Source: a virus. Taken from it: a DNA stretch of 64,000 nt. The position numbers and the translations under genes are program-made. Position 1 is the first letter of the stretch. Each line of letters starts with the position of its first letter. Shown here in pieces: positions 1-64,000 of the stretch. Where the stretch lies: positions 64,001-128,000 of the IMG/VR virus record IMGVR_UViG_3300031918_000005. One strand, given 5' to 3'. Under the pieces are notes generated by a model. The model saw nothing but the letters and a program-made list of their open reading frames with translations. It was not told the origin of the DNA and did not search any database.

Positions 1-709
1 TAGTTCCTACAGTTAATGATGTATCAGATTCAACAGATTTTCTGTAAGATATCACATCAAATTTGCCTGAATACTTAAGCATTTTTGGTGTAACATTGAT
101 ATTGTAATCAATTTCTTTATAGCTTATGAATTTTGTATCAAGTACATTGATAAGGTCTTGATATTTATAATTTGTGTTAAGTACGAAGTTATTAAAATAT
201 GTTAATTTGGTTTCGTCACCTTCAGTAATAATCACCTTTCTAGCTATTGCCGATTTTATGTTTTTATCGAAATAATTCTTAAGGCTTACTGGTAAATATG
301 CTTTTGGAGTTACAAAATTTTGATAAACATCATACTGTTCAACATCAAAATTAGCAACACTTGTTGATGCTGTTATAACAACGGTTTTTGGTTCTTGTGG
401 TGTGTTTTGTGCAATTATAATCCTCTTAGTACCATCAGGCATAAGAATTGATGATTCAAGTAAACCTATTGTTGATAAATTGTCAAAATTTTTCTCTATC
501 CTAGCGATAGCTGCAAGTAAATAAGCCATTGATGGTATATCATATGTGCTTGTAGTTTCATCTTCATTTGTATATGTTAAAGTGACATTTTCATTGGATG
601 TGAAAAGCATTTCAGCATACAATTTTATAAGATTTAATCCATTTGCATCACGCCTAACAACTTCCTGAAGATATTTGTCTATACCCCCCTTAGTGATATT
701 TTTACTCAT
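1..709 (-). CDS. Partial (runs off window start) hypothetical protein, probably virion structural
   Basis: Not in ORF track; manual translation from ATG at 709 (MSKNITKGGIDKYLQEVVRRDANGLNLIKLYAEMLF...) is open to the window edge. Confidence 0.6.
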   Translation of the reverse strand, partial: MSKNITKGGIDKYLQEVVRRDANGLNLIKLYAEMLFTSNENVTLTYTNEDETTSTYDIPSMAYLLAAIARIEKNFDNLSTIGLLESSILMPDGTKRIIIAQNTPQEPKTVVITASTSVANFDVEQYDVYQNFVTPKAYLPVSLKNYFDKNIKSAIARKVIITEGDETKLTYFNNFVLNTNYKYQDLINVLDTKFISYKEIDYNINVTPKMLKYSGKFDVISYRKSVESDTSLTVGT

Positions 710-804
710 ATCAATATATTATTTTAATTTCTTTATGTTTTGATTATTTAAATCTAATCCGATTATAATATTTTAAATAAATCAATTACTTAAATGAATT
801 AAAA

Positions 805-1830
805 ATGAACATACTCGTTGATACATCAATTTTATTTAAAGGATTTTGTAATATGTATGGCTCTAATGTCATATTTCTAACTCAAAGAAATGAAAGAGAA
901 GAGATAATTGATAAAGTATTCATAACTATCAATTCGATAATAAGACGATATACAGCAATTGATAGACTTATTTTTTGTGTTGATGATGTTTATACAAAAA
1001 GCTTCAGATATGAATTGCCATATGGTGAATTGTACAAATCAAAGAGATATATTTCAGAGCCAAGATATAATCCTGAATCTTACAAAACAATGATTTTGGA
1101 ATTTTGTGAAAAGCTTGATAAATTGAATGTAAGCCATATAGCTGTTGAAAGTACAGAAGCCGATGATTTGGTTTATTGCTTGAGTAATTTATTATTTGAA
1201 GCTGGTCAATCATCAATCATAATTTCTGCAGATAAAGATTTACAACAACTTGTGAAATATGACGGCAATACTTTTATAGCTATGTATAATTACCAAAAAT
1301 CAAGCACCGCCTTTCATTATGTTTCCAATAATTTCAAATCAAATAATGAAACATCTATTGAGGCGTTATTTGATAATTCTTTATCTTCAATCAATAAAAA
1401 AATCATACTTGAAAGACATGAAAAAATAATTGCTGAAGAATCACTTTTTATAAAAATATTATCAGGTGATTCTTCAGATTGTGTACCAAGTAGCTTCAGA
1501 TATGAAAAAGGTACACAGACAATTAATTACACAGACAAAAGAGCTAAACAATTGTTTGATGCTAAGTATGTTGAATCATTTAATCTTGGTGGTGATATTG
1601 AAACAATATTTTCCGATAAACAAATACTTGGTCAATTAGCCAAGGATATGCTTGAGAGTGTAAAACAAGAAGTTACGATGGAAAAAATATTGGAAATCGT
1701 CAAGAACCTAAGAATCAACAAGAAATATATCAGACTACATCACAGCGAATATCCTAATAACTTATATGATATAATGGAAAGTAGATGTATAGACGAATTA
1801 AACAAAACTAAATCAATAAACTTACCGTAA
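805..1830 (+). CDS. rnh: T4-like RNase H / 5'-3' flap exonuclease
   Basis: NILVD, ELYKSKR, EADDL, IISADKDLQQL and KILSGDSSDCVP are 5'-nuclease (FEN/PolI-N) motifs. Confidence 0.9.
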   Translation: MNILVDTSILFKGFCNMYGSNVIFLTQRNEREEIIDKVFITINSIIRRYTAIDRLIFCVDDVYTKSFRYELPYGELYKSKRYISEPRYNPESYKTMILEFCEKLDKLNVSHIAVESTEADDLVYCLSNLLFEAGQSSIIISADKDLQQLVKYDGNTFIAMYNYQKSSTAFHYVSNNFKSNNETSIEALFDNSLSSINKKIILERHEKIIAEESLFIKILSGDSSDCVPSSFRYEKGTQTINYTDKRAKQLFDAKYVESFNLGGDIETIFSDKQILGQLAKDMLESVKQEVTMEKILEIVKNLRINKKYIRLHHSEYPNNLYDIMESRCIDELNKTKSINLP

Positions 1831-2255
1831 TGGCATTACCTTTAAAAGATTTCTCCGATAAATTGTTCAGTAATGATTATTATGAATCAGTTACAAATGT
1901 TGATAAAAGGTCTAATTTTTTCATGATTTCACGACAAATGTCTTGTAAGTTTCCAATTGAAGCAAGCAGACTTTCAACAATCCATGTCAATAAAGAAAAT
2001 TGTATGGATTTTTGGCATGAGCTGATGATGAAATTATATAATGGTAGAAAACCGTCTTGGCTTTGGACTTTCCCAAACAAAAATAATATAACCGAGATAC
2101 TTGATAAAAAACTTGTTGATAAATTTTCAAAGATAGACAAGGGTATCATTGTCAAATATTGTAAAATATATGAAATAGATCAAGCAAAGCTAAATCTTCT
2201 CAAGAAATTTGATTTTGAAAGACTTATAAACGAACTTGAAATTTTATCACGATAA
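1830..2255 (+). CDS. Hypothetical protein, possibly clamp-loader small subunit (gp62-like)
   Basis: Coupled to rnh; FFMISRQMS..., PSWLW and the helical C-terminus weakly resemble gp62. Confidence 0.4.
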   Translation: MALPLKDFSDKLFSNDYYESVTNVDKRSNFFMISRQMSCKFPIEASRLSTIHVNKENCMDFWHELMMKLYNGRKPSWLWTFPNKNNITEILDKKLVDKFSKIDKGIIVKYCKIYEIDQAKLNLLKKFDFERLINELEILSR

Positions 2256-2264
2256 AATTTCAAC

Positions 2265-2301
2265 AAATACCTGACAACAATAATAAAGCTGTCAGGCATT
2301 T
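2265..2301 (+). terminator. Probable intrinsic terminator
   Basis: cctgaca...tgtcagg stem followed by a T-rich tract, after the 1830-2255 stop. Confidence 0.55.
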
Positions 2302-2328
2302 TTGTGTTTTGTAAATAATTAAAAACTG

Positions 2329-4386
2329 ATGGCAAATCCTTATAGCTCCTTATCGATATTCAATAAAAGTGGTCGTAAGTTAGAACTTACTTATAATGAA
2401 GAATATAATATTCTTCAAGGCGTTATGTATTTGCCTGAAGTTTCCACAGATTTAATAGAAAACGAAACATTATTCATACTTGAAGAAGTTAATGGTGATT
2501 TTTTCAAACCACTTTCATATGGTAATATAGAAGCAAACCTTGTATTAAGTTCTGATTATCAGTTATTTACAGTTGATAATCCATACGAAGAATATCCAAA
2601 ATTAAATTTTATAAGTAAGGCCTCTTTTACAGCTACAGAAATACAAATAAAACAACCTTTAAGAGTTGACTTCGCTGTAACATCATCTGTTGAAAAAGTG
2701 TCAATAGATAAAATTATATTAACAAGTAGTCTTATTGGCAATACAATATGTGAAATCAGTGTATATACAGAAATTATAGGTGAAGATGAAAGACTAACTG
2801 CAAAACTCGCCGACTTTGGTGAATACATCACTGCAAATGAAGAATATATTTTTAGAGATAGTGATATAAAAGAAGAACTCACAGACCATATTTTGTTTAA
2901 TCAAAAGAAAAAAGAATTTATTCTTGAAATGCATAATATTAAACCATATTTTGCATCATATAAAGGCATAATCAATATTCTTAATTTATTTGATTACACT
3001 GATTTAACGCTGAAAGAATATTGGGTTGATGTAAAAACTGGTAAATTTATAGCTGAAGATATAAAATTATATGAAACTGGAATACTTAACAATACAGTAA
3101 GATATAACGAAAAATATAAAAAAACTACATTTTTCGGCCTTTATTATCCTATAAACCATGTTGTTGAAGATGAATTTGATGAAGATGGATTACCAATAGT
3201 TGCTGATAGTTTCATCTTTTCAAACGAAGAAATACTTATTAAATTATTCGGCCTTAAAAATTGGATTAAAAATCGTGAGATTGGCGGAATATCATCAATT
3301 ATAGACATTGTTGGAGAAATAACATATTTCAACAAATATGATATCAATTTTTGGTATGATGACTGGAATTTGATGACTGAATCAATTTCTCAAGATATAT
3401 TAAAATTTTCAATCAATGATTATAATGATGATACACAAATACAATTATTCATAAACAATCTTACAAACCCCGATATAGATTCACCTAGAGCAAAAATTGG
3501 AAATGTTATAAGTTTAAAAAATTTAACATTCAGTGCTAAAATTCAAGACATTGGCGTAACATTTGAGGAATTGACTGAAGCAGTATCAACATATTCCATA
3601 TTTTTCCATAACGCTGATAAATTTAAATATTATCAAATTGAATGGACTGCATTTTTAACAGCAACCAAAGAAATTGTTGATATAAAATATGGTAAAATCG
3701 AAGATTTAAACGAAACAACATTGACATTACCACACGAAGGTGAGTATTCAATACAAATGAAATTGTATAAGTACAATAATGAACCAGCATCCATTACCAA
3801 ACATACAATAATAAAAGTTTCTCCAAGAGGCATTATACCTATTGCATTTTTCAATAGAGTTGATGTTAACAATCCAATAGAGCAAACACCTGAATATATA
3901 GAACTTTTTGATAAATACATACCAATAGAACTTTCTAATTTCAGAAAGATAAAATTTGTTGAAGACGATTTCATGAATTATAACAACCAACAATTCAGGT
4001 TCTTTGGTAATATGCAAATCGATGATATAACAAGACAGACATTCCATGCATATGGTCTTGATTACAATCCTAATGAAAATATACTACCATTTGAGAAAGG
4101 TATCACAGAAATTTGCACAGAAAGAGCTTATATCAACATTTCCGAAGCAGTATTTTTCACTCTTGGAAAATCACCGCTTGCTGGTAAAGTTAATGCTAAT
4201 TGGAAGTTAATTGATTCAAAGGGTGAAACGGTTGTAGAACTTGATAATTGGTTGTACTTCTGTTATACATTTTTCACAGCTGGTAAATATTCTTTGGAAA
4301 TAACAGTTTTTGATAATGTAGGTAACTCAAAAACCCAAATTTTCAACAACTTTATTGTTGTTGAAAAATACAAACTTGATTATTGA
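2329..4386 (+). CDS. Virion structural protein (baseplate-like, PKD/Ig-like C-terminal domains)
   Basis: 685 aa; YTFFTAGKYSLEITVFDNVGN and HEGEYSIQMK PKD-like strands; TAAATAA upstream. Confidence 0.55.
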   Translation: MANPYSSLSIFNKSGRKLELTYNEEYNILQGVMYLPEVSTDLIENETLFILEEVNGDFFKPLSYGNIEANLVLSSDYQLFTVDNPYEEYPKLNFISKASFTATEIQIKQPLRVDFAVTSSVEKVSIDKIILTSSLIGNTICEISVYTEIIGEDERLTAKLADFGEYITANEEYIFRDSDIKEELTDHILFNQKKKEFILEMHNIKPYFASYKGIINILNLFDYTDLTLKEYWVDVKTGKFIAEDIKLYETGILNNTVRYNEKYKKTTFFGLYYPINHVVEDEFDEDGLPIVADSFIFSNEEILIKLFGLKNWIKNREIGGISSIIDIVGEITYFNKYDINFWYDDWNLMTESISQDILKFSINDYNDDTQIQLFINNLTNPDIDSPRAKIGNVISLKNLTFSAKIQDIGVTFEELTEAVSTYSIFFHNADKFKYYQIEWTAFLTATKEIVDIKYGKIEDLNETTLTLPHEGEYSIQMKLYKYNNEPASITKHTIIKVSPRGIIPIAFFNRVDVNNPIEQTPEYIELFDKYIPIELSNFRKIKFVEDDFMNYNNQQFRFFGNMQIDDITRQTFHAYGLDYNPNENILPFEKGITEICTERAYINISEAVFFTLGKSPLAGKVNANWKLIDSKGETVVELDNWLYFCYTFFTAGKYSLEITVFDNVGNSKTQIFNNFIVVEKYKLDY

Positions 4387-4650
4387 TTAAGCTAATTGTT
4401 CCTTATATTTATTTTTTATCTCTTCAAGTGCATTATTGGCTTGGTCGATAATATCTTTAATAGCCTTACCAATTTGTTCTTTAGTATCACCTGAATCTTT
4501 CAAAACTTCATTTTTATCGGATAAAAATTCTTTTCCTATTTCAGTAAAATTTGATTTTACTTCATCAATCATACTTTTGAAATTTCCTTTTATATCAGAA
4601 ATAAATCCTTCATTAGCTGTTTGTGATTCAAATACCTTTAGCTTTTTCAT
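4387..4650 (-). CDS. Small protein with MKKLKVFE leader (putative internal head protein)
   Basis: Likely start at 4650 (MKKLKVFESQTANEGF); helical. Confidence 0.6.
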   Translation of the reverse strand: MKKLKVFESQTANEGFISDIKGNFKSMIDEVKSNFTEIGKEFLSDKNEVLKDSGDTKEQIGKAIKDIIDQANNALEEIKNKYKEQLA

Positions 4651-4972
4651 AATCAAAATATCTAAACCCTTGAAAACCTTTCATGGGTATTGGTTCAACT
4701 TTTGTAAATTCTCCACTCCTGACAACAAATTTACCTCTCCATTTTGTTCCAGTAACGGAACATTCAAAATCTTTTTCCTCAAATCCAACAATGTTCATGT
4801 AGCCAATAACATTATCTTTATAACAAATCCAGCATTTATTACCGATTTGTGATTTCAAAGGCATATTTATAACTTTAAAATTCATGACATTAGAACCATC
4901 TTTTACTAAATCAAGTTCTTTTTGGTATTCTTCCCATTTTGTTTGTTTAGGAAGTGTTACGACTATATCCAT
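4628..4972 (-). CDS. Hypothetical protein (possibly PUA/ASCH-like)
   Basis: 114 aa ORF in operon context; ends PIPMKGFQGFRY. Confidence 0.55.
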   Translation of the reverse strand: MDIVVTLPKQTKWEEYQKELDLVKDGSNVMNFKVINMPLKSQIGNKCWICYKDNVIGYMNIVGFEEKDFECSVTGTKWRGKFVVRSGEFTKVEPIPMKGFQGFRYFDYEKAKGI

Positions 4973-5155
4973 TCAATTATGTTTATTTGCTTGATATGCT
5001 TTAAATCCATCTTCTGCATCTTTTTGGGTGTCATAATCTGCATCCCAAAATTTACCAGTTTTATTAGAAATTATACCCCATTTTCCATTAGGTTTTTTCT
5101 TTACCAAATCATTTTCATTAATTGATTGTGATTCAAATGCCTTTAGCTTTTTCAT
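4973..5155 (-). CDS. Small protein with MKKLKAFE leader
   Basis: 60 aa; shared leader; TAAATAA upstream. Confidence 0.65.
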   Translation of the reverse strand: MKKLKAFESQSINENDLVKKKPNGKWGIISNKTGKFWDADYDTQKDAEDGFKAYQANKHN

Positions 5156-5186
5156 GACGCTTTTAGTTTATTTAATATCCAGCGAA

Positions 5187-5230
5187 TGTCAGAATGCAAG
5201 GAATATATATCGTCTGCAGTATGGGGAATA
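5187..5230 (-). repeat. Dispersed ~42-bp element, copy 1
   Basis: tattccccatactgcagacgatatatattccttgcattctgaca; similar to 16733, 25298 and 56441. Confidence 0.7.
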
Positions 5231-5235
5231 TCTTT

Positions 5236-5955
5236 TTAATATACACCTTTATACGATTTTACTTCTTTAATAGTTCTTTCAGCTATTTTAAGTTCTTTTG
5301 GTATTTTTTTAACACCAGTCATATTTTCATAATATTTTAAGTAAACACTACGAATTCCCATTAAATTTGCTGTTTTTATAAATGGTATAGTGAACGTACA
5401 TATTTTCCACCAATCTTCATAACTTATTATTTGTGGTGGTGATGTAAAAGCATCGTATTTATAAGACCTTATACAATATTCAAATCCGCTATCTTCCAAC
5501 ATTTTTTGCATCATTTCCCAATTAATAGGCAATGTTCTTGTTGGTTGGCCACCTTTTTGTATTTGTTCTATTGATGGCTTTATTATGTCCGCATTGAATA
5601 CTCTTATAATTTGGTCAAGAATCATTATTCTAACTTTCGGAGGAACGAAAGTTAAATTAATTCCAAAAGGGTTAAATTCTCCAGATTTTGTAAATTTTTG
5701 GCCTATTATAAGATTTATTGGTCTGAAAGAAAAAGCTGGAACTCTTGCAAGTAATTTTTCTTCAGGAGTTATCGGATTATACCCAAAGGTATAAATTTTT
5801 CCTGGAATTAGAAATATGTCATTTTTCTTTTCAGGTAGTGAATCATTATTACCAGTCAAATAAGAATCGTAGAACCAACGTTGTGAACGGCTTACAATAG
5901 TTGAATATGGTGTTGATTTCATTTCATTTGTCAACTGTGTTGATATGAGTTCCAT
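5236..5955 (-). CDS. DNA end protector protein (T4 gp2-like)
   Basis: PGKIYTFGYNP, GINLTFVPPKVR, CIRSY and I..EDW match the gp2 motif order. Confidence 0.75.
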   Translation of the reverse strand: MELISTQLTNEMKSTPYSTIVSRSQRWFYDSYLTGNNDSLPEKKNDIFLIPGKIYTFGYNPITPEEKLLARVPAFSFRPINLIIGQKFTKSGEFNPFGINLTFVPPKVRIMILDQIIRVFNADIIKPSIEQIQKGGQPTRTLPINWEMMQKMLEDSGFEYCIRSYKYDAFTSPPQIISYEDWWKICTFTIPFIKTANLMGIRSVYLKYYENMTGVKKIPKELKIAERTIKEVKSYKGVY

Positions 5956-6500
5956 TATGCGACTGTAAATGTTTCATTTTGATTTCTGCTAGAATACCGA
6001 TATTTTGAGAATTTCAATAATTCTATTGAGAAATCCATATCTTTAAATTTCTCAAGATACTTTTTACCAGTATCTTTTTTAAGATATCCTATTGTTATAT
6101 GTGGATTATAATCAGTATATGTAAGTGTTACTGGTAATGTATCGAGTATTGTTTTTCTTAATTTTAATAATTCTTCAGATGGAACAACTGAAATTTTTAA
6201 AACATCATAATTTTCGTTGGTATCAAATATACCAAGTTTACCAAGTTTTAATCTGCCTATATCAGATGGTATAATATTAAAAAACTTCGATAAATGTGTC
6301 AATATGTCAATACCATATACAACAGTTACATGTTGTTCAGTTTCAAGACCATGTTCAGTATTTATATCCGATTTATCTATCTGATTTTGAATTTCTGTTA
6401 TGATTGATATAGGTTTAACATCAATCATAAGACACGCATAATCATAATCAGCTATATTGATTTTACATTTATAGTCTTGCATAATTTTGATAGGTTTCAT
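5955..6500 (-). CDS. 2H phosphoesterase, T4 gp57B/Acb1-like (candidate anti-CBASS)
   Basis: Two HxT motifs: HVTVVYG and YNPHITIGY; YACLM N-terminal strand. Confidence 0.8.
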   Translation of the reverse strand: MKPIKIMQDYKCKINIADYDYACLMIDVKPISIITEIQNQIDKSDINTEHGLETEQHVTVVYGIDILTHLSKFFNIIPSDIGRLKLGKLGIFDTNENYDVLKISVVPSEELLKLRKTILDTLPVTLTYTDYNPHITIGYLKKDTGKKYLEKFKDMDFSIELLKFSKYRYSSRNQNETFTVA

Positions 6501-6528
6501 TACAAAGGTTTCATTATTTACCTATATT

Positions 6529-6567
6529 AAAATCCCACAAAGGCTTAAACAGCAATTGTGGGATTTT
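6529..6567 (-). terminator. Intrinsic terminator hairpin
   Basis: aaaatcccacaa / ttgtgggatttt inverted repeat. Confidence 0.65.
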
Positions 6568-6719
6568 GTTTGTTCTTTCGATGTGACATTTAGCGGTTAA
6601 TCATTTTTAATCGCAAGTCGGAAGCAACCTCTTGGCGTGGTGAGGGTATAAATCGAAGAACTTCGATCGTATTGTAACATTACAAAATTTTATTATCATA
6701 ATAATAAAATAGTTTCATA

Positions 6720-7259
6720 TTATTTTATTGGGTCGGGTGTATCAGAATACTCACTAAATGGTTTATGTTGTTTTATATCATCATAAAGCCAATATTTGAA
6801 ATCTTCTATAGAAATTGGAGTTATACATTTAAAACCTTTCCAATTTTTATCATAATTCTCAAGATATGCCTTTTTAGCATCTTCATGTGAATCATATCCA
6901 AGCATAACCTTAGATTCATCAAATTTTTTGGTTTTTGGATTTATTTGATCAATAACATAAACTTCTTCGCATTCCAAATTTTCACCAACAAACACATCAA
7001 TATGGTCGTCATCTTTACCTTTTGTGTTTCCGAAATATCCATAATGAGATTTCATTGTTGTTTCCCATTTATTACCATCTTCATCAATTCCTGAACGAGT
7101 TGAATCTTTTGGATTTTCAATAGAAATATTCATACCTTGAATTTTAATCTTAGCTTTTTTATAATTACCTGATTTTATTTGTTCTTCAGTAGGATTTGTT
7201 TCTGTTTGTTCGTTTATATCTTTATCAAGATGAGATTCGAATATTTTTAATGGCTTCAT
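6720..7259 (-). CDS. Inorganic-pyrophosphatase-like (polyvalent-protein type) domain protein with MKPLKIFE leader
   Basis: PTEEQIKSGNYKK, ISIENPK, HYGYFGNTKGKDDDHIDVFVG, FDESKVMLG; start reassigned to 7259. Confidence 0.75.
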   Translation of the reverse strand: MKPLKIFESHLDKDINEQTETNPTEEQIKSGNYKKAKIKIQGMNISIENPKDSTRSGIDEDGNKWETTMKSHYGYFGNTKGKDDDHIDVFVGENLECEEVYVIDQINPKTKKFDESKVMLGYDSHEDAKKAYLENYDKNWKGFKCITPISIEDFKYWLYDDIKQHKPFSEYSDTPDPIK

Positions 7260-7263
7260 AGAT

Positions 7264-7617
7264 TTAATTATTACCTTCAATTGCACCAGTTTCTATCAAT
7301 CTTTTAAACGCATACATTGTCATTGTATTACCCGAAACACCATTACAATTTTTTTCAAGACCAGAATCATGATCGCTTATTCTGATTTTAATTGTTGTTT
7401 TACCATTATTAACAAACATATCTGCATAGGTTTTACCCTCGTTAAGTACATTAACAGTTAGCGTTATATATTGTGATAAACCATTTGTTAATGATGTTTG
7501 TATTTTTATGTTGGAAAACCCCATGTCATTAAATATCTTGGTTATTTCATTTTCATGATCAAAATCAGGGTTATATTCTTGCTTTTCAAAGTTTTCAAAT
7601 ATCTTTAGCTTCTTCAT
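7264..7617 (-). CDS. Hypothetical protein with MKKLKIFE leader
   Basis: 117 aa; contains a KIRISDH motif. Confidence 0.65.
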   Translation of the reverse strand: MKKLKIFENFEKQEYNPDFDHENEITKIFNDMGFSNIKIQTSLTNGLSQYITLTVNVLNEGKTYADMFVNNGKTTIKIRISDHDSGLEKNCNGVSGNTMTMYAFKRLIETGAIEGNN

Positions 7618-7637
7618 AAGATATTATATTTTAATAC

Positions 7638-7675
7638 ATTTGTGATATCCAAATCCACATTTGGATATCACAAAT
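7638..7675 (-). terminator. Long hairpin / terminator
   Basis: 17-bp perfect stem atttgtgatatccaaat-ccac-atttggatatcacaaat. Confidence 0.7.
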
Positions 7676-7690
7676 CGGTATATGTTTTTA

Positions 7691-8068
7691 TTATATAACA
7701 AATCCAAGAGTTCTTAACGATGCAATAACAGATGTAAGTTTTTCAGAATCTGTCGTACCTTCTATTGTTGGTTTGTTTGCAGGTGTTATATTACCATCTT
7801 TATCAATAGACGCTTTAATTGATGTACCATCAGGAGAAACCACAAGAACATTTCCAGTTGCTCCAGTAAGTATAATATTATCAGCGATGATTGATTTGTT
7901 TGGTAATGTACCAGTAAGACCAGATAGATTTATGGTTTTCGTTGTCGTATTTAATACATTCAATACTGGATTTAGAGCGTTTTCAATATCCTCAAATGCT
8001 TGATTGATAATCGCAGGTATATCAGATACCTGATTTGTTGATAATAATCTTGTTAATTCTAGTGCCAT
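7691..8068 (-). CDS. Hypothetical, likely structural (tail-fibre/head-decoration-like)
   Basis: Thr/Gly/Asn-rich, ends LRTLGFVI; TAAATAA upstream. Confidence 0.5.
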   Translation of the reverse strand: MALELTRLLSTNQVSDIPAIINQAFEDIENALNPVLNVLNTTTKTINLSGLTGTLPNKSIIADNIILTGATGNVLVVSPDGTSIKASIDKDGNITPANKPTIEGTTDSEKLTSVIASLRTLGFVI

Positions 8069-8135
8069 AATATTTTTGATTATTTATTATTAAAATATTT
8101 AGAAATTCATTTCAAGAATAAAAGGTTTATTAAAA

Positions 8136-8729
8136 TCATTCTGTTTCTTCAGTAGCTGTTTCTGATTTCAAATCTTCAGGTTTTTGTTCAATAGGGAAAT
8201 ATTTTTTCTTTTCACCATCTTCAACAATCAAAAGTAAATTTTTATCTGATAGGTTTTTGGTGTAAAGTTTAATTTCTTGTTCTGTGAATTGATATTCAAC
8301 AAGTTCTTCAGCAGTTATTTCAGAGCAATTATTTTTATAATGTATGTTATAAAGCTGAACAAATGTACTAAATCTATATTTTTGAATACTTTCAATATAA
8401 GATTGTCTTACACCATTTGCATAAGATTTAACTTTTTCAATTGATTCTTCAAATGATGTTCCACTCATGTATTCTTTGTAAGCATATTCTGCATGGCATA
8501 TAATTTTGCCTTGATTATTTTTAAACAATGGTAAGCCATTGGTGATAATTCTACACCATTCTTTCGGTGAAAAAGATTTTTCAACTTCTTTTTCCTCTTT
8601 AGTACCAGCATTGATTTTTTCTTTCCAAGAGATTTTACAATGTTTTTTAGATTTCGAAGTCCAATTTTTCTTTTCTAAATTTTCTTTTCGGATATCCTCT
8701 CTTATTTCTCTATCTTGTGTTGATTCCAT
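8136..8729 (-). CDS. Hypothetical protein
   Basis: 197 aa ORF coupled to upstream gene. Confidence 0.6.
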   Translation of the reverse strand: MESTQDREIREDIRKENLEKKNWTSKSKKHCKISWKEKINAGTKEEKEVEKSFSPKEWCRIITNGLPLFKNNQGKIICHAEYAYKEYMSGTSFEESIEKVKSYANGVRQSYIESIQKYRFSTFVQLYNIHYKNNCSEITAEELVEYQFTEQEIKLYTKNLSDKNLLLIVEDGEKKKYFPIEQKPEDLKSETATEETE

Positions 8730-8961
8730 GTTTTATTTTTTTAATTAAACAACAATTTTTATATTTTTTTCCTGAATTGCAAGGACATTTATCATTCCTT
8801 AATGGTTCTTTTGGTTTTATAATTGGTTTGGGTATTTTATTTTCAGCTTTCGGAGCACATATAGGACAATACCATTTTTTAAATTTCTTCAAATATTTTA
8901 TAGCTGGAGCACCACATATACAACATGATTCATCACATTTCGGGTTTTGATTTTTCTTCAT
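8710..8961 (-). CDS. Small Zn-binding protein with C-terminal SEC-C motif
   Basis: CCICG...YCPIC, then RNDKCPCNSGKKYKNCC. Confidence 0.8.
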   Translation of the reverse strand: MKKNQNPKCDESCCICGAPAIKYLKKFKKWYCPICAPKAENKIPKPIIKPKEPLRNDKCPCNSGKKYKNCCLIKKIKHGINTR

Positions 8962-9698
8962 TAAGAATTTAACGAATGTTTTAAGAATTCTGTTTTGTCA
9001 CCAAGAAAGAATGTATAATTTATTCTTGCAATCCAGTAATCTATTTTATTGATATTTTCAAATATTTTTTTTGTGTCAATGAAATTATTATATGGTTGTT
9101 GTTTTAATGTAAATGTTCTTAATTTATTTTCATATGGATTGAATATTTCACATACTGGAGCAGTACTGATTTCTTTTATTAGGTCTAATTTTTCTGAAGC
9201 AAGTTTTTTCCACATCTTATGCATGTCACAATGATTTATATTTTTCATCTTTATGCAATCAAGAAGAAGATTTTTCTCATCTATATCGATAAAATATTCA
9301 ACCATAGCATTGTTTTGGTTTTGCTTGGTTTTGTAAAATGAATCATTCATCATTTTACGAACACTTTCTATAGATAATAAATTCAAATACTGAACAACAT
9401 GAACATTTTTAACAATTATCGGCATCATGTCATGTACTTCTTCGAAAATGGTTGTTCCATCTTCTGTTATAATAAGTGTTTTATATTTTAGGATTAAAGA
9501 CACTGTTATTTCATTTATTCTATATTTCATTCCTTCAATCTGAACGAAATCTGAAAAAATAAAATGTTCTGCTTGTGGGTACTTTATACCTAATCTTTTA
9601 ATTATTATATCTTTGTTTGGAAACTCATAGTTTGCTACATACACTTCATTTTCTGTAAGTAGCTTATTAAGTTGGAAGATATCTTGGCACATAAGCAT
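8961..9698 (-). CDS. Hypothetical protein
   Basis: 245 aa; TATAAATA upstream. Confidence 0.6.
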   Translation of the reverse strand: MLMCQDIFQLNKLLTENEVYVANYEFPNKDIIIKRLGIKYPQAEHFIFSDFVQIEGMKYRINEITVSLILKYKTLIITEDGTTIFEEVHDMMPIIVKNVHVVQYLNLLSIESVRKMMNDSFYKTKQNQNNAMVEYFIDIDEKNLLLDCIKMKNINHCDMHKMWKKLASEKLDLIKEISTAPVCEIFNPYENKLRTFTLKQQPYNNFIDTKKIFENINKIDYWIARINYTFFLGDKTEFLKHSLNS

Positions 9699-9754
9699 TG
9701 TGTTTTAATTATTTATATATGAAATAATAATTAATGTGTCAATTCAAAAACGGA

Positions 9755-9784
9755 GTTGCCGACAATCCTGAAACTGTCGGCAAC
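9755..9784 (-). terminator. Intrinsic terminator
   Basis: gttgccgaca/tgtcggcaac stem; T-run follows on the minus strand. Confidence 0.65.
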
Positions 9785-10002
9785 CGATGGCTAGTTACAT
9801 ATATAGCCTACCACCTTAAAGAACTTCCGAATTACTTTTTACTTTTCATAAGGAAGTAGTGTATAATAACTCTCGGCTTAAAGCCGATATTCGGGGAAGA
9901 GCATAGAACCATCTTAACAAATTCAATGATTATCATTACACTAAGCAGATTATTTTTATAAAAATAATCTCTACATTTTATTATTGGTTTGTTATTATGG
10001 TG

Positions 10003-10476
10003 TCAACTCAAATTATAAAGCTTCATTATTCTGTCTTCATACCATTTTCCAGCAGTAGGATTATGTAGTCTTATGGCTTTGTGAATATCCTTAGTTGGAT
10101 TTCTATGGCTTTGAAGTATATTAAACATTTCTATACATTTTTTTCTATCATATCTATCAGACAATTTATATCTTTCAGGGTTTTTGTACAATCGGTTTAT
10201 TCTGTTTACTTCTTTTATGTATATTGGTGTTATTTGCATACACCCAACACAACCACCATAATTGATAGCACTGTCGTTATTGGCTGATTCAACCATTATT
10301 ATTGATTCTATCAATTTCTTCCAATTTTTCTCGGAAGAAGTTGATTTTTCTGATGATTTAAAAATAAGCTTGGGTTTGATGATAATTTTATAAGATTCAT
10401 GATATTTCAAAAACACAAAAGGAACTGCTGTAATTATTATGCAAAAAACAATAAGTTTAATTTTTTCATTTTTCAT
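10003..10476 (-). CDS. Membrane-anchored lytic transglycosylase (SLT-like)
   Basis: N-terminal TM; IIMVES catalytic Glu; GCMQI; AIRLHN. Confidence 0.75.
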   Translation of the reverse strand: MKNEKIKLIVFCIIITAVPFVFLKYHESYKIIIKPKLIFKSSEKSTSSEKNWKKLIESIIMVESANNDSAINYGGCVGCMQITPIYIKEVNRINRLYKNPERYKLSDRYDRKKCIEMFNILQSHRNPTKDIHKAIRLHNPTAGKWYEDRIMKLYNLS

Positions 10477-10498
10477 TTTAAAAATTTTAGTTAGACAT

Positions 10499-10536
10499 AT
10501 CTTGTGGGCTGTGTTGACTTACACAGCCCACAAGAT
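10499..10536 (-). terminator. Terminator after thyA
   Basis: atcttgtgggctgtgt / acacagcccacaagat stem. Confidence 0.7.
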
Positions 10537-10556
10537 TTAATAATCTCTTTTTTGAC

Positions 10557-11732
10557 TTATTTTAGACCAGTCGATAATTTTCCTTTTATTGCTTCTTGAG
10601 GATTATAGCCTTCAAGAGCGAATGAATCTACTTCTATATTATTTATAAATTCCGATATAGTCATATTTTCATTTCTGAATTGTTCAATATCGTTGTGGAA
10701 CTTATCTTTGAATAGAAGTTTAGGTAATTTTGTTGGTGTACGTTTCAATTGCTCATCGGTTTGTTCATCGTGGTTTTCGTAAATGTGAACATCGCCAAAA
10801 GTATGAACAAGTTCACCCGAAATCATATTACACATTTGAGCTACGATTTCAATCAGCAACGAATAACTGGTTAAATTGTACGGAACGCCCAAGAATGAAT
10901 CTGCAGAACGTTGATAAAGTTGGCAATCAAGATAATATTGAGGAGTTCTTTTACTCAAAGCTTCTTCAGTGATTGCCAAATTTTCCATTTCAATATCTCT
11001 GTTTTTCATCACCCATTGGACTTTTTCACCCATAGTTAATGGTCTGCAGTTAAACTGGAACATGGCATGACACCAATAAAGTGCTAAATTTGTGTCATGT
11101 GCAGGGTCAATTGCTGTAACAATATGTCTTCTAGATTCAGGATTTTTAATTAGACCTTCTATAAGATTTTTTATTTGGTCAATATTATTAAAATATATAG
11201 CATTACCATTGTTACCAATAAAATTTTCCCAATCACGCCATACTTTACCATATTGGTGACCACAATCACCAAGTATATAATTTTTGTATTTCGGCAAATC
11301 TTCTTTTGGTGTTTTTTTCATCATATCACAAAATTCCTCAAATTGGAGCATTGAATATCCATCAGCTTCAAAAATGGGGTGAGCGTTCCTTACTCCCATT
11401 TTTGATGATATAGGAAGTAAAATGGAGTTCACTTCTTCGTTGTTTACACAAGCTATTTTACAATAATAATTGTATGCATCTTCATTCCATATATTCAAAC
11501 CGTTTTCGATAAGATATTTGATATTTGTATCACCTCTCAAGAACCACAAAAGTTCAATAACAATGTTTTTGAAAGAAACTTTCTTTGTTGTTAAAATTGG
11601 GAATCCATCGGCTAAATTGTGTCGGAATTGATAACCAAACAAACTGGTAGACGATGGCATATTAGCTCTTGCAGCTGGTTTGTAACATCCATAATTTTTA
11701 ATTCTCGTAAGTAAATCCAAATATTGTTTCAT
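10557..11732 (-). CDS. thyA: Thymidylate synthase
   Basis: FPILTTKK, ELLWFLRG, NPESRRHIV, WCHAMFQF, YQRSADSFLGVPYN, GDVHIYENH. Confidence 0.95.
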   Translation of the reverse strand: MKQYLDLLTRIKNYGCYKPAARANMPSSTSLFGYQFRHNLADGFPILTTKKVSFKNIVIELLWFLRGDTNIKYLIENGLNIWNEDAYNYYCKIACVNNEEVNSILLPISSKMGVRNAHPIFEADGYSMLQFEEFCDMMKKTPKEDLPKYKNYILGDCGHQYGKVWRDWENFIGNNGNAIYFNNIDQIKNLIEGLIKNPESRRHIVTAIDPAHDTNLALYWCHAMFQFNCRPLTMGEKVQWVMKNRDIEMENLAITEEALSKRTPQYYLDCQLYQRSADSFLGVPYNLTSYSLLIEIVAQMCNMISGELVHTFGDVHIYENHDEQTDEQLKRTPTKLPKLLFKDKFHNDIEQFRNENMTISEFINNIEVDSFALEGYNPQEAIKGKLSTGLK

Positions 11733-11748
11733 GTTGATGTGGAATTTA

Positions 11749-12657
11749 TTATAAAATTTTTTCGTTGATTAATATTATTTTTACTTTTTCAATAAGTTCT
11801 TCTATAGTACCATCATTATCAATAATATAATCAAACTTATCATAATCATCTAAATCAGTTTCAGATACATGTTCATTTGGTTTAATTAACCAATTTTTAT
11901 CAACATAAGATTTTAAAGGATATTCTCCTGTATCTTTATATACAACTTTATATAACTCTGATAAAGTAAATATACCATCACAATAACTATATAAATTTTT
12001 ATTACGATTAACTCTAATATTGATTCCACCTTTAGCTTTAACAGATTCTACTTCATTAAGAAATCTAACATCGGTAATAATCCAATTTGGAAAATTGTTA
12101 ACATAATATGTATCTTGACCTATTGGTCTTTGTATAGGATTATTTTTATATTTTGAAAAAAGCGATATAATCCATAAATTAGGATGTATTATGTTTCTAC
12201 CAGCTTCAGTACCAAGAAGTTGAAGTAATTTACGAGGTGTAAGAATTTCAGATTCTATATTAAGAACATTTATGATTTCATGTTTTTTGATATATTTTTC
12301 AACTTCTTGTTTAGTCGAAAAAATTCCTTCATTTAGTTGACAATTGCCTTCAAATAAATTGTGGTCATTATCAGGTATTAATTTCCAAATTGTCCAATCT
12401 TCACCAAGTTCAGTATTTTTAAAATCTTCATCTTCAAGTTGATCTCTTGTACAATTTATTAAAATACATATCATATATTTAAGAGCATCAGCAAATTTAT
12501 GTATTTCCCAACTAGAATGATTAATACGGTTTATATCATTTTTTATGAGTTGTACAAATTCTTCTTCTGAATGTATTTTAATAGTAAGTAAATATTGTAT
12601 AATAGTACCAACTAAATCTTTACCGCTTTGTTTTTTACCGCTTACACCTATTATCAT
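11749..12657 (-). CDS. Deoxynucleoside monophosphate kinase (T4 gp1-like)
   Basis: IIGVSGKKQSGKD, FADALK, TPRKLLQLLGTE.GR, IITDVRF.NE, HVSE. Confidence 0.9.
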   Translation of the reverse strand: MIIGVSGKKQSGKDLVGTIIQYLLTIKIHSEEEFVQLIKNDINRINHSSWEIHKFADALKYMICILINCTRDQLEDEDFKNTELGEDWTIWKLIPDNDHNLFEGNCQLNEGIFSTKQEVEKYIKKHEIINVLNIESEILTPRKLLQLLGTEAGRNIIHPNLWIISLFSKYKNNPIQRPIGQDTYYVNNFPNWIITDVRFLNEVESVKAKGGINIRVNRNKNLYSYCDGIFTLSELYKVVYKDTGEYPLKSYVDKNWLIKPNEHVSETDLDDYDKFDYIIDNDGTIEELIEKVKIILINEKIL

Positions 12658-12662
12658 AATTT

Positions 12663-13157
12663 TTATTTTGTTATTATATATTCAGGGTTATTATATGCAT
12701 CACCAATTTTTGTAAGGCGTGAATCTATTGAGAAATCGCTTATACTTGCTTCTTCAAACAGCCAATCAAATTTTTTATCTTTAGTGATATCATCATTTTT
12801 AACAATGTGATAATATTTTGCAGGTATTAGATAAAATGCCGATAATTGTTTAATCCACATAACAACACCAAATGCTTCTACACCTTCACCAAAATTTTGT
12901 GTATAATCAATATATCTGATCACATCACCTTCAAAAACATCAGGTATTAGATTTGATATCAATATATCTGATATCATACCAGTATGTTGACCCAATGTTT
13001 CAGGAATAACTTCAATAACCTGAAAACCACCGATAGTTGTTTTTAATTGTGAATATATATAACATTTACCAAAACAATCTTCAACTAAATATCCATAAAT
13101 CCACTTTGATTTATATCTTCCATCTTTCGGTGCACCTCTGTAATATCTTCTATTCAT
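12663..13157 (-). CDS. YopX-family protein
   Basis: WIYGYL, PETLGQHTG, VFEGDVI, IGDAYNNPE. Confidence 0.8.
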   Translation of the reverse strand: MNRRYYRGAPKDGRYKSKWIYGYLVEDCFGKCYIYSQLKTTIGGFQVIEVIPETLGQHTGMISDILISNLIPDVFEGDVIRYIDYTQNFGEGVEAFGVVMWIKQLSAFYLIPAKYYHIVKNDDITKDKKFDWLFEEASISDFSIDSRLTKIGDAYNNPEYIITK

Positions 13158-13158
13158 A

Positions 13159-13380
13159 TTAGTTCAAATTGATAAATCCTCTCGGAAAATATTGAATTTT
13201 ATTACCTATTTCGTTTGCTGTATAAGTTGTGGCGAATTTATCACCAAACCATTCAAAGGCTAATTCTCTCATCTTTGAATAAGATTCAGCTTTTATTACA
13301 CCAATACAGTTATTATCAAGAATGTTTCCATTGTGTTTATGCACATGGTCTTGTCCGAAAGTTATATAAAATTTTTCCAT
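13159..13380 (-). CDS. Hypothetical protein
   Basis: 73 aa, KFYITFGQDH, coupled to neighbours. Confidence 0.6.
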   Translation of the reverse strand: MEKFYITFGQDHVHKHNGNILDNNCIGVIKAESYSKMRELAFEWFGDKFATTYTANEIGNKIQYFPRGFINLN

Positions 13381-15299
13381 TATATTTTAAGTTTTTGTTG
13401 AATCATCCTTACTGCTTTTTTATCATCTTGAGTGATTGGTCGTTTCCAAATGTTTTTAAACTTCCACCAATCTATAGATTCAGAAATTAATTCATCGATT
13501 TCTTTTTCAGTCATTTTTGGATATTTTTTCATTACCATACCCTTTAGCATCAATTTGAAATCAGATTCTTTTGTTTGTTCCTCAAGCAGATGTTTCTTAA
13601 GATTTCTTAAGACTGGAAGGATACCAAGATAATTTTTCCGCTCAAATCTTGAATTTAGATAATAATCAATATCTTCAATACACATCCTATCATAATTTAG
13701 ATATGTACTTTTTTGATAATCAATAGCCCAAGTAATTCTAACTTTTCTTTCATGAGAACCACTCCATGACCAAACTGATTCATCTGGCATGTACCGTATA
13801 ACTGGAACTGTTATATCTTCTTGCTTACCATCTTTATACATTGATGTTTTTATTTCATCAACAATATACAATCCATCTTGTGGGGGTGATGGGCAAGAAT
13901 ACCTACTTTTATAATACGGAACAAACCCCTCACTAATATGTCCATATCTTCTATAATTATAATTTTCGCTATCGTTAAAACTATTTCTACCATATGATGG
14001 CACTAAAACAATTCTACTACCACGGCCAACATTTTGATTAACTTCTTCTACCCATTTGCTATAACTTCTTTTACCATCCATAAGTGATGGTTCAGCATCG
14101 TATATTAAATTAAGACCACCGTTTTCTATATCAGTAACCTTAATACCAGCCATTATTGGAGCAAAAACTTCAGTTCTATCAAGAAGTCCTTGAATGAATA
14201 AGAACATCTTCATATATTTGTCGTTAAATGCTTCCATTTTTGCATCAATAACCTTTTCATTATGTTTTTCAAACGTGGAAAGATTTTCTGCATCCATCAA
14301 TTTTGCAAGTTCATCCTTTTTCGGATACATTGTTTCACCAACACCAATATTTGGGGAACAAATGCGATAAATATTGTCACCGTTTCTAATCATGAAATAA
14401 GTTTCATGATTCCATTGGTTCGCAATTGAATTTTCTGTAGGATTATCGGAATAATGTTTATCAATTCTTCTTGGTTTTAGAGCAACAATACCTCTTTTTT
14501 CAGGTAGTAATCTTTTATAATTATCGTTACTTATCAACCAGTTATCAAATTTATCAAGTTGTTTGAAATCAATACCACCATCATCACAATTACCAAGTTC
14601 TTCATCGGCATAAATTACAAGTTGTCTAAGTGATAATGGTTCATCTTTATCGGCTGGTTCGCCACTGGTGAGTTGGAAAAGTTCTTCTTCAATACCTAAA
14701 TAAAGTTCAATCAGTCCAATAACCTTCATGATTTTCTTCATTTCTTTTTGAAATATAGAAATTTGCTCTTCCATTTTACGCCTTACCAAATCAAGCTTTG
14801 ATTTTTGCTCGTTAATCATAAGTTGTGTCATGTTTCTCAATATCTCAAGATTTCGTGTTTTTAAATCGATATCGGAATGCATAACTTCGAGCATAGCTTT
14901 ATTAGTCTTGTACATAAGACCAAATTCATTTTCATTTTCATGAACTTCTATTTCAAAAGGTTTACCTTCATATAAATATTCTCTTGCTTTTCTCTTATAT
15001 TCCTCAAAGTCAGGAACATATTTGTGAGAATATGTTTTGATAAAAGCATTTATTTCTTCATGATCCCAATCATGCGATGACTGCTCCAATGTGTAAAAAT
15101 CAACACATCGTGTATGTACACAAATGTAATCACCTTTTTCATGCTGAACTTCTTCTATTTTGGATATTACAATCAATCTATCATTAGCACCTTCAATGAA
15201 TAAATCACCAACTTTAATATTTTCTTTAGTTGCTATAAGCTTTTTATATTCTTCGCTTTTAACAACTTCTTGTTCATTATTTTTTTGAATTGAACTCAT
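13380..15299 (-). CDS. Large hypothetical protein with coiled coil
   Basis: 639 aa; first gene behind a sigma54-type promoter. Confidence 0.7.
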   Translation of the reverse strand: MSSIQKNNEQEVVKSEEYKKLIATKENIKVGDLFIEGANDRLIVISKIEEVQHEKGDYICVHTRCVDFYTLEQSSHDWDHEEINAFIKTYSHKYVPDFEEYKRKAREYLYEGKPFEIEVHENENEFGLMYKTNKAMLEVMHSDIDLKTRNLEILRNMTQLMINEQKSKLDLVRRKMEEQISIFQKEMKKIMKVIGLIELYLGIEEELFQLTSGEPADKDEPLSLRQLVIYADEELGNCDDGGIDFKQLDKFDNWLISNDNYKRLLPEKRGIVALKPRRIDKHYSDNPTENSIANQWNHETYFMIRNGDNIYRICSPNIGVGETMYPKKDELAKLMDAENLSTFEKHNEKVIDAKMEAFNDKYMKMFLFIQGLLDRTEVFAPIMAGIKVTDIENGGLNLIYDAEPSLMDGKRSYSKWVEEVNQNVGRGSRIVLVPSYGRNSFNDSENYNYRRYGHISEGFVPYYKSRYSCPSPPQDGLYIVDEIKTSMYKDGKQEDITVPVIRYMPDESVWSWSGSHERKVRITWAIDYQKSTYLNYDRMCIEDIDYYLNSRFERKNYLGILPVLRNLKKHLLEEQTKESDFKLMLKGMVMKKYPKMTEKEIDELISESIDWWKFKNIWKRPITQDDKKAVRMIQQKLKI

Positions 15300-15330
15300 A
15301 ATTTCTATTTTTAAATTATAATGAAGTTTT

Positions 15331-15347
15331 CACAAAAATCATGCCAA
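15331..15347 (-). promoter_or_regulatory. sigma54-type -24/-12 promoter
   Basis: TTGGCATGATTTTTGTG, ~32 bp upstream of the ATG at 15299. Confidence 0.6.
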
Positions 15348-15378
15348 ACCTCATTATTATATATGTCATGTCAAAATG

Positions 15379-15666
15379 TTATGGAATAAATTCCCATTTA
15401 ACAACATCATCAAATTCAAAATGTTTTCTACCACCCTTTTTGAAAGAAGATGTTCTCCCATATTCAATCCAAGCAGTACCACACATTTGTGTATCCAAAT
15501 ACGCTCTATGTGTAGAACCATCTTGTAAAGTTACTTTACAAGGACATATTTCAGGTGGTAATTTCGGAAAGTCTTCTCTTTTGTTTGTTAATAACCAAAT
15601 GTTAATAACTTTATTGTGGAAACTCAAGTTATCATTTCTTAAGAAATTGTATATTCTTTCTAGCAT
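15379..15666 (-). CDS. Hypothetical protein
   Basis: 95 aa in a minus-strand gene run. Confidence 0.55.
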   Translation of the reverse strand: MLERIYNFLRNDNLSFHNKVINIWLLTNKREDFPKLPPEICPCKVTLQDGSTHRAYLDTQMCGTAWIEYGRTSSFKKGGRKHFEFDDVVKWEFIP

Positions 15667-15670
15667 GATG

Positions 15671-16012
15671 TTATCTTTCTAACACACCCATTAATTTAAG
15701 TATATTATTACCAAATTCCTTAATAACTATACCAATAAGATCACAAGGTTTGTATTGATTATCATTTTCTTCAACAAATATCAACCATTCATAACCGTGT
15801 TGTTCTGAATAATCTTTGTTGATTTCTTTGATTGTTTGTATGCCAAATGGTGTCAAAATTTTATCACCAACTTTATACAAATATCGTTTACTTTGGTCTT
15901 CTATTTCTTCAAAAGTCAAATCTTCTATAGGTGTGTTTGGATTTTTACATATAATAACTCTTTGTTTATCTTCACTTACTGAAATGAAAAAATCTTTGCC
16001 GAATGTGTTCAT
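15671..16012 (-). CDS. Hypothetical protein
   Basis: 113 aa; YKVGDKI SH3/KOW-like strand. Confidence 0.55.
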   Translation of the reverse strand: MNTFGKDFFISVSEDKQRVIICKNPNTPIEDLTFEEIEDQSKRYLYKVGDKILTPFGIQTIKEINKDYSEQHGYEWLIFVEENDNQYKPCDLIGIVIKEFGNNILKLMGVLER

Positions 16013-16389
16013 GGTTTTCTCTTGTTAAGTTGCTTAACTATAAATTCAGTAAATATATCTTGTACTTTCATTGCAGTTTCTTCATTCAAATTATAACCAC
16101 CAACACCAGTAAGTCTTCCCCAACCTCTTATAAGTAAAAACTTCTTATCGTTACAATAAACACATCCATTTTCATGTCTAAAAGTTAAATCTTGACTTTT
16201 AATTATTTTTTCACCATTAATTACTTCTAAGGCATTTTTTTGATTTTTATCCTTTTCTATAAGGAACTGAAAAACAAAATTTTCTTTAGAATCATATATT
16301 CTACCTGAAAACCAACCTTCTTCTGAAACATATCCATCTTTGAGTGGTAATTCATAAATATCTTTCCAGTCATTAATAACTTTTGTCAT
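16009..16389 (-). CDS. Hypothetical protein
   Basis: Start reassigned to MTKVIND; contains IRGWGRLTGVGG. Confidence 0.6.
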   Translation of the reverse strand: MTKVINDWKDIYELPLKDGYVSEEGWFSGRIYDSKENFVFQFLIEKDKNQKNALEVINGEKIIKSQDLTFRHENGCVYCNDKKFLLIRGWGRLTGVGGYNLNEETAMKVQDIFTEFIVKQLNKRKP

Positions 16390-16397
16390 AATTGGTG

Positions 16398-16682
16398 TTA
16401 TTTTATTGGTGTGTTTTCTGTTGGTTCTATAAAATCTTCTCCCATAATAGACCAATCACATATTGCTCTAACATATTCTTTCGAAAACTTGTGATAACGA
16501 TTGTGTGCATCACACGATCTTTGACAATCTTCTCTTGATTCAAATGGTGAATATAGAGGACTTTCAATATATCCACCATCAATAACATTAACACCATACC
16601 ATAAACCACCGATATTAACTGGATATTTAACACAATAGCTTTTATTTCTTTCCACTAAAGGATAATTATTTGGATTTTTCAT
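16398..16682 (-). CDS. Hypothetical protein
   Basis: Start reassigned to MKNPNN, preceded by aaatagaattATG like the other early genes. Confidence 0.6.
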   Translation of the reverse strand: MKNPNNYPLVERNKSYCVKYPVNIGGLWYGVNVIDGGYIESPLYSPFESREDCQRSCDAHNRYHKFSKEYVRAICDWSIMGEDFIEPTENTPIK

Positions 16683-16732
16683 AATTCTATTTTTTGATTT
16701 TGATTTTTTTGTTGTTTTAATACCCACGACTA

Positions 16733-16776
16733 TATCAGAATACAAGGAAAATATATCATCTGTAGTCGGGGAAGTA
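16733..16776 (-). repeat. Dispersed ~42-bp element, copy 2
   Basis: tacttccccgactacagatgatatattttccttgtattctgata, inside a longer hairpin 16719-16778. Confidence 0.7.
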
Positions 16777-16784
16777 TTTCTTAA

Positions 16785-17819
16785 TTATTTCGTACCATCT
16801 TCCATTGCCTCCATAAGCTTTTGAAGCTTTGAAAGATTATCACCTTCAAGACCGAAAGATTTCATATCGGGTCTACCTTGTTTTTCCATTCTTTTTCTTT
16901 CGGAATACTGCTCATTAGTTTCTTTAGGTTGACCAAAATTTTCAGTAAAATTATTGATTGCCGATTGTTTACCAACCTCAAATTTAAGAAGTCTTTCTCC
17001 ATCTTCCAAAAGATAATATTTTAAGGCATAAAAACCCGCAATTGATAACGTTTTATCAGAATTGAAAGATGAGAAACCAATTCTTTGTATTCTGTATTCT
17101 TCAGGCATTTCAAAGAAAGCCTTATTTCTTTCATCAACATCTTCTTGTGTAAGTTCTTGAAGATGTTCTTTAATTGTGAATGAAATGGGTGTAACTTCAA
17201 CAAGCTTTTTGGATAAAGGCATTATACCAGCTATAGGTTTACCAGTTATACAGCATATCATACCATCATCAAGTACTTTAAGCAAATGATTGAGTGTCAA
17301 CGGATTCCAATTTATTGCAATATGATAAAGAAATTTAAGACCTTTTTCAGTTTTTTCCATATTTTTGATAACATGGAAAGCGTAATTTACTTCTTCAGGT
17401 AATGGGTCACCAAATACAGATTGCTCTCTAGAATAAATCACCTTTATTTCTTCTTTTGGTAATTCTTGAGCTTTCTTTTTAACCACAAATTTTGGTTTCT
17501 CAAAATTTTTGATTTTATCTTTAACAAAAAAATTTGTTACGGCTTTATCAGAACCAATAGCTTTATCAACACCGACAACAACAAATCTTGGTTTTTTGGA
17601 TTTGTTAATGCTTGTAAGGCCTATTCTATCAACCACTTTAACAGATTTATTGTCAGGGTGTGATTTTATTTCTTCTTCTGTCATTGGAACGACTTCATAG
17701 CCAATATTACCATCAGGTTGTTTGGATATAAAATCTAAACATTCTTGTTGTGTTCCATCGAAACAATCTTGACCTTCTTCTTGTGTCATGGTCATGTCAA
17801 GTACTTTATAAGTTTTCAT
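16785..17819 (-). CDS. Hypothetical protein
   Basis: 344 aa; CCITG motif. Confidence 0.65.
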   Translation of the reverse strand: MKTYKVLDMTMTQEEGQDCFDGTQQECLDFISKQPDGNIGYEVVPMTEEEIKSHPDNKSVKVVDRIGLTSINKSKKPRFVVVGVDKAIGSDKAVTNFFVKDKIKNFEKPKFVVKKKAQELPKEEIKVIYSREQSVFGDPLPEEVNYAFHVIKNMEKTEKGLKFLYHIAINWNPLTLNHLLKVLDDGMICCITGKPIAGIMPLSKKLVEVTPISFTIKEHLQELTQEDVDERNKAFFEMPEEYRIQRIGFSSFNSDKTLSIAGFYALKYYLLEDGERLLKFEVGKQSAINNFTENFGQPKETNEQYSERKRMEKQGRPDMKSFGLEGDNLSKLQKLMEAMEDGTK

Positions 17820-17874
17820 TGTAGTTAAATTTTATAAGTTAAATTATTTTATATTTTAATAATATATTTAGTTG

Positions 17875-18282
17875 CTATCTTACAGCAACCAATTTTACAT
17901 TATATTCGGATTCATCAAAAACATTAAACCAAATATTGAATAAATCTGTAAAATTAGTTCCACCATTAAAGGCTTCATATGAATAGTTAACACAAATCCA
18001 AACAGAAATATATTCACCTTCTGTACCTTCTGAAAGTTCTGATTTTGGTTTTTTATTAACACCCGAACCGAAAGCACTAACTGTAAGTTTTTTAAACATT
18101 ACTGGAGTTGTTTGGAATTCAGCCGTTTCAAACTTAATGTAATGACTGTAATTGTTATGACTTAAGGTTTCTTCTATTTTGATAATAGGAGCTGTTATAC
18201 CTCTTTTCAACAAATTTAGTTGAATTTCTTCTTTGATAGCGTTTAAGTTATCAGACGATAAAAACAATTCTTGATTTTTCAT
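17875..18282 (-). CDS. Hypothetical protein
   Basis: 135 aa; first gene behind a sigma54-type promoter. Confidence 0.65.
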   Translation of the reverse strand: MKNQELFLSSDNLNAIKEEIQLNLLKRGITAPIIKIEETLSHNNYSHYIKFETAEFQTTPVMFKKLTVSAFGSGVNKKPKSELSEGTEGEYISVWICVNYSYEAFNGGTNFTDLFNIWFNVFDESEYNVKLVAVR

Positions 18283-18317
18283 AATTTCTATTTTTTAAAT
18301 TATTGTTACTAAAATTT

Positions 18318-18334
18318 TACAAAAATCGTGCCAA
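18318..18334 (-). promoter_or_regulatory. sigma54-type -24/-12 promoter
   Basis: TTGGCACGATTTTTGTA. Confidence 0.65.
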
Positions 18335-18378
18335 AATTTGTTACCAATATGTCAGTTCAAAAATTTTAACACTTTTTA

Positions 18379-18408
18379 ACACAACATGACAATTTTGTCA
18401 TGTTGTGT
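18379..18408. promoter_or_regulatory. Palindrome (terminator of upstream gene and/or activator site)
   Basis: acacaacatgacaa-tt-ttgtcatgttgtgt; contains TGACA/TGTCA half-sites. Confidence 0.5.
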
Positions 18409-18439
18409 ATTGATATAATATCATGTCATTTTGTCAGTA

Positions 18440-19948
18440 TTACATTGACTTAGAGAAATCAATGATTTGATTACCGAACCCATTGATATGACCTTTTTCT
18501 TCAATTTTACCGTTTTCATCATAAATGATGTAAGAATAACATCCATCACCATTATATATTCTTTTTTCTTCAATTTTATTAGATTCGCTGTAATCACACC
18601 ATTCACCAAATTTTTCACCATTGATGAATTCGCCTTTTTGTTTTATTTTTTTGTTTTCGTAATATTCGGTATATTTACCATAAAGTTTACCCTCACACCA
18701 GCTTTGTTTTTTCTTTATATTACCATTCTCGAAGTACAAGATGTTTTCACCATGTCTTTGTCTATTTTGAATTTCGCAGCTTTCTTTAAGGCATCCGTAA
18801 GTATTCTGATAATAAAATCTAATAATACCATCTTCTTTTTCTTTATTGATTATTTGTTCTGTTTCAACTTCGTGAGAAATTACAGAAACAACAAATCTAT
18901 TTGCTCTAGATACTATTGATTTAACAGCACCTGATGTATTATAACCGTATTTCTTGTAAAGTTGATTATGGGTGAAATTATTGAAGAAGAAATCCAAAAG
19001 GATTTCAGGAGTTTTTGATAATTCATAAAGTTCTTTTGCTCTGCTTAATTTTTGTCTTGGTATAGCTTCAAGATTTTCAAATTCGTAAGATTCGATTTTT
19101 GTTGATTCGAAGTTTTTGATACTGCCAACATCATTGATATTTCTAAGATAAGTATCAAAAATTTCATCAACTTCCAATTTTGATTCAGAAATCATATCAG
19201 TAAGGTCACCATCACTCATACTTTTATTACTGGAATGAGTTATGATACTGGAAATGTTAATAATTTTACCCTTATTGATTTTATTATATTCCATCATTGC
19301 TGTATGTCTTACACACATCAAAACATATCCAGCATTAGGTTCTTGTGCTTTAAACCATCTTTCGGCACTTTCGACTGCTTTACCTTCGGCATCGTATAAC
19401 ACATCTTGAGAAGTAAGTTTTTCTAATTCAATTTTATAAATTTCTGAATCAGATTTACCTTTGTAAGCTTCTTGCTCAAAATAAAGATTTGATAATTTTT
19501 CATCGAAATCACTGATTTTTAATCTCAATGTTTCAATTTCTTTCTTCAACAAATCTCTTTCATCTTTGTTGAAAGACTTATCTTTTTTCTCAATCTTCTT
19601 TTTGAGTTCGGTTTTCATATCGTACAATTCAGCATTACCATATTTTTTACGGTTTCTGAAGTAATCGAACTGATTACAAACCACTCTATCTGCTGTATCT
19701 CTATCTTTAACCACAGAATACGCTATCGAATAACATTGATCATAATATTCCGACCAAAATTTAGCCCAAACATAATTATGTTTAGTACCAGTCAAAAACA
19801 ATCTACCAAAAGCTTGTGTATCAATCCAATTTTGTAATGTAAATTTTTTACGATAAGTTTCATGTAGTGTTTTGTAATTTTCTGTTTCGAAGTCAATAGC
19901 TACTTTTACTCTGATGTCTAAGATGTAATTTCCAGTTTTGTGTGTCAT
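18440..19948 (-). CDS. ECF-like sigma factor fused to C-terminal MORN-variant repeats
   Basis: Region 2-like YYDQCYSIAYSVVKDRDTADRVV and GYVLMCVRHTAMMEY; region 4 HTH FTHNQLYKKYGYNTSGAVKSIVSRA; MORN-like HGENILYFENG, YGKYTEYYEN, GEWCDY. Confidence 0.65.
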   Translation of the reverse strand: MTHKTGNYILDIRVKVAIDFETENYKTLHETYRKKFTLQNWIDTQAFGRLFLTGTKHNYVWAKFWSEYYDQCYSIAYSVVKDRDTADRVVCNQFDYFRNRKKYGNAELYDMKTELKKKIEKKDKSFNKDERDLLKKEIETLRLKISDFDEKLSNLYFEQEAYKGKSDSEIYKIELEKLTSQDVLYDAEGKAVESAERWFKAQEPNAGYVLMCVRHTAMMEYNKINKGKIINISSIITHSSNKSMSDGDLTDMISESKLEVDEIFDTYLRNINDVGSIKNFESTKIESYEFENLEAIPRQKLSRAKELYELSKTPEILLDFFFNNFTHNQLYKKYGYNTSGAVKSIVSRANRFVVSVISHEVETEQIINKEKEDGIIRFYYQNTYGCLKESCEIQNRQRHGENILYFENGNIKKKQSWCEGKLYGKYTEYYENKKIKQKGEFINGEKFGEWCDYSESNKIEEKRIYNGDGCYSYIIYDENGKIEEKGHINGFGNQIIDFSKSM

Positions 19949-19985
19949 AATTCTATTTTTTAAATTATTATTGTTATTAATTTCC

Positions 19986-20002
19986 TACAAAAATCGTGCC
20001 AA
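19986..20002 (-). promoter_or_regulatory. sigma54-type -24/-12 promoter
   Basis: TTGGCACGATTTTTGTA, identical to the 18318 copy. Confidence 0.65.
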
Positions 20003-20035
20003 AATTTGTTATTATTATGTCAATTCAAAAGTTTC

Positions 20036-20150
20036 TTAACACATTTTAACACATTTTAACATGGAAATAACATTTCTTAACAAATCTTAACATATTTGTC
20101 ATGACAAACTGACACAATATTAACAATTATAACAAAATTGTGTCATGACA
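20036..20150. promoter_or_regulatory. Phased TTAACA repeats and two TGTCATGACA palindromes
   Basis: ttaaca/taaca at ~10-bp spacing over 20036-20092; tttgtcatgacaaa at 20095-20108; tgtcatgaca at 20141-20150. Confidence 0.55.
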
Positions 20151-20206
20151 AATATAACAAACAATACTTATAAATAAACAAGAATATTAATAAACCAAAT
20201 AATATC

Positions 20207-20554
20207 ATGAAAAAATTAAAAAACTTTATTGAAAACAACTCCAAAATTTTGTTAACTGTTTTTTGTTTTGTCATACTTTATCAGACATGTTCTGAAAAAA
20301 GAGCAATTAACAAGCTCAAAACAGAAGTAACATCATTGTCGGATAAAACCGATAAACAATTAACCCAAGATGAATATTTACTGATTCAAAAGATAGAAAC
20401 CTACAAATTTCTGTCGGAAAATCTTTATGTTAATAATGCCATTGTTAGGACTGTTATCAGACCCGATGACAAAATTAACGAGTATACTCAAGAAATCAAC
20501 AAACTTGAAAAGCAACTCAATGTTATTCGTGAAAATAAAAAATCCAACAAGTAA
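20207..20554 (+). CDS. Membrane-anchored/lipoprotein-like coiled-coil protein
   Basis: Hydrophobic stretch ending QTC, then coiled coil; TATAAATA upstream. Confidence 0.6.
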   Translation: MKKLKNFIENNSKILLTVFCFVILYQTCSEKRAINKLKTEVTSLSDKTDKQLTQDEYLLIQKIETYKFLSENLYVNNAIVRTVIRPDDKINEYTQEINKLEKQLNVIRENKKSNK

Positions 20555-21058
20555 TTACTTGTTGGATTTTTTAAAATACTCTTCGGTTACATATTCGTAA
20601 ACCATATTCTTATTCTTACAATATTCTAATGATGCCATTCTTTTTGCTTCCACAACAGCTGAATTTGCCAATTGATATAAGTACGCCTTTTTTGTTTTAT
20701 ATTTCTCTCTGTCAGGCTTTTCAGTATCTTTTTGAGATTTAACCTCTATAATGTATTTCAGCAATCTATTGGAGTTACCAAGCATTTCAATATAGAAATC
20801 GGGGTAATAACTACACATTTTCTTTTTTACTGGATTGTAATAAGGTATAATGAGTTCATCACTTTCATAGGTCCACCTTATACATCTTGGTGATAAGTCA
20901 AGTAGCTGTATAAATTTAAGTTCCAGTCCGCTTCTGAACATAACTCCCATTTTAGCATTGTAAGTACCTATCAATTTATGTGGGTTTTCCAGCTTATGAT
21001 ATCCTTGATGAAATCTGCTATCTTTACGAATAGGATTCAACGATTCTAATTTTCCCAT
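20555..21058 (-). CDS. Head completion nuclease (T4 gp4-like, TnsA-type fold)
   Basis: FHQG..K..NPHK, FRSGLE, IPY, YYPDFY, IIEVK. Confidence 0.85.
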   Translation of the reverse strand: MGKLESLNPIRKDSRFHQGYHKLENPHKLIGTYNAKMGVMFRSGLELKFIQLLDLSPRCIRWTYESDELIIPYYNPVKKKMCSYYPDFYIEMLGNSNRLLKYIIEVKSQKDTEKPDREKYKTKKAYLYQLANSAVVEAKRMASLEYCKNKNMVYEYVTEEYFKKSNK

Positions 21059-21061
21059 ATA

Positions 21062-24000
21062 TTAATTACCAGTCATTGATGTTTTAAGTCTTCCATCGGA
21101 ACTCGTTAACTCATTTATTTTCCCATTCAATCGTTGAATTTCTTTTATCAACATCCCTATTTGTTGTGATTGTTGTGTACTCGATTCAGCAAACACAGCA
21201 AGCAATTGATCTATGCTCGCTGCTGGTTTTGGTTTTCCTGTTGGAGTTGTTGTTGGTGAATATGGAGTATAAGATGGTGAATAAGATGGTGAAGGAGTAC
21301 TTTTTGTTGTAGCTGTAGTATATTTATCATAAAAATCAGCAGATGAATCAACAAGTTTCGATATACCACCAAAATCTACAGATTCTTTTTTTATAGCTTG
21401 TAAGAACTTGATATAAATATCTGTAAATTTCTTGAAAGGGTCTATAAATTTTGAGAATACATCAATCTTAGCCAAAGTCATTGTACTTAGCCCTAATGCT
21501 GTTCTAATCAACATTTGCCTAACACCCTCACCAATTTGTTTTCCTCTTTCTTTTATATCAACCTCTGTATTAAATTTAGCTACAACATCACCTAAATCCT
21601 TTAACGGACTTATGAGATTATTAACCACCTGAATACCTTTTTCAGAATCCGATTTAAACAACCCCCAAAATCCTTTATCATTATCTTTTGCTCTACCTAT
21701 TTGAGCAAAAACTGATGGCAAAGCAGTAATTATATCGGTTATATTTTGATTAATTTTTTTAATATCTGTTGGAGAAAGTTTAGCTGTTTTCCAAACCAAA
21801 ACAGCTTTCGCTAATTCATTCAAAGGAGTACCAATACCCTTAACATAGTCAATACCTCTTTCTGTATCAGTTGTTGACCAAAGACCAAAAAGCCCTGGCT
21901 TTGCTGTTACTGAATCATTACCAATTTTTGCTATAGTTTCAGGTATTATAGCAAGAACGGCATTTATATTGCCAGTGATCATTTTTATATTAGCTGGTGT
22001 TAATTTCATATCTTTCCAAAGCTTAACACCTTCAGCAAGTCTTTTTACAGAGCTACCAATACCTTCAACATAATCAATACCTCTTTCTGTATCAGTTGTT
22101 GACCACAATCCCCACATACTTGGTTTATCTGTATCATCATTACCAATTCTTGCAATAGTTGCTGGAAGTACTGATAATATAGTGTTTATGTTATTTGAAA
22201 TTAATTTAGCATCTTCAGCAGTTAATTTCATGTTTTTCCAAAGCTTAACACCTTCAGCAAGCTTTTTCATTGAATTACCAATACCTTCAACATAATCAAT
22301 ACCTCTTTCTGTATCGGTTTTAGTCCATAAACCACCTGATATAAATCCAAGTATTCCAGTTGCTGGTTTCGCTGTATCATCATTACCAATCTTTGCAATA
22401 GTTGCTGGAATTACTGATAAAATAGCACTAATATTATCTGAAATAAGTACAGCTTCTTCAGCAGTTAATTTCATGTTTTTCCAAGCCATAACACCTTTTG
22501 CAAGTTGAGCCAAATTGCTACCCAAACCCATTGTAAATGCTATACCTTTTAATATTTGCCATTGAGAAACTTCTACACCATGTTTTTTAGAAATATATTC
22601 AGGTGATGTACCAAGAGCGATAGCGGTTGTTACACCAAGTATTGTATCAGATAATATTTGAGCATCTTCAGGTTTCCAATCAGATGTTTTGCTTTTCCAA
22701 TTTGATAAAGCAGAAGCAAATTTTCCAATTGTTGATGCCATAAGTCCACCAGTTGTAGCTATCTTAATCATCGAACTTAAGCTTAATTCAGAAAACGCTT
22801 CATCCAATCCTTTAACTAGTATTTTTAAATTATCTGCAAATGCTTGTGTTTTATTTGCATCTATATCAAGTTTTGCAATAGGTGATAATCCTTTCGATAA
22901 AGCCCATAATGCCCCACCAACAAGACCTATAGCTAATGCTCCACTAGCAATAAACGGCAATAAAAATCCAGCACCAGCAAAAACAAGTCCTAGAGCTGTA
23001 ATTATTGTTGGTATTTTCCAAACTGCATCACCATGTTTTCCTAGAGTTATTGCTAATTCAATTAATGGTTTTTTCATTATCCACAATGCAATTCCAATCA
23101 AGGCAATAGCTAATACACCTTGAAGTATAGTTGTCATCATCATACCAGCAAGAATAAAAGGTGCTGTAACAGTTAAAAGCATTAATGGTATTTGCCAAAT
23201 TGCTTTATCTTGTTTTGCAAGCATTTTAGAAACTGTTGAAAGTGACCACCCAAATAAAAGAAGCGACAGTGACATCAATGCAACTGATATTGCGCCTTTT
23301 TTAATATTTTGAGAAACAACATTTATACCCATTAAAGTATAAAATAATGCTGTTCCAGCAAGTAATAATAAAACCATACCAACTTTACCATATTCAATAG
23401 GTATTTTTGACATCAAATAGAATGTACCAGTCATCATAAGGAGCGAGAGTGACATCAAAGCAATGTTTTTAATACCATTTTTTAAATCAGCTTTGTTACT
23501 TAACCCCATATATTTATAAAACTTAGAAACAATATATGTTATGCCAACAACAGTTAATATGCCAACAACCATATCGGTTATAGAAAATTTTGTAAGTATA
23601 TATGCTGATGCTCCTATTGCTAATGTCATTGCTGCAAGTCCTGCACCTATAAACATGAGAGATTTAGAACCATCTTTCATTTTAGCACTGTTTTTTGACA
23701 AATAGTCAAGTTCAGGCTTTAATAACTTTAGTGCAAATTTGAAAAATAAAACACCTGCCGTTGCTGGAATAGCGAGTATACCCGATACAGCAAGACCACC
23801 AACAAATCCAATAATAGATTCTGTTATTTTTACAAGTGAACCACTAAATTCTTGTATACCTTTTAAGTCAACACTTGATATTATGTCATTTATGGAATTT
23901 ATTGTTATTTTAACACGTTCAATAGATTTGAGAGCATTTTTAGATATATCTTTTCTAACTCTAAAATGATTCAATGCATTAACAAAGTGTTTTAATGTCT

Positions 24001-24436
24001 TGAAAAATCTATCAACATTATTTTTTGATTCATCAAGTAATTTTTTATTAAAAGACGATAAAAATCCTATGTTGACAGCTTTAATAGATTCTGTCAATAT
24101 GCTTGTATCTTTGCCAAGTGTTGAGCCTGCTTTACCTATTGATTCTGTATATATTGATATTATGCTTGAAAGTTTTGCTATATCTGTTTCTGTGAAAGCT
24201 CCTATAGCAGTGCCAGTACCACCAGTAGATTCAGTGCTAAATATACCTTGTAATATACTTTTTACATCAACATCACCTGAAGGTGTTTTAGACATAGCTT
24301 CTTTGATATATCTAGAAGATTCCTTTATATCGGTAGATGCCGAAAGTATATCAAATGAATATTCAGCTATATCATTAAGGTAAGAGTTTTGTTGTTTTAA
24401 ATAATCATATAAAACTTCTAATTCAACATTATCCAT
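21062..24436 (-). CDS. Tape-measure-like protein with multiple TM-like segments and ~75-aa repeats
   Basis: 1124 aa, Ala/Gly/Leu-rich hydrophobic centre; repeated LAEGVKLWK...TDTERGIDYV. Confidence 0.65.
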   Translation of the reverse strand: MDNVELEVLYDYLKQQNSYLNDIAEYSFDILSASTDIKESSRYIKEAMSKTPSGDVDVKSILQGIFSTESTGGTGTAIGAFTETDIAKLSSIISIYTESIGKAGSTLGKDTSILTESIKAVNIGFLSSFNKKLLDESKNNVDRFFKTLKHFVNALNHFRVRKDISKNALKSIERVKITINSINDIISSVDLKGIQEFSGSLVKITESIIGFVGGLAVSGILAIPATAGVLFFKFALKLLKPELDYLSKNSAKMKDGSKSLMFIGAGLAAMTLAIGASAYILTKFSITDMVVGILTVVGITYIVSKFYKYMGLSNKADLKNGIKNIALMSLSLLMMTGTFYLMSKIPIEYGKVGMVLLLLAGTALFYTLMGINVVSQNIKKGAISVALMSLSLLLFGWSLSTVSKMLAKQDKAIWQIPLMLLTVTAPFILAGMMMTTILQGVLAIALIGIALWIMKKPLIELAITLGKHGDAVWKIPTIITALGLVFAGAGFLLPFIASGALAIGLVGGALWALSKGLSPIAKLDIDANKTQAFADNLKILVKGLDEAFSELSLSSMIKIATTGGLMASTIGKFASALSNWKSKTSDWKPEDAQILSDTILGVTTAIALGTSPEYISKKHGVEVSQWQILKGIAFTMGLGSNLAQLAKGVMAWKNMKLTAEEAVLISDNISAILSVIPATIAKIGNDDTAKPATGILGFISGGLWTKTDTERGIDYVEGIGNSMKKLAEGVKLWKNMKLTAEDAKLISNNINTILSVLPATIARIGNDDTDKPSMWGLWSTTDTERGIDYVEGIGSSVKRLAEGVKLWKDMKLTPANIKMITGNINAVLAIIPETIAKIGNDSVTAKPGLFGLWSTTDTERGIDYVKGIGTPLNELAKAVLVWKTAKLSPTDIKKINQNITDIITALPSVFAQIGRAKDNDKGFWGLFKSDSEKGIQVVNNLISPLKDLGDVVAKFNTEVDIKERGKQIGEGVRQMLIRTALGLSTMTLAKIDVFSKFIDPFKKFTDIYIKFLQAIKKESVDFGGISKLVDSSADFYDKYTTATTKSTPSPSYSPSYTPYSPTTTPTGKPKPAASIDQLLAVFAESSTQQSQQIGMLIKEIQRLNGKINELTSSDGRLKTSMTGN
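21700..22510 (-). repeat. Internal coding tandem repeats (~3.5 units)
   Basis: caatacctctttctgtatc and aagcttaacaccttcagcaag recur at DNA level. Confidence 0.75.
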
Positions 24437-24464
24437 ATCAGGTATTTTAATTATTTAAAACAAC

Positions 24465-24494
24465 AAAGCCGAATATAGTATTATATTCGGCTTT
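24465..24494 (-). terminator. Terminator hairpin
   Basis: aaagccgaatata / tatattcggcttt. Confidence 0.65.
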
Positions 24495-24519
24495 TAATCA
24501 CATATTTTAAAGATTTTTA

Positions 24520-24768
24520 TTAAAGATTCCGAGTTAAGTCAGTTTCATATGCTGATAAATTATTATCTTCAAAAGAATATATATAAACTGGAAATTCAAG
24601 TTTATTACCAAAAACATCTTTTGTTTCGATATGAAAATTACTAACAATTAAAGGAGTTTTATTATCAAGCCCACTTAATTTTGGCATATAATACACTTTT
24701 TCACCAACCTTATATTTAGGATCTGTGTTATTATTTTCAAACCCCTCGAATACTTTTAATTTTTTCAT
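24520..24768 (-). CDS. Small protein with MKKLKVFE leader
   Basis: 82 aa; PKYKVGEKVYY SH3/KOW-like. Confidence 0.65.
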   Translation of the reverse strand: MKKLKVFEGFENNNTDPKYKVGEKVYYMPKLSGLDNKTPLIVSNFHIETKDVFGNKLEFPVYIYSFEDNNLSAYETDLTRNL

Positions 24769-24805
24769 AAATACAAAATTTAATCTTTAATTATTTAATC
24801 TTTAA

Positions 24806-24952
24806 TTATTTAATCTTTAATTCCATATATCTCTTAAGTTTGAGTAGAAATAATAAGGCGGTATTCTTTTTGTAGTAAAATATATTTTCAAACAATTCTT
24901 TCATTGTTATATTATCACCATTAACTGTTATAATAGTTCCACCATCTAAACA
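24806..24952 (-). mobile_element. Split intein N-fragment (IntN, 48 aa)
   Basis: Begins with Cys1 directly after Walker A Lys; C-L-x-G-x-T-x-I; ITMKELF; basic amphipathic C-terminal helix. Confidence 0.8.
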
Positions 24953-25279
24953 TTTTCCTGACTGTCGGCTTGATAGAAATATATTAAAGCGGTAATTTTC
25001 AAATTGTTTAAGTACTCTAGATTGGTATGGTCTAAGGATTATCTTCTCAATACCATTATCTGTCATACAAAATGCATAATTATTAGCAAAATAAAGACAC
25101 GATTTTTGTATTTTTGCTAATTCAATAATTTCCTCGTCTGTATATTGATAATGAAGAAAAGCTTTTCTTTTTCTCGTATCTTTTAAGAAAAAAGGGTTAT
25201 CTCTTGGTAAAAAACCAGTTTTGTTATAATCATCTATAATATTTTTTACCTTTTCTGAATCATATATATTACCTTCCAT
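24806..25279 (-). CDS. terL: Large terminase (gp17/TerL) N-terminal fragment fused to split-intein N-half
   Basis: YFANNY, LRPYQ, FNIFLSSRQSGK (Walker A), then CLDGGTIITVNG (intein block A) and a stop 48 aa later; start reassigned to MEGNIY. Confidence 0.88.
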   Translation of the reverse strand: MEGNIYDSEKVKNIIDDYNKTGFLPRDNPFFLKDTRKRKAFLHYQYTDEEIIELAKIQKSCLYFANNYAFCMTDNGIEKIILRPYQSRVLKQFENYRFNIFLSSRQSGKCLDGGTIITVNGDNITMKELFENIFYYKKNTALLFLLKLKRYMELKIK

Positions 25280-25297
25280 ATAATTTATTTTTAATGG

Positions 25298-25339
25298 TAT
25301 TCCTTGATTAGCGAGAGGTACTTTCCTTGTATTCTGATA
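25298..25339 (+). repeat. Dispersed ~42-bp element, copy 3 (antisense to flanking genes)
   Basis: Shares 18 identical nt (tttccttgtattctgata) with copy 2. Confidence 0.65.
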
Positions 25340-25386
25340 ATTTTTATGATATAAACACCCCAAAGAACATAGAAATTAAAAGAAAA

Positions 25387-26604
25387 TCACCAAAGAGAGT
25401 TGAATGTTATTAATGATGAAGGTATCTCTTTTAGACCTATGGCAACAAGTATTCTATTGATATACGACAGATAATTTGACATAAATTGTATATCATATGA
25501 TACTGGATATTTTTGTAAAAACTGTGGTGGTATAACTCCAATAGGGAATGCAAAAACATCAATTATGGGGCTTGTTGTATAATACCATTGTATTTTATCA
25601 CCAGATTTTATTATAGAATATTTTTGTTTTATTTCATCAGGTGCAAGCGATATTTCGTTATTGTATTGAGCAATCGCTCTGATGTGAATAGGAGAACCAG
25701 CAACGTATTTTATATTATTATCAGAGCATTCAAGTATATATTTACCAAGATTATTAACTCTTTGAGTACTTAATATATTAATTATATCTATATGTGTGAA
25801 TTCTTCTTTTATGTTCCTGATTTTATCAACAATAATATTATAATCTATAATATCTGTCTTAATTATACAGTCAATTATAATTTCCTTAAGTTTTTCACGA
25901 ATAAATTTAGGTACAGATGTTTGATTCATTTCAAGACCAATAGCCTTTACATTTTCATATCTTCCAAATGTTGTTCCATTTTCCCAAATAAGTTCCTTAA
26001 CATATCTTTTTTTAGATGATATCAAGAATTTACCTATAATTTGTTCAAATGTTAATTTAAGGCACGGCATACCCGATATTCTTTTTTGGAATCCACCATG
26101 TAAACTTATGAAATGAGACAACATATGCTCAAGTGCTGGATATAAGTCGATTTTGTTTAATTTCAGGACAAAATCTTCAATAGTACCTTTATAATCAGTA
26201 TGGCTAATTATCTTACCATAATTTACAAACACCGAATCAGTATCACCATAAATTACAATATCTTCAGTTATTGGAGTAACATATGTTATACCAAGTTGTT
26301 CATGAATATGTGGTATATTAGGAAATCTTTCCTTGAAATATTTATTAAACCAAAATTTGGTGTACTTTATAACGTATGCCGATTGAGTAGATATAGAAGA
26401 AGCTACATATTTGTCATAAAGTATAAATGAAGAAAACCCAAATACGCCATATATAGAATTGAGGATTTTCTTTAAAGATAAATCCTCGCTCTTTTTTGAA
26501 AATTGTAAATTTTGAAGTCTAGTTATTTCATCATTGATTTCTTGTTCAGTTACTTCTTGACCTTTTTCAAACTTACAGTATTTTAAATCCAAATCATATA
26601 TCAT
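25387..26604 (-). CDS. Family B DNA polymerase, C-terminal half (split gp43)
   Basis: Motif B KKILNSIYG, motif C YGDTDS, KKRY; exonuclease and motif A absent. Confidence 0.9.
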   Translation of the reverse strand: MIYDLDLKYCKFEKGQEVTEQEINDEITRLQNLQFSKKSEDLSLKKILNSIYGVFGFSSFILYDKYVASSISTQSAYVIKYTKFWFNKYFKERFPNIPHIHEQLGITYVTPITEDIVIYGDTDSVFVNYGKIISHTDYKGTIEDFVLKLNKIDLYPALEHMLSHFISLHGGFQKRISGMPCLKLTFEQIIGKFLISSKKRYVKELIWENGTTFGRYENVKAIGLEMNQTSVPKFIREKLKEIIIDCIIKTDIIDYNIIVDKIRNIKEEFTHIDIINILSTQRVNNLGKYILECSDNNIKYVAGSPIHIRAIAQYNNEISLAPDEIKQKYSIIKSGDKIQWYYTTSPIIDVFAFPIGVIPPQFLQKYPVSYDIQFMSNYLSYINRILVAIGLKEIPSSLITFNSLW

Positions 26605-26605
26605 A

Positions 26606-27184
26606 TCAATTAAACCAATTAAGTTCAGTTTTTCCTTTATACCCTTTTTCCATTACAATCCACATATACGCAATAGCCGATGAATTTTTGTCAATTATTC
26701 CTCCTTTACATCCATGTATTCTACTTGTTGAAACCAATATAGTTTTAGGTGGATTATTATCAAAAAATTTTCTTCTTTCTTTTCCTTCTAAAAATGCTAA
26801 TCTTAAGAAAAATGCAACTTTATAGCCTTCTTCCAATATATCATAAGCATGTCTTAGAAATTTCAATGCCTCTTTGTATGGAGGGTTTGTTATTATATTA
26901 CCACTAAATTTTTGTGTACAATCTAAAAAATTTACTCCCGATTTACAAAACCCTCTATCATACAAATCATAACTTACGACATTGTATCCTTTTTCAATCA
27001 ATATTTTTGATATATGTCCTTCCCCAGCACATGGTTCAAGTACAGGAATTTGTATATCAAAAAATTCATTTTGTAAAAGTCCATTTGTAGCAATTGGATT
27101 TGTAGCATAGAAATCATCTTTCTCTCTTTCCGTAAGTGAATGATTGCTACATCCATTCATAACAAAAACATTGACTTTATCCAT
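26606..27184 (-). CDS. DNA amino-methyltransferase (N6-adenine type)
   Basis: DFYAT, LEPCAGEG (SAM binding), IITNPPY, LRLAFLEG. Confidence 0.85.
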   Translation of the reverse strand: MDKVNVFVMNGCSNHSLTEREKDDFYATNPIATNGLLQNEFFDIQIPVLEPCAGEGHISKILIEKGYNVVSYDLYDRGFCKSGVNFLDCTQKFSGNIITNPPYKEALKFLRHAYDILEEGYKVAFFLRLAFLEGKERRKFFDNNPPKTILVSTSRIHGCKGGIIDKNSSAIAYMWIVMEKGYKGKTELNWFN

Positions 27185-28563
27185 TAATTATTCTGATTGA
27201 ATATGCCATTAAATTCCTTTATTCCTTTGTTATATTCTTTCAAGTCGTTTTGATTTATATTAGCCATGAAATCCATTACATCATTATCAACCATGACTTC
27301 AGAAATCGATAAAGGTCGTTTCAATTTGATACCTGCAAGAGTTGTACATCTTGATAATGCAACGTATGTCTGACCAGTATCAAAAATACCTCTTTCACCA
27401 GTATCAATTGTATATTGCTCGATTGTGCAGGATTGTGATTTATGAATAGACATAGCATAACCGATTGATATCGGATATTGAGAGAATTTACCAACACCAA
27501 TAGATTTTACTTCTCTTGATATAGGGTTGTATTCATATTTTTCTGAATTGAATTCAACTTTATCAAGTGATATCAAATCATCATTATCAAGACGAATTAT
27601 AAGTTGGGAATTTTTGAAATCAATTAATGTACCCATAGTACCATTGATATATTTTCCATTATCTTTGTCGTTTGCTCTAACCATAACCCTTGTACCAATC
27701 TTAACTTTAATAATTTCATCAACAGCACATTGCTTAAGGTTAAAATTTCCTTCTGCTTTACCAATTAATGTAATCCAATCGGATTTTATATCATCAAGTT
27801 TTTGATTGTTATAAAATTCAACATCTTTATTGTATGTACATAAAATAATGGCATTATCATTGATTTCATTATTAATCATGATTTCATTAAATTCAAAAAG
27901 TTGTGAACGAGTTATAGTTCCATATTTTATTGAATTCAAAAAGTTGATGAATTTCTCATCTTTTTGTCGGAATATTTTAGTGAAATTTATGGTTGTTATA
28001 GGCACAAACTCAAATGGTTTGGCTGAATAAAAATATTTTGTATCAAATGTATGTTTTATATAGTCAATTTCGGATTTATCAGATAAAACTGGTGGTAATT
28101 GGTAAAGGTCACCAACAAGAATAAGTCTTTTACCACCAAAAAATTCGTCAATACCAAGTGCTTTTCTGTAAAATTCATCAATAGCTGACATCATGAGTGA
28201 TGACACCATAGAAATTTCATCAATAACTATTGTGTCAGGAATAGAATATTTTTCAATATTCATATGTGGTTTATGTATGTTACAAGGGAATAATGGTTTA
28301 GGTGGAAATCCAAAATAGGAGTGAATTGTTTCACATTCTATACCATCAACACGAAGATTATTTGCAGCTACACCAGTTGGTGATAAAACAATATAATCTT
28401 TTATATTCGATAATAACCATTTAAGGAATGTTGATTTACCAGTACCAGCAGAACCAGTTATAAAAAACACTCCTCTATCTGTCATAATTTGGTTGTAAGC
28501 AGATTTAAATTCATCTGTAATTTCCAACCAGTCTGGTTTTACTGTATTTTCAAATTCAATCAT
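27184..28563 (-). CDS. PIF1/RecD-like SF1B helicase
   Basis: GSAGTGKS, PTGVAA, IDEISMV, GDLYQLPPV, FRQKD, SIHKSQ, GQTYVALSR. Confidence 0.92.
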   Translation of the reverse strand: MIEFENTVKPDWLEITDEFKSAYNQIMTDRGVFFITGSAGTGKSTFLKWLLSNIKDYIVLSPTGVAANNLRVDGIECETIHSYFGFPPKPLFPCNIHKPHMNIEKYSIPDTIVIDEISMVSSLMMSAIDEFYRKALGIDEFFGGKRLILVGDLYQLPPVLSDKSEIDYIKHTFDTKYFYSAKPFEFVPITTINFTKIFRQKDEKFINFLNSIKYGTITRSQLFEFNEIMINNEINDNAIILCTYNKDVEFYNNQKLDDIKSDWITLIGKAEGNFNLKQCAVDEIIKVKIGTRVMVRANDKDNGKYINGTMGTLIDFKNSQLIIRLDNDDLISLDKVEFNSEKYEYNPISREVKSIGVGKFSQYPISIGYAMSIHKSQSCTIEQYTIDTGERGIFDTGQTYVALSRCTTLAGIKLKRPLSISEVMVDNDVMDFMANINQNDLKEYNKGIKEFNGIFNQNN

Positions 28564-28627
28564 TTTCTCTCTTTTAATTTCTCTCTTTTATATTAAAATC
28601 GAAAAAAGATAATCACGATTCATGTAT

Positions 28628-29401
28628 TCATGCTTCATAACTTCCTTCAGCATTAAGAAGTCTACTCAATGGAACCCTATTACCATCTCTAAGTTCTTTA
28701 GGATTTGATTGATTAAGTGAATTGATTATTGAATTTGTTATGAGTGAAGTTAAAAAAGAAAATGCATTGGATGATTTATTCATAGTGTATCTAATACAAT
28801 TATCGCTTAATATTTCTGTTTGCTGGTATTTATCTTCTAAAATTACATTTTGAAGTCTATTTTTATCACCAATAAAATAAAAATCAACACAAGAAAATAT
28901 CGATATATCATGCTTGTTATAGATATCAATTATAGATAATTTCTTTTGTACTGTATAATTTGTACATTTTACAACGCCTTTGGGTTGGTATTTTTCTTTT
29001 ATAAGATTAACAACATTTTTCAAGGTCATATTTTCGTTTTTCCCAATAGCCACTGTATCACTATCAAAATTTTCTTTTTCATCAAAATTTATTTCAATGT
29101 CGGAATAATTTTCAATATGAATAATAATCTTATCACCAGCAACCAAATTTTGTTGAAGTTTTATTGCTAAACAATTGTAAATATTGAATGTTTTCCAATA
29201 TTTACAAAAATCATATGTTGCTGTTGAAATAGCATCTTCACGAATATCATCCGTTGCAAGATAAAACCTTTTACCGACATGCAAGCAATGTTTTCTAAAC
29301 ATTACTAAAAATTCTTTACTTAAATCATCTTGAAGTACACATTTTCTTAATTCTTCGTCATACTTATCTTCGTCAAGATAATGGTTAGATTTTTTAGCCA
29401 T
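28628..29401 (-). CDS. Late sigma factor (T4 gp55-like) with ~130-aa insertion
   Basis: NHYLD, REDAIS...KYWKTFN and KSSNAFSFLTSLITNS match the two halves of gp55 region 2; adjacent to portal. Confidence 0.7.
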   Translation of the reverse strand: MAKKSNHYLDEDKYDEELRKCVLQDDLSKEFLVMFRKHCLHVGKRFYLATDDIREDAISTATYDFCKYWKTFNIYNCLAIKLQQNLVAGDKIIIHIENYSDIEINFDEKENFDSDTVAIGKNENMTLKNVVNLIKEKYQPKGVVKCTNYTVQKKLSIIDIYNKHDISIFSCVDFYFIGDKNRLQNVILEDKYQQTEILSDNCIRYTMNKSSNAFSFLTSLITNSIINSLNQSNPKELRDGNRVPLSRLLNAEGSYEA

Positions 29402-29404
29402 AAT

Positions 29405-31105
29405 TTATTCCTCTTTTTTATCGGTTATTTCTTCGATTTTTATAACTTTTTGAATATTATATTCTTCTTCTGTCAAGATACCAAATTTATCAACATATAG
29501 ATATTTTTGAGAGTACATCGCTTCACCTTTATCATTCTTAATAGCTTCATATGATTTTATAATTTCAAGTTTTTTCTTGACAGTCATATTTTGTTTTGCA
29601 TCTTCTATTAAGAAGTTGGCATTATGTTTTATACCATAAGAAGTTTTGAATGATTTATCAACTTTCAATTCTTTAAATTTCAGCAAACAATTTATATAAA
29701 CTGGTGCTGATAAAACTTGATTGAAAGATGTCATCATTCTATTAATGAAATTAAAATATGATAAATCTTCATATGATAAATTATCATCGGCATAGAAAAT
29801 AACTCTACCACCACCCGAAGAGTCATCTTTATTGAATCTTTTTCGTGGCAATCTTGATATATTATTAAGTTGTTTATCAAAATAATCAACAACTTTCATA
29901 TTAGTAAGGTCTGGTCCATCCTGTTTAAGTGTATCAATTTGTGATTGAGAATTATTAACAGAAGGTATAACTATATTTCTTGAGTAAGATATTGATGCTT
30001 GGCCATTTACTGTTACTTCTCCACTATCAAAGTCAATAAGTAATGTTTCTTTATAGTGATTAACAAATTTTCTCAAAGCCTCAAGTGCTTTATCTGTTGT
30101 TTTATTACCAACTGGTACAACCATTTTGATTCTCGATTGGCAATTCATAATAAACCATCCAACAGTTGCATCTTCCATCTTCCTTTTTAAATTAAAATCA
30201 CGAAGAAGTCGTTCAACATATGATAAATTGCCAGTTGAATCAATGTCAAGGTATGGAATATACAAAACTTGATTTTCTGAAAGTATAACTTTAGCACCAA
30301 TCATTTTTTCATATTCCCAAGCTTTAAGTTTCTTTTCTCCATAACGAATATCAACATATCTCAACTTATTGGGGTCTATTTCATTAAATCCAAGAATTTT
30401 AATCGGATATAAATCTTCTTTTTCTTCACCATTAATATTGAATTTGCTATTAGCAAAGGTTTCTAATATATATTCAAATCTAGTGATACCATTATTAATT
30501 TTTGTTATTTTGTTTGTATGTATTACTTTGTTGTATTTTATCTTTGATTTTTCTTCAGTAAACGATTCATTTACTTTAATAAGAGTTTGCTTAAGCTTTG
30601 TAATTTGGTCATTCAATTCTTCTTTTGTTTTGAACTCATAAATTATTTCATATGCCAAACAACCATCAACAAGCCATTGTCTATATTTTTTCCAAGCAAC
30701 ATTATCATTATCAAAATCCAATAATGAATAAATATCACTGAATGATTCTTTAATATATTCTCTTATATTCTCTTGGTATTTTTCGTTGACGAATTTAACA
30801 TCACAATAACGATTGTATTCATCTGTTATTACTGAATCATCACAAATACAATCAAGAATATATTCAATTTCAGGATAATTAGCAAATTTTCGTAAATAAT
30901 TCCTTTTTTCAGGATAAGAAGATTTGGAATAAGAATTGGTATCAACATCTTGTGTAGCACCATTAGCAAATGAACTGTATGCTCTATACAATTCATCTTC
31001 ATATGTTACAGAATTTGTTTCCTTTATAATTGTGTAATCAATACCTATATTTGTTAATCTCTCTGTGAGTTTTGTTATTGGTCTGAAGATTATTGGTGTG
31101 GGCAT
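29405..31105 (-). CDS. Portal protein (T4 gp20-like)
   Basis: YPEIEYILDCICDD, RQWLVDG, LSYVERL...MEDA, VPVGN, IDTL..GP, RLPRKRF. Confidence 0.88.
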   Translation of the reverse strand: MPTPIIFRPITKLTERLTNIGIDYTIIKETNSVTYEDELYRAYSSFANGATQDVDTNSYSKSSYPEKRNYLRKFANYPEIEYILDCICDDSVITDEYNRYCDVKFVNEKYQENIREYIKESFSDIYSLLDFDNDNVAWKKYRQWLVDGCLAYEIIYEFKTKEELNDQITKLKQTLIKVNESFTEEKSKIKYNKVIHTNKITKINNGITRFEYILETFANSKFNINGEEKEDLYPIKILGFNEIDPNKLRYVDIRYGEKKLKAWEYEKMIGAKVILSENQVLYIPYLDIDSTGNLSYVERLLRDFNLKRKMEDATVGWFIMNCQSRIKMVVPVGNKTTDKALEALRKFVNHYKETLLIDFDSGEVTVNGQASISYSRNIVIPSVNNSQSQIDTLKQDGPDLTNMKVVDYFDKQLNNISRLPRKRFNKDDSSGGGRVIFYADDNLSYEDLSYFNFINRMMTSFNQVLSAPVYINCLLKFKELKVDKSFKTSYGIKHNANFLIEDAKQNMTVKKKLEIIKSYEAIKNDKGEAMYSQKYLYVDKFGILTEEEYNIQKVIKIEEITDKKEE

Positions 31106-31158
31106 AACATTTTATATTATTTAAATGGGGTTGATAAAGTAATATATGATCTTATATT

Positions 31159-31195
31159 AAAAAGGCCTGAAATTATTCAAATTTCAGGCCTTTTT
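31159..31195 (-). terminator. Terminator hairpin
   Basis: aaaaaggcctgaaat / atttcaggccttttt. Confidence 0.7.
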
Positions 31196-31215
31196 ATGAT
31201 TATTGTTAATAGTAT

Positions 31216-31929
31216 TTATTTTTTGCTTCTTTTTGCTTTTTTGCTTTCAAAAATAGCTTTACGATAACGTTTTTTGATTGATTCATTAATTTTTTCTTTG
31301 ATTCCATCTTTACAAGCTTCATCAATATTTTCTTGTGAGTCAACGATTGTATCAACAGCAGTTTCGATTACATCTTCAACAACATCCGCAGGAACTTCGG
31401 CTTCAACCAAAGTATCAACGAGTTCTCCAACTGAAATTTCTCCACCTTCTAATTCACTTGCAGCAGCGATTATTTGGTCTTTAACTTCATCGGTTATGGA
31501 TTCAGTATCGGTAAGAATTTGCTCAATATCACCAGCTTCAATTGCTTTATCGTCAACTATCTCATCGGCTTGTTCTTCTGTGATTTCTGTGATAGGAGTA
31601 TCTGATGCTGGAACTTCTTTTTCAACAACTTCATTTGATAAAAGAACTTCAGGGTCATATTGTTGACCATCTTCAGAAACAAAATAACCATAATCAGAAA
31701 CAAAAGTTCCTTGATTATTTTCAAAAGTTCCTTGTTCATCTTTGTATGTAAGAACAGAGCCAGCTGGTAAAACAACTCCACCATCAATTTCCAAATCTTC
31801 TTTTGTTGTATAAGTATCACCTTCAACAAGTTCTACTCCATATTTTTCAGACACAAAATTTTCAAAACACGGAACTCGACCAGTACCTATTTTTGATTTA
31901 AAACTTTCATTGATTTTATAAGTTTTCAT
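31216..31929 (-). CDS. Acidic prohead core/scaffold-like protein
   Basis: Very Asp/Glu-rich; MKTYKINES leader; INES/IFES motifs; next to portal. Confidence 0.55.
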   Translation of the reverse strand: MKTYKINESFKSKIGTGRVPCFENFVSEKYGVELVEGDTYTTKEDLEIDGGVVLPAGSVLTYKDEQGTFENNQGTFVSDYGYFVSEDGQQYDPEVLLSNEVVEKEVPASDTPITEITEEQADEIVDDKAIEAGDIEQILTDTESITDEVKDQIIAAASELEGGEISVGELVDTLVEAEVPADVVEDVIETAVDTIVDSQENIDEACKDGIKEKINESIKKRYRKAIFESKKAKRSKK

Positions 31930-32001
31930 AAGTAATAATTTTTTAAATGATTTTTTAAATGATTTTTAATTATTTAGTGGAATTAGTATTTTTAATTGGA
32001 A

Positions 32002-32703
32002 TTAGATGTTATTTATTTCATCAAGTTTTGATTTTGATACTTGATAAACATCATCAGTTCCATCAAATTCTATAAATATATGATCACCCATTGGATTAAA
32101 GCATATAGTAACACCATTTATATCATCATCAATTTCCAATTGGTTTTCATTATTATAATCAGATTTTAATAATTTGCTAACAACTTCATAAAAGAATTCA
32201 AGTGGCTGTTCAATATTTGTTTTCAATTGCATATCAATAGCAATATCTTCGATATTGCTGGTGTTTTCATTCACCGATAATAATGTATCCATATCAACAT
32301 AAATCATATCTTGAACAATATCAGGACTATAACTATTTATGTTTGGTTTGGTAGATAAATCTTCGCCTTCATTTACTTTTTCAGATTTTGCTGATTCAGT
32401 GAGGTATTGTATTGATTCATCAAGAACAACGGAAAATGAATCAGTTTCGTAATAATCTTTTAATTTATTTTTTAATGAATCAATACCAAATTCGGCTACA
32501 AATTTGTTGATTTTTTTGAGAATACCAGTTATTTTATTCTCTATATAATTTATATCTGATTTTATAGTAGAATTTCTTTTTAAATGTCTTAAATCTTGAT
32601 AATTGTCTAGATATTTTGCAAGTGTTTCCATTCTATAGTTTGAAATTGAAATTTCTTCTTCGATTTCCAAATCTTTTGATTCAAATACCTTTAACTTTTT
32701 CAT
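32002..32703 (-). CDS. Protein with MKKLKVFE leader (putative internal head protein)
   Basis: Start reassigned to 32703; LDES, LTES, VNEG and VNEN motifs. Confidence 0.6.
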   Translation of the reverse strand: MKKLKVFESKDLEIEEEISISNYRMETLAKYLDNYQDLRHLKRNSTIKSDINYIENKITGILKKINKFVAEFGIDSLKNKLKDYYETDSFSVVLDESIQYLTESAKSEKVNEGEDLSTKPNINSYSPDIVQDMIYVDMDTLLSVNENTSNIEDIAIDMQLKTNIEQPLEFFYEVVSKLLKSDYNNENQLEIDDDINGVTICFNPMGDHIFIEFDGTDDVYQVSKSKLDEINNI

Positions 32704-32716
32704 TTTGATTTCATTT

Positions 32717-33421
32717 TTATTCAGACAAATTTTCGAATATATCATTTATTCTTTTTTTCATCATTATATATGTATTATGATGCATTCTATCAAGTTCTTC
32801 TATAAGAGTAATAACCTTTTGTTTATTTCTTGATTTAAGACACCTTATACACATTTCAAGTTTTTTATCAATGTCATCGGGTGGAAATAATGTTCCAAGT
32901 TGTCTTCCATTGATATAAAATTCATTCATGCAATCAATACTCTTATTTCTATGTATTGACAATATGCTTTTTATAGTGTCTTCCAATGCTACAGTATTGT
33001 TATCGTTTTCATTATTTGATTCAGATGCTGTATGTAAGGATTTTATTATATCGATTTTTTGTGAATCCAAAATCGATTTTATCACAACAACAGATTGTTG
33101 TATATTAATCTCTCTTTTTGCATCATTATCAATTTTATCAGAAACCTTTTCTAGATATGCGCATACTCTTTCCAATACTGGAGCTATATTTGCTATATCT
33201 TCAACTATTTTTGTGTTATCTTTATTATTGTTTTTAATAAATTGTTTAAACATTAATAAAAAAGCCAACATAAAAACGGTGAATAAAGCTATTGATATCC
33301 AAATCGCAAATGCCATACCTACACTTGTAGAACCATAATCATTAATATTTTTAGACAATTTACCTACGGTTTCAGCACTTTGTGAAACAGATACTGCAGA
33401 ACTCAATAATAATAAATTCAT
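32717..33421 (-). CDS. Single-pass membrane protein (holin-like)
   Basis: Long TM AFAIWISIALFTVFMLAFLLMF followed by a soluble helical domain. Confidence 0.5.
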   Translation of the reverse strand: MNLLLLSSAVSVSQSAETVGKLSKNINDYGSTSVGMAFAIWISIALFTVFMLAFLLMFKQFIKNNNKDNTKIVEDIANIAPVLERVCAYLEKVSDKIDNDAKREINIQQSVVVIKSILDSQKIDIIKSLHTASESNNENDNNTVALEDTIKSILSIHRNKSIDCMNEFYINGRQLGTLFPPDDIDKKLEMCIRCLKSRNKQKVITLIEELDRMHHNTYIMMKKRINDIFENLSE

Positions 33422-33467
33422 ATTAATACAATTTTATTATTTACTAGAAAATGATATCAATATGAAT

Positions 33468-34868
33468 TTATTGTGGGAGTATTTTGAATTGAGTTGGGTC
33501 TATAAGACCTGAAGCTTCAGTCATACGCATATAATTATATTCAACTTTCATCTTCAGATAATAATCTTTGTAACGACTGTCTCTTATCTTTAGGAATTTG
33601 AAATACATTTCTTTATTCATACGCATAACTTCAGGAGTTATCATGCCTATAACATTATCAGCTCTATGAAAAAGACCAGATGATTCCGACATGAAACTAC
33701 CCATTTCGATATCGCTTGCGTTTGCGTTTTTGATTGTTGCTTGGTGGGCTGTAATCATAGCCCATTGGTTATCTACACCAGCTTGGAATAATGCTTCTGC
33801 ATTAGATTTATGATAAGAATACATATTTTCTGGAGAAATTCCATAATCATTACCAAGTTCTGTTAAATAATCTATAATTACTGCATCAAATTTTATATTT
33901 CTTTCTTCTTCAAGCCTTCTCACTCTTGAAATTATAGATAAAGGACTAGCTTTTGAAAATCTCATGCTAAGAAATACACCAACTTTACCTTTTTCTTTAA
34001 TTATACCCCTTAATGCGTCTTGTACTACATCCGATGATTCAGAAAATCTAGCATAATCATACATTGGTATCGATAGCATATTACTACCAATTCTCTTATA
34101 TATTTTATCGATACCCATCTCAAGAGATATTAATACAACATTTTTACCAGCAAGTGATATACCAGCTGCTATATTTCCAAGAACTAAAGATTTACCTGCA
34201 TTTGGAGCACCAGCGTATATGGTTAAAGTACCAGGGGCGAATCCGCCATTTTCTTCAAAATCGGAAAGTGCCATATTTGTTGCCGAGAATCCACTATTAA
34301 CATAATTTTCAGCCTTCATCTGAACATGTTCTTTGGCATCCCAATAATCATGAATTTCAGCATCTTCCATGTCTATTGATGACCTTCTAACAACAATGTC
34401 TTTTGCTCTACCAATTACTTGCTTTACATTTTCAGGTGTTATTGTCTGTGTTTGCATATAACGAACAGCAGATTTATAACCTTCTTGTGCATTTTGCCAA
34501 CTAATCCAAGAACCAACTGTCTCTTTTAACCAGTCTTCAGAATGTCCATTTATATTTGTTGTTATAATATGTTTTGTTACAGATAGGAAGCTATTTATAT
34601 TTTCATTGATATCCTTGTTGTTGTCAATGATATAGCTTTCTTTATCTTCTTTAACCAAAACGTCTATTTGCCCTATGTCTGGATTTTGGGTGTCAAAGAG
34701 AGGCTCGTTGAACCTTGTGAAGAATTCTTTTGCTAATTTGAATAGAAATTTACAATAGACATCTTTGAAAAAAGATTCATCTATTTTATTGATAAGATTG
34801 AGGTTGTTTCTTTTTTGAATATAGCAAAATACTATTTGTTCAAAATCGGTTGTGTTGTTTCCAATCAT
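33468..34868 (-). CDS. Replicative DnaB-like helicase (T4 gp41)
   Basis: GAPNAGKS, ISLEM, IIDYL, ITAHQ, SESSG, KIRD. Confidence 0.9.
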   Translation of the reverse strand: MIGNNTTDFEQIVFCYIQKRNNLNLINKIDESFFKDVYCKFLFKLAKEFFTRFNEPLFDTQNPDIGQIDVLVKEDKESYIIDNNKDINENINSFLSVTKHIITTNINGHSEDWLKETVGSWISWQNAQEGYKSAVRYMQTQTITPENVKQVIGRAKDIVVRRSSIDMEDAEIHDYWDAKEHVQMKAENYVNSGFSATNMALSDFEENGGFAPGTLTIYAGAPNAGKSLVLGNIAAGISLAGKNVVLISLEMGIDKIYKRIGSNMLSIPMYDYARFSESSDVVQDALRGIIKEKGKVGVFLSMRFSKASPLSIISRVRRLEEERNIKFDAVIIDYLTELGNDYGISPENMYSYHKSNAEALFQAGVDNQWAMITAHQATIKNANASDIEMGSFMSESSGLFHRADNVIGMITPEVMRMNKEMYFKFLKIRDSRYKDYYLKMKVEYNYMRMTEASGLIDPTQFKILPQ

Positions 34869-35116
34869 TGTTGAGTTATAGTTAATATTTCATCAGCGAT
34901 TGTTGCTTGCTTTGTATCAACGAGATTTTGTATACAAACATCAAACTCCTTCATCTTATATTCAGTATTAGCTACAGTTTTTCTAATATCTTCAATATTC
35001 ATACTCTTTTTGTTTTTACTCATAACAAAAAATATAATATCATCGGGTTCAATGGTTTCCAAGTTAAGGTATTGACCAGTAAGATATTTCAATTTCAAAT
35101 TTGTTTTATCAATCAT
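34865..35116 (-). CDS. Small hypothetical protein (winged-helix-like)
   Basis: 83 aa between uvsX and gp41. Confidence 0.55.
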   Translation of the reverse strand: MIDKTNLKLKYLTGQYLNLETIEPDDIIFFVMSKNKKSMNIEDIRKTVANTEYKMKEFDVCIQNLVDTKQATIADEILTITQQ

Positions 35117-35118
35117 AA

Positions 35119-36927
35119 TTATTTTGATTTGTCTAGAATTGAATTCATTTGGCTTTCAAAATCTGATACTGAATCATCAAATTCTGCTGCTGAATCATCA
35201 GTAAGCACTTCTGCTGAATCATCAATAAATTCTGTTCTATATTGGAAAAGAGGTTTAATCATCTTTTCATCGATTTGTTTTAGTACTTCATCGGTAAACA
35301 CCGTTTTATTGAAAAGTTGTGAGAAATCAACGCATCTATTAAGATGTTTAACACAATATTGGTTTGATGATTCTTGTGGTTTACAAACCTTTTTCTCTAC
35401 TTTGTTGATTATACCATCAACAATCATTTCATCAACAAATTTTTGAGTGAATTTAAAAGATTGGTCTAATTTGGAGTTGTATCTAACATTATCAGATGTG
35501 CTTTCATTCACATAAGAAAAATCTTTTGATTTATATTTGCTTGAATTAACAGCATCAAGTATAGGTTTTTTAAACTTAAATTTTTGAATCTTGTTGACAT
35601 CAACTTTGGCATTACCCATTACAAACACATCATCATTTTTGATAGAATTTTGAACCCACTTAACAAGTGATTGTTCCGAAAAAATGTTATTCAATTGCAT
35701 TTTTTCTTTTAAAAATATTGTATCAAATTCTAAATTAACATTATGACCACACGACTGTAAAAATAAAATTAAGTCAGGTAGTTGTATTATTTGCTCTTCA
35801 TTTGAATCAAACACAATGTAACCATTTTCGATATCTTCTTCAAACGAAGGTTGGAAACTGTCTTTTTTATTTGACGAAAGTGAAGACAACACCAATTTGG
35901 TTGAATATTTGTTATTCAACCAATCCGAAGTATCAATAGCTTTTTTACCAAATATTTCTTGAGCTATATTGATATAATCAACCATTTTACCTTTTGTAAT
36001 ACCGCAAACATCCCAAGAGATAAATTCTTCAAGACCTAAAAATCTGTTAATTCCTCTAGTGAATGAAATGTAAAAAGATACTGGTCTATGCATTGAAAAT
36101 CTAGATTCCATAATTTCTGCAGTAACAATAATACCAGTTTTTTGTTTATCTTCATCTCTATCAAATTTTTTGCGAAGATTAACGACAACTGATGGCATAT
36201 AAAGAGAACCTTTACCACCCGATAACTTTTTAACTTTTTGATAACCTTCATCGGCTTCATAAGTATGTGCTGTACAAACCAATGGAATACCAAGTTTACC
36301 AAATCTTGGAATAAGAAGGTTATACATAACTTTAAGCTCTTTTGCTAAGCTACCCATATCACTCTTCATATTACCTTCTAATGCATCATTCAATTGTTTT
36401 TCTGAATTTAAAGTTGATATAGAATCTATAACAACAGCTATCTTCGGTAATTCTTTTCGTTGGTCTACTGGTAATTTTTTATTTTCTTGATTTATTTTTT
36501 CTTTTGTGTCAAATAATGATTGTGTCAATTGAACCATTTGTGATGTTATTTGATTGACTGTATCAGGAATGATAAATTTTATCATGTTTATATCAACACC
36601 TTGAGCAAGATATCTTTCTTTTGTGTGTGCATGTTCTGTGTCAAATATTATAACCATATAACCATCTTTTTGTAGTTCTCTAACTGCATCAAGAACTATA
36701 TAACTTTTTCCAGTTTTGGGGTCACCAGCTATAATAATACAATGTCCACTTGGTGTACCACCAAATAATGTACCACTTATGCATGCATTCAATACATACG
36801 ACCCAGCAGAAGTAAAAGTAACTTCTTGGTCAAGTTCTACATAATCAGAATTTGGTAAAAATTGATTTATATAATTTGATATTTCAGAAAAATTTTTGTA
36901 ATTTCCACTAAATATTTGTTTAGCCAT
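35119..36927 (-). CDS. uvsX: RecA/UvsX recombinase with large C-terminal-domain insertion
   Basis: GSYVLNACISG, GDPKTGKS, FDTE, VIDSI, DMG, SGGKG; 602 aa. Confidence 0.9.
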   Translation of the reverse strand: MAKQIFSGNYKNFSEISNYINQFLPNSDYVELDQEVTFTSAGSYVLNACISGTLFGGTPSGHCIIIAGDPKTGKSYIVLDAVRELQKDGYMVIIFDTEHAHTKERYLAQGVDINMIKFIIPDTVNQITSQMVQLTQSLFDTKEKINQENKKLPVDQRKELPKIAVVIDSISTLNSEKQLNDALEGNMKSDMGSLAKELKVMYNLLIPRFGKLGIPLVCTAHTYEADEGYQKVKKLSGGKGSLYMPSVVVNLRKKFDRDEDKQKTGIIVTAEIMESRFSMHRPVSFYISFTRGINRFLGLEEFISWDVCGITKGKMVDYINIAQEIFGKKAIDTSDWLNNKYSTKLVLSSLSSNKKDSFQPSFEEDIENGYIVFDSNEEQIIQLPDLILFLQSCGHNVNLEFDTIFLKEKMQLNNIFSEQSLVKWVQNSIKNDDVFVMGNAKVDVNKIQKFKFKKPILDAVNSSKYKSKDFSYVNESTSDNVRYNSKLDQSFKFTQKFVDEMIVDGIINKVEKKVCKPQESSNQYCVKHLNRCVDFSQLFNKTVFTDEVLKQIDEKMIKPLFQYRTEFIDDSAEVLTDDSAAEFDDSVSDFESQMNSILDKSK

Positions 36928-36928
36928 T

Positions 36929-37882
36929 TTATATTAAATTTAATTTATGATTTATTATTATTTTTATATATCTTTTTATAACATTTGGTTTTTTAGTCCA
37001 ATCCAAATTCCATATTGTCAATATGTCAATATTTCTTTCATTTTTATATTCGGAAATCTTCAGTTTATCATTTTCCCATACATCTTTTGCTAATTTCCCA
37101 TATTTTGACAAGTCATCGTATTTGAATTTTCTTGGGTCACAATGTATTCCAGTACCATTAAATTCAAACCCCAAATTCAAGTCCTCTAAAAATATATCAA
37201 TTTGTAATCTTTTATTATTAATTTTTGAAAAGTAATCATATTGAATTTTAATGTTTTTAAATTCCGTTTTTATAAATTCATAAATTGTTATTTGTGGCCT
37301 TGATTTGTTTGTATAATTGGTTGAATTCAATGGTATACAATTTGTACAAATATCAATATTGTTTTTTATTCTATAATAATATTGATTAAAACTATGGATT
37401 TTAAATTGTTCATTACACTTATTACACAATAATAAGTGTTCATTATTGCCAACATATTTTATATAATCAAAATCCTTTTCTAAACAACCGTCTTTTTCAA
37501 GTCTTAATAAAAATTTATTTGGTTTTTCTTTGTTTGGCTTTTCTTTATACCAATCTTTTTTACATCTACTATTTTTATTACCAGTTGATTTTAATGATTT
37601 TAATTTAATATTACATGATTTACTACATGATTTTAGGTATTTTTGTTCCTTGAAAGAATATATTGCTATACCACCACATATTTCACATTTTTGTAATTCA
37701 AACACATCATTTTTAATATGCCAAATTCTTTGATAACCATAAATTTTGATATAGTGCTCATCAAGGAAAGAAGTCAAATAAATAATCTCTTTCCAAAATT
37801 TATTATTTTGTAGCATCACAGATTTTGATATATTGTATCGATTCCCATACCACCAATCAATCAAATAATCATATTTCCCCAT
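36929..37882 (-). CDS. Putative homing endonuclease (Zn-finger N-terminus, PD-(D/E)xK/Vsr-like C-terminus)
   Basis: CEICG, CSKSC, CNKC...CTNC; IDIFLEDLNLGFEFNG..IH, D..K, LTIW..DW; start reassigned to MGKY. Confidence 0.75.
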   Translation of the reverse strand: MGKYDYLIDWWYGNRYNISKSVMLQNNKFWKEIIYLTSFLDEHYIKIYGYQRIWHIKNDVFELQKCEICGGIAIYSFKEQKYLKSCSKSCNIKLKSLKSTGNKNSRCKKDWYKEKPNKEKPNKFLLRLEKDGCLEKDFDYIKYVGNNEHLLLCNKCNEQFKIHSFNQYYYRIKNNIDICTNCIPLNSTNYTNKSRPQITIYEFIKTEFKNIKIQYDYFSKINNKRLQIDIFLEDLNLGFEFNGTGIHCDPRKFKYDDLSKYGKLAKDVWENDKLKISEYKNERNIDILTIWNLDWTKKPNVIKRYIKIIINHKLNLI

Positions 37883-37920
37883 ATCAGTTTTTAATTTATT
37901 TAATAAAATAATCAAATACA

Positions 37921-37959
37921 TTTGGTGCTTGAGAAAGTGTATTATTCTCAAGCACCAAA
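37921..37959 (-). terminator. Terminator hairpin
   Basis: tttggtgcttgagaa / ttctcaagcaccaaa. Confidence 0.7.
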
Positions 37960-37980
37960 AATTTATGTTGTAATAATATG

Positions 37981-39678
37981 TTATTGTTTTGCACTGAAGA
38001 AATCAATATCTTCTTTAAGGTGTTTCATATCTTCTTCATTATTGATATTATATGAAACATTTCTAATAGGTGATGATTTCATGATTTCATCATCATTTGA
38101 TTGAGTGAAATCATATTTCCAGCATTTGAACACAATTTTTTCACCTTCTTTTTTCAGTTCTATAAGTTTATAAGACATGAACTTTTTAATCAATACAGTT
38201 TCGCCAGTAGATATCAAAGTGTTTATAACGTCAGGTATTGGTGTCTTATCATCAACAGTATAGGTTTCCAAAATTTTTTTGATATCAGCGTTTTCATTAA
38301 TTTTATAACTCTTCTTACCAATAAGTATTCTTCTTTCAAATATTCCAAATTTTTTCATAACAATTGGTTTTATTAAACTACCATTAAATTTTATATTCTT
38401 GCCTTCATTTATTGTCAAAGAGTTGTCAAGGTCATTAGCATCGTCTTTAACATTGATATTTGTAAGACCTTCAATATTGCCAAGTTCTGTTGATATTTCA
38501 TCAACAACTTTATTAATAATTTGAGAAGATTTTTCTTCATCCGACAATTTTTGAATTTGCTCTTTTTTACCAAGCAAAAGTAGATAAACTTCTTCAATAT
38601 CTTCAGTATAACGAATATCTTCAGGTAACGATTCTATCTTGTTAATATTTCGTTGGATAATTTCAAGCTCTTGAACATATTCTTCATCATGTTCAGAAAT
38701 GATATCATCGAAGTTAAATTCGTTATTTTCTTCTTCTTTTGGTATTTCAGTTGGTTTTGGTGCTGTTTGTGGTGGTAATAAAGGTTCATCAGATTTTGGT
38801 GGTTCAGGTTGTGAATTAGTATTATCTTTTTTATCTTCATCTTCATTATCCATAAATCCTTCATTAACTGAAGAAATATCTAGACTTTTAGCGATGTCAA
38901 TACCATACATTTCAAGAACATGTGCTTGGATTTCATTGTTATATTTAAACATTTCATCAATATTGTTAAGTTCATCAACTATAACAACATAAATGTTTGG
39001 CTCAAGGAATAACACATAAACAGTTGTGAATAATTCTTCATTCTCAATAGAAAAACCTTTAACAGATATTTCTTCATTAGAACTAAATTTATCAAGTGAT
39101 TCATAAATTTTTTCACCTTTACCAACAACAAGGTTATCTTTAATACCTTTAGCTGTGAAATCCTTAGCTTCTTGGAAAATAAGTTTTCTTGAATTATTAT
39201 CCATTGTTGCTGAAGCAACCGATTGAGTTTTTGGGTCTATTGATACAAGATTATTGTATAAATCCATTATTTTCCAATTCAATCCTTCTTTATCTTTAGC
39301 ATCTTCATTTAATGACCCAAATATTTGACCCAAATCAATATATCTAGTTATATATTGTGAAATTATTGAAGGTGGTAAAAATTTAGCATTAACAAGTTTT
39401 TTATAAACTGGTGTTGTAATGGAACAATTTTCTTTTATTGCTTCGAGTAATTGCTCGAATAAAATAACGGACATTGCTTTATCAAGTAAATTATATTGGT
39501 TGATTATAGCCTCTGCAGCTGATTTTATTGTTATATCATCATCTTCTTCTATACCAACTAGATATTTTTTATTTTCTTTGCTATTGAACAAATAATAATT
39601 GCCATCAGTGTCTTTAGATATCAACAATTTATTGTCATATTCAAGGAAGTAGCTTCCATCTGATATTTTCCAATTCAT
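37981..39678 (-). CDS. Hypothetical acidic protein, likely prohead core/internal head protein
   Basis: Many [IVL]NE motifs (LNED, VNEG, INEG, INEN); Pro-rich linker. Confidence 0.55.
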   Translation of the reverse strand: MNWKISDGSYFLEYDNKLLISKDTDGNYYLFNSKENKKYLVGIEEDDDITIKSAAEAIINQYNLLDKAMSVILFEQLLEAIKENCSITTPVYKKLVNAKFLPPSIISQYITRYIDLGQIFGSLNEDAKDKEGLNWKIMDLYNNLVSIDPKTQSVASATMDNNSRKLIFQEAKDFTAKGIKDNLVVGKGEKIYESLDKFSSNEEISVKGFSIENEELFTTVYVLFLEPNIYVVIVDELNNIDEMFKYNNEIQAHVLEMYGIDIAKSLDISSVNEGFMDNEDEDKKDNTNSQPEPPKSDEPLLPPQTAPKPTEIPKEEENNEFNFDDIISEHDEEYVQELEIIQRNINKIESLPEDIRYTEDIEEVYLLLLGKKEQIQKLSDEEKSSQIINKVVDEISTELGNIEGLTNINVKDDANDLDNSLTINEGKNIKFNGSLIKPIVMKKFGIFERRILIGKKSYKINENADIKKILETYTVDDKTPIPDVINTLISTGETVLIKKFMSYKLIELKKEGEKIVFKCWKYDFTQSNDDEIMKSSPIRNVSYNINNEEDMKHLKEDIDFFSAKQ

Positions 39679-39776
39679 AATCGAATATTTTAATTTTTAT
39701 TTATTTATTTTTATTCATTACAAAAACGCAAAAATTCAATATTAATGTAAAGACATTTATTAATAATATAAAAACG

Positions 39777-39810
39777 ATTCGACCATCAAATGAGGGTTTG
39801 ATGGTCGAAT
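39777..39810 (-). terminator. Terminator after tail tube gene
   Basis: attcgaccatcaaa / tttgatggtcgaat. Confidence 0.7.
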
Positions 39811-39846
39811 TGGGCATTGGATTAGAAAGGGGGTGTATTCAATATA

Positions 39847-49810: not shown

Positions 49811-50215
49811 TTAATCTATAATTTTAATTTTATATGACAGATAAATAATTTCAACTATATCAGTGTTATTATTGGTTATTTTGATAGAACCTTTTGTAAA
49901 AAATAAATGTTGGGCAATAAACAATTCGGTTGTTGTTGAGTTTTCAACTTTAATTGGTAAAGAATCTTTTACAAATATACAAAAATTGTCTGATGTTATT
50001 TCAATAAATTCTGATGGATTTATTTTTGTAACAATTTTGTTAACTTCTCCATCAATGTTTAATTTAAAATCGCCTAAATAAATATTATTACCTGATTGAT
50101 TATAAGTGATAGATTCACCAAGAAATTCAAGTATATTTTTACTTTTTAAGATTTTCTTGTCGTATTGTATAAGTTCGCTTGGTTTTTCGTTACCAGTTAT
50201 TACTTTACCGCCCAT
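49811..50215 (-). CDS. Hypothetical protein
   Basis: 134 aa, beta-rich. Confidence 0.55.
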   Translation of the reverse strand: MGGKVITGNEKPSELIQYDKKILKSKNILEFLGESITYNQSGNNIYLGDFKLNIDGEVNKIVTKINPSEFIEITSDNFCIFVKDSLPIKVENSTTTELFIAQHLFFTKGSIKITNNNTDIVEIIYLSYKIKIID

Positions 50216-50221
50216 AATATA

Positions 50222-52225
50222 TTAAATTGAATGTATTTCACAAGAACCACCTGAACAAGCAGATTCTCTCGTGGTTTCTTTATTTATTGAAACGCCAACT
50301 TTTGATAAATCAATATCTTCAGGTATCATACTAATCATATATTCATATTGTTCTTTGTCGATTTTTTCAAAAGGTGTTTGTTGATAAGTATTATCGATTT
50401 TAGGTAATAATGTAAGACCAGCACAATCTTTTCTGTTTTCCCAAATCCAATTAATAACTTCATCAACATCTTTGTTGTCAACAGATACTGTTGCGGAAAC
50501 ATTATTGTAAGAAGAACCTTTATGATGTCCGTTTCTTATCCAATTGATATTATATCTTTTGATACGCTCAAGAAGTTCTATTGGTGATTCATTTTCTGTG
50601 ATACAATTATCATCACTTTTCATAGGTAAAGATAACACCAATTTAGTTTTATCAAGCAAATCATCTTCAATAAAATCTGGCATTACTTCTTTCAGATATT
50701 TTGCAATCGGCTGTGCCTTTTGAATTCTGATTCTTCTAGTATAATATTCAGCAAATGCAGAATGTACACCAGCACCAAATGCTTCAGCAACCAATGTTGT
50801 AGAGCCTTCAGGTTTTATACAAGTAACTCTATCAGCTGGATTTATACCAATAAGATTGGCAATTCTTTCATTTTCTTCTACTGCGCATTTTGCAGCTTGA
50901 GCCTCATCAAGATTTTCAATCTTACGACCAGCAATACCAGTTATTGAAACACCAAGTAATGCTTGTTTTTCAGCTTTTTCTTTCCAAGAATATCTAATAT
51001 AATGAAAATCAGTAAATCCAGCTTGTAAAGTACCAAAGAAAGCAGCGATTTTTGAACGAATATCAAAATCTTCTTGAGATTCTATATTATAAGCATTAAT
51101 TGTTGTTAAGTTACAGAATGACTCCGATTCAAAAACGATTTCACCACAAGGATTCGATAAAACATTATCTTCATTTGTGAACAGTATTCCAGGCTCTCCA
51201 GTACCGTTTGTGATTGATTTTTTCATCACAGTTTTGAATTCATTTTCTGTGATATTATCATATCTTTCAGAAATAGAATTGTTAGACATTGCTCTGTGTG
51301 GATAAACATGATACCATTGAATTTTATTGTATCTTAATAGAGCAATGTCTTCAACACTAACAGAGCTTATGCTTACTTCATGAGTTAAACCATCTTTTGT
51401 TATAATTTCATAAACGTTATTACCGTTTTCTTCTCTCAAGTATTTGTGAGATTTGAATTCAATTACTGATTTTGCATCAATAATAGTACTATCTTTATCA
51501 GCAAAAACAATGATAGCAGCCGAACGAATACCACCTGATACAACTGAATAAGCAATGATATCAACTATATCAAGACATTCTATATCTGTTAATTGTCTTC
51601 CAATTGCATTTTTAAGAATAATATCAATTTTTGTTATAGCCCATTGAAGCTTCTCACTTCCAGGAGCTTGACATTGTAGTTTTTTGATTAAAGAACCTTT
51701 TGGTCTGATATCAGAGAAATCAAAGGTAGGATAATTATTTCCTCTGAAATAAGAATACATCAAAATTCTTATTGCATCAGACCATCCCTCAACACTGTCA
51801 GAAATTCTGAATTTTTTTGGTGATGATGGTTGGATTACTGGAGGTAATTTGTTGATACATCTTTTTTTCAATGACACACCAACACCACAACCCGATAGAG
51901 ATAAAAACATAATTTCTGAAAAAACTTTAATATTGTCAAGTTCAATACCTGAACAATTATACATTCTCGCATGGTTGTTTTCAATTGGAATACCAGAATA
52001 CTGTAATGCTCTCATCGATGGAAAGACTTTTTTATTTTTTATAAACTGACCGTTTGAAATTATTTCATCTTCTAAATTTGGATATTGCCTTACCATCATC
52101 TGTAAGTATTCGTCAACTATTTCTACCCAATTCATTTTTCTTTGTGGATTGCCTAATTCTTCTTTTATTCGTGAATACTTCGTGAATACAACAATATCCG
52201 ATAGTAATTGGTCTGGTTTAATCAT
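50222..52225 (-). CDS. nrdJ: Class II (B12-dependent) ribonucleotide reductase
   Basis: PSMRAL, YNCS, GCGVG, VVSGGIR, NPCGEI, CNLT, TCIKPEG, C-terminal ACSGGSCEI. Confidence 0.9.
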   Translation of the reverse strand: MIKPDQLLSDIVVFTKYSRIKEELGNPQRKMNWVEIVDEYLQMMVRQYPNLEDEIISNGQFIKNKKVFPSMRALQYSGIPIENNHARMYNCSGIELDNIKVFSEIMFLSLSGCGVGVSLKKRCINKLPPVIQPSSPKKFRISDSVEGWSDAIRILMYSYFRGNNYPTFDFSDIRPKGSLIKKLQCQAPGSEKLQWAITKIDIILKNAIGRQLTDIECLDIVDIIAYSVVSGGIRSAAIIVFADKDSTIIDAKSVIEFKSHKYLREENGNNVYEIITKDGLTHEVSISSVSVEDIALLRYNKIQWYHVYPHRAMSNNSISERYDNITENEFKTVMKKSITNGTGEPGILFTNEDNVLSNPCGEIVFESESFCNLTTINAYNIESQEDFDIRSKIAAFFGTLQAGFTDFHYIRYSWKEKAEKQALLGVSITGIAGRKIENLDEAQAAKCAVEENERIANLIGINPADRVTCIKPEGSTTLVAEAFGAGVHSAFAEYYTRRIRIQKAQPIAKYLKEVMPDFIEDDLLDKTKLVLSLPMKSDDNCITENESPIELLERIKRYNINWIRNGHHKGSSYNNVSATVSVDNKDVDEVINWIWENRKDCAGLTLLPKIDNTYQQTPFEKIDKEQYEYMISMIPEDIDLSKVGVSINKETTRESACSGGSCEIHSI

Positions 52226-52579
52226 CTTGTAATATTTTATTGTTTAAATTATATTTATATAGCTATACGCAAATAGCTCAAGTTATTTATATTAGAAACA
52301 GATTTTTGACAGATATTAGAAATCCTTTGATTGAATATTGGTTTATATACATATTAAGATTTATTAAATATCTGTCAATTTATTAATATTGTACATTATA
52401 TTAATGCTAGTTTATATCTTATGTTTGAACAGTATATAAAGTATCAAATCTAAACAAAGATTATATATTTGTTATTATTATGTCAGTATTAACACATACA
52501 TCATATTGAAAACAAGAACACAATCAATATGATAATAAAAATAGGTATATCCTATAAATAATTAGGATTAGAGCAACAT

Positions 52580-54355
52580 ATGGTCAATACAACAACAAAA
52601 CAATTATCAATACCTCGAAGCTATATCTTAAATGATAAGCTCGAAGATAATTTATTAATATTTGTTTTAAAACTGAAATCAGAATTTGAAAATGGGAACT
52701 TTTCAATATATGATATCCCGACATTACACAAAAAGTTGGGATATAATCAAGATATTTGTTTAAATCTTTTAAACAAATCTTTCAGATATAATTTCTTGGC
52801 TGAAATTAACACAGATATCGATTTCAGTTCTTTGAATGACTTCAGATTGTTAATGAAGGATTACACACAATTATTCTTAGAAGCACACAATATAAAAAAA
52901 TATTCTGATTTATCAGAGGTGTCTTCCTTTTTATTAGAGTGTGATTCGGTATTAAACAATTTTAATTACAGAGAATATTTACGGAAAGCCTTCAATGTGG
53001 TTTCCTTGATTTTAAAGAGATACACAAGAGCAGACTTATACATAAATACTTTTATAAAGCTTTCAAATTCATCAATTTCTATAGAAAGCCAAAAAACACA
53101 ACTTGATACAATATTATCAACAACTTCGAACATAATAATTTATTTGAAGTCAGATATTGTGTTGAGAAGAAAGTTATCATTTTCTGAATCACATCTTAAG
53201 AATCAATTTAATATTATTATGTCAACATATGATAATATCAATATTGAAAAATCAGGTAATAACAGACTTAATAACAACAACAGAAAATTAATCAAAAATA
53301 TTAGGAGATATAATTTGTTTTGTATACAGAACAAGGAATTATTAAAAAAAGTTAATAATTATAACAATTTAAAACTGTTTTTTAATAATGAAAAATCTCT
53401 CAACATAAAAATAAATTCCTTCAGACCAAAACTTGAGCAACTCAAAGATAAAATTCCAGTAAGTCTTAAAGATAAAGAAAATTTAAGTCTATCAATAAGC
53501 CAATTTGAATGGTTACAACTCAAGGATTACAATACAGTTAAAAATTTATTCATAAAGCCTGAAATAAATTACAAAGTAGACTTGGACTTTATAAAAAACA
53601 ATACTTTCCACACAATAAAAAGAAAATTGGTAGAACTTAGAATATTATATTTGGTTGAACATGAATCAAAGGGTATTTCTTATACCGAACTTTCTAATTG
53701 TTGTAGATTAAGCAGGTCAAAGATTGTTGAGCTGGTTAATGAAATGGTTAAATCCAAAAAGATATTCAAGAATCATTTCGAAAGTATATTAATGGGTTCA
53801 TGTAGCGATAAATCAACACCAATAAACAATTTATGTTTTATACATAATGGTAATGTTTACATGAAACCAAAAAATGAATATGATGTTCTTGAAAAACCAG
53901 CACATTCATGGCAAACATCAAAAAAAATCAATATAAAATATTCAACAAACAAAAGACTTATTAATATTTCGGCTGAAAATCCTTTCAAAGAATTGATTAA
54001 CAAACTTCAAAAATTCCATGATAAAAATATTGATAGGATAGAACATTTCAAAATCAGAACAAACAACAGAACAGCATATATCTATGTTAATTTCAAAGGT
54101 ACTCACTTTGAAATTTATAAATCAACAAAAAATACTTATTATAGAAATTTAATAAATGGTACACATGTAGAGGATTACATGTTATACAAGTTTTTAGGCA
54201 AAAATTCAAATGTGATAATGTACAGTACACTAGATTACGAGTCAGTAAAGTTTGACACAAGCCATGAAAATTTTATATCAAAAATTTTTAATAAGAGAAG
54301 TGATAGTTATTTCTTTGGAGAAAAGAAATTTGAATTATTGTATAATCAGCGATAA
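52580..54355 (+). CDS. Hypothetical basic protein with winged HTH (possible replication initiator)
   Basis: GISYTELSNCCRLSRSKIVELVNEMVKSKKI; Lys/Asn-rich; flanked by the two largest intergenic regions. Confidence 0.55.
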   Translation: MVNTTTKQLSIPRSYILNDKLEDNLLIFVLKLKSEFENGNFSIYDIPTLHKKLGYNQDICLNLLNKSFRYNFLAEINTDIDFSSLNDFRLLMKDYTQLFLEAHNIKKYSDLSEVSSFLLECDSVLNNFNYREYLRKAFNVVSLILKRYTRADLYINTFIKLSNSSISIESQKTQLDTILSTTSNIIIYLKSDIVLRRKLSFSESHLKNQFNIIMSTYDNINIEKSGNNRLNNNNRKLIKNIRRYNLFCIQNKELLKKVNNYNNLKLFFNNEKSLNIKINSFRPKLEQLKDKIPVSLKDKENLSLSISQFEWLQLKDYNTVKNLFIKPEINYKVDLDFIKNNTFHTIKRKLVELRILYLVEHESKGISYTELSNCCRLSRSKIVELVNEMVKSKKIFKNHFESILMGSCSDKSTPINNLCFIHNGNVYMKPKNEYDVLEKPAHSWQTSKKINIKYSTNKRLINISAENPFKELINKLQKFHDKNIDRIEHFKIRTNNRTAYIYVNFKGTHFEIYKSTKNTYYRNLINGTHVEDYMLYKFLGKNSNVIMYSTLDYESVKFDTSHENFISKIFNKRSDSYFFGEKKFELLYNQR

Positions 54356-54801
54356 TTTACAATAATTATCTTTAAAATATAGAGAATTTATAATTTAATC
54401 GGTTGTATTTTTTCTAAAATCTATATTTTTTCGGAAATATCAATAAACATAAATTTGATATGTGAATGAATTGAATTCAAATCCTATAAGTTTACGGAAA
54501 TCCTACAATAACATGATATGTTTTAAAAGTATACACACAGCACAACTATTAATGCCACCTTTTCCAAAAAATCATTGTCTGAATACAGACAACCACTTCG
54601 TTTGATTTTTTTTCTAAAGGTAACACTTCATTGTCCTATGTGACTGGCTCACTTCGTGAAGGTTTAAAGTAAATTACAAATGTTTCGGCTACGCCTAACA
54701 TAAGGGATAAATATTGGATGATTTCTAATAACTTAAAATACATAAAATATTAATATAAGCATGATGTCAAAAGTGTAAATAATTAAAATAGAATTAAGGT
54801 T

Positions 54802-56430
54802 ATGAAGATTGACAAAAAACTTTTATCAGGTCAAGAACTTATTATAAAGATAGGGAAGATTGAGTACCCTATTTCCGAATTTGTTTGTGTACTTAATGCA
54901 CATTTTATAACCTTTTCCGATTTATCGGTTTGGTTTTCTATATCGAAGGATGATAAAACTTATACTGATTGGGAATTAATATTGGAATCCGATTGGTTTG
55001 AAAGCTTAACTACTAATATACCTCTTTTCATAAAATTAAAGCTTTCCTATACTTCTGTTGTTGAAAGTTCTATAACAATAAGTGACATAACATTAACCCA
55101 AACAAGACCAAAAACCATAATTGCTGTACAAGGTGAATCAATAGCTCTTTCAGCAGTAACAGAAGAAAGTCTTATGAATTATGCCGAAATGGGAGAAGGT
55201 CTTGTAAAATTAGAAACAGACCTTAATTATTATTTGAATAAACATAATGGTATTGAGGTTGATTATTTCCACACAAATCCTGATGTTGAAACAAAAGATG
55301 ATTTTTTAAAGGAATATTCATTATATAATGTTGTTGATAGAAAGGTTGTTAAAGTTGTTGTAACAGATAATAAAACTCCTATACCAAAACATGAATTTTC
55401 TCAATGGGGTATAGAATTCGAAAAACTTGAAATTTATTTTGAAAAAACATACTTTGAAGAGGAATTTGGAATTAATGAAGCACCAAAACCATATGATTAC
55501 ATATATTTCCGAGAGCTTAATAGAATGTATTATATTGAAGATATGTACTTGGAGCATGGAATAAACGAAGTCGGTACATATCATGTTTGTGTTATTAAGA
55601 AATATGAAGACATTTCTGCAGTTGCTAAAGATGAAGATTCACTTGATTTCTTGAAGGAACATATTGATGTTTTGGAATTCACTGATGAACAAAAAAATGA
55701 AATAAAAGATACTTATAACCCACAACAAAACATTGAAAAAGATATAATTTATGATAATGTCAGAACCCTTGTTTCTGAAAAAGTTATTATAACTAAAGAT
55801 ATGTTTGACTTCAAATCTGGTATTATAAGTAAATATTTTTATGATATGCTTGATACCACTTCGGAAATTATTTATAAACCATTGGTTAATCTTGACTTTA
55901 ATTCAGGTATGTCAATAATGTTTTGGATAAGACCTATAATAACTGATGCTGGTAAACCAAATGAAGCAAAACTTGCTGGTAAATTATTATCTATTGGGGG
56001 TAATTTTGATTTATATGTTAATGATGACACAAAAGATAATAATTTCAATTTACCTCAATCATATAATGGATTCTATTGTGTTGTTGTTTCTATTAATAAT
56101 CAATTTAATATAATGTCGAAATTTGTTTATGAAATGGCAGAAAACGGTCTTGAAAGAATTGATTACTCCAGTATTGTTCTTGGTGGTTCTGTAATCCTGA
56201 ATGAATCTATAATGAAACTCCACGCTGGAAATTATAATATAAGATGTGTTAGATTGAGTAATTATGTTATACAAGACCAATATCATCAATATATAATGCT
56301 AGCTAAAAACATTAAAAAAGCTTCAGCATTTACTATAATAGATGATTGTGAACCTATCACAAATTTAAGAAAAATCAAAAAATCAGTATTTCCTAATATT
56401 AATAGAGAAACATTTGGTGATGTTATATAA
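54802..56430 (+). CDS. Neck protein gp14-like with extra N- and C-terminal (LamG-like) domains
   Basis: GIEVDYF, LKEY, FSQWG, FEE.FG....P...DYIYF...NRMY. Confidence 0.6.
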   Translation: MKIDKKLLSGQELIIKIGKIEYPISEFVCVLNAHFITFSDLSVWFSISKDDKTYTDWELILESDWFESLTTNIPLFIKLKLSYTSVVESSITISDITLTQTRPKTIIAVQGESIALSAVTEESLMNYAEMGEGLVKLETDLNYYLNKHNGIEVDYFHTNPDVETKDDFLKEYSLYNVVDRKVVKVVVTDNKTPIPKHEFSQWGIEFEKLEIYFEKTYFEEEFGINEAPKPYDYIYFRELNRMYYIEDMYLEHGINEVGTYHVCVIKKYEDISAVAKDEDSLDFLKEHIDVLEFTDEQKNEIKDTYNPQQNIEKDIIYDNVRTLVSEKVIITKDMFDFKSGIISKYFYDMLDTTSEIIYKPLVNLDFNSGMSIMFWIRPIITDAGKPNEAKLAGKLLSIGGNFDLYVNDDTKDNNFNLPQSYNGFYCVVVSINNQFNIMSKFVYEMAENGLERIDYSSIVLGGSVILNESIMKLHAGNYNIRCVRLSNYVIQDQYHQYIMLAKNIKKASAFTIIDDCEPITNLRKIKKSVFPNINRETFGDVI

Positions 56431-56440
56431 TAAAAAAATG

Positions 56441-56477
56441 TATTCCCTGATAAAGATGATGTATTTTCCTTAAATTC
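56441..56477 (+). repeat. Dispersed ~42-bp element, copy 4
   Basis: tattccctgataaagatgatgtattttccttaaattc directly after TAATAA. Confidence 0.6.
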
Positions 56478-56508
56478 AAAATATACAAACAATATTAAAA
56501 CAAATAAA

Positions 56509-56871
56509 ATGCAAGCAAAAATCAAAAAATTACAAGCCGTTATAACTGGACTTATTATTATATTATTGATATGTGTAACAATATTAGTGCTTTCAACAAT
56601 CGATAATAAATCTCATGAAGCCAATATTGAAGCCAACAAAATTGAAATATTAAAAAGAGATTCCGTTATCGGGGTTTATAGAAATAGGAATGATTCAATT
56701 GACATTCTTGTATTGAAGTATAAGAATAAAGTTGATAGCCTTCAAAAAGTAAAGAAAGTCATTTTGGATATACCAACAAAACAAACTTCTAAAAATGTTG
56801 AAGAAGCCTATAATGAAATGATTAAAGAATTAAACAAATATAAACTTGAAACAAATGAAAACGATAAGTAA
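56509..56871 (+). CDS. N-terminal TM coiled-coil protein (spanin-like)
   Basis: TM followed by coiled coil; overlaps the next gene. Confidence 0.55.
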   Translation: MQAKIKKLQAVITGLIIILLICVTILVLSTIDNKSHEANIEANKIEILKRDSVIGVYRNRNDSIDILVLKYKNKVDSLQKVKKVILDIPTKQTSKNVEEAYNEMIKELNKYKLETNENDK

Positions 56872-57268
56872 ATTATTAATTTTATTTATATGCCTAATTA
56901 CCGTTCAATCGATTTTTTCACAAGAACAAAAATGTGATAGTATAAAAAATGTTAATATATCCATGTGTGATATGGATAATATTACATCAGCTTTCAGAGA
57001 AAGAACGAAATATAAACAACTTAATGTTATTAATGATTCTATTATTATTGCTCAATCCGTTGTTATTGTTAATACCACTGAAAAATTGAAAAATGATTCA
57101 ATAATGATGGCTAATTACCAAAAAAATGAACTTGATTTGAAATCTATTGTTGTTGATCAAGATTTCATTATCACCAAAGAAAAAAAGAAAGTTAAAGTTT
57201 GGAAATATACTTCTTATGGTTTTGGAATTCTTGCAGGTATTTTTGGTATTGTAGCATATATAAAATAA
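56855..57268 (+). CDS. Secreted coiled-coil protein with C-terminal TM (spanin-partner-like)
   Basis: Signal peptide ending IFS|Q (Bacteroidota Q-rule-like); C-terminal GFGILAGIFGIVAY. Confidence 0.55.
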   Translation: MKTISKLLILFICLITVQSIFSQEQKCDSIKNVNISMCDMDNITSAFRERTKYKQLNVINDSIIIAQSVVIVNTTEKLKNDSIMMANYQKNELDLKSIVVDQDFIITKEKKKVKVWKYTSYGFGILAGIFGIVAYIK

Positions 57269-57274
57269 TTAATA

Positions 57275-58627
57275 ATGAGCAAGTTAGACAACATTTCTCC
57301 GATAGATAGTAGATATAACAAACAACACATCATAAGAAATTTATGCTCTTATAAAAACCAACTACAGTCAAAGGTGACAGTTGAACTTAGTTGGTTTTTC
57401 CATTTATGTAAAGAATATGGATTTGAAATAAAAGATGGTGAATTTATTGAATTAACAAATCGTTCAGTTAATGAAATTAATCATGTTATTGAAATTGAAA
57501 AATCAACTAAACATGATATAAAAGCCATTGAATATTATATTCGTGAAATCGTATTTACATCTGAATTCTTTAATAGACACACAGAAGAAGAAAAGGTAAA
57601 AATTTTAAATCTTATACATTTTGGTCTTACAAGCCAAGATATAGTTAGTTTAGCAACAAATTTATTGTTTTATAAAATATCTCAAGTTTTCATATGTGGT
57701 ATAAATGATGTTATATCACATATGAAAACGATATTTTCCGAAAACAATGTTTTGATGGTTGGTTATACTCATGGTCAACCAGCAATACCAATTAATTCCA
57801 GTCTTATATATCATAATTATCGTGAAAGACTGGAAGCATTAATTACAAAACTTGAAAATATACAACCGAGAGCAAAATTTGGTGGAGCTATTGGTGATAA
57901 TTCTTCTTTAAAGCTTGTTGGTGTTATTGATATTGAGGAAATTATGGATTCATTCATTAATGAATATGATTATTCCAAAAATTTTATCCGCTCAAAAAAC
58001 ACAACACAAATAGATAATTGGGTATATCTTGTTGATTTATTGAAAGAATATCTTCAAATATCTTCAATATTTATTGATTTATGTCGTGATATTTGGCATT
58101 ATTGTTCAATAAATTATTTGGTACAAAAGAAAGATGATAAACAAATAGGTTCATCAACTATGGTTCAAAAAACCAATCCAATAAATTTTGAAAATTGTGA
58201 AGGTATAATGGAAAAATTGGAATCTGATTTTTCATTTTATATTAAGAAATTTTCAAAATCTAGATTACAAAGAGATTTATCCGATTCTGTTGTAATCAGA
58301 ATGGTTTTTGAAAGTTTCGCAATGTTCAATACTGGTATGATTTCATTTTCTAGAGGATTATCCAATATTGAATTTAACACCGAAAAAATAACTTCTGAAT
58401 TGAACAATCATTATGAAATATCAACAGAATATATTCAATTATTTTTAAAATATAACGGTGTTGATATGGCTTACGAGCTTGTTAAAGAAAAACTTGAAAT
58501 TATACCTTTGACAAATCGTGAAAGTTATGTTAAATTTATTGATTCTCTTATTGATGAGAGAATCATAACTGAAGAAATGTATTATGAAATGATGGAATTT
58601 AATTTATCACATTATAAAAACTCATGA
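57275..58627 (+). CDS. purB: Adenylosuccinate lyase
   Basis: ISPIDSRY, TKHDIKAIEY, HFGLTSQD, THGQPA, KFGGA, GSSTM..K.NPI.FEN, SRLQRDLSDS. Confidence 0.93.
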   Translation: MSKLDNISPIDSRYNKQHIIRNLCSYKNQLQSKVTVELSWFFHLCKEYGFEIKDGEFIELTNRSVNEINHVIEIEKSTKHDIKAIEYYIREIVFTSEFFNRHTEEEKVKILNLIHFGLTSQDIVSLATNLLFYKISQVFICGINDVISHMKTIFSENNVLMVGYTHGQPAIPINSSLIYHNYRERLEALITKLENIQPRAKFGGAIGDNSSLKLVGVIDIEEIMDSFINEYDYSKNFIRSKNTTQIDNWVYLVDLLKEYLQISSIFIDLCRDIWHYCSINYLVQKKDDKQIGSSTMVQKTNPINFENCEGIMEKLESDFSFYIKKFSKSRLQRDLSDSVVIRMVFESFAMFNTGMISFSRGLSNIEFNTEKITSELNNHYEISTEYIQLFLKYNGVDMAYELVKEKLEIIPLTNRESYVKFIDSLIDERIITEEMYYEMMEFNLSHYKNS

Positions 58628-58665
58628 TATAATACATTTTTATTTCTTAAATAAAATAAAAGTTT

Positions 58666-59364
58666 ATGCTTATACAAAAAGCGATATCGCCTATAGCATA
58701 TTATTCGATTGAATCTAGACAAGAAATTGAAATCGAAGGTGAAAAAATTATTGATTTCACATCCCAAGTGTTTTCTGAAAAGAAATTAGTGGGATTTAAT
58801 GATGCTGGTGCTTCATCAATATCATCAGAATTTGAAGGTAAACCAAACCTTGTATCTATGGCATTATATAACGATCAAAATTCTGCAGATATCATGATGT
58901 TTTATAATGAAATAAGCAATCCCTTTTCTATTTCATCAGATATGATAATCCTTATGCCATCAATATCTGATGGTATATCTGCTATTGATTCCCAAACATC
59001 ATCTGTTCAGAAAAATAAAAAAAATAAATCACAAATAGAATTTAATAAAAAAATTAATGTACAAGATAAAAAGAGAATAATGGAACTTATTAAACAAAAT
59101 AATAATTCTATTACTATTCCTAATACCGATGCAGGTATAAATGATGCTGGCATTAACTCAAATGGTGAAGTAGCTACTTTTGATGATTTTATAAAATCAC
59201 CTAATATGACAACTGAAGACCAACTGAAGATTGTGGATGGTAAAGTTATTTTGGGTGCTAATATTTCAAATCGTCGTTGTAGCGACAAAGCCACGAAAAC
59301 ACAGGGTTTATCAATTTCTATAAGACAATCCATTCTTGACAAAATAAAATCGGGTGAAATTTAG
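58666..59364 (+). CDS. Baseplate wedge protein (gp53-like)
   Basis: GKPNLVSMALY......IMMFYNEISNPF. Confidence 0.65.
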   Translation: MLIQKAISPIAYYSIESRQEIEIEGEKIIDFTSQVFSEKKLVGFNDAGASSISSEFEGKPNLVSMALYNDQNSADIMMFYNEISNPFSISSDMIILMPSISDGISAIDSQTSSVQKNKKNKSQIEFNKKINVQDKKRIMELIKQNNNSITIPNTDAGINDAGINSNGEVATFDDFIKSPNMTTEDQLKIVDGKVILGANISNRRCSDKATKTQGLSISIRQSILDKIKSGEI

Positions 59365-59813
59365 TATTCTTTCGGTTTTTCTTCTTCAACTTTATAATAT
59401 TCCATTAGAATCTTCTTCAGTGATTTTCTTAATTCATTAATGTCATAATTGTTTACCATTATATCAATTAATTTTTCACTATTGATTTCATCTTTGAAAG
59501 TTTCCTCAACAAATCCAAAAGTTTTTTTATCAAATACTGATAAAGTTATGTTTTTTTGCATAGAATTTTTCTGTTTTCTAGATAATATATCTTGAACAGT
59601 TTTTTCTACTTCTGATTTTGGTTTGCTTATTGATTGTAATATAGTGTTATTTTGTGAATTTTTATTAGGTTTCAAATCGACATTTTGTAAATAAACTTTT
59701 GATTCACCATCAGTCACAGCAACATCTTTTGTTCCTTTCACTATTGCTTCTAATTCAGGGTCAAACAATTCAAAATCTTTAGATTCAATTTCTTCAATTC
59801 CATCTTTAGTCAT
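59361..59813 (-). CDS. Hypothetical protein
   Basis: 150 aa. Confidence 0.55.
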   Translation of the reverse strand: MTKDGIEEIESKDFELFDPELEAIVKGTKDVAVTDGESKVYLQNVDLKPNKNSQNNTILQSISKPKSEVEKTVQDILSRKQKNSMQKNITLSVFDKKTFGFVEETFKDEINSEKLIDIMVNNYDINELRKSLKKILMEYYKVEEEKPKEY

Positions 59814-59918
59814 AATAATATTATTTAATATTTATAATTTTTTATAAATTTAAAAAATTGATATTTTCATATATTGATACAAATTTATTGTGTTGAATAT
59901 AAATATATAAAACATATT

Positions 59919-61058
59919 ATGACAATACCACCAATTAATATAGTTATAGGCGATTTACATTTTGGTAGATATAGCAATGATTTGAAAGAACTCGAAATTT
60001 CAATACAATACTTCAAAAACTTTATTTTCCCAATGTTAAAAGAACTCAACGAAAAATTTGGTAAAGAAAATATTGGTGTCATACAAATTGGTGATATTTA
60101 TGATAATCGTTCATTGATATCGACCGAAATACAAGATTCTATACTTGATATATTTGAAGAAATGGCTGAAGAAAATCTTGTTATTGCTGATACTGGAAAC
60201 CATGACAAATTTAATCAATTAATCACAACAAGTCGTATTATATCATATATTAAAAACTGTAAAACTGTAAACAAACCTACAAGATTTACAACAGCAAACG
60301 GAAAAACAATTTCTATGATTCCAGCTATGGAAACCAAAGAAAAATTTTTGGAAGCTATATCAAAAGATGAACCAGCTGATTATATGTTTGGTCATGATGA
60401 TATCGCTGGATTTTCGCACGAAGGTATTATGGTAACAGAAGAAAAATCAATAAATATCAAAGAATTGTCAAAATATGGTCATGCTATATTAGGCCATATA
60501 CATAAAGCACAAGCAAAAGGTAATATAACATATGTTGGTTCTGCTTATCATACACGAAAAAATGAATGGGAGAATTCACCACATATAATGGTTATTAATT
60601 TGGATACTTCAAAATATAATTTTATTAAAAATATAATTTCTCCAAAATATGTTAACATATATGTTGATGATTTGCTGGAAATGACTGTTGATGAAGCTAA
60701 TGAAGCAATTAAAAACAATAAGGTGTCTATATTTGTTGATGACTTCAACAAAATAAACACAACTAAAATATCAGAATTCCTGACTGGTCAATATTCCCTG
60801 AAATATGAACAAAAAGTAGGCAAAATATATTCACAAAACGAAGTTGATAATAATTCATATGATGAGAATATAAAATATGAAACAGTTGATGATATCAAGA
60901 AAACTATAATCGAATATATAGAATCAAACGATTCATTCATTATTGATAAACAAATGATTGCAATCAGCACAAAAGCAAAAGAAACATTAATAACAAAACT
61001 TAATAATTTGTATAATGCTTCGAAAGATAAAGTTAAGATGATTGATGATAACAACTAA
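59919..61058 (+). CDS. SbcD/Mre11-like nuclease (T4 gp47)
   Basis: GDLHFG, GDIYDNR, GNHD, FGH, LGHIH, YVGS; start reassigned to MTIPP. Confidence 0.9.
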   Translation: MTIPPINIVIGDLHFGRYSNDLKELEISIQYFKNFIFPMLKELNEKFGKENIGVIQIGDIYDNRSLISTEIQDSILDIFEEMAEENLVIADTGNHDKFNQLITTSRIISYIKNCKTVNKPTRFTTANGKTISMIPAMETKEKFLEAISKDEPADYMFGHDDIAGFSHEGIMVTEEKSINIKELSKYGHAILGHIHKAQAKGNITYVGSAYHTRKNEWENSPHIMVINLDTSKYNFIKNIISPKYVNIYVDDLLEMTVDEANEAIKNNKVSIFVDDFNKINTTKISEFLTGQYSLKYEQKVGKIYSQNEVDNNSYDENIKYETVDDIKKTIIEYIESNDSFIIDKQMIAISTKAKETLITKLNNLYNASKDKVKMIDDNN

Positions 61059-61440
61059 ACAACTAAATATTATGCAAAAGCTAATTAAAGTTTTCATAAA
61101 CCTAAAAAACAACTTACAACTTCAAAAATCTTATAACGAACTTGATAAATTGTATAATGAGCAATATTTTTCAGAAATGAAGAAAAATATTGATACTATA
61201 ATTTCTGAACTTACAGAAGGTAAAATTAACAGAGATAATATTTCTGTTAAACCAATCGAATATAAATCTTTGATTGAAGAACTTATTGAAAAAAGGAAAA
61301 AGATTGAGGATTTTAACGATAAAAATTCTACTACTGAAAGAGCTAAAATAACATCATATATTGATTTGTTAACTCATGTTATTGAAATTTTCAATTCTGA
61401 AATAGGTGAACAACTGAAAGATAAATATACACAAAATTAA
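61042..61440 (+). CDS. Hypothetical helical protein
   Basis: 132 aa between gp47 and the purZ-like gene. Confidence 0.55.
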   Translation: MMITTKQLNIMQKLIKVFINLKNNLQLQKSYNELDKLYNEQYFSEMKKNIDTIISELTEGKINRDNISVKPIEYKSLIEELIEKRKKIEDFNDKNSTTERAKITSYIDLLTHVIEIFNSEIGEQLKDKYTQN

Positions 61441-61452
61441 TATTGAATTAAA

Positions 61453-62853
61453 ATGAAACATTCACAAACGACTTTTAATTATTTCTTTGCAGAAGGAAAA
61501 ATAAGTTTCTTACTTGATGGGTTTGCAGGCTCGAGTGGTAAAGGACTTTTATCATCTAACATTGTTAAAAATAGCACAAATTGTAATTTTGCTATTTCAA
61601 CAAATGGTCAAAATGCATCACATTATTATGAGGAAAAATTTCCTGATGGTTCTGAAAAAATCATTTTGTTCAAAGTACTTCCAACATCTTCTGTTTATCA
61701 TAAAAAGCTTGATGCCGTTTATGTGTGTCAAGGAGCAGCATTTGAACCAAAAAGACTTCTTGAGGAAATAGAACTTACTGGTATTCCAAGACATAAAGTG
61801 AGAATTCATTATAAAGCTGGTATTATATCTCAACAAGACAGAGATTTTGAATCTGGTGTTTGTGATTATGAAGGTAATATTAATAAAGAACGACAAAAGG
61901 GTACTGTAACTTCGGGTACTACAGCAAGTGGTGCTGGTGCTGTTCGTGCTAAAAAATGTATGCGTAATCCAGACCAAAAAATTTACGCTTATGAATACCC
62001 TGAATTACAGGAGTTTTTATGTGATACGGAAAGAGAAATCATGTATAGACTTGATTCAGGCCAATCTGGTCTTTTCGAAATCGCTCAAGGTTTTGCACTT
62101 TCTTATGGTTTATCATACAGCAAAAGAAATACAACTGCTCGAAACTGCTCGATAACTGCTGCTATCGATGATGCTATGATTGCACCTTTTTATATTGGTA
62201 ATGTTTTTATTAATTTAAGAACACATCCTATCAAGATAAACAATATGAAATGGGTATTGAAAGGTGATGTTCCATATTATGTAACTGCTGAATTATCTTT
62301 AGCTGAAGCTAAAGCAAGATTCGAAGAAAGACTTTTCAATTTTGTTGATAACGGTATAGTAATAACAGTTATTACTAAAAAAGATATATTTTTAACTGGT
62401 TTTGATTTAGAAAAATATCCCGAAATACCATATGAAGTTGTTGATTCTTATTCAGGTGATTGGTATCGTAATGGTTGGGAAAAACCTGAAACACAAGAAG
62501 AATTGACTTGGGAACAAGTTGAGGAACAATATGGTGATAAAATAAACAAAAAAGCTATTTATACATCACTTACATTAATGCCAAGAAGAGTTGGAAGCTT
62601 TTCTACAGAACTCCTTGAAGATTCAATTAGATACAATATGCCACCAAGTGGTTACAAGGTTTATCTTTCATTAAATTTCTGTAACTGGCTTGATAAAGAA
62701 ATTGAAGGCAAAACAGAAGTTCAAGATATAACAGAAAAAGTTGAAAATTGGATTAATAAAAATATTGATTCTGTTGTTTTAAATTTTAAAGGTAGTGTAA
62801 AACTTGCTATACTTGGAACTGGTAAATGGGTTGATGAATTTATCCAAGTATAA
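61453..62853 (+). CDS. purZ: Adenylosuccinate-synthetase-family enzyme with PurZ (2-amino-dAMP pathway) signatures
   Basis: GSSGKG instead of PurA GDEGKG; NASH; EIAQGF.LS; RT.PI; SG.WY....QEELTWE; TLMPRRV; LNFCNW instead of TKLD. Confidence 0.72.
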   Translation: MKHSQTTFNYFFAEGKISFLLDGFAGSSGKGLLSSNIVKNSTNCNFAISTNGQNASHYYEEKFPDGSEKIILFKVLPTSSVYHKKLDAVYVCQGAAFEPKRLLEEIELTGIPRHKVRIHYKAGIISQQDRDFESGVCDYEGNINKERQKGTVTSGTTASGAGAVRAKKCMRNPDQKIYAYEYPELQEFLCDTEREIMYRLDSGQSGLFEIAQGFALSYGLSYSKRNTTARNCSITAAIDDAMIAPFYIGNVFINLRTHPIKINNMKWVLKGDVPYYVTAELSLAEAKARFEERLFNFVDNGIVITVITKKDIFLTGFDLEKYPEIPYEVVDSYSGDWYRNGWEKPETQEELTWEQVEEQYGDKINKKAIYTSLTLMPRRVGSFSTELLEDSIRYNMPPSGYKVYLSLNFCNWLDKEIEGKTEVQDITEKVENWINKNIDSVVLNFKGSVKLAILGTGKWVDEFIQV

Positions 62854-62872
62854 TAATTAACATAAATAATAC

Positions 62873-62910
62873 TTTATTGGGGATAATTGTTTTTTATTAT
62901 CCCCAATAAA
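62873..62910 (+). terminator. Terminator hairpin after the purZ-like gene
   Basis: tttattggggataat / attatccccaataaa. Confidence 0.65.
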
Positions 62911-62935
62911 CATATTTAAATAATAAAAAACAATT

Positions 62936-63733
62936 ATGTCCGATACTTTTAATAACGAAATGACTGTGACCAAGAACTATGATGATATATTCTTGAGGTC
63001 TATTATTGTTGCTATTTCTGCATTTATGACTAACATTATAACATTTAAAAGATATAGAAATAATACTCTTGAAGTTGTTGAATGCCCAGTGATGTATTCT
63101 GTAACTGGTGACCAAAGGTTTATAACAGATTTATTTTTGGATTCACATCAATACCCATATAGTGGTGAAAAACCAAAAGCTGATGGCAATTATAATAAAA
63201 TTCCATCAGGTGTTTTCACTATAACAGAAGCTGGTTTACAAAATCAAAATGTTAGTGGTGGTAATGAGAGATTAAAATACTTCATTGATGAACAAAATGA
63301 ACATGGTATAACACCACAAGTACCATACACAGCGAGAGGTGCTTGGTTCCCTGAAACATTTAAGATGGAACTTGAAATAAGAACTGCTTCAGAAAATGAA
63401 AGACTTAAAATATATGATGTTATAATAGAAACTTTATATAAGGTTAGAAAAACATATATCAACGATTATAAAGGTTTCAAAAAGATACCGTTAACATTGT
63501 CGTTTCCTGAAAGTCAAGAAATAAAAAGGAATTTTACATTTACTATGAATTCTCAAGATAAATTACCGTCATTAAAATTAACGCTTGAAGTTCATACTAA
63601 AAGACCTATTGTTGATTATTCCACAGCTATCAAACTTGATAACAAAATCAAAACTGTAACTGTTCAAGGTTCTGCTAAAACTTCTTCTGCTAATAAAGAA
63701 CCTTTGAATAATATAACAATTGGAGAACAATAA
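62936..63733 (+). CDS. Tail sheath stabilizer/terminator (T4 gp15-like)
   Basis: FLRSIIVA, VECPVMYS...QRF, KIPSG, P....MELEI. Confidence 0.7.
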   Translation: MSDTFNNEMTVTKNYDDIFLRSIIVAISAFMTNIITFKRYRNNTLEVVECPVMYSVTGDQRFITDLFLDSHQYPYSGEKPKADGNYNKIPSGVFTITEAGLQNQNVSGGNERLKYFIDEQNEHGITPQVPYTARGAWFPETFKMELEIRTASENERLKIYDVIIETLYKVRKTYINDYKGFKKIPLTLSFPESQEIKRNFTFTMNSQDKLPSLKLTLEVHTKRPIVDYSTAIKLDNKIKTVTVQGSAKTSSANKEPLNNITIGEQ

Positions 63734-63734
63734 A

Positions 63735-64000
63735 ATGTCTGATATAAAGATAATTAAAATACCATCACAACCAATAGAACAAACCTTATCACAACCATAC
63801 AAGACCGATACGGTCGGTTACTTTGTGAATGTTCTTGATGGTAAATCTAAGGCATCAAAAAGAAAATTTAATTTTCCAAGTAAAAAAGCTGCTGGTGATT
63901 TCTATAAAGAAAATGCTGGTAAATGGAGAATAGATTTTTCTGATATGTCTGGAAATCCTATGCCACAAACTGAATCTTTACTTTTTGATTCTCAAAAAGA
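63735..64000 (+). CDS. Partial hypothetical protein (runs off window end)
   Basis: ATG at 63735, MSDIKIIKIPSQPIEQ..., open to the end. Confidence 0.5.
   Translation, partial: MSDIKIIKIPSQPIEQTLSQPYKTDTVGYFVNVLDGKSKASKRKFNFPSKKAAGDFYKENAGKWRIDFSDMSGNPMPQTESLLFDSQK

Follow-up and report, generated by a model that had tools for sequence, protein, structure and literature searches.

On balance, the gene at positions 61453 to 62853 of the window (the whole 64,000-nucleotide stretch of viral DNA analysed here) appears to be a functional member of an uncharacterised, long PurZ subfamily, which would act in a nearly self-contained phage pathway leading from dGMP to dZTP, the triphosphate of 2-aminoadenine (Z). 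Its 466-amino acid product is a predicted N6-succino-2-amino-2′-deoxyadenylate synthase. The evidence comprises the integrity of the gene, the pattern of its residues, its phylogenetic position, the gene content of the genome and the co-occurrence of the same genes in relatives, together with a fold taken from a predicted model. The genome itself is complete (167,485 bp, CheckV-complete), of T4 type and poor in GC (28.6%; 71% A+T); the preliminary description had placed the gene in a jumbo phage, a term that does not suit a complete genome of this size, and the virus is better described as a large phage.

The synthetase gene and its position in the PurA/PurZ superfamily

The open reading frame is unbroken, has exactly the boundaries first proposed for it and represents an intact gene of the PurA superfamily (Table 1). 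The protein matches PHROG 1211 (1.7e-19) and, in a sequence search of the PDB, the PurZ of phage phiVC8 (4.7e-14). Its predicted structure (pLDDT 93) also retrieves phiVC8 PurZ as the best Foldseek match (6FKO; E 6e-24, TM 0.86 on the target), followed in order by the PurA of P. horikoshii, S-2L PurZ and PurZ0. Across the sequence and fold comparisons together, the nearest solved structures are phiVC8 PurZ and S-2L PurZ. Membership of the PurA/PurZ family is far above chance. A nucleotide-level search against a phage collection gave no match; metagenomes contain approximately 70 full-length homologs of the protein (30–80% identity). The P-loop is of the form GS..KG in all 224 of the closest homologs and GDEGKG in none, and 37 columns are invariant in an alignment of 35 homologs with identities down to 32%.

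Table 1. Features of the window discussed in the text, in order of position.
Feature	Positions	Strand	Basis
Family-B DNA polymerase, C-terminal half of a split enzyme	25387..26604	-	PF00136, profile positions 153-390
Ribonucleotide reductase large subunit (context: dNDP supply)	50222..52225	-	PF02867, weak; own ORF call
Adenylosuccinate lyase PurB, 450 aa	57275..58627	+	Pfam, NCBIfam
Long PurZ-type synthetase, 466 aa	61453..62853	+	ORF, PHROG 1211, PDB and fold matches, tree
P-loop GSSGKG, residues 26-31	61528..61545	+	alignment, residue mapping
Clade-specific insert, residues 263-333	62239..62451	+	alignment to PurZ structures
SGDWY...QEELTWE...TSLTLMPRR segment	62452..62589	+	residue mapping to phiVC8, S-2L, E. 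coli
NFCNW nucleotide-donor pocket, residues 408-412	62674..62688	+	alignment, residue mapping

The relationship to PurA, PurZ and PurZ0 was examined in an IQ-TREE phylogeny rooted with bacterial PurA, a short PurA-like protein of a Rhizobium plasmid and short Asp-type phage PurAs, archaeal PurA being left out. The proteins that carry the P-loop Ser form a clade (support 100/99) within which PurZ0 splits first; PurZ in the broad sense is supported at 99/97 and contains a long group (100/99; members of 400–485 amino acids) that stands apart from classical PurZ (100/98). The 466-amino acid protein lies in the long group, inside the Ser-bearing PurZ radiation and after the PurZ0 split, so that the phylogeny called for in the preliminary description places it on the Ser-type PurZ side, apart from PurA. 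A homolog search seeded with PurZ0 recovered PurZ0 relatives only.

The divergence of the enzyme, already suspected, is marked. Against the NCBIfam PurZ model NF038379 the protein scores 75.4 bits and fails the cut-off of 300, which the controls pass (phiVC8, 397; Wayne, 367) and other members of the long clade, at 116–153 bits, do not reach. The archaeal-type PurA model gives 83 bits, slightly above the PurZ score, and the canonical PurA model TIGR00184 gives 38.5 bits (cut-off 396). Because the curated PurZ model misses the long subfamily, surveys that use it under-count candidate Z phages.

Catalytic, substrate and donor residues

Residues were mapped by alignment to the PurZ enzymes of phiVC8 and S-2L and to E. 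coli PurA. All of the motifs initially named are found in the gene, and the three replacements on which the assignment to PurZ was first based hold. Ser27 of GSSGKG occupies the position of the catalytic Asp13 of E. coli PurA, the hydrophobic Met376 stands at that of PurA Arg303, a 2′-OH contact, and NFCNW, which is of the PurZ NFxNY type that binds ATP/dATP, replaces both the TKLD of PurA and the Asp of PurZ0. The remaining segments correspond to residues 54–57 (NASH), 155–160 (GTTASG), 334–353 (SGDWY...QEELTWE) and 371–379 (TSLTLMPRR). In the donor pocket, N408-F409-C-N411-W412 is comparable to F295, N297 and Y298 of phiVC8, the guanine-specific NKxD is absent, and the stacking Pro336 of S-2L is replaced by Lys458. 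Catalytic His57, Lys30, Gln212, Arg171 and Arg378/379 are conserved; the Gly beside the catalytic His has become Ser (in NASH) and Arg240 has become Lys261.

Twelve positions separate PurZ from PurA when Z-modified and unmodified contigs are compared (bioRxiv 10.1101/2025.10.22.683976). Nine of these are identical in the present protein and one is conservative (Tyr298 to Trp412), while two deviate (phiVC8 Phe12 to Ala25 and Gly256 to Asn365). The structural determinants of substrate binding have been described for S-2L PurZ (PMC8342488); six of the eight positions of its dGMP base pocket are identical, Val241 is conservatively replaced by Ile262, and Tyr21, which gives a backbone contact only, is replaced by Ala25. 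The substrate contacts made in PurZ alone by Ser23, Thr273 and Gln308 of S-2L correspond to Ser27, Thr371 and Asn411. Taken over the PurZ pocket as a whole, G26, S27, N54, A55, T157, Q212, I262 and T371 fit, and the sole mismatch is Ala25, in place of the backbone-contributing aromatic residue, with Phe24 adjoining it. By this mapping nearly all of the published PurZ-specific substrate contacts are kept, and the reaction predicted for the enzyme is dGMP + Asp + ATP to dSMP.

Among enzymes of known type, classical PurZ (DgsS), as found in phiVC8 (6FKO/6FM1/6TNH), S-2L (7ODX) and phages of the Acinetobacter phage SH-Ab 15497 type, has the same fold and shares with the 466-amino acid protein the Ser for PurA Asp13, the NFxN[YW] adenine-nucleotide pocket, a hydrophobic residue for Arg303 and an insertion after the 2′-OH-excluding Val/Ile. 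The two differ in that identity is 21–28%, the present protein is approximately 100 residues longer, mostly through a variable insert, and it carries the NASH and GTTASG variants within a separate subfamily failing NF038379. PurZ0 of Arthrobacter phage Wayne and Gordonia phages (7VF6) shares the Ser-type P-loop, the fold and a phage origin, but has GSEAKG, an earlier branch and, at the position of E. coli Asp333, an Asp of the guanine-nucleotide type; here that position is Asn411 and the branch lies apart from the PurZ0 clade. Canonical PurA (E. coli; P. horikoshii 2D7U/5K7X) and the short Asp-type phage PurAs belong to the same superfamily and fold and have in common the catalytic His, Lys, Gln and Arg and the pairing with PurB, but they carry GDEGKG or GD[ST]GKG, NKxD/TKLD and Arg303, all three of which are replaced in this protein, and have their place outside the Ser clade. 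Cluster C mycobacteriophages, too, carry PurA-like genes in which the Asp is kept. Residues, fold and phylogeny thus agree with the original assignment of an ATP-using, Ser-type PurZ rather than PurA or PurZ0.

The long insert noted at the outset is real and begins directly after Ile262, the counterpart of S-2L Val241, whose side chain clashes with a ribose 2′-OH. It amounts to ~70 residues, against nine in S-2L, and a PurZ-specific insertion at the same loop has been described (PMC8342488). In the predicted model the insert forms a small alpha/beta excursion. Across the long clade the region from Arg256 to Tyr338 ranges from 42 to 113 amino acids, and its length and sequence are too variable for it to be one conserved domain. 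Features of the deoxyribose type are present, namely the loss of Arg303 and the insertion after the conserved Val/Ile position; an insert of this size at the sugar-specificity loop nevertheless makes the preference for ribo- or deoxyribonucleotides unreadable by homology.

An enzyme of the same chemistry might have another end product, acting on GMP, dXMP or a modified dGMP, or supplying dZMP that is modified further (giving partial Z or another analogue), or making a product that is not destined for DNA. Low identity to assayed PurZ enzymes, failure of the curated model, NASH and GTTASG, the variable region at the sugar-selecting loop and the unusual helper enzymes described below, which include a deaminase and an HD dNMP phosphatase but no DatZ, all lend weight to this reading. 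Against it, both the pocket for the guanine base and the residues that contact the 2-amino group are conserved, Ile262 takes up more room than the Val by which a 2′-OH is already kept out, and no extra modification genes were recognised beside the gene, where most neighbours have no family match. We consider another end product unlikely.

Candidate pathway genes of the genome and its relatives

Dependence on host PurB, which the preliminary description mentioned for characterised Z phages, is not borne out here, since the phage encodes its own PurB 2.8 kb upstream of the PurZ-type gene as well as a guanylate kinase. The PurB assignment rests on Pfam (Lyase_1, 2e-22; ASL_C, 7e-19) and on the NCBIfam adenylosuccinate lyase model (3.7e-84, under the equivalog cut-off). 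The guanylate kinase (1e-19) contains the motif TTRxPRxGExDGxDYxF, and its gene adjoins that of a deaminase (A_deaminase, 5e-26) in which the Zn and catalytic residues are kept and which is closest to ADAL/N6-mAMP deaminases. An enzyme of the adenosine deaminase family could also turn Z nucleotides back to G, against the pathway. The genome's dUTPase looks canonical, and few matches came from Pfam scans of 20 further open reading frames, located around the PurZ-type gene and in the right arm.

The search for MazZ and DatZ that had been proposed was answered in part. In Z clusters the helpers are a pyrophosphohydrolase of dGTP (and dATP) and an enzyme that removes dATP (DatZ, DUF550, DutZ or DmtZ). 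A MazG-like pyrophosphatase gene is present here; its product showed no pairwise similarity to S-2L MazZ and is for that reason not named MazZ. No DatZ was found in the genome by Pfam HD searches, with S-2L DatZ as query or with HD_3. The six-frame search with Pfam HD gave one weak match (E 0.03), unconfirmed by hmmscan, and this open reading frame was rejected as DatZ because it belongs to PHROG 318 (HD dNMP phosphatase) and not to the DatZ family PHROG 7076. An NDT/DmtZ homolog was likewise not found in the genome, and a DUF550 search is uninformative, having given no match either here or in control genomes. As these searches gave no DatZ, HD_3 or NDT homolog, no enzyme recognised for keeping dATP out is at hand; candidate substitutes for DatZ are the ADAL-like deaminase and the phosphatase of PHROG 318.

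The view of the virus as an AT-rich, PolB-encoding myophage stands, except that the polymerase is split between two genes approximately 40 kb apart; the gene for the N-terminal half is found beyond the window, at genome positions 131677–133158 on the plus strand (PF00136, profile positions 34–140). The PolA of DpoZ type or PrimPol of the usual Z gene set has no counterpart here, and the genome contains no PolA.

The long PurZ is carried by phages of 125–250 kb. A stretch of no more than 6 kb holds PurZ, PurB and MazG in complete 150-kb relatives, and one other record has a PolA gene directly adjoining that of the long PurZ, as in classical Z phages. Among eight near-complete long-PurZ records, this genome included, guanylate kinase occurs in 7/8, MazG in 6/8 (once under the Pfam cut-off) and the deaminase in 5/8. 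By comparison, seven large-phage records in which PurB accompanies a short PurA that keeps the Asp and NKxD, outside the Ser clade, have guanylate kinase once and neither MazG nor the deaminase (both 0/7); all of these counts are low, draw in part on fragments and lack phylogenetic independence. The association with a MazG-type pyrophosphatase is common to classical and long PurZ. The sole cultured relative in the long clade, counted among the eight records, is Flavobacterium phage MaF61 (host Flavobacterium sp. B330), whose ORF141, a ‘putative adenosuccinate synthetase’ (PQ858689), is 33.5% identical over 98% of the length. MaF61 is likewise a myovirus (167.8 kb) with PurB, a MazG-like gene, guanylate kinase and a family-B polymerase; it differs in belonging to another sub-branch of the long clade, in its unsplit PolB and in having no A_deaminase match. 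The paper describing MaF61 does not discuss the ORF141 gene or DNA modification.

The ordinary purine nucleotide cycle consists of three enzymes, namely a synthetase, a lyase and a deaminase of AMP type, and exactly these families are found in the phage. Its DNA could on this account be canonical, the genes serving as auxiliary metabolism of the purine pool, either as such a cycle or as a supply of AMP from IMP, or dAMP from dIMP, for an A+T-rich genome. Plain pairs of PurA and PurB do occur in large phages as auxiliary genes, and the base composition, the lack of DatZ and the marginally higher score with the archaeal PurA model are all compatible with such a role. The replacement of Asp13 by Ser and of NKxD/TKLD by NFxNW is, however, that of every characterised PurZ; phage genes for which the canonical reaction is plausible retain both motifs and do not belong to the Ser clade, the placement inside the PurZ radiation is strongly supported, and guanylate kinase and MazG accompany the Ser type and not the Asp type. 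A role confined to the purine pool is judged improbable. It is very improbable that the gene has lost its activity or is decaying and now serves no role, since the low curated-model scores and the substitutions beside catalytic residues (NASH) are all that speak for it, against an intact reading frame, a confidently predicted fold, conserved catalytic residues, the 37 invariant columns and retention of the gene in many large phage contigs.

A proposed route to dZTP

If the gene is a functional long PurZ, as favoured here, each step could be assigned to a candidate enzyme, the substrates being predicted throughout. dGMP would come from dGTP through the MazG-like pyrophosphatase, which might also degrade dATP; after the synthetase, phage PurB would convert dSMP to dZMP, the phage guanylate kinase dZMP to dZDP, and host NDP kinase dZDP to dZTP, which the split family-B polymerase may place opposite T. 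The ADAL-like deaminase might convert dAMP to dIMP, removing adenine nucleotides in place of DatZ, or might lead the adenine pool via IMP into the guanine pool. In a genome of 71% A+T, Z and G together would supply half of all bases, so that such rerouting of purines matters.

Possible 2-aminoadenine in large phages

The Z-genome phages characterised to date are all small sipho- and podoviruses of Pseudomonadota, Cyanobacteriota and Actinomycetota, which use host PurB and guanylate kinase and a PolA-type DpoZ or PrimPol (PMC12884076, PMC8342488). These classical carriers, of ~40 kb, thus differ from the present phage with its split PolB, its own PurB and guanylate kinase and its lack of DatZ, and the suggestion that this is a new context for PurZ has withstood comparison with the literature searched, which holds no precedent in a very A+T-rich myovirus with PolB and no PolA. 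Most polymerases accept dZTP (PMC8342488), so the missing PolA or PrimPol is unusual and Z nonetheless possible.

The virion DNA of this phage may contain Z, to whatever extent. A bolder and tentative proposal, which we hold as doubtful, is that large, very A+T-rich PolB myoviruses of Bacteroidota replace all or most of their adenine with 2-aminoadenine by means of a MazG-like enzyme, long PurZ, PurB and guanylate kinase, with an ADAL-like deaminase rather than DatZ clearing or recycling adenine nucleotides; Z-DNA would on this proposal reach a new class of virus, host phylum and polymerase family, and dATP would be excluded in a new way. Should long PurZ make dZMP, the range of Z-DNA would take in T4-type phages of 125–250 kb, probably of Bacteroidota, with family-B polymerases, most pathway genes of their own and no DatZ. 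How a B-family replisome copes with or selects Z, and how dATP is excluded, would then become pertinent questions, and at 71% A+T the base would alter duplex stability beyond any known case. As MaF61 is cultured, the idea is cheap to test.

Sequencing reads Z as A. Restriction-site statistics are neutral, because sites with few Z are protected weakly by the base (PMC12944874): GATC (O/E 0.15), CCGG and CGCG are strongly avoided in the genome, and tetramers composed entirely of A and T are not.

Sequence, Fold and Active-Site Residues

The synthetase is encoded by a single unbroken open reading frame, and each motif listed in the preliminary description, together with the long insert placed there at ∼62240–62450, was recovered at its position by alignment and residue mapping (see table). 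The Pfam adenylosuccinate synthetase model covers only the N-terminal third of the protein and falls just below threshold (26.7 versus 27 bits); the phage PurZ family PHROG 1211 is matched at 1.7e-19. Among solved structures the top sequence match is phiVC8 PurZ (6FKO and sister entries, 4.7e-14), followed by S-2L PurZ and Pyrococcus PurA (3e-8 each). An AlphaFold model (35 homologs, mean pLDDT 93) likewise retrieved phiVC8 PurZ first in Foldseek (E 6e-24, TM 0.86 on target, rmsd 2.7), then P. horikoshii PurA, S-2L PurZ and PurZ0, with all long bacterial and eukaryotic PurAs lower.

Features of the synthetase gene and of the phage genome (window, analyzed stretch; genome, full virus record)
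Feature	Location	Strand	Remarks
Long PurZ-type synthetase	window 61453–62853	+	466 aa
GSSGKG	residues 26–31
NASH	residues 54–57
GTTASG	residues 155–160
Insert	residues 263–333		nt 62239–62451
SGDWY...QEELTWE	residues 334–353
TSLTLMPRR	residues 371–379
NFCNW	residues 408–412
PurB	window 57275–58627		2.8 kb upstream of PurZ gene; Lyase_1 + ASL_C; NCBIfam adenylosuccinate lyase 3.7e-84
Family-B polymerase, C-terminal gene	window 25387–26604	-
Family-B polymerase, N-terminal gene	genome 131677–133158	+	outside window; exonuclease and start of palm
Adenosine/AMP-deaminase-family gene	genome 140612–141643		outside window; 5e-26; pair with kinase, L063:12612–14130
Guanylate kinase	genome 141645–142133		outside window; directly adjoins deaminase gene; 1e-19
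MazG-like protein	genome 147220–147840
dUTPase	genome 151310–151744		canonical-looking
HD dNMP phosphatase	genome 5065–5847		PHROG 318

Published determinants were mapped onto an alignment of the query, its homolog from Flavobacterium phage MaF61, two other homologs, three PurZ proteins of the assayed type, two PurZ0 and E. coli PurA. Of 12 positions that, in a study based on restriction enrichment (bioRxiv 10.1101/2025.10.22.683976), distinguish PurZ on Z-modified contigs from PurA on unmodified ones, nine are identical in the query (S14, I34, P144, P233, Y244, W252, T262, S273, and F295; phiVC8 numbering), another carries a conservative change (Y298 to W412) and two differ (F12 to A25 and G256 to N365). 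By the contacts defined in the S-2L crystal structure (PMC8342488), the dGMP base pocket is retained except for an aromatic residue that contributes only its backbone and Val241, which is Ile262; Ser27, Thr371, and Asn411 stand in the places of the PurZ-only substrate contacts Ser23, Thr273, and Gln308, and Met376 occupies the position of PurA Arg303, which contacts the ribose 2′-OH. PurZ0 keeps Asp at the position of E. coli Asp333, whereas the query has Asn there, as in ATP-using PurZ.

Residues, fold and phylogeny thus place the query with PurZ, as had been proposed, but it fails the curated NCBIfam PurZ model (75 bits; cut-off, 300 bits), as do three other long-clade proteins (116–153 bits), while the controls phiVC8 PurZ (397 bits) and Wayne PurZ0 (367 bits) pass. 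The presently curated PurZ definition thus excludes the long subfamily, which is filed here as a variant of PurZ and not as a plain member. The likeliest alternative, though still an unlikely one, is that the enzyme acts on another substrate or that its product is modified further; it draws on the divergence of the enzyme and on the insert. The latter begins directly after Ile262; in S-2L PurZ a 9-residue PurZ-specific insertion at the same place shifts the equivalent Val toward the sugar C2′, disfavoring ribonucleotides (PMC8342488). Across the long clade, the Arg256–Tyr338 stretch varies from 42 to 113 residues, its hypervariable middle being enclosed by a conserved frame (K-K-Y-I...HLTWEEV...IDSYSG). 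The insert is an expansion hot-spot, not a conserved domain, and the long-clade enzymes may or may not share the sugar preference of S-2L PurZ.

Homologs and Phylogeny

Two database searches yielded about 70 full-length homologs (400–485 aa), many on contigs of 100–280 kb, and several hundred more distant proteins of 330–400 aa. Every one of the 224 retrieved sequences whose P-loop could be read has GS..KG, and none has the PurA Asp. In a maximum likelihood tree of 62 rows (LG+C20 PMSF), with four bacterial PurAs as the root and with support values from ultrafast bootstrap and SH-aLRT, the Ser-type clade is supported at 100/99, its exact root being provisional with this bacterial outgroup. PurZ0 and relatives form its first branch, and the remainder, PurZ in the broad sense (99/97), comprises three groups: classical PurZ, to which the enzymes of S-2L, phiVC8, and an Acinetobacter phage belong (100/98), a group marked by Trp-GSSGKG/NFxQY (100/98) and the long group with the query and MaF61 (100/99). 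The query is hence separate from both PurZ0 and PurA; a quick tree of 106 rows gave the same picture.

A plain role in purine supply or the purine nucleotide cycle is a less favored alternative again, since Asp13 and NKxD are lost in the query yet kept by genuinely PurA-like phage genes. Those of cluster C mycobacteriophages, also myoviruses, retain the Asp (GDAGKG) and fall outside the Ser-type clade. Gene decay is highly improbable, being contradicted by conservation.

Of the Asp-bearing outgroups in the trees, the one closest to the Ser-type clade is a short PurA-like protein (335 aa), whose gene is flanked by folE and purB on a conjugative plasmid of Rhizobium leguminosarum (NZ_CP030762, 121100–122989; L062). 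Many metagenomic PurZ-type homologs are of 750–820 aa (among them P0073, P0077, P0087, P0089, P0094, P0096, P0097, P0099, P0100, and P0105) and their alignment to the query is broken into three stretches; two of these proteins bear LAGLIDADG and intein-splicing Pfam domains, and inteins thus appear to reside within PurZ genes of several phages. In four others of about 510 aa (P0074, P0076, P0079, and P0081) the PurZ-type domain is fused to a NUDIX hydrolase domain (PF00709 + PF00293), which would be another way to couple a nucleotide pyrophosphohydrolase to PurZ.

Helper Genes and a Proposed Pathway

The virus record, of which the window covers bases 64001–128000, is CheckV-complete at 167,485 bp, a large phage rather than the jumbo phage suggested, and is very AT-rich as described (28.6% G+C). 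The closest cultured relative is MaF61 (33.5% identity for the query protein, 34.8% for the polymerase), a TEM-confirmed myovirus of 167.8 kb; the MaF61 paper mentions neither its PurZ-type gene nor DNA modification. Recent papers give Pseudomonadota, Cyanobacteriota, and Actinomycetota as hosts of Z phages, assign the post-PurZ steps to host enzymes and name DpoZ (PolA) or PrimPol as polymerases (PMC12884076, PMC8342488). Our literature search found no report of PurZ in a myovirus, jumbo, T4-like, Bacteroidota, or Flavobacterium context.

Unlike phages of the phiVC8/S-2L type, and contrary to the expected reliance on host PurB, this genome encodes its own PurB and guanylate kinase. The deaminase adjoining the kinase, an arrangement shared by an 80%-identical relative (G001), retains HxH, HxGE, a further His and the Zn-binding Asp, with TDG in place of the TDD of adenosine deaminases; among solved structures it is closest to ADAL/N6-methyl-AMP deaminases, whose substrates are nucleoside monophosphates. 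The anticipated family-B polymerase is present, though its two parts are separate genes that lie some 40 kb from each other on opposite strands; the same split occurs in the relatives G001–G004 and G008, and in MaF61, G005, and G007 the polymerase is one gene of ∼970–1000 aa. Searches of the genome for PolA, DatZ, HD_3, and NDT found none; where MazZ was sought, a MazG-like protein with no pairwise similarity to S-2L MazZ was found.

In the pathway proposed, the MazG-like protein would convert dGTP to dGMP, from which, with Asp and ATP or dATP, the long PurZ would form dSMP; phage PurB would then yield dZMP, phage guanylate kinase dZDP and host Ndk dZTP, for incorporation by the split PolB. 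At 71% A+T, every second base would be either Z or G, which would make the supply of guanine nucleotides limiting. One possible role of the deaminase is clearance of dAMP; alternatively, with the kinase and phage ribonucleotide reductase, it may channel adenine nucleotides via IMP into the guanine pool. That it would have to spare dZMP is a difficulty for the pathway. Overall, the original interpretation is partly supported, and Z in the DNA remains a candidate feature.

Co-occurrence in Related Phages

Helper genes were sought in twenty further long-PurZ records. Among the eight near-complete records, counting the query genome and MaF61, guanylate kinase was found in seven, PurB in six, MazG in six (one under the Pfam cut-off) and the deaminase in five; in two complete 150-kb records, PurZ, PurB, and MazG cluster in a stretch of at most 6 kb. 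PolB is used in the query's sub-branch; PolA is carried by other sub-branches, in one of which the PolA gene directly adjoins that of long PurZ. In a control search outward from PurB, five of seven searchable large-phage records held a different synthetase (332–336 aa) outside the Ser-type clade, whose GD[ST]GKG and NKxD motifs indicate canonical PurA chemistry; of the seven records, one had the kinase and none had MazG or the deaminase. PurB alone is therefore not diagnostic, and the helper set follows the Ser-type enzyme, which, given small numbers and mutually related records, is support and not proof. The short Asp-type PurAs paired with PurB on IMG/VR contigs of 79–246 kb (L149–L153) appear to be genuine auxiliary genes for adenylosuccinate synthetase.

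Other Genome Features

An open reading frame at genome 129227–130303 (L006:13778–14848) weakly matches an intein splicing domain and the N-terminus of T4-type terminase large subunits, which suggests a terminase interrupted by intein sequences. A GroES/GroEL pair (genome 133165–135121) follows the polymerase N-terminal gene. The whole genome strongly avoids GATC (84 observed, 560 expected), CCGG (3, 72), CGCG (0, 16), and GGTACC (0, 13), and all-A/T tetramer palindromes are near expectation.
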